In this document: positions 1-14,342 of the stretch, piece after piece
How positions within the stretch are numbered: the first letter of the stretch is position 1
How the letters are laid out: every line of letters begins with the position of its first letter
Source of the DNA: Candidatus Velthaea sp.
GTDB lineage: Bacteria > Vulcanimicrobiota > Vulcanimicrobiia > Vulcanimicrobiales > Vulcanimicrobiaceae
DNA length: 14,342 nucleotides
Assembly (NCBI GenBank): GCA_050012475.1
Contig: JBEKHC010000116.1
Span: 1 to 14,342, forward strand
Reading direction: 5' to 3'
Notes under the pieces: generated by a model
Database searches by the model: none
What the model saw: the letters and a program-made list of their open reading frames with translations, nothing else
What the model was told of the DNA's origin: nothing
Program-made: the position numbers and the translations under genes

Positions 1-80
1 CTTGCGGCGTCGCCACAGGCCGAAGGGTGCGGACGTAGCGAGCGAAGCCGAGGGCGCTAATCCCTGCGCGGCCGGCCTGA

Positions 81-208
81 TGGATTCGTCTCGGCTACGC
101 TCGACGAACCCGTGGATTCGTCTCGGCTGCGCTCGACGAACCCGTGGATTCGTCTCGGCTGCGCTCGGCGAACCCGTGGATTCGTCTCGGCTGCGCTCGA
201 CGAATCTG
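81..208. repeat. Tandem array of 4 x 32-bp palindromic (REP-like) units
   Basis: Unit tggattcgtctcggct(a/g)cgctcg(a/g)cgaacccg starts at 81, 113, 145 and 177 (the last ends ...gaatctg). Each unit has ttcgtc...gacgaa inverted arms. No unique spacers. Confidence 0.95.
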
Positions 209-320
209 CCAAGCCGCAGGCTGTACTCAAGCGAGGCCGAGGGCGCTCAACCAAAGCGTTTGGGGAGTCGCGTGCGATAGGACCTGCGACCCCAAAGGAT
301 ATCGCATCGCGCGCCTCACG

Positions 321-1934
321 CTAGTGCGGAATGATCCACGGGACGAGAAACTGCTGCACGGCAACCGTGATGCTCAACCCCAGCGTGAGGATGATGCTGT
401 GCGGAAACGTCCGCGCGAACACGACGCCCTCCTGCCCTTTGAGATCGGTGACCGACACGCCGGTCGCAAGGTTTTGCGGCGAGATCATCTTGCTCATGAC
501 GCCCCCCGACGAATTCGTCGCCGCGAACAGCACCGGATCGAGATGGAGCTGGCCCGCGGCGATCACTTGCAAGTTTCCGAACAGTGCGTTCCCCGACGTG
601 TCGCTGCCCGAGAGAAACACGGCCAGCCAACCCAGAAACGGTGAGAGGACGACGAACAGCAGGCCCACCGACGCCACGCCCAACCCGAGCGTGTAGTTCA
701 ATCCCGAGTAGTTCATCAAATACGCCAACCCGATGATGAGCATGACGGTGAGAATCGGGATGCGGCTCTGCCGCCAAGTGACCCCGACGCAGCGCACGAT
801 CTCGCGGGCGGGCAGCCGCACGAGCGCCGCGGTTATGAGCGCGGCGACGAGGATCGCGGTGCCGGTCGCAAGCGGCTGGAAGTCCCAGACCGCGGCGTAC
901 GGCGCGCCCTTATAGAGCGTGATCGAAATTGCTTTGTTTAGGCCCGGCCAGGCGATTTTGAGGTCGCCGAGTGCGGCGATGTTGAGCGTCGTCCAGACGA
1001 TGACGGTGACGGTGACGACGATCCAGGGAAGCCAAGCGCCAAGCGCACGTTGCGCACCCGTCGCCGGCGCGTGCGTGCGCGGCATGTCGCGCACGGGCAC
1101 GGCGTAGGCCGGATCGGGTTGCGGCTTCCACCGCTGCAGGAACAGTAAGGTCGCGAGCAGCGAGCCCAGCGACGACAACACGTCGGTGAGCGCGTAACTG
1201 ATGAAGTTCGAGCAGATGAATTGAATGCCGCCGAACGCGCCGCCGGCGACGAGCAGCACCGGCCACAGCGCTCGAATCGAGCGCAGACCGCCGTACACGC
1301 CGATCACATAAAACGGCAGGAAGAACGCGAAGATCGGCAGCTGCCGGCCGACCATCGCGCCCAGCACCGTCGGCGAAAGATGGGTGACCGCGCCGAGCAC
1401 GGTGATCGGCACGCCCAGCGCGCCGAACGCGACCGGGGCGGTGTCGAAAATCAGCGTGAAGACCAGCGCGTCGAGCGCCGGGAACCCGACGGCGATGAGC
1501 ACCGAGCTCGTGATCGCGACCGGCGTCCCGAAGCCGGCGACGCCCTCGAGCAAAGCGCCGAAGCAGTAGCCCATCACGATGAGCACGATCCGCCGGTCAT
1601 TCGGCAAGTGGTCGAGTACCCACGCGTTGAGCGCCTTGAACCGACCCGACTTCACGGCGATGTTGTAGAGCAGCAGCGCGTTGACGACAATCCACATCAC
1701 CGGCCACACCGCGAATGTCGCGCCGTTGGCGACGGCCGCAACCGCAAGTCCGACCGGAAGCTTCCACCACGCGACCGCGATCAGCAACCCCACGAGCAAG
1801 CCCCCGAGCGAGGCCTGCCAGGCCGGACGGCGTACGATGCCGAGCAGCGCCAGCACCGTTAGGACCGGCAGCGTCGCAACGACGAACGAAGGGAGCAGGG
1901 CACCGCCGACCGGCGTGAGCAGTTGGGGAAACAT
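321..1934 (-). CDS. lctP: L-lactate permease (LctP/LldP family)
   Basis: 537 aa, polytopic membrane protein. Family motifs FGALLEGVAGFGTPVAI, TAPVAFGALGVPI, FLSGSDTSGNALFGNLQ and NSSGGVMSKMISPQ. RBS gagagga upstream of ATG. Confidence 0.95.
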   Translation of the reverse strand: MFPQLLTPVGGALLPSFVVATLPVLTVLALLGIVRRPAWQASLGGLLVGLLIAVAWWKLPVGLAVAAVANGATFAVWPVMWIVVNALLLYNIAVKSGRFKALNAWVLDHLPNDRRIVLIVMGYCFGALLEGVAGFGTPVAITSSVLIAVGFPALDALVFTLIFDTAPVAFGALGVPITVLGAVTHLSPTVLGAMVGRQLPIFAFFLPFYVIGVYGGLRSIRALWPVLLVAGGAFGGIQFICSNFISYALTDVLSSLGSLLATLLFLQRWKPQPDPAYAVPVRDMPRTHAPATGAQRALGAWLPWIVVTVTVIVWTTLNIAALGDLKIAWPGLNKAISITLYKGAPYAAVWDFQPLATGTAILVAALITAALVRLPAREIVRCVGVTWRQSRIPILTVMLIIGLAYLMNYSGLNYTLGLGVASVGLLFVVLSPFLGWLAVFLSGSDTSGNALFGNLQVIAAGQLHLDPVLFAATNSSGGVMSKMISPQNLATGVSVTDLKGQEGVVFARTFPHSIILTLGLSITVAVQQFLVPWIIPH

Positions 1935-2074
1935 CGTTCGTCCTCTCGCGGATTGCGGTGATTGCTGTTCCCCGGTAGCCTACCCGCTTTGAGGAGCAAG
2001 TTTGCGCAGCGCATGCTCGATTGGCGCATCAACCGCGAATAGCGCAGCGTGCCAAGCGTTCGAAGGAGGAGAGC

Positions 2075-2488
2075 ATGACGGAGGCCTATCTCGGGGGCTG
2101 GTCGATTGCGCGATCGATCGTCGACTTCGACCGGAACGACGCGATCGATTGCGCCGGCGAAGCGACACTACAGGCGCTCGATCGAAGCATCGTCTACGCC
2201 GAACGGGTGCGGTTCGAGCTGGCAAACAAACTCATCCACGCGACGCGGAGCTATCACTTTACGACGTCGGACGGCGCGATCGTCGCCACCTTCAGCGACG
2301 GCGCACCGTTCTTCACCCTGCGGCTCGATGCCGGCGGCATCGGACGCGCCTTCCACCAGTGCGGCGGCGACCGGTACGCGCTGACCCTCGAACTGCGCGA
2401 GCCGGACCGCTGGCAAACGTGCTGGGACGTGAGCGGGACGAAGCGGCTGCGCATCACGAGCGCGTACCGGCGGTCCCGCCAGTCGTAA
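2075..2488 (+). CDS. DUF6314-like hypothetical protein (137 aa)
   Basis: Strong RBS aaggagga at 2063-2070 before ATG 2075. The pattern LGGWSIARSI...YAE...ATRSY...FSDGAPFF...HQCGGDRY...WDVSG...ITSAYRR matches my recollection of DUF6314. Confidence 0.75.
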   Translation: MTEAYLGGWSIARSIVDFDRNDAIDCAGEATLQALDRSIVYAERVRFELANKLIHATRSYHFTTSDGAIVATFSDGAPFFTLRLDAGGIGRAFHQCGGDRYALTLELREPDRWQTCWDVSGTKRLRITSAYRRSRQS

Positions 2489-2591
2489 CGATTCATGAGA
2501 CTGGCATTTTGATTGGCGGTGCGCTAGATTTTGGGTGCGGCAATGAATCCGCGTCGATGGCGCGCGTCTGCCGATGAGGGAGAACAGCGAG

Positions 2592-3173
2592 ATGTTTGCG
2601 ATGAAAACCGCCCGGGTGAAGGCTCTCTGGATCGTTCTCGGCGCTGCTGTTTGGGCGCTGTCCGCAGCCCACCTGCCGGCGGCGAGCGCGTCCGGGTCGG
2701 TGCCGGTGGTGAAAAGCACCGCAACGCCGGCACCGTGCACGGGGAACTGTCATCACGTGCAGCCCGACGTCATCGCCATGACCAATCCGCTCGCCCCATG
2801 CCCGTCGGCGGCCCCGAACAAGGGGCGCCCGCCGCTTCGTCCCGGTGGACCGATATCGTCGATGAAACTCGTGCCGCCGCCGGCAACGCCGAAGTTCGTC
2901 AGCTACACGTTGGGCACAACGTGGCTCGTCTCGCAGGTCGTCGCGTATCCGCACGAGCTCGACATCCAGCTTTCGTCCAACGGTACGCACGAGACGATAC
3001 ACGTCCCGTTCTCGGTCGCGCCGGCAGCCGCTGCGTTGACTTTTCCGGCCAATGCCAAAGCGCAAAGTGTCATCGGCCACGGTGCGAACGCGCAGCTGCT
3101 TTGGCTGCGCGGAACGGAAGGGCATTTCGTCAACTACGCGGTCTCGGCGCCCCCGTTCATCACGGCACCGTAG
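2592..3173 (+). CDS. Secreted hypothetical protein
   Basis: Sec-type signal (MKTARVK + hydrophobic stretch + AASA), Pro-rich linker with a CxxxC and a beta-rich C-terminus. Start is uncertain (2574, 2592 or 2601); gggag lies 9 nt before 2592. Confidence 0.7.
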
Positions 3174-5890
3174 CCGCCTGCCATCTGCGCGGCGAGCTCC
3201 GTTCGCGAACGCACGTCGAGCTTGGAGAAGACCGCCGCAACGTGATGTTCGACCGTCCGATTGCTGAGCGTCAGGTGTTCGGCGATCGAGCGGTTCGATA
3301 GTCCCTGCGCGACGAGCGTTGCGACGGAGCGTTCCCGCGGGGTGAGCGTTTGCGATCCGCGTTCACTGCGCCGCGCTCCGCCGGCAGTCAGTCGCCGCGC
3401 GTCACGCAGCGCGCCCATTTCGCGGTAGCGCGCGATTGCGGAGGCCCGATCGCCGGATAATTCGTCCGCCAACGCCGCAAGGGGCAGAAAGCCGAATCGG
3501 GCGGCAAGTTCGTTTGCCTCGCCGAGTTCCCGGTCGCGCGCTTTGACGTCGCCCGCGTTCGCGGCCGCGATCGCGCGCACGAGCAGCGCGTGCACGCGCA
3601 TGACCGGATCGGCGGCATCGGCCGGACCGAACAGCGCGGCCGCCCGCTGCGCTTCGGCCGGACCGCCGAAACGCGCGAACTTCAACAGCGCCTCGTACAC
3701 GTACGTTGCGTTGCGCAGGCGCGGCAGCGTCGTGCGGATGAGCGCGACCGCGCCGGCGGCATCCGCCCGCGCAACGCGCAGTTCGGCGTGCGCTGCGGCA
3801 AGCGCTGCGGCATTCTGGTCCGATCCGGTCTGCAGAACCTGCGCGAGCACATCCGCGGCGGCCAGCCGCGCAAGCAGCGCGTCGTCTTCGACCGCCAGAG
3901 CGATCGGGATACCGATCGCCGCCGCATAAAATCGCACGAACGCGCCCGGCACATTGAGCGCGCAAGCGAAACGCAGCAACCGGTGGGCCCGCCGAGCGTC
4001 GCCGCGTAAAAACGCGACATCGGCGGCCGTGAGCCGGGCATACGCGGCGGCGTACGTCAGCGCGTGCCGGTCGGCGACCTCGATGGCATGGTCCAGACCG
4101 GCCTCCGCAAGCGGATAATTCGCTTGCTGGCGGGCAAAATCGGCGAGCAGCGTCCAGCAGTTGGCAACGATCGCCGGATCTCCGTGCGCTTCGGCCGTTT
4201 TGACTGCCTCGAGCGCGAAGGTCTGCGACCGTTCGACCTGACCCAGCAAATTCGCGATCGCTGCAGCCGCGACGTGGCGTCGCACCACATATGCCGGGTC
4301 GCGTTCACCCTCGAACGCATCGGCCAGCAGCAAGTGGGTTTGCGCTTCGTCGACCTCGTCGCGAAAGGCGTGAAACATCGCCAGCAACGCTTCCGCGGCG
4401 AAGCGTTCGGCATCGCCCGCTCCGCTCGACGCGATCGCGTCGCGGCAGTGACGCAGCGTGGCGTCGGCGTCGGCGAGCCGATGGGCCGCATTGGCGAGGC
4501 GTAAGGCAAGCCGGGCGATGCCGCTGCGGTTGCCGATGGTCCGATAATGCTCCGCCGCCTGGGTGAAATGAACGTACGCGTCGCGCGCGGCTCCGAGCAG
4601 GTCGTGCGCGTGGCCGAGCTTTTCGCCGACGCGCGCAATGCTTTGCGCGTCGAGCACGCCGCCGTGCAGCGCGCGGTCGAAATGATCGCGCGCCGTCCCG
4701 TAAGCGCCCGCGGCGGCAGCGAGATCGCCGGCTGCTTCGGCGTAGGCCGACGCGCGATCGGGACGCCCCGCCCCATCCCAGTGCCGAGCGAGAACGGCGG
4801 CAGCGGGCCGGACGGCCGCCGTTTCGAGCCGGGTCGCAATGCGTTCATGGAGATCGCGCCGCTCGGTGCTCGTGAGCCGATCGTAGAGCGCTTCGCGGAT
4901 GAGTTCGTGGCGAAAGCGCGGCGCTTCGGCGCCGCGCCGGCCGGTTTCGATCGTCAAGCCGAGCGCACGCGCCGTGCGAAACAACGTGACCTCTTCGCGG
5001 CGTGAAATCGGCGCGAGTGCGCGCAGCAGGTCGAGGTCGATCACCGATCCGAGCGCAGCCGCGATTTCGAGCACCTCGACCCCGCCGGGAGGCAGCGACG
5101 AGAGCCGGCTGGTCACGGATTGCTTGACGGTCACGGGCAGCAACGGCGCTGACGGATGATCGAGCGCGTCGAGCACGAGATCCGAAGCGAACAGCGGATT
5201 GCCTTCGCTTTTGCGCCAGATCTCATCGATCACCGCCTGCGGCAGCAAACGCCCCAGCGGCAGCGCGCGGAAGATCAATTCGCGCGTTTCGTCTTCCTCC
5301 AGCGGCCCGACCGCGATCTCATATGTCGAACGAAGGTTCGGTTTTTCGTCCGCGCGCGCGGCCAGCGCGAGCACGACGCGCGCGCCGCCGAGCGTTGCCG
5401 TGAGATACTCGACGACCTCGAGCGACTCGGGATCGATCCATTGGACGTCGTCGATGGTCAAGAGCACCGGCGCGTAGCTGGCGACGGATTCGAGGAACTC
5501 GCGAACGATGACAAACAGCCGCCGCTTGTGCGCAGGCGCGTCCTCGACATCGTCCGGCGCGGGGAACAGGCCGAGAAACTTCGCGAAGAGGGCGCGGTCC
5601 GCGCTCTCGCGCGGCTGCGCGCGCGGTTCGTTCTGCGCCAGGATGCGGCATGCTTCGGCGATCGGCCCGTAGGCCTCGCGGGTAAAGGCGTAGTTCGTCG
5701 CCTCGCCGATTTTGAAGCCGCGCGCGCGAGCGACGCTCGTCCACTCGCGAAGCAAGCGCGTTTTCCCGATGCCCGGTTCGCCGCACACCAGCGTCGTCGA
5801 TCCGTCGCGCCGGAGCGCATCGTCGAGCCGCGCATCGATGAACGCGAGCTGTTCGCCGCGTCCGATCATCCCGACCCGCTCTCGTGCCAT
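3134..5890 (-). CDS. Large ATP-binding LuxR-family (LAL/STAND) transcriptional regulator: AAA ATPase + TPR-like helices + C-terminal LuxR HTH
   Basis: IGRGEQL, Walker A GEPGIGKT, Walker [30 protein letters not shown] and C-terminal [43 protein letters not shown]. True start is probably 5929, 5890 or 5869 rather than 6118. Confidence 0.93.
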
Positions 5891-5965
5891 AGCGGCCAGG
5901 CTTCGACGCGCACGGCGATTTCCGCCCATCGGGCCCGTGTGCCCGCAGGGCGATCCGGTAGGCGG

Positions 5966-6010
5966 ATAGGTGAAACTACCGATGTTCGGCGCGTCACCCG
6001 CGGCTAGACT
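5966..6010 (+). promoter_or_regulatory. Candidate LuxR-type operator plus -10 element of the divergent promoter
   Basis: Imperfect 18-bp palindrome ataggtgaaactaccgat at 5966-5983, TAGACT at 6005-6010 and no good -35. Confidence 0.5.
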
Positions 6011-6095
6011 GATCCTCATATTCATCGACCGCGGCGCACGACACCCCAACGGCATTCGCCGTCGACGGCCACTCCTTAGAAAGAAGGGCGATATC

Positions 6096-6254
6096 ATGCA
6101 AGGCCTGGTCCTTTTCATCTCGCTCGCCGATGCTATCCGAGCCGGCTACCAGATCGTCGACCAAACGCCGGACGGCTACGTCGTCCGCACGAAAACGGCG
6201 GCGGGTTGGGCCATGGCGTTGATCCGCGACCCGCGCAACGCGGCTGCGCGTTGA
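6096..6254 (+). CDS. Small hypothetical protein (52 aa)
   Basis: [52 protein letters not shown]. Purine-rich RBS aagaaggg, protein-like composition, divergent from the LAL gene. Confidence 0.8.
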
Positions 6255-6337
6255 GCGGGGCCGACAATGCATACGCCGGTTCCCCCGTTCGACCGCATGC
6301 GGCAGCCGCGCGATCCGCGCACCCGAGTACGACGCTG

Positions 6338-6604
6338 ATGGCACGCCTTTCAGCAAAGGAGATCGCGATCATCGCGGGTCTCGCCGACGGTCTGCAGAGC
6401 AAAGAAATTGCCGCCGTGGTGCGGCTCAGCAAAGCCAGCGTCGATACCTACATCCGCATCCTCTACGGCAAGCTTGACGCCCGTTCGCGCGCGCAGCTCG
6501 TTGCGGTAGCGTATGCCGCGGGCATCCTGTGCCGCCCCGAAACCGGCGGCATCGCCCAGCGTTACGCGGATCCGTCCACCGCGCGGATGGCCGCGAGCGA
6601 ATAA
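6338..6604 (+). CDS. Stand-alone LuxR/GerE-type HTH protein (88 aa)
   Basis: LSAKEIAIIAGLADGLQSKEIAAVVRLSKASVDTYIRILYGKLDARSRAQLVAVAYAAGI is a typical LuxR HTH. No receiver domain. Start codon uncertain. Confidence 0.88.
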   Translation: MARLSAKEIAIIAGLADGLQSKEIAAVVRLSKASVDTYIRILYGKLDARSRAQLVAVAYAAGILCRPETGGIAQRYADPSTARMAASE

Positions 6605-6616
6605 CGCTCGCGGCCA

Positions 6617-6790
6617 AGCCGCAAACGCAACGCCGGGTTTGCGGCGAAGCCGCGTACTTAACGGGTGGCTTGCGGGCGAAGCCGCATACGCAACGGTTGG
6701 TTGCGGCAAAGCCGCATGCGCAACGGCTTGCGCGCAGCCGCATACACAACGGGTTGCGCGCAGCCGCATACACAACGGGTTGCACGCAGC
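6617..6790. repeat. Degenerate tandem repeat, six units of 26-32 bp, between convergent genes
   Basis: Core agccgcatac(a/g)caacgg..ttgc starts at 6617, 6648, 6680, 6710, 6736 and 6762. Junctions of the first units form gcggc-gaa/aaa-gccgc hairpins. Confidence 0.9.
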
Positions 6791-6796
6791 ATAATC

Positions 6797-7207
6797 CTAT
6801 GGGTCGGGCTCGAATGAAACGGTGCTGATTTTTCCCTGCGGGTCGAAACCAAGTCTCATTCGTATGCTGCCGTTTTCGCAGCGCAGCGAATAGACATAGA
6901 TCGTGCTGCCGGACTCTTTGTATTTGAACAAGGAGTTGGCGGAATGCAGCGTGCCCAGCGGCTTCAAATGCGCGCTGATCGCGCCGACGACGTCGGCGCC
7001 CAGCTGTTCGTTGGCCCGCAGGGCATACAACGAACGATCGAGCGAACCGCGCTGCCAAGCGTCGAATTGGGCATCGACGCGGCGCGTGATCGCCGGATTT
7101 TCGGGCGCCTGCGCAGCGGACGCGGCGGAGCCGTTCGCCGCGTCCGACGCGTCGGCGAGCGGGCCGAGCACGGCGAGCACGGCAGATAAGGCGATGGTAG
7201 CGATCAT
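6797..7207 (-). CDS. Secreted hypothetical protein (136 aa)
   Basis: RBS ggagg. ATGA overlap with the upstream DCC1-like gene. Hydrophobic N-terminus and Ala/Ser linker, then a helical + beta domain ending LGFDPQGKISTVSF. Confidence 0.8.
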   Translation of the reverse strand: MIATIALSAVLAVLGPLADASDAANGSAASAAQAPENPAITRRVDAQFDAWQRGSLDRSLYALRANEQLGADVVGAISAHLKPLGTLHSANSLFKYKESGSTIYVYSLRCENGSIRMRLGFDPQGKISTVSFEPDP

Positions 7208-7632
7208 GAGCGTGAACCTCCGGAAGAATCAAGTGACGGGTGGCTGGCGAGAACGCACATCGACGCACCCAGCCACACCGAAAGGCGGCCGCGGTGGGCG
7301 GCGATCGCTCGGTAAACGAGCGCTTCGAGCGCGCAAACCAGGGGCAGAGACAAAACGGCGCCGGCACGAGCCGGCCAACCGCCCGCGCGTACCAACAGGA
7401 CGTTGAACGCGCGCGCGCCGACGTGAACGCGGCCGCCCTCGACGAGCACCATCGCGGCGGCGAAGGCGCGCCGGTCGATCCCCAGCCCGCGCACGATGCG
7501 GGCGAGCCCGGGGTCGCGGTCGATGCTTTGGTATCCCACGGACCGGACGCGCGCGGACCGCACCAGCCCGGAATGAGCGAATCGGGTGCACATGCCGCAA
7601 TCCGCGTCGAAAATCAGCACCGGACCCATCAT
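7204..7632 (-). CDS. DCC1-like thiol-disulfide oxidoreductase (DUF393)
   Basis: N-terminal VLIFDADCGMC (DxxCxxC), GRVHVGARAF and YRAIAAHRGRL. Coupled by ATGA overlaps at both ends. Confidence 0.9.
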   Translation of the reverse strand: MMGPVLIFDADCGMCTRFAHSGLVRSARVRSVGYQSIDRDPGLARIVRGLGIDRRAFAAAMVLVEGGRVHVGARAFNVLLVRAGGWPARAGAVLSLPLVCALEALVYRAIAAHRGRLSVWLGASMCVLASHPSLDSSGGSRS

Positions 7633-8663
7633 TCCATCCCGCGCGTCGGAAGCGTCGCAGTTACTGCGGCGGGACGCTCGACGAACGCACGCAGGAACTG
7701 CGCCGGCGCGACGCGTGCTGCGTACGTTCGCAGCGCCGACAGCGCGAGGCGGTAGTCGTCATCCGAAAACAGCATCGCTTCACACGCGATCATCACCAGC
7801 GAGAAGAGCGGCAGCGCCATCGTGTAAGCGATCCCGAGATGAAAGCCGATCGCGGCCAGCGCGACGACGTATTTCGCCGGACGCTGCCAGATGCAGAACG
7901 GGAACGCCGCTTGGAGAATCAGCGTGGCGTATGTCGCGGCGGCGACGAGGACGGCGCTTTGGTACACGTGGGCGCCCAGCGGCGTCAGGTTGAATTGATT
8001 CGAGCGTAAAATATAATACAGCGCCGTGCCGTCTTGCCACTTGTGCCCCGTAATCTTGTAGAAGCATGCCGCGGCGTACAGCAGACTCACTTGCCAGAGG
8101 ACCAACGCGACGCCGAAGTTGTGCAGCAAGGCGCGAGCGCGCCCGACGAAGCTATTCCTGCCATCCGTCGCCGTCGCGGGCGGCGCGAACCACTTACCGG
8201 CGACGAGATACGTGCTGCAATCGAGCGCCACCGCGTACATCAACAGGATCGTGGCGAGCGTCCAGCCGCTATCCGTAACGAAGCTGTCGCGCGCGATCAG
8301 GCACCAGGTGAAGATCGCGCAGGCAACGGTCGAGAACGGCACCCAGCGGCCGCAGGCGAATGCGACCGCCGAGAGCAGCCCGAGCCAAAAAATCAGCTCG
8401 AAACCGGCCGCCGAGGCCGATTGAAGATAGAGGTTGGGCCCGTGTTTTTCGACGAGTTCGCCAGCATATGACAGCGGGACGACGCCGTCGGGGCCCCACA
8501 GAAAACGCCGCCAGCCAAGATTTTCCAGGTAGAAGAGCACGATTGCGGTGCCCAAGAGCGCGCGCAACACGCTGCTGCCGATGCGCCGCTGGGGCGTCGT
8601 CAGCACCTCGAGCACGCGGTCCGCGAACGCCGCGATCCGTGCGGATCCCGCTGCCGCGCTCAT
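7629..8663 (-). CDS. HTTM-domain membrane protein (SdpB-like, vitamin-K-dependent carboxylase homology group)
   Basis: LRALLG, LWGPDG, QVSLLYAAACFYKITGHKWQDGTALYYIL and FHLGIAYTMALPLFSLVM. Multiple TM helices. Follows an SdpA/DUF5819-like gene. Confidence 0.88.
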   Translation of the reverse strand: MSAAAGSARIAAFADRVLEVLTTPQRRIGSSVLRALLGTAIVLFYLENLGWRRFLWGPDGVVPLSYAGELVEKHGPNLYLQSASAAGFELIFWLGLLSAVAFACGRWVPFSTVACAIFTWCLIARDSFVTDSGWTLATILLMYAVALDCSTYLVAGKWFAPPATATDGRNSFVGRARALLHNFGVALVLWQVSLLYAAACFYKITGHKWQDGTALYYILRSNQFNLTPLGAHVYQSAVLVAAATYATLILQAAFPFCIWQRPAKYVVALAAIGFHLGIAYTMALPLFSLVMIACEAMLFSDDDYRLALSALRTYAARVAPAQFLRAFVERPAAVTATLPTRGME

Positions 8664-9319
8664 GACGCCGCCTCGGCGGCAGCCGCGCCGGTAACCGGCA
8701 GCCAGGGGAACAGCAGCGTGTCGTTGTGCTTTCTGGAATCGTCGGCAGCGAACCGCTGGGTGAAGCGCGGGAACACGTGCTCCACGATCGCGATCTGCAC
8801 GCTGCGCGGATGCGTCGCGCCGCCGGCGCCGAGAAACAGCGCGAGCCGGACGAGACCTTCGAGGATCATCGGACGCGTGCGCGGATCGGTGAAGGCCTGC
8901 ACTTGCTGCGGTTTGAACTTGCCTTTGCCCAGCGCGCTGTCGTCGAGCGCGGAGACGGTGAGGTTCATCGCCAGCACCTTGAGCGTCATGTAGCGGGAAA
9001 ACGGATGCGCGCGCAACTCATCGAGCAGCGGGTCGGTGAGATTGACCCAGGCGGTGGGCTCGCCGCGTTCGGTCCGCGTCCGCGCCAGGATCACGATATC
9101 GCTCTCGATGGGCGTCGGCGCGAACATGTTCCAGTATTGTTCGAAGTACGGGTGCATGTAGCCGAGCACGGCCGGACGCAGTGCTTCGCCGAGCGGATTG
9201 ACAGGCAGCGCGAAGAGCGTCTCCGCGCTCGCGTGAACGACAAGGACGACGGCGAACGTAACGCTCAAGGCCCAGAGCGCGATCCGTTCGCGAGACGAGG
9301 CAAAGCCTCTGCTGTGCAT
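8660..9319 (-). CDS. SdpA-like / DUF5819 family protein (219 aa)
   Basis: RBS gaggaa before ATG 9319. N-terminal TM helix, then H...LFALPVNP...YMHPYFEQYWNMFAPTP. ATGA overlap with the HTTM gene. Confidence 0.82.
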   Translation of the reverse strand: MHSRGFASSRERIALWALSVTFAVVLVVHASAETLFALPVNPLGEALRPAVLGYMHPYFEQYWNMFAPTPIESDIVILARTRTERGEPTAWVNLTDPLLDELRAHPFSRYMTLKVLAMNLTVSALDDSALGKGKFKPQQVQAFTDPRTRPMILEGLVRLALFLGAGGATHPRSVQIAIVEHVFPRFTQRFAADDSRKHNDTLLFPWLPVTGAAAAEAAS

Positions 9320-9359
9320 GCGGTGTTCCTCTCGGTAGGCGAATGCGGACGAAGCATGT

Positions 9360-9390
9360 ACGCAGGGCGCGCCCCGAGCGCGCCCCACGT
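9360..9390 (-). other. 13-bp RNA hairpin directly 3' of the peptide gene (stability or attenuation element)
   Basis: Minus strand acgtggggcgcgc-tcggg-gcgcgccctgcgt gives 11 Watson-Crick + 2 G.U pairs. The full pairing works only on the minus (sense) strand. No U-tract. Confidence 0.65.
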
Positions 9391-9399
9391 CGTCGGGAT

Positions 9400-9651
9400 T
9401 TAGCTGTCGAGGAGTTTCGCCGCTTCGCTTGCGCTCGTGGAGAGAATCCCGCTCGAGGCTACTTTGTCGCTCACGACAAAGGTGAGCGGCGAGACGATTC
9501 GGACGTGCCAATCCGGGCGAGCCACGCTCGAGAAGGCAACGGCTGCGGTGTTCGTGTTTACCACGTGAGGAGGTTGCGCCAACGCCGAACCAACGGCGAG
9601 GGCGGCGATCGGCAAAACTGCCGCGACGGTGACCAGTGCTTTGTGCTTCAT
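9400..9651 (-). CDS. Small secreted peptide, putative SdpC-like/RiPP precursor (83 aa)
   Basis: RBS ggag before ATG 9651. Signal peptide MKHKALVTVAAVLPIAALAVGSALA. Mature part is Ser/Thr/Val/Ala-rich with one Trp and no Cys. Immediately upstream of sdpAB-like genes. Confidence 0.75.
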   Translation of the reverse strand: MKHKALVTVAAVLPIAALAVGSALAQPPHVVNTNTAAVAFSSVARPDWHVRIVSPLTFVVSDKVASSGILSTSASEAAKLLDS

Positions 9652-9833
9652 GTTTGCTCCAAGGCGAGAGCCGCTGCGATCGAGCGGCAGTGATGTGGTG
9701 CGAGCGACCGCAACGCGAAGGCAGATCGCGCGTTGCTCGCAATTCCAGCGTAGCGGGCCTGGAGCGCGGCGTCTATTTCTCATTGTCGTTACGATAAGTC
9801 GCAGGACCGTCGCGCCGCCCGTCGTACGCAGGG

Positions 9834-11009
9834 TCACTCGCGCAAGCGGCGCCGGCTGCGCAGACGCCATGCGAGCACGAGGGCGCCGGCAACCACCCCG
9901 CCTGCCGCAAACATCGGCAGATCGTGGGCAACGGCCGCCGGCGGAAGTGCGGCCATCAGGTGCGGCAGCTGTTGGAACACGCTGCGCGCCAATCGCACGC
10001 TGAACCACGTCCAGCTCGCGAGCGCGATGAAACTGTAGACGGTCAGTACCGCGACGGTAAACGGCGGCAACGGCGGTGCCGGCACATGCCCGCACCGGGC
10101 GAAGCGGGACGCCAACCGCCGAAACGTGCGCTCAACGTGCGCGTGCAAGCCGCTGACGCCCAAAACATCGGAGACGATCCAGTATCCGTCGAAGCGAAAG
10201 AGCGGATTGAGGTCCAGCAGCGCGGCAGCGATAATGAACGTAATCGCGCAGTGGAGCGCGGCGGCGTGGGTCTGGACATAGATCGCGGCGTAACACGCGC
10301 CGCAGATGCTCTGAACGTACAAGCCTCCGCAGTCGACGGCGATCCGCCGGCGACGGTCGAGCCGCCAAATGCGCGTCACGTCGCTGTAGAAGACGGGAAA
10401 CACGAGGTACAGTGCGAGCCCAATCGAGCCCGGCCGCACAGCGAAGCGTTTGCAGGCACCGGCGTGCCCGAACTCGTGCGCCAAGCACGAAACGACGAAC
10501 AGCGCGTAACCGGCCGGCACATCGTACCGGCCAAGGCGCCGCGGCGCGACGTGTTGCGTATCGATCCAGTACGCGCCGGCGGCGGCGGCGACGAGCGCGA
10601 TGAGCACCGGCACCGCAACGGGTCCGAACAGCGCCGCGAAAGGCGTCGCGATCCGCCCAGCGAGTTTCGCCGGAAACAGCGTTCGGCGCAGCAGGAAGCC
10701 GTGCTTGCGCGCTCGCGTGCGTTGCTGCTCTTCCGCTCTGTCAATGCCCGCGACGACGCGATCGTAGACCCGGCCGACATCAGTGGCGTTGAGTTGCCGT
10801 TCGTTGTCGCTGCACCGGATCGCTATTTCCTCAAAGCTCGCGCCGTTCCACGCGTCCGCGACGACCCGGTATGCCAGTTCGGACAAGCGCACTTGTACGC
10901 CCGAATCGCAGTCCAGCACGTAGCTGACACGCACGTCGCTACCGTCGAGCACGTGCAACGTCCCGCGCGCGATGCGCGCCGACGCGGGCGGCGATTCGAA
11001 CGTCGTCAC
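9834..11009 (-). CDS. M50-family (YydH-like) membrane zinc metallopeptidase with probable N-terminal PqqD/RRE-like domain
   Basis: HEFGH at 10464-10478, IGLALYLVFPVFYSDVT, VDCGGLY and DLNPLFRFDGYW. The first ~95 aa read as three strands then three helices. GTGA overlap with the upstream gene. Confidence 0.9.
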   Translation of the reverse strand: MTTFESPPASARIARGTLHVLDGSDVRVSYVLDCDSGVQVRLSELAYRVVADAWNGASFEEIAIRCSDNERQLNATDVGRVYDRVVAGIDRAEEQQRTRARKHGFLLRRTLFPAKLAGRIATPFAALFGPVAVPVLIALVAAAAGAYWIDTQHVAPRRLGRYDVPAGYALFVVSCLAHEFGHAGACKRFAVRPGSIGLALYLVFPVFYSDVTRIWRLDRRRRIAVDCGGLYVQSICGACYAAIYVQTHAAALHCAITFIIAAALLDLNPLFRFDGYWIVSDVLGVSGLHAHVERTFRRLASRFARCGHVPAPPLPPFTVAVLTVYSFIALASWTWFSVRLARSVFQQLPHLMAALPPAAVAHDLPMFAAGGVVAGALVLAWRLRSRRRLRE

Positions 11010-11977
11010 ACCGCGACGTCGCCGCGCCGCGGTCCGCGGCGATTCCGGCGCACGATCGCGCTCAAGTCGCGCTGCAATGCGTCAATCACGCGATCCGACT
11101 CTTCGAGCAGCGCGTGCCACGGCAATGGCCGAGCGCGATCGGCTGCGTCGAACGCGAGCGCGAGATTTGCGCGCGCCAGTCCGAGGAACTCGTCGGCATG
11201 GCCGCCATAATAGAGTTCGCGCGCCAGCGCGGCAAGATCGGAAATCGGCTCGGGCGTATCCGGCAAGCCGAGCACCGTGGCGAGTCGAGCGGTTACCAGC
11301 GTTGGGCGATGGGCTTGGAGATCGGCTTTCCAATCCTGGAGATCGTCTAAAATCTGGTGCGCGAGATTGTATTTCTCGAGCGAGAGCAGCAGCGCATCGG
11401 TACGCGAAGCATCGCTGCCGAGCAGGTTGAGCCCCACGATCGCCACGCGCGAAACGCAGCTCTTGGCTGATGCTATCGCGATGCATTCGGCCGTCGTCGC
11501 ATCCGCGAGCCGCCGGCGCCGCGTCGAATAGCTCGCCTCCTTGATCACGCCGCCCAGATACTCGGCAAGCGCGGCTTGAAGCGTCTCCCAGAAGACGCTG
11601 TCGGGCGCGAACGTCCGCCCCAGTTCACGCTGCAATTCGCACTGCGCGCCTTGCCAGCAGAGCAGAAACGACGTTCGTTGCTCGCGCTCGAGTTCTTCAT
11701 CGAAGAGCGCGTCGGCAATCACGATCGTGCCGGCGAGCAGTTCACAACCGGCCAGGAACCGTGCCAGAAGCTCCTGGTCGATATCGCCGAACGCGTCAGC
11801 GAAAAGTAACGGGAAGATCGCGATCGCAGAATCCGGCAGCAAGCCGGAAAAATCAACCTTGCGCGGCCAGCGCCGCTGCATCGCCGCGACGTCGCCGGCC
11901 AGCCGGGCCAACGTCGCGTCCCGATCGGCGGTCGAGAATTTGCGGAAGGTACGCTTGAGTTCAAGGAGGTTGGCCAT
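11006..11977 (-). CDS. Class I isoprenoid-synthase-fold protein (polyprenyl synthetase-like; putative ComQ-like peptide prenyltransferase), 323 aa
   Basis: RBS gagga before ATG 11977. Degenerate first Asp motif IADALFDEE, then AKS, then second motif HQILDDLQDWKADL at about 11330-11356. All-helical character. Confidence 0.8.
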   Translation of the reverse strand: MANLLELKRTFRKFSTADRDATLARLAGDVAAMQRRWPRKVDFSGLLPDSAIAIFPLLFADAFGDIDQELLARFLAGCELLAGTIVIADALFDEELEREQRTSFLLCWQGAQCELQRELGRTFAPDSVFWETLQAALAEYLGGVIKEASYSTRRRRLADATTAECIAIASAKSCVSRVAIVGLNLLGSDASRTDALLLSLEKYNLAHQILDDLQDWKADLQAHRPTLVTARLATVLGLPDTPEPISDLAALARELYYGGHADEFLGLARANLALAFDAADRARPLPWHALLEESDRVIDALQRDLSAIVRRNRRGPRRGDVAV

Positions 11978-12457
11978 GGCTGTCCTCAGTCGAGAGCCGT
12001 CACGGCGTCCTGGGCAATGGACATGACGGTGTTCTCCAAATCGCGATTCGCGGGACACGCAGGCGGAGAGCGCAGGAAGCGCTCATCGCCCGTCGTGATG
12101 TCAGCGACGTGTGGTTATTCGTAGGGCGAGTATCGCACGATCGGGCTGCGGCTTGTTCGCCGCGCCCGTAGTCATCTTAAGGCGCCGCTCGAGTTCGTTC
12201 GTCTCTCAACTGTCATCTCGCTTGTCTTTTCGTCCAGCTCTTCGTCGTTCTTCAGTCACGAAGCTACGGCTTCGCTCCCTCATCACTCCTCGATCTGAAC
12301 GAAAATCCTTCGCGATCTTATGCCACGAACTTCTGAGTCGGGACACTGAGTAAACCTCGGTTCATCGTGATCTCTCGTCAAGCGTAGCCCGAGCGATTCC
12401 GGCGCGCAATCTTTCATTTGTGCTACGAGGAGTCGCAATCGCCGGCGGCCGGGCACG

Positions 12458-13000
12458 TCACGCTCGGATCTGCGTCGAACCAGCTTCGCCTCCGACGATG
12501 ACGCCGCCACTGCGCTGCACGATGAACGCCGTGTACGAGACGCGCATAAGCGACGTGGATGTGCCAAAGACGGCCAGCGACAGTTGGAGAACCCCGGACC
12601 CCGCAGCGGCCGAGTACGACACCGCAGCGGCATCGACAGCGAAGCCGAGCGGCGGAATGAAGACCAAACCGCCGCCCGCCGACGTGCCGGCGATCGGCTG
12701 GACGACGACTAGCTCGACGTCGGGGCCCACCGAGCTGCCCGCGGGCGTCAGCGAATATGGCGTCCAAAACGAAGCCGGAGCCGCCGAGGCGATACCGCTG
12801 ACGAACTCGCCGGCCGTGCACGGGCCGCCGACCGGAAACGACAGCGTGTCGCGCGTCCAATCGTGCGCGTGGGTACCGACGAACGCAAACACCGCGACGC
12901 CGGTCTCGACCGTGACGGTAAGCGCTCCGAGGACGGGTAAGCTCGGCGCGCCGCCGGGAAATTCGATCTGCTGCGACTCTTTGGAGGTCAGGGTGATCAC
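12458..13000 (-). CDS. Hypothetical beta-rich protein (180 aa)
   Basis: Strong RBS gaaaggaa. GTG start overlaps the stop of the cyclase-like gene (GTGA). Rich in Gly/Ala/Val/Ser/Thr. No family recognised. Confidence 0.78.
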   Translation of the reverse strand: MITLTSKESQQIEFPGGAPSLPVLGALTVTVETGVAVFAFVGTHAHDWTRDTLSFPVGGPCTAGEFVSGIASAAPASFWTPYSLTPAGSSVGPDVELVVVQPIAGTSAGGGLVFIPPLGFAVDAAAVSYSAAAGSGVLQLSLAVFGTSTSLMRVSYTAFIVQRSGGVIVGGEAGSTQIRA

Positions 13001-14037
13001 GTGATCGTTTCCTTTCGGTTCGGGCTATGCGCTCCATTGGGTACGTCGTCCGACGATGAACGCTCCCGCATCATCAGGCTCAGCGCGCGCGCGACGGTGG
13101 CCGTCGTAAACAGAAAATAGTCGTCGTCGTGGAGCGGCCCACCCGCTTCGCCCGGCAATTCCCACGGGCGTTCGACATCATCGTACGTCACGCGCAGCAT
13201 GGGCTTGGCGGCCCACCAGCCCTCTGCCGATTGCGTTTCGAGCAGCGCTGCGGCAACGTCGAACACGAACGCCGCAGTCGGGCCGGAACCGAAGCGAGCG
13301 ACGATCTCGAGGGCCAGCGCGCGATCGAACGGATCGCGATCGACTGCCGCGGCAAGGATCGCAAGGGCCGGAGGTATTGCCGGGCGCCCCGCCGCCTCCA
13401 ACGCGGCCAAGTTGTGGAGGGTCGCATAGAGGGGCGTGCGATACCAGTAGGAATTCCACAGCCCGTCGTCCCTGCGCTGGGAGGCGATGAACGCGAGCGC
13501 TTTCTCGCGCGTTGCCGACGGCGCCGCCAGCGCGCGCACGACGAGCGGTGTGACGTCTGGATGACTGCGCGTCCACGCGGACGCAGCGACGGTGTCGGAC
13601 GCGCCGGTGTTGTACGTCGCGAACCCGCCGTCGGAACGCGCAAACGTCTGGAGGATACGGTCGGTCTCGCTTCCCGGAGCGCTTCCCATCGACGTAAGGA
13701 AGAGCGCGGCCCAACTCGTCGAGTCGCTGTCGGAGGGGACCCGCGTATTGTAGCCCCAGCTGCCGTCGGCGCGGCGCGAGGCCTTCAGGAATTGGGCGGC
13801 CCGCTCGAGTGCGCCGCGCAGATAGTGCCGTTCGGGCGCACGCACGATCGGTTCCGTCTCGAACAAACACCAACCGATGTAAGCGGTCGTCCACGTGTCG
13901 GAACGTCCCACGGCGAGATTGAAATCGGGCCAGGCGCCGTTGGGCGCCTGCATCTCGACGATGTAGCGGCTGGCCCGATCGATCGCGCTGCCCAAATCGG
14001 GCAGCAGTGCGCGCCCATCGTGCTGTCGGGCGCGCAC
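12997..14037 (-). CDS. Prenyltransferase/squalene-oxidase-repeat protein; single-domain class II terpene cyclase-like
   Basis: QW-type repeats QAPNGAW, RRADGSWGY, RSDGGFATY, QRRDDGLWNSYW and QSAEGWW. DSDST at 13717-13731 occupies the DxDD position. 346 aa fits one alpha6/alpha6 barrel. Confidence 0.85.
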   Translation of the reverse strand: MRARQHDGRALLPDLGSAIDRASRYIVEMQAPNGAWPDFNLAVGRSDTWTTAYIGWCLFETEPIVRAPERHYLRGALERAAQFLKASRRADGSWGYNTRVPSDSDSTSWAALFLTSMGSAPGSETDRILQTFARSDGGFATYNTGASDTVAASAWTRSHPDVTPLVVRALAAPSATREKALAFIASQRRDDGLWNSYWYRTPLYATLHNLAALEAAGRPAIPPALAILAAAVDRDPFDRALALEIVARFGSGPTAAFVFDVAAALLETQSAEGWWAAKPMLRVTYDDVERPWELPGEAGGPLHDDDYFLFTTATVARALSLMMRERSSSDDVPNGAHSPNRKETIT

Positions 14038-14038
14038 G

Positions 14039-14342
14039 TCAGCGGCACTCCAGCGCAGGCGACGCCGGCGCCGCAGCCGGGGCAGCGCCCTTCACGTGCG
14101 CTCCGTACGCCTCCGCGACCTTCGTTCGGAAGCGTTTGCCGAACGCATCGCAATAGTTTGCGTGCATCGTCGTGCCGTTGGCGGCCTCGGCCAGCACCGC
14201 GCAGCCGCCGCCGCAATACAACGCGAAGCGGCAGCGCCGGCAGGTCGGATTCGAGACGACGGTACGTTGGCGCCAGTTTTGCTCGCGCTCGGCAACGAAC
14301 TGCAGACTGCCGGATGGATCGATCCAACCGATCCGGATGTTC
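14039..14342 (-). CDS. C-terminal part of a radical SAM/SPASM-domain protein (5' end outside window)
   Basis: Frame is open to the window edge: NIRIGWIDPSGSLQFVAEREQNWRQRTVVSNPTCRRCRFALYCGGGCAVLAEAANGTTMHANYC. This is Cx2Cx5Cx3C plus a distal Cys, the SPASM AuxII pattern. Stop is 1 nt before the next start. Confidence 0.88.
   Translation of the reverse strand, partial: NIRIGWIDPSGSLQFVAEREQNWRQRTVVSNPTCRRCRFALYCGGGCAVLAEAANGTTMHANYCDAFGKRFRTKVAEAYGAHVKGAAPAAAPASPALECR

Follow-up and report, generated by a model that had tools for sequence, protein, structure and literature searches.

The window, the whole 14,342-nt stretch of Candidatus Velthaea sp. DNA analysed here, contains ten minus-strand ORFs, all present in an ORF check of the window. 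Its features, together with a precursor gene just beyond its end on contig C74, are as follows.

L001:14907-15044, on contig C74: 45-aa precursor gene, adjoining the rSAM start, upstream of the window
14039..14342, minus strand: radical SAM/SPASM maturase, C-terminal 100 aa (SPASM match, C74 overlap)
12997..14037, minus strand: MstE-like class II terpene cyclase of 346 aa, monodomain and stand-alone (PDB matches)
12458..13000, minus strand: 180-aa protein (49 homologues; no Pfam or NCBIfam match)
12381..12435, minus strand: second copy of the promoter-like motif (a predicted operator, followed after 14 nt by a -35 box and after another 17 nt by TACGCT)
12214..12349, minus strand: truncated MITE-like dispersed element (matches on 18 other contigs)
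12158..12196, minus strand: vestige of another precursor copy (leader ends in ELERRLKM; start codon absent and core deleted)
11986..12119, minus strand: second copy of the rSAM 5' region (125 nt aligned with C74:25081-25205 at 77%, E 8e-19)
11006..11977, minus strand: stand-alone protein of 323 aa with the trans-IDS fold, predicted to prenylate a peptide Trp (profile and structure-model searches)
9834..11009, minus strand: M50 intramembrane metalloprotease, predicted leader peptidase with a likely N-terminal RRE (HEFGH, NPLFRFDG motifs)
9747..9801, minus strand: third copy of the promoter-like motif, preceding the Sdp-like block
9400..9651, minus strand: 83-aa protein with a signal-peptide-like start (59% orthologue in G017, 32% paralogue on C2)
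8660..9319, minus strand: DUF5819 (SdpA-like) membrane protein (Pfam E 3.5e-20)
7629..8663, minus strand: HTTM/SdpB-like membrane protein (TIGR04033 E 2e-11, below cut-off; HTTM E 0.001)
7204..7632, minus strand: DCC1-like thiol-disulfide oxidoreductase, CxxC (Pfam E 1.7e-10)
6797..7207, minus strand: 136-aa protein with a signal-peptide-like start (no Pfam/NCBIfam match)

The layout given in the initial annotation was confirmed: ten co-oriented genes, 4-nt overlaps at 12997-13000 and 11006-11009 (GTGA) and at 8660-8663, 7629-7632 and 7204-7207 (ATGA), a 1-nt gap at 14038 and a 480-nt gap at 11978-12457. The family calls (SPASM, squalene-hopene cyclase C domain, HExxH protease, DUF5819, DCC1, SdpB-like) also held. 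The window end shares a 22-nt terminal overlap, in frame, with contig C74; this 22-mer is present only at these two contig ends, and the same 7 residues are read in frame from both sides. The sequence beyond position 14342 thus lies on C74, where it supplies the rSAM N-terminus and the 45-aa precursor. Relatives of the locus were found on 0 of 139 candidate viral contigs and on none of the plasmids searched, and an Rfam search of 6100-14342 gave zero matches.

The radical SAM/SPASM maturase is ~520 aa overall, with its N-terminal 427 aa on C74 (L001:15177-16458). A CxxxCxxC motif on C74, a seven-Cys SPASM domain in the window and a Cys-bearing precursor core are features of ranthipeptide and sactipeptide systems. 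Against the PapB, CefB and geopeptide families the N-terminal 452 aa scored 84-91 bits (cut-offs 340-600, none reached), and a full-length 52% homologue, at 105-126 bits, was likewise under the family cut-offs. The precursor has an acidic leader (DISELEQRL), a core with a single Cys and the C-terminal end WHWK; the core Cys is present in 3/3 precursor homologues, as is a Trp at the last or penultimate residue. The ribosomal-peptide substrate that had been proposed for the rSAM, cyclase and prenyltransferase genes accordingly has a Trp-bearing candidate just upstream. The 180-aa, 83-aa and 12-codon ORFs, considered as terpene-RiPP precursors, were dropped after the C74 peptide turned up. Among 11 related precursors, six have Tyr and no Trp, and in a prenyltransferase tree of 18 rows the Trp and Tyr cores show no clustering (4 changes, with 217-219 of 500 shuffles giving as few). 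Two genomes (G062, G275) carry precursor and prenyltransferase-cyclase without a close rSAM, which argues that the leader goes with the prenyltransferase.

Single-sequence searches with the class I protein returned nothing in Pfam or PDB and nothing relevant in NCBIfam; its fold is visible only in profile and structure-model searches. The family profile matched the polyprenyl synthase 4lob (E 1e-12), and the structure model aligned with models of class 1 isoprenoid enzymes at TM 0.76-0.78; the gene product has the trans-IDS fold with PalQ-like motifs. These are D89-x3-D93 and Q208-x2-D211-D212-x2-D215, conserved in 137-149 of 154 homologues, with Q208, directly upstream of the second Asp motif, kept in 137. 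PalQ has the same D-x3-D and Q-x2-D-x3-D spacing (PMC10853753). The likeness to PalQ/ComQ extends to the IDS fold, the D-x3-D first motif, a Gln three residues ahead of the second Asp motif and a short precursor with Trp at or near its C-terminus (PMC10853753). ComQ, however, is without a full second Asp motif (PMC10853753), whereas the window protein carries the full DDxxD, and the window locus adds a cyclase, an rSAM and an M50 protease. PalQ does not tolerate a C-terminal extension past Trp (PMC13290415), while the precursor here has W-K as its end. Of the original ComQ-like assignment, the class I isoprenoid synthase fold holds; Pfam and NCBIfam gave no ComQ or PalQ family match. Trans-IDS-like peptide prenyltransferases are all stated to target Trp (PMC13290415). 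The second-motif Gln is no proof of Trp targeting, since four of six loci whose precursors contain no Trp keep it as well. The family comprises 653 representatives at E 0.001 or better. Eighty of the 154 homologues are at least 550 aa, and the window cyclase finds a match in 54 of these, so natural prenyltransferase-cyclase fusions exist; the two are separate genes in the window and at L008, L009 and L047, and fused in at least 54 of the 154.

The cyclase matches the Pfam squalene-hopene cyclase C domain (E 2e-9) and, in the PDB, 8pak (E 5e-22) and MstE (6sbb, E 5e-15). Its acid motif is intact (D103-S-D105; DSDST aligns with MstE DADT), with D103 and D105 conserved in 69 and 66 of the 80 long prenyltransferase homologues. 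Like MstE-type enzymes, described as 300-400 aa with a DxD motif (PMC12414744), it is monodomain. MstE takes a prenylated benzoate, whereas the likely substrate here is a prenylated peptide. The M50 protease has as its best NCBIfam match the daptide-type HExxH model (E 1.6e-23; score 83.5, below the cut-off of 300). Matches for its likely RRE were weak (PqqD 3g2b, E 0.48; Pfam PqqD, E 0.018 in 1 of 8 homologues). MpaP removes the daptide leader (bioRxiv 2023.03.08.531785), and MpaP/YydH are likewise HExxH intramembrane proteases with an N-terminal extension; the window locus, by difference, has no daptide enzymes and its precursor no C-terminal Thr. As for the 180-aa protein, the two closest loci (L008, L009) have no such gene between cyclase and prenyltransferase, and it is likely an accessory insertion. 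Its family gave two weak matches only in 400 genomes of the phylum, one of them in G377. Its single-sequence model was unusable (pLDDT 39) and an Atlas search gave no usable match; its profile matched designed beta-propeller repeats over ~55 positions through summed weak repeats only, which hints at a possible beta-propeller.

Downstream lies the Sdp-like block, in which the DUF5819 protein is one we take to be SdpA-like. The G017 orthologue of the 83-aa protein sits directly before DUF5819, and similar small ORFs, judged by eye, precede DUF5819 in 8 of 10 loci; the 83-aa protein is likely the substrate of the block. SDP contains a disulfide; the 83-aa ORF is free of Cys and gave no SdpC match in Pfam or NCBIfam. 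Active SDP needs both SdpA and SdpB (PMC5719810). As in sdpABC, an SdpB-like HTTM protein (44 bits, short of the SdpB family cut-off of 178) and a DUF5819 partner stand beside a secreted precursor, but here the secreted ORF, at 83 aa, comes first in order, and DCC1 and the 136-aa gene are added. The 136-aa protein has a 49% paralogue after DCC1 on C2 and a 30% copy on C27, and appears from this placement to be an accessory to the block.

The 480-bp gap is, by alignment, a decayed duplicate of the promoter, precursor and rSAM start. Its precursor remnant matches the C74 precursor at 21/27 nt, a score reached at 3 places in 10.7 million, and a 12-codon ORF (12024-11986) closes the rSAM duplicate, its stop overlapping the prenyltransferase ribosome-binding site. 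The C148 copy of the MITE-like element has terminal inverted repeats, of which the window copy is without the right one; lying as it does between promoter copy 2 and the prenyltransferase gene, this mobile element could interfere with expression. Reading NDEELD as a precursor remnant was abandoned because it is located inside the dispersed element. The two-part promoter-like pattern has 3 matches in the genome (C74:24767, window 12435 and window 9801), a pattern defined after the copies were seen, so that the pairwise shuffle is the one independent test. In that test the local alignment score of copy 3 against the C74 copy, 49, was reached by 0 of 1000 shuffles; copy 2 is weaker, its scores being reached by 38 and 11 of 1000. 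A consensus promoter scan missed all three copies. The motif precedes all three units (C74 precursor, gap/prenyltransferase and Sdp block) and, because it occurs three times, once before the Sdp block, the RiPP and Sdp modules are likely co-regulated through these predicted promoter copies.

Which genes belong together was judged from 16 related prenyltransferase loci. A cyclase match occurs in 12 of them, a precursor with the same leader type in 11, an M50 in 10 and an rSAM in eight; the rSAM, prenyltransferase, cyclase and RRE-M50 have homologues that keep turning up side by side, and so form one pathway. The single enzyme set proposed initially holds for these four and not for the Sdp-type block, which has its own secreted substrate and an independent distribution. 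In the genomes compared, the prenyltransferase was found in 0 of 8 with DUF5819, and DUF5819 in 0 of 9 with the prenyltransferase. As for the annotation's second option, two adjacent clusters, the real seam is the 9652-9833 gap rather than the 480-bp one. We consider it probable, then, that the locus combines a RiPP pathway placing a ring-closed terpene on a Trp of the C74 precursor with a separate Sdp-like module on a promoter copy.

From the genes, motifs, folds, co-occurrence and contig join we infer reactions, sites, a chain length and an order. First, the lone Cys of the core would be cross-linked by the rSAM/SPASM enzyme, with a thioether as the probable bond. With the acidic DISELEQRL leader bound, the trans-IDS-fold enzyme would next attach a C15-C20 prenyl chain to a Trp near the C-terminus, W44 being the likeliest site. 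The DxD motif of the MstE-like cyclase would protonate the terminal alkene, folding the chain into rings, and the RRE-M50 protease would cut the leader off in the membrane. The Sdp-like block (83-aa secreted protein, DUF5819, HTTM, DCC1, 136-aa protein) probably serves to mature an exported peptide of its own.

Three other explanations were weighed. We regard it as very unlikely that all ten genes make one product, with HTTM, DUF5819 and DCC1 adding a modification or export step to the terpenylated peptide. The genes are co-oriented, no exporter gene belonging to the RiPP block is in view, and the motif copy before the 83-aa gene, matching the precursor upstream region, was not found before its G017 orthologue; against this, DUF5819 or HTTM occurs in 0 of the 16 related loci, and the block, besides its conserved secreted ORF, has a paralogous copy on C2, where no RiPP gene match lies within 20 kb. 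Decay of the locus after duplication and rearrangement, such that the complete product is no longer made, is improbable. It would fit the broken precursor copy, the 12-codon rSAM stub and the truncated element in the gap, a 16-nt insertion and 1-nt loss there in one sequencing run, and the absence of the cluster from the 3 same-genus genomes searched, but the enzyme genes are all intact with catalytic motifs present and GC3 of 0.75-0.81, few variants are listed in sequencing runs within 9900-14342, and the intact C74 precursor has conserved homologues.

Unlikely, finally, is a peptide with only a linear prenyl group or only the rSAM link, the cyclase serving a small-molecule meroterpenoid, or a class I protein that is a chain-elongating synthase feeding the cyclase. 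The window cyclase does group with stand-alone MstE-like proteins (32-41% identity, vs ~22-33%, local, to fused domains), 6 of 7 genomes with such relatives lie outside the matches for this prenyltransferase family, MstE works on geranylgeranyl-dihydroxybenzoate (PMC9401909), and structurally the class I family comes closest to polyprenyl synthases. However, the first Asp motif reads D-x3-D instead of DDxxD, and three ordinary polyprenyl synthases are encoded elsewhere in the genome; members of the class I family are often cyclase-fused and precursor-flanked, a stand-alone cyclase relative (L060) lies near a Nif11 precursor with Trp, and the cluster has no UbiA-type or aromatic-acceptor gene.

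Returning to the two-module reading, the RiPP module resembles a route already known. Hubrich et al. reportedly described, in Chem in 2024, ChrPC-type prenyltransferase-cyclase RiPP maturases and steromaze-type terpene-RiPP hybrids. Calling the locus a new hybrid was an overstatement, as the pairing of a prenyltransferase with a class II cyclase on ribosomal peptides has been in the literature since 2024 (ChrPC, NctPC; PMC13290415). The ChrPC type joins a trans-IDS-like prenyltransferase and a class II cyclase on a ribosomal peptide with Trp (PMC13290415). Both systems have a trans-IDS-like prenyltransferase domain, a class II cyclase with intact acid motif and a Trp-core precursor, and many homologues of the window prenyltransferase are such fusions. 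Here, by contrast, the two activities are split between genes, with the cyclase gene ahead of the prenyltransferase gene, the Trp sits close to the C-terminus rather than internally as in the ChrPC type so described, and an rSAM/SPASM enzyme and RRE-M50 protease are added. The module is likely a split, rSAM-containing variant of the ChrPC-type route. The combination of rSAM and RRE-M50 with terpene-RiPP enzymes was not found in literature searches, nor was an rSAM step with prenyltransferase plus cyclase.

More tentatively, and with considerable doubt, we suggest a wide family in which a trans-IDS-fold enzyme reads a shared acidic ELExRL leader and, with rSAM and class II cyclase, builds cross-linked polycyclic-terpene peptides, the terpene-bearing residue being a C-terminal Trp here and Tyr in roughly half of the related loci, promoter duplication having joined an Sdp-like peptide in one regulon. 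If true, this would give the first trans-IDS-fold enzyme prenylating a residue other than Trp, and the Tyr-only related loci directly test the published all-Trp statement (PMC13290415). Few enzymes for cyclised-terpene peptides are characterised, and the locus offers a small test case, with a 45-aa precursor and separately assayable prenyltransferase and cyclase. The triplicated promoter would, in turn, illustrate clearly how co-regulation can arise between unrelated peptide modules.

The ten minus-strand genes of the initial annotation were all present as described, with their five 4-nt overlaps, the 1-nt gap and the 480-nt gap. The window is an entire contig in an assembly of 204 contigs, and its final 22 nt are also the end of C74, another contig of the same genome. 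This 22-mer was found at those two contig ends only, and other contig pairs in the assembly are joined by short terminal overlaps of the same kind. The C74 end encodes the first 427 aa of a radical SAM (rSAM) protein, CxxxCxxC included; the two contigs overlap in frame by seven identical residues, for a total of ~520 aa. A contig from sequencing run X1, possibly the source sample, reaches 1207 nt past the window end. The initial annotation had pointed to the sequence beyond 14342, and there C74 supplies the rSAM N-terminus and, upstream of it, a 45-aa precursor ORF. Its leader (DDLDISELEQRLEM) is acidic and its core ends in C-V-V-M-V-V-W-H-W-K; leader, Cys and a last or next-to-last Trp were kept in all three homologues found.

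Sixteen loci with a homologue of the prenyltransferase were compared: three from genome contigs, seven from metagenomes and six genomes (of 400 in the phylum). Cyclase was matched in 12, M50 protease in 10, rSAM in eight, a precursor whose leader is of the same type in 11, and DUF5819 and HTTM (SdpB-like) in none, counts that are lower bounds because seven of the 16 loci are <6 kb. The co-occurrence that the initial annotation proposed to test was borne out for the RiPP genes, which recur together in these related loci, and not for DUF5819 and HTTM. In the two closest loci (58-65% identity) cyclase, prenyltransferase and M50 follow one another directly in this order, so the window likely gained the 180-aa gene and the 480-nt gap at a later stage. 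Genomes G062 and G275 have the precursor and a fusion enzyme without a close rSAM, linking the leader to the prenyltransferase.

A single locus-wide enzyme set including the Sdp-type module, as originally suggested, did not hold up, since the Sdp-like block is separate, with a paralogue on contig C2 and a distribution of its own. The C2 set comprises an 83-aa-like ORF, DUF5819, HTTM, DCC1 and a 136-aa-like ORF at 32-62% identity, and no RiPP gene match lay within 20 kb of it. DUF5819 was matched in 9 of 300 other phylum genomes; the prenyltransferase was found in none of eight of these (one weak match was left out), and DUF5819 was not found in any of the nine prenyltransferase genomes searched. 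Both being rare, this non-overlap reflects independence, not avoidance. Genome G017 carries the block at 59-75% identity, 83-aa gene included, and its DNA similarity to the window ends just upstream of that gene. In 8 of 10 loci, judged by eye, a small signal-peptide-like ORF lies before DUF5819. Together, these comparisons indicate that the Sdp-like block is a module independent of the RiPP genes. In the C2 copy HTTM and DCC1 are separated by a 1080-aa protein that matches carboxypeptidase-regulatory-like and, weakly, TonB plug families (L002:11298-14540). Imperfect tandem repeats of ~26 nt directly follow the 136-aa gene (window 6640-6790), and its C2 paralogue seems to have a similar stretch after it.

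Judged from its sequence, the 480-nt gap is a decayed duplicate that keeps the order of promoter, precursor and rSAM start found on C74. It holds, in order, a promoter-like motif (12435), a truncated element, a remnant of the precursor leader (21/27 nt the same as in C74, core deleted) and a 125-nt copy of the rSAM 5' region (77% identity, E 8e-19) that ends in a 12-codon ORF. The distance from motif to start is 410 nt on C74 versus 411 nt in the gap copy. The gap is decaying, and one sequencing run shows indels within it. The element recurs in the genome as follows:

Window 12214-12349: truncated copy of a short dispersed element that recurs on 18 other contigs (19 contigs in all)
Contig C148: full copy of the element, with terminal inverted repeats

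An Rfam search with the window copy gave no match.

A third copy of the promoter-like motif lies upstream of the 83-aa gene. All three copies consist of CGACTnnTCGTA, 14 nt, a -35-like hexamer, 17-18 nt and TACGCT, and may represent an activator site with a sigma-70 promoter. A whole-genome search with the two-part pattern, which was derived from the copies themselves, gave exactly three matches, all the known copies; pairwise shuffling (1000 shuffles) provided an independent test. The pairwise score was reached by 0/1000 shuffles for C74 versus copy 3, 11/1000 for copy 2 versus copy 3 and 38/1000 for C74 versus copy 2. The motif was not found in the five relatives examined. Two regulators adjoining the locus are candidate binders: a large ATPase-LuxR protein (3134-6118, minus strand) and a small LuxR-type ORF (6206-6604, plus strand). 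Short REP-like repeats of ~32 nt, recurring on many contigs, occupy window 1-250.

A single-sequence search with the 323-aa prenyltransferase returned no family match. It has 653 relatives among 50% representatives, a 60-sequence family profile matches polyprenyl synthases (E 1e-12), and its Atlas model aligns with class 1 isoprenoid enzymes at TM 0.76-0.78. Of 154 aligned homologues, 137-149 retain D89/D93, Q208 and D211/D212/D215, with spacing equal to D89/D93, Q197 and D200/D204 of PalQ (PMC10853753). Eighty of the 154 are ≥550 aa long, and 54 of these match the window cyclase. Trp is the target of all characterised trans-IDS-like enzymes, according to PMC13290415. Six of 11 related precursors have no Trp but carry Tyr (L007, L010, L011, L014, L047, L049), and for these non-Trp prenylation is possible. 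The Gln supposed to read Trp is kept in four of the six loci, so a Gln before the second Asp motif is not diagnostic. It is missing in the L049 enzyme and in one of two L047 enzymes. In five of the six Tyr-only precursors, Tyr lies ≤2 residues from a Cys.

The L047 cluster (genome G243) has a stand-alone cyclase, two prenyltransferase homologues, DUF6895, rSAM, two Tyr-rich precursors and, by eye, two cupin-like genes. At L049:5144-6586 five tandem precursor copies are flanked by rSAM on one side and, by eye, a glycosyltransferase-like gene on the other; M50 and a fusion enzyme come next. Long precursors at L045:5125-5550 and L046:1834-2214, with a Tat-like N-terminus (a weak model match in L046), the same ELxARL leader and a Trp core, adjoin a prenyltransferase-cyclase fusion; neither rSAM nor M50 lies nearby.

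The 346-aa cyclase aligns with monodomain cyclases 8pak and 8paj over most of its length, and with MstE over residues 12-228, placing DSDST on MstE's DADT; the acid motif of MstE is DxD, not DxDD (PMC12414744). The proteins most similar to it stand alone and come from 7 of 400 genomes of the phylum, six of which were not among the matches for the prenyltransferase family in those 400. One lies near an upstream Nif11 precursor with Trp (L060). At L053, L058, L059 and L060, stand-alone MstE-like cyclases are paired with an unclassified 330-aa protein that gave no Pfam match. The M50 protein has the catalytic motifs and scores best, below cut-off, with the daptide protease model; support for its RRE is weak. 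The rSAM is closest to the geopeptide, PapB and CefB models, at scores far below their cut-offs. For the 180-aa family (window 12458-13000), an alignment of 44 members shows an invariant DWTRD along with other motifs; it matched no known family, with a weak beta-propeller-blade hint.

We propose that the rSAM would most likely cross-link the core Cys, the IDS-fold enzyme prenylate a terminal Trp, the cyclase fold the prenyl chain into rings and the M50 protease take off the leader. ChrPC and NctPC are prenyltransferase-cyclase fusions working on peptide Trp (PMC13290415), and steromaze is a known terpene-RiPP hybrid (PMC13647313). In the literature covered, mostly open-access, no report was found of a pathway with rSAM, IDS-prenyltransferase, cyclase and M50. 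The RiPP locus is real and likely a variant of a pathway type described in 2024; whereas ChrPC and NctPC are fusions, here prenyltransferase and cyclase are split genes, accompanied by an rSAM. The Sdp-like block would mature its own secreted peptide, and is an independent module, likely co-regulated with its RiPP neighbour.

Follow-up and report, generated by a model that had tools for sequence, protein, structure and literature searches.

ChrPC is reportedly a fused prenyltransferase-terpene cyclase that serves as a RiPP maturase, described by Hubrich et al. in Chem in 2024. According to the available parts of a review, the trans-IDS-like transferases include ComQ and PalQ as well as the ChrPC P domain, and all characterized ones target tryptophan (PMC13290415). 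In the same excerpts, the P domain is described as prenylating an internal Trp with C10-C20 chains and the C domain as cyclizing the chain; the first report of peptides with cyclized terpenes dates from 2024, and two of their maturases are characterized (PMC13290415). ComQ-type enzymes combine a DDxxD first motif with an NDxxx pseudo-second motif, and in StheQ Mg is held by D85/D89, the outer aspartates of the first motif, together with K174 and Q212, as stated in the accessible portion of a preprint (bioRxiv 10.64898/2026.08.29.745113). Excerpts of further papers give D89/D93 as the first motif of PalQ (PMC10853753), place Mg of Ord1, which has free indole as acceptor, on the Asp residues that open and close the first motif (PMC12510300), and describe the cyclase MstE as using a DxD motif on a prenylated hydroxybenzoate (PMC12414744).

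We analyzed a stretch of 14,342 nucleotides (the window) and the contig C74 adjoining it. The features relevant to a comparison with these systems lie in the window unless C74 is named:

9834..11009, minus strand: P0002, an M50-type intramembrane metalloprotease of 391 aa recognized by its zinc motifs, a putative leader peptidase
11006..11977, minus strand: P0001, a putative peptide prenyltransferase of 323 aa with a trans-IDS fold, assigned by fold and motif comparison
about 11996-12197, minus strand: relic of a precursor 3' region and the start of a radical SAM gene, recognized by similarity to C74
12214..12350, no strand assigned: dispersed genome repeat, about 135-160 bases long, in the intergenic gap; 12 other contigs hold copies of it
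12458..13000, minus strand: gene of a 180-aa all-beta protein, its start overlapping the cyclase stop
12997..14037, minus strand: P0003, a class II terpene cyclase of monodomain type with 346 aa, MstE-like, with DxD at D103/D105 (PF13243 over cut-off)
14039..14342, minus strand: the SPASM-bearing C-terminus of a radical SAM maturase (TIGR04085 SPASM over cut-off)
C74 end, about 25175-26457, plus strand: N-terminal ~430 residues of the radical SAM maturase (PF04055 over cut-off)
C74:24906-25043 (= L005:12907-13044), upstream of the radical SAM gene: 45-aa precursor gene

An earlier, sequence-only reading had proposed that P0001 is a peptide prenyltransferase, arguing from a degenerate first Asp-rich motif that lacks the Arg-Arg loop, an intact second motif and a transferase stop that overlaps the start of the M50 gene. 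All three features are real. The first motif reads DALFD (DxxxD) and no Arg-Arg loop follows it, the second, DDLQD, is intact (DDxxDWxxD), and the two genes overlap on the minus strand (11006..11977 and 9834..11009). The residues noted in P0001 are D89/D93, K172, Q208 and D211/D212/D215/W216/D219. As an argument for function, however, the motifs are no proof alone, since Q208 and DDxxD are common to canonical synthases too and hence do not diagnose a Trp acceptor. Structure and profile comparison both placed P0001 in the isoprenoid-synthase fold. The Foldseek check that had been suggested thus upheld the fold, but its best matches, like those of VIA-align, were ordinary chain-elongating synthases, and the best sequence-profile matches were polyprenyl synthases. 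Ord1 ranked 18th in Foldseek and was not among the 50 VIA-align matches listed; it was weakly matched by the P0001 family profile (PDB 9V4G, E 0.001), and none of the 33 PDB sequences matched by this profile is a chain named ChrPC. No Pfam family matched P0001 at E<=0.1 and PF00348 gave no match; three canonical PF00348 genes lie elsewhere in the genome, and P0001 is not one of those three matches. Within the P0001 family, a DDxxD first motif was present in 15 of 145 rows and any RR in 9 of 145.

The cyclase provides the closest link to a described system. P0003 consists of a single beta domain, and its nearest PDB chains were 8pak (E 4.9e-22), 8paj and MstE 6sbb (E 4.9e-15). Its D103/D105 align to the DxD of MstE; of the 85 rows of the cyclase alignment, 76 keep D103 and 73 keep D105. 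A homologue search with P0001 against 1.84 billion representatives yielded 365 sequences at E<=0.001, of which the best 150 were examined; 84 of these were at least 500 aa long and 66 were shorter. P0003 matched 57 of the 84 long relatives at E<=0.001 vs none of the 66 shorter ones, and PF13243 was found in all eight long homologues checked. P0020 is such a fusion, one chain with the cyclase before the transferase, in the same order as in the window; P0003 is 35% identical to its N-terminal half over 344 aa. The two genes are adjacent in loci L007 and L008, and in the window they are separate, 1 kb apart, with another gene between them. Because the two are fused in 57 of the best 150 of 365 homologues, the class II cyclase at 14037-12997 is, on this sequence evidence, the predicted partner of P0001. 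This partnership makes ChrPC the closest precedent rather than ComQ, which the sequence-only reading had named and whose motif pattern is the opposite one.

The last 22 bases of the window match the end of contig C74, and this 22-mer occurs twice in the genome. Across the overlap the radical SAM frame is open for 584 codons, and all four related radical SAM proteins compared run colinearly from one contig to the other, residues up to 409-443 aligning to C74 and the remainder to the window's contig, C116. The best NCBIfam families of the radical SAM protein were PapB, CefB and geopeptide, all far below curated cut-offs. The precursor gene belongs to the same operon as P0001, four genes upstream of it. 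It encodes an acidic leader that runs to ELEQRL, followed by a core with C36, W42, H43, W44 and the terminal K45; the core has two Trp, one Cys and no Tyr. In a leader-profile search of 127,210 six-frame genome segments the precursor was the sole strong match (E 1e-9), and it matched no NCBIfam family. A candidate peptide substrate with Trp in its core is present, on the adjoining contig that lay outside the view of the sequence-only reading.

In P0002, the HExxH and NPxxxxDG zinc ligands were invariant in seven of seven rows. The PF02163 match was weak and below cut-off, and the best NCBIfam matches were RiPP intramembrane metalloproteases (YydH/LiaK and daptide), far below curated cut-offs. 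Comparison of the first 90 residues with a PqqD cluster gave a TM of 0.61, with feature scores under 0.9 and no PF05402 match; this N-terminal domain is probably PqqD/RRE-like. Given the zinc motifs, the RiPP metalloprotease matches and the PqqD likeness, P0002 likely removes the leader.

As far as ChrPC can be judged from the review's description, the locus shares with it a trans-IDS-like transferase, a class II cyclase and a precursor with an internal Trp. ChrPC carries the P and C domains in one chain, whereas the window has two genes with the cyclase first; it also has an MstE/8pak-like DxD cyclase, a SPASM radical SAM protein, an M50 protease with a putative RRE and a short acidic ELExRL leader, which set it apart from that description. 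Like the pairs ComQ/ComX, StheQ/StheX and PalQ/PalX in the excerpts cited above, the locus would use an isoprenoid-synthase fold to alkylate a near-terminal Trp in a neighbouring peptide, and the StheQ arrangement, with Mg at both outer aspartates of the first motif plus Lys and Gln, has equivalents in P0001. In contrast, ComQ and StheQ are described with DDxxD and then NDxxx, and P0001 has DxxxD and then an intact DDxxDWxxD. PalQ is said in its excerpt to need a terminal Trp and to have an NHLP leader, whereas the window precursor ends in Lys. Judged by motifs and substrate, P0001 is thus not a member of the ComQ or PalQ groups. A cyclase, a radical SAM protein and an M50 protease, all present in the window operon, are not mentioned in the available text on ComQ, StheQ and PalQ. 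Ord1 shares with P0001 the fold and a Gln three residues before the second motif, but is described with a full first and a broken second motif, the reverse of the degenerate first and intact second motif of P0001. P0003 resembles MstE (PDB 6SBB) and 8PAK/8PAJ as a beta-domain-only DxD cyclase of about 350 aa; its presumed substrate is a prenylated peptide instead of the prenylated hydroxybenzoate reported for MstE. The cluster is likely a split-gene, radical-SAM-containing variant of the peptide-terpene kind reported in 2024.

We consider it very probable, from sequence comparison, that P0001 is a peptide prenyltransferase. With somewhat less assurance, although still as the probable course, we propose a whole pathway in which P0001 prenylates a Trp of the precursor, the cyclase folds the chain and the M50 protease removes the leader. 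The sequence-only reading had already paired a peptide prenyltransferase with an M50 leader protease; this is still the best reading, and a Trp precursor exists for it, but the cyclase partner had been missed. In the proposed mechanism, the allylic diphosphate and Mg would be held by D89/D93 with K172 and Q208, as by their equivalents in StheQ and Ord1, and given the missing Arg-Arg loop, IPP would not be the acceptor. P0001 would instead alkylate the indole of W42 or W44. The donor would be C15 or C20, made by the genome's three ordinary polyprenyl synthases; the small T84, five residues before D89, presumably favours a long chain by chain-length rules and is taken here to favour a long-chain donor. 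The DxD of the cyclase would protonate the terminal alkene and close rings in the peptide-borne terpene, and the radical SAM protein would add a cross-link, for which a thioether formed from C36 is the likeliest candidate. Leader-guided cross-linking and Trp prenylation would come before cyclization, and cyclization before leader cleavage. The N-terminal domain of the M50 protease would bind the leader, and a cut at the membrane would release a lipophilic antimicrobial or signal peptide.

Related loci were drawn from metagenomes and from genomes of the same family. A P0001-type enzyme was found in 10 of 348 genomes of this family and in none of three other genomes of the genus. Duplicates, loci of the genome itself and any match weaker than E 1e-30 were removed, which left 24 loci; 17 of them carry a cyclase, 8 an M50 homologue and 6 a related radical SAM gene. 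The leader pattern was written after the precursors had been seen and the loci are kin, so that the following co-occurrence counts are descriptive and not a statistical test: a precursor with the same leader was present in 10 of 24 loci (8 by the fixed pattern, 2 more by profile), and the 12 loci with at least 2 kb upstream and at least 1 kb downstream contain a cyclase in 11 cases, a precursor in 9, a radical SAM gene in 5 and an M50 gene in 4 (absent in 8). As background, the pattern matched three times in the 5.36 Mb genome, one match being the true precursor. A CxxD/N motif, scored by eye, occurs in the core in six of six other loci with a related radical SAM gene and in none of four without one; the core of the window precursor lacks it.

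Several loci differ in architecture. In L054 (1834-2211) and L055 (5125-5547), precursors of 126-141 aa lie directly upstream of a fused transferase-cyclase and have a long N-terminal extension, signal- or Tat-like by eye, before the leader motif. Transferase domains are fused to a GldB-like domain at L013:996-3974 and L017:9824-11347; in the L013 fusion PF25594 was over cut-off, and the identical gene in L016 gave a weak NCBIfam match. L017 additionally encodes a B12-dependent radical SAM protein and an ABC exporter. Distant fused transferase-cyclases were seen at L001:7519-9468, L014, L015 and L019, one of them on a record titled Patescibacteria; a pattern search found no ELExRL precursor at L014, L015 and L019.

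Counting the window, 11 loci bear a precursor, and each of them has a core that contains Trp or Tyr. Trp cores occur in seven (the window, L004, L009, L010, L017, L054 and L055) and cores with Tyr but without Trp in four (L056, L058, L064 and L065). With four Trp-free cores, the family is not restricted to Trp. In a tree of 42 rows (L067 omitted as too short), those enzymes of the four Tyr loci that bear the motifs group in a single clade (100/100) in which DDxxD is restored, and the window enzyme falls outside it. Three of the four also hold a transferase paralogue without catalytic motifs. The Tyr precursors come in up to five tandem copies (L056:15650-18122, L058:5051-11017, L064:9598-13986, L065:9856-14250), and a glycosyltransferase is additionally encoded in the gene region of L064 and L065. 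It is possible, although we put it forward tentatively, that these loci represent an ELExRL-leader RiPP family in which the acceptor has switched between Trp (window) and Tyr (a sister clade, with the motif-less paralogue in three loci), and whose products would carry both a polycyclic terpene and a cross-link set by the radical SAM protein. The Trp-free cores also bear on whether the same pathway in the window might use another acceptor, such as Cys36, His43, Asp34 or a residue that the radical SAM protein generates. In both core types there recurs an Asp with beta-branched residues after it, and the second motif of P0001 differs from those of ComQ, StheQ and Ord1. Such an acceptor is nevertheless unlikely: the Trp-free cores all have Tyr and belong to enzymes of the separate DDxxD clade, the window core offers two Trp and no Tyr, and the L004 core has no Asp. 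In the available text of the review, moreover, the characterized trans-IDS-like peptide transferases all target Trp (PMC13290415).

The cluster might instead make a free terpenoid or meroterpenoid, either from a small aromatic compound that is prenylated and then cyclized as by MstE, or through a class II/class I diterpene pair, with the peptide genes as mere neighbours. MstE, which cyclizes a prenylated hydroxybenzoate, is among the closest solved cyclases, and Ord1 prenylates free indole with the same fold as P0001. D211/D215/D219 have the i, i+4, i+8 spacing found in the metal motif of class I cyclases, which would suit the diterpene version; against it, the structure matches of P0001 were prenyltransferases and not class I cyclases. 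Three of the 12 well-flanked loci lack a precursor, but these are distant, and the two that are in the tree (L015 and L018) fall in one long-branch clade. Precursors with the same leader otherwise adjoin the enzyme despite differing tailoring genes, and L054 and L055 pair a precursor with a fused enzyme where no radical SAM or M50 gene was found beside them. We therefore regard a free product as improbable, and retain peptide prenylation as the preferred reading.

A third possibility is partial decay of the cluster, or use of only a part of it, with prenylation but no cyclization or with a precursor that no longer fits its radical SAM protein. The relic, the dispersed repeat and an unrelated 180-aa gene split the cyclase from the transferase, which are adjacent in L007 and L008. 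The relic is 76.8% identical to C74 over 125 bases (E 4e-23), with a further 81% over 27 bases in the leader; it keeps a leader remnant without the Trp core, its radical SAM frame ends after 12 codons, and it was the second-best leader-profile match in the genome (E 3.9). It sits beside the dispersed repeat (copies counted by blastn at E<=1e-5), at which contig depth was raised and loose ends were seen in four of four runs. The position of relic and repeat between cyclase and transferase shows that rearrangement has taken place. The 180-aa protein is conserved, with an invariant DWTRD and weak likeness to lectin-type and tail-fibre domains; it has no known family and no clear fold, its gene is in none of the 24 related loci, and it is probably an accessory or inserted gene. 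The core without CxxD/N and the lack of the enzyme in all three same-genus genomes would also suit decay. However, all five enzyme frames are open with intact catalytic motifs, and the listed pieces from four runs contain no frame-breaking change in the cluster genes, so that decay has only a small chance of being correct. At least half of the words of the stretch recur in each of seven DNA runs, which come from soil and peat metagenomes.

The rest of the window supplies one more candidate substrate, a secreted peptide resembling SdpC and encoded at 9651-9397. It lies downstream of the M50 gene on the same strand, 180 bases past it, and has one Trp. This substrate is very unlikely, as the peptide heads an SdpA/SdpB/DCC1 cassette of which a paralogue on contig C2 has no transferase, SdpA and SdpB are in none of the 24 related loci, and its N-terminus is signal-like by eye, with no ELExRL leader. 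The cassette, of sporulation-delaying-protein type (window 7204-9651, minus strand), encodes the SdpC-like peptide, SdpA (DUF5819), SdpB (HTTM) and a DCC1-like oxidoreductase; it occurs twice in the genome (paralogue at G000:C2 about 39200-45000, L006:9239-14965) and is separate from the prenyl cluster. Further along lie a 994-aa AAA-ATPase/LuxR regulator of MalT type (3134-6118, minus strand), a convergent gene for a 199-aa protein with a signal-like N-terminus and no family (2574-3173, plus strand), a DUF6314 protein (2021-2488, plus strand), an L-lactate permease (321-1934, minus strand) and, at 1-290, short REP-like repeated units, each ~32 bases long, of which many contigs hold related copies. 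That P0001 is an ordinary chain-elongating prenyl diphosphate synthase supplying the donor is barely credible, for although polyprenyl synthases are its best profile and structure matches, it has neither a DDxxD first motif nor a PF00348 match, the Arg-Arg loop is absent across its family, three canonical synthases are encoded elsewhere in the genome, and the operon holds no other candidate transferase.

The principle of a prenylated and cyclized peptide is not new. The literature consulted gave no account of an ELExRL-leader family or of enzymes with this fold that prenylate Tyr, although Hubrich 2024 and the 2026 review may cover them, and it is in the Tyr branch that new chemistry could lie. 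If the proposal is true, that branch would provide the first peptide transferase of trans-IDS-like type to act on a residue other than Trp and would place merosterol-like rings on peptide Tyr, and the product of the window would be a terpene-capped, cross-linked Trp-His-Trp peptide. A stand-alone transferase and cyclase with a 45-residue substrate would lend themselves to assay and recombination more readily than fused enzymes do, and may serve as tools for peptide lipidation. Peptide maturases can hide among orphans missed by Pfam and among fusions annotated as squalene-hopene cyclases, and this family would offer a natural Trp-versus-Tyr pair for locating acceptor choice in the fold.

What the first reader, a model, noticed from the sequence alone, without database searches (positions are those of the whole stretch)
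12997..14037. Single-domain class II terpene cyclase-like enzyme with DSDST motif, coupled to a SPASM radical SAM
Seen: 346 aa, about half a squalene-hopene cyclase, with DSDST replacing DxDDT and keeping the Asp equivalent to the protonating residue. Established: monodomain class II cyclases such as MstE cyclise a prenyl chain already attached to a non-terpene carrier. I also recall prenyltransferase/cyclase pairs acting on cyanobacterial ribosomal peptides; this needs verifying. Inference: it cyclises the chain installed by the 11006-11977 product.
Basis: partly seen in the sequence, partly recalled or inferred. Interest (0 to 1): 0.72.

Follow-up and report, generated by a model that had tools for sequence, protein, structure and literature searches.

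The report
Stand-alone cyclase for terpene-decorated peptides
This minus-strand gene encodes a one-domain terpene-ring-forming enzyme fold with its catalytic acid intact, inside a peptide-maturation gene cluster, and it likely folds into rings a lipid chain that the neighbouring enzyme would attach to a short peptide, a split-gene variant of a chemistry first reported in 2024.

Summary
Real gene, minus strand, 346 aa. The model matches the one-domain class II cyclase MstE (Z 38-39; squalene-hopene cyclase 31), and D105 of DSDST aligns with MstE's catalytic D109. The motif is ordinary for this clade. The window is cut mid-cluster: contig C74 joins it (bridged in four runs) and supplies the rest of the radical SAM gene and a 45-aa precursor with an acidic leader and a Cys/Trp core. 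The 11006-11977 product has an isoprenoid-synthase fold with an altered first Asp motif. Among its longer relatives, 79 of 81 are fused to a class II cyclase domain. So the cyclase partners the prenyltransferase, while the radical SAM enzyme likely cross-links the same peptide. Best reading: a split form of the ChrPC-type prenyltransferase-cyclase peptide maturases (Hubrich 2024, seen only through a review). No activity is shown. The precursor family matched no NCBIfam model, and two related clusters have Trp-free, Tyr/Cys cores, hinting at a non-Trp acceptor. The scan noted similar clusters earlier on other DNA and on this window. Verdict: new variant of a known kind.

The parts
12997..14037 (-). 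MstE-like one-domain class II terpene cyclase, 346 aa
13717..13731 (-). DSDST motif, residues 103-107; D105 aligns with MstE D109
14039..14342 (-). C-terminal SPASM part of a radical SAM maturase; the rest lies on contig C74 (about 25102-26457, +), preceded by the 45-aa precursor gene at C74 24906-25043
12458..13000 (-). 180-aa protein of no known family, overlapping the cyclase stop by 4 bases; a 71% identical copy lies before a precursor and cyclase in L006
11985..12365 (-). Decayed duplicate of the precursor gene, its downstream spacer and the first codons of the radical SAM gene; leader remnant at 12104-12205; interrupted by a repeat at 12215-12349
11006..11977 (-). Trans-isoprenyl-diphosphate-synthase-fold protein, 323 aa, likely peptide prenyltransferase (DxxxD at 89-93, QxxDDxxDW at 208-216)
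9834..11009 (-). HExxH intramembrane (M50-type) protease, likely leader removal; overlaps the prenyltransferase stop by 4 bases
   Evidence: below all curated cut-offs

Best explanation
The gene encodes an MstE-type one-domain class II cyclase fold in a ribosomal-peptide cluster, and it likely cyclises a prenyl chain that the 11006-11977 product would first attach to the precursor peptide. Shown: fold, catalytic Asp, gene order, a precursor, and fusion of the two enzymes in relatives. Inferred order: (1) the radical SAM/SPASM enzyme cross-links the core (TAAGAQLDPCVVMVVWHWK), most likely at its single Cys; (2) the prenyltransferase ionises a C10-C20 prenyl diphosphate and alkylates a core Trp; (3) D105 protonates the far double bond, and conserved aromatic residues guide a cation cascade that ends by proton loss or closure onto the indole; (4) the HExxH protease removes the leader. 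Chain length, acceptor atom, ring number and the order of steps 1-3 are not known.
For: Model pLDDT 90.4. Best structural matches are MstE, 8PAJ, 8PAK and 6IJ1 at Z 37.2-38.7, rmsd 2.0-2.2 over 301-309 residues; SHC 30.9, rmsd 2.9 over 289. D105 = MstE D109. W36, F39, W49, W94, Y96, F139, W155, W194, Y197, W198, W275, F310 recur in nearly all MstE-type rows. Of 150 listed relatives of the prenyltransferase, 81 are 500 aa or longer and 79 of these carry a class II cyclase-like domain; 46 of 81 have DxDD and 11 DxD[ST]; P0046 is fused in the order cyclase-prenyltransferase, as in this cluster. Precursor, radical SAM, cyclase, prenyltransferase and protease recur together in L004/L005, L039, L041, L066 (protease not found) and L068. 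The leader pattern occurs twice in the whole genome, both times in this cluster. 82 of 119 precursor-family cores hold Trp and 109 hold Cys. The partner has the trans-IDS fold (profile E 1.8e-12 to 4LOB and 5e-4 to the Trp prenyltransferase Ord1) but only 6 of 61 family members keep DDxxD at the first motif and 3 of 61 the following RR. A review states that ChrPC prenylates an internal Trp with such a domain and cyclises the chain with its C domain. Complex prediction gave weak support: 0.42 against best control 0.00; runs agreed in 100% of contacts, partner pLDDT at least 89; at 0.60 or under, 18 of 157 solved complexes and both of the 2 passing mismatches (of 215) scored so, so it is weak.
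Against: No activity or expression was shown. The ChrPC and NctPC sequences and the primary papers were not available, so orthology is untested. The two MstE loops that carry Y157 and R337 are 9 and 11 residues shorter here, with no counterpart for either residue. The commonest fusion partner of this prenyltransferase family is a separate DxDD clade, not the DSDST clade. Of 52 cyclase loci only 7 have this prenyltransferase type, 19 have an ABBA-type one and 26 neither (many are short contigs or duplicates). Two genomes with the fusion (G232, G183) showed no radical SAM gene or precursor in the stretches fetched. 37 of 119 cores lack Trp.
Confidence: 0.72

Rival explanations
1. The pair makes a free terpenoid: the synthase-fold protein elongates or supplies a prenyl diphosphate (or prenylates a small aromatic such as free Trp), and the cyclase cyclises it, as drimenyl/copalyl diphosphate synthases or MstE do; the peptide genes are a separate product.
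For: The partner's best structure and profile hits are chain-elongating polyprenyl synthases. MstE's own substrate is a small molecule. Drimenyl diphosphate synthases are the next structural hits at Z about 30.5. G232 and G183 carry the fusion with no precursor found nearby.
Against: The first Asp-rich motif and the RR loop of elongating synthases are lost in most of the family. The genome has three ordinary polyprenyl synthases elsewhere. Precursor, radical SAM and protease travel with this prenyltransferase type across several phyla.
Confidence: 0.12
2. The cyclase is inactive or dispensable here; the product is a linear prenyl-peptide, or the cluster is decaying.
For: MstE's Y157 and R337 loops have no counterpart. 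20 of 81 fused relatives have no DxD at the aligned place. A decayed precursor copy with an inserted repeat lies in the cluster. The gene was not found in the 3 same-genus genomes searched, 88-94% complete.
Against: The frame is intact and contigs of four runs show no other letters or gaps in it. Both Asp and the aromatic set are invariant in relatives at 53-84% identity. Short loops are general in this clade. An intact precursor exists on C74.
Confidence: 0.1
3. Same pathway, but the prenyl acceptor is not Trp (Cys or, in relatives, Tyr), and the radical SAM enzyme uses the W-x-W motif for an aromatic cross-link.
For: Cys is commoner than Trp in the family's cores (109 vs 82 of 119). All five precursors in L068 and both in L066 lack Trp and carry Tyr and Cys. 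W-x-W/F ends several close cores.
Against: A review says all characterised trans-IDS-like peptide prenyltransferases target Trp. The radical SAM enzyme scores best with thioether-type models (PapB, CefB, Cys-rich), though far under their cut-offs. Of the 11 cores that start Thr-Ala like this one, 10 have Trp (counted by eye).
Confidence: 0.05
4. It is half of a split squalene-hopene cyclase for hopanoids.
For: Pfam SQHop hits; PDB titles call 8PAJ and 8PAK squalene-hopene cyclases.
Against: The genome has a full-length SHC on C71 at 831.9 bits, cut-off 431.1; this protein scores 23.2 on that model; no second half is in the cluster.
Confidence: 0.01

Closest known systems
MstE, merosterolic acid synthase of Scytonema (PDB 6SBB-6SBG; known here from PDB titles and passages of PMC9401909 and PMC12414744)
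   Same: One-domain fold (Z 37.7-38.7, rmsd 2.0-2.1), DxD motif with the same second Asp, conserved aromatic residues.
   Different: About 27% identity; the Y157 and R337 loops are 9 and 11 residues shorter; MstE acts on geranylgeranyl-dihydroxybenzoate, while this gene lies in a peptide cluster.
ChrPC, fused trans-IDS-like prenyltransferase plus cyclase (Hubrich et al., Chem 2024; primary paper not held, seen only in review PMC13290415, section 9 and passages)
   Same: Same two enzyme types; Trp-containing precursor; Gln before the second Asp-rich motif (Q208, 54 of 61 relatives), although ordinary synthases such as 4LOB have that Gln too.
   Different: Two genes instead of one; accompanied by a radical SAM/SPASM enzyme and an HExxH membrane protease. 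Sequence relationship to ChrPC could not be tested.
NctPC, ABBA-fold prenyltransferase fused to an MstE-like cyclase (same review, passages)
   Same: MstE-like cyclase acting on a geranylgeranylated Trp of a peptide.
   Different: The prenyltransferase fold here is trans-IDS-like, not ABBA; genes are separate.
PDB 8PAK and 8PAJ (Cystobacter fuscus, Archangium gephyra) and 6IJ1 (Actinoplanes)
   Same: Best sequence hits (E 4.8e-22, 1.6e-15) and same fold.
   Different: Their substrates are unknown to me; one search found no paper on 8PAJ/8PAK.

Membership tests
MstE-like one-domain class II terpene cyclases | Single alpha-helical barrel domain of 300-400 aa, no second domain | tested here: met
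   346 aa; Z 38.7, rmsd 2.0 over 309 residues to 6SBC
MstE-like one-domain class II terpene cyclases | DxD motif with the protonating second Asp | tested here: met
   D105 aligns with the residue changed in D109N and D109A chains
MstE-like one-domain class II terpene cyclases | Aromatic-lined cavity around the Asp | tested here: inconclusive
   Aromatic residues are conserved by alignment; the cavity itself was not measured, as model coordinates are not in the script box
MstE (the enzyme itself) | Loops carrying Y157 and R337 | tested here: not met
   12 vs 21 and 22 vs 33 residues; MstE lengths counted by eye, ours. It works like MstE but is not an MstE orthologue
MstE-like one-domain class II terpene cyclases | Cyclisation of a carrier-bound prenyl chain | not testable with these tools
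   Needs an assay
ChrPC-type prenyltransferase-cyclase peptide maturases | Trans-IDS-fold prenyltransferase | tested here: met
   Foldseek top hits all trans-IDS or Ord1, best E 6.7e-4 on a pLDDT 68 model; family profile E 1.8e-12 to 4LOB
ChrPC-type prenyltransferase-cyclase peptide maturases | Both domains in one chain | tested here: not met
   Separate genes here and in L004/L005 and L066; fused in 79 of 81 long relatives
ChrPC-type prenyltransferase-cyclase peptide maturases | Leader-core precursor with Trp in the cluster | tested here: met
   45-aa precursor on C74 with two Trp; join bridged in four runs
ChrPC-type prenyltransferase-cyclase peptide maturases | Sequence kinship with ChrPC itself | not testable with these tools
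   No ChrPC sequence or primary paper available
Squalene-hopene cyclase (TIGR01507) | Two domains, score over 431 bits | tested here: not met
   23.2 bits; true SHC on C71
Chain-elongating trans-IDS (for the partner) | DDxxD first motif followed by RR | tested here: not met
   6 of 61 and 3 of 61; no Pfam hit for the window protein

The most novel reading that the evidence does not exclude
A widespread, uncatalogued peptide family (leader SLNxDDLDVEELEQRLEM) combines a radical SAM cross-link with a cyclised terpene, using a free-standing cyclase that docks on its prenyltransferase; in Trp-free members the terpene sits on Tyr or Cys, which would break the Trp-only rule for this prenyltransferase fold and give a portable enzyme that cyclises lipids on chosen peptides.
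Probability: 0.25. Interest if true: 0.72.

Novelty: new variant of a known kind. Interest (0 to 1): 0.45.

Why it matters
Peptides carrying cyclised terpenes were first reported in 2024, and the two maturases named in the review I read are fusions. A free-standing 346-aa cyclase with a short, defined substrate would let the cyclisation step be studied and reused apart from the prenyl transfer. Pairing with a radical SAM enzyme predicts doubly modified lipopeptides, and the Trp-free relatives offer a direct test of acceptor range. The enzyme chemistry itself is known, which caps the interest.

Tried and rejected
DSDST as a novel motif: rejected. Split SHC: rejected; note that one search missed the C71 SHC, which searches found. 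My first motif count on the fused domains (4 of 79) was too narrow a pattern; the aligned recount is. A profile alignment to the genome's own SHC slipped register and put its DxDD against another repeat, so equivalence to the SHC Asp rests on MstE and on the profile match to 1GSZ starting at residue 373. The tree is a quick tree; the branch separating partner types has support 81 only, and I labelled P0002-P0008 as IDS-partnered partly without seeing their context, so it shows no co-evolution; 76 of 151 rows were used. The window's 12206-12346 ORF is not a precursor but part of the repeat. The 180-aa protein: no Pfam or NCBIfam hit, no usable Atlas hit, found in 0 of 400 other genomes of the phylum searched. 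A peptide-binding (RRE) domain at the start of the protease is my recollection of such proteins; a PDB sequence search found nothing. No Rfam match; promoter and terminator scans uninformative; no plasmid match for the prenyltransferase. No RNA holder listed. The downstream SdpA/SdpB-like cassette was not found beside any cyclase locus, but the closest loci are too short to tell. Literature: searches found no paper on this precursor family or on a split radical-SAM-linked form; the library lacks the Chem 2024 and Nat Chem 2020 papers, whose genome surveys and supplements may already list it; the review's supplements could not be read.

Full report
Observation. The coordinates hold a 346-aa ORF on the minus strand, with coding-like third-position GC. 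DSDST is residues 103-107. Pfam places the protein with squalene-hopene cyclase domains, and the PDB sequence search ranks 8PAK, 8PAJ and MstE first. The AlphaFold model (pLDDT 90.4) matches MstE, 8PAJ, 8PAK and 6IJ1 at Z 37.2-38.7, rmsd 2.0-2.2, against 30.9 for SHC (Foldseek agrees). The D109N and D109A chains of MstE differ at the Asp that aligns with D105. The motif is the usual one of this clade: MstE is described as using DxD (PMC12414744, section 6 and passages read), and DADST, DSDST and DCDST all occur among relatives. Twelve aromatic positions are conserved. The two MstE loops with Y157 and R337 are shorter here; a review passage says Y157 steadies the aromatic ring for the last ring closure (PMC9401909, passage). 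A more open entrance would suit a peptide-bound chain, but short loops are general in this clade, so this is not evidence for a peptide substrate.

The cluster. The window is the whole of contig C116. Its end shares a unique 22-base overlap with the end of C74, where a radical SAM frame runs on in register. Contigs of four runs cover both sides without mismatch; one of 1532 bases lies 1229 bases on C74 and 325 on the window; one of these runs may be the source sample. Upstream of the radical SAM gene is a 45-aa precursor with an acidic leader ending ELEQRLEM and the core TAAGAQLDPCVVMVVWHWK. The order is precursor, radical SAM/SPASM, cyclase, 180-aa unknown, decayed precursor copy, prenyltransferase, HExxH protease, with gaps of 1, -4, 480 and -4 bases in the window. 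The radical SAM enzyme passes no family cut-off; it scores best with geopeptide, PapB and CefB models.

The partner. The 11006-11977 product has no Pfam or NCBIfam hit, but its model and family profile match trans-isoprenyl diphosphate synthases and the Trp prenyltransferase Ord1. The family keeps D89, D93 and QxxDDxxDW but mostly lacks the second Asp and the RR loop of elongating synthases. Of the best 150 of 653 relatives, 81 are long and 79 of those carry a class II cyclase-like domain. Most of these are a DxDD clade apart from ours; a few (P0046, P0164, P0171) are of the DxDST type, and P0046 has the same order as this cluster. In the phylum sample, 7 of 401 genomes hold the prenyltransferase; of the six others, five have it fused to a cyclase and one (G195) has a separate cyclase directly upstream. 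Two more prenyltransferases (P0023, P0026) report the same longest-contig lengths as two close cyclases (P0006, P0008) and two precursors (P0228, P0212), which suggests but does not show co-location. The complex prediction gave weak support only (0.42, best control 0.00).

Related loci. Of 52 cyclase loci, 7 have this prenyltransferase type (3 with a related radical SAM gene, 4 with the protease), 19 have an ABBA-type one, 26 neither (the ABBA profile was built from 12 of these ORFs, anchored on two Pfam Trp_DMAT hits, one over and one just under the cut-off). Precursors of this leader family were found only in loci with the synthase-fold partner or in short loci without a visible partner (L006, L016/L017), none in ABBA loci. 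The family is large: 165 hits, 120 listed, 119 parsed; 109 cores have Cys, 82 Trp, 37 no Trp, 26 of those Tyr. Not all need sit beside a cyclase. L066 and L068, which do, have only Trp-free precursors. Five precursors from related loci, and this one, matched no NCBIfam model.

Mechanism. Most likely (0.72) the prenyltransferase alkylates a core Trp, the cyclase protonates the far double bond through D105 and closes rings, the radical SAM enzyme cross-links the Cys, and the protease frees the core. The genome holds three polyprenyl synthases and a bacteriochlorophyll synthase, so prenyl donors up to C20 are likely available (the C20 link is from my own knowledge). All chemical steps are inferred. 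Rivals: free terpenoid or small-molecule product (0.12), inactive cyclase (0.10), non-Trp acceptor in this cluster (0.05), split SHC (0.01).

Comparison. A 2026 review (PMC13290415; section 9 and passages read) describes ChrPC and NctPC as fused prenyltransferase-cyclase peptide maturases from Hubrich et al., Chem 2024; steromaze is cited to that paper (PMC13647313, passages). PMC12715784 (first third read) covers lanthipeptide prenylation and added nothing on cyclases. I could not read the primary papers. The protein works like MstE and like the C domains of those maturases; it belongs to the MstE-like clade but is not a fused PC enzyme. Earlier notes of this scan reached the same class on other DNA and on the neighbouring gene; my reading was recorded before I saw them, and they are not independent support.

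Verdict. Observation confirmed, interpretation supported, new variant of a known kind, interest 0.45. The open points worth bench time are the free-standing cyclase, the radical SAM pairing and the Trp-free relatives.

Noticed in passing
L068:4052-5584 and L066:13668-13958: Five and two tandem precursors with Tyr and Cys but no Trp, beside the same radical SAM clade (over 50% identity) and synthase-fold prenyltransferase with cyclase; possible non-Trp acceptor.
   Followed up: partly
L030:6315-10909; also L007, L008, L025, L027, L031-L033, L036, L052: A conserved operon of three Pfam-less proteins (about 285, 303, 255 aa), an ABBA-type prenyltransferase and the same cyclase type, in Acidobacteria and one archaeal bin; no precursor of this leader family, substrate unknown.
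   Followed up: partly
window 11985-12365 (-): Decayed duplicate of the precursor and of the radical SAM gene start, carrying a 135-base repeat with 17 hits on 14 contigs of the genome.
   Followed up: partly
window 12458-13000 (-): 180-aa protein of unknown family, also before a precursor and cyclase in L006, absent from that position in L004/L005.
   Followed up: partly
window 6797-9651 (-): Small secreted ORF (9400-9651), DUF5819, HTTM/SdpB-like and DCC1-like genes form an Sdp- or linaridin-like cassette; three of them have paralogues on contig C2.
   Followed up: no
L039:8537-16878: One cluster holds two radical SAM genes, a free DADST cyclase and a prenyltransferase fused to a second cyclase domain of the DxDD clade (GADD), with a Cys-rich precursor.
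   Followed up: partly
L043:5343-9836: Cyclase domain fused to a class II lanthipeptide synthetase (DUF4135 plus LANC_like) in one 1498-aa frame.
   Followed up: no
L055:7760-11002 and L053:8843-10993: Cyanobacterial 717-721-aa fusions ending in the same cyclase type, one next to a WelO5-type halogenase; their N-domains matched neither prenyltransferase profile.
   Followed up: no
window 1-290: A short 32-base-period repeat with many copies across the genome.
   Followed up: no
window 321-6604: L-lactate permease, DUF6314, a large AAA-LuxR regulator and a small LuxR protein; no sign that they belong to the cluster.
   Followed up: no
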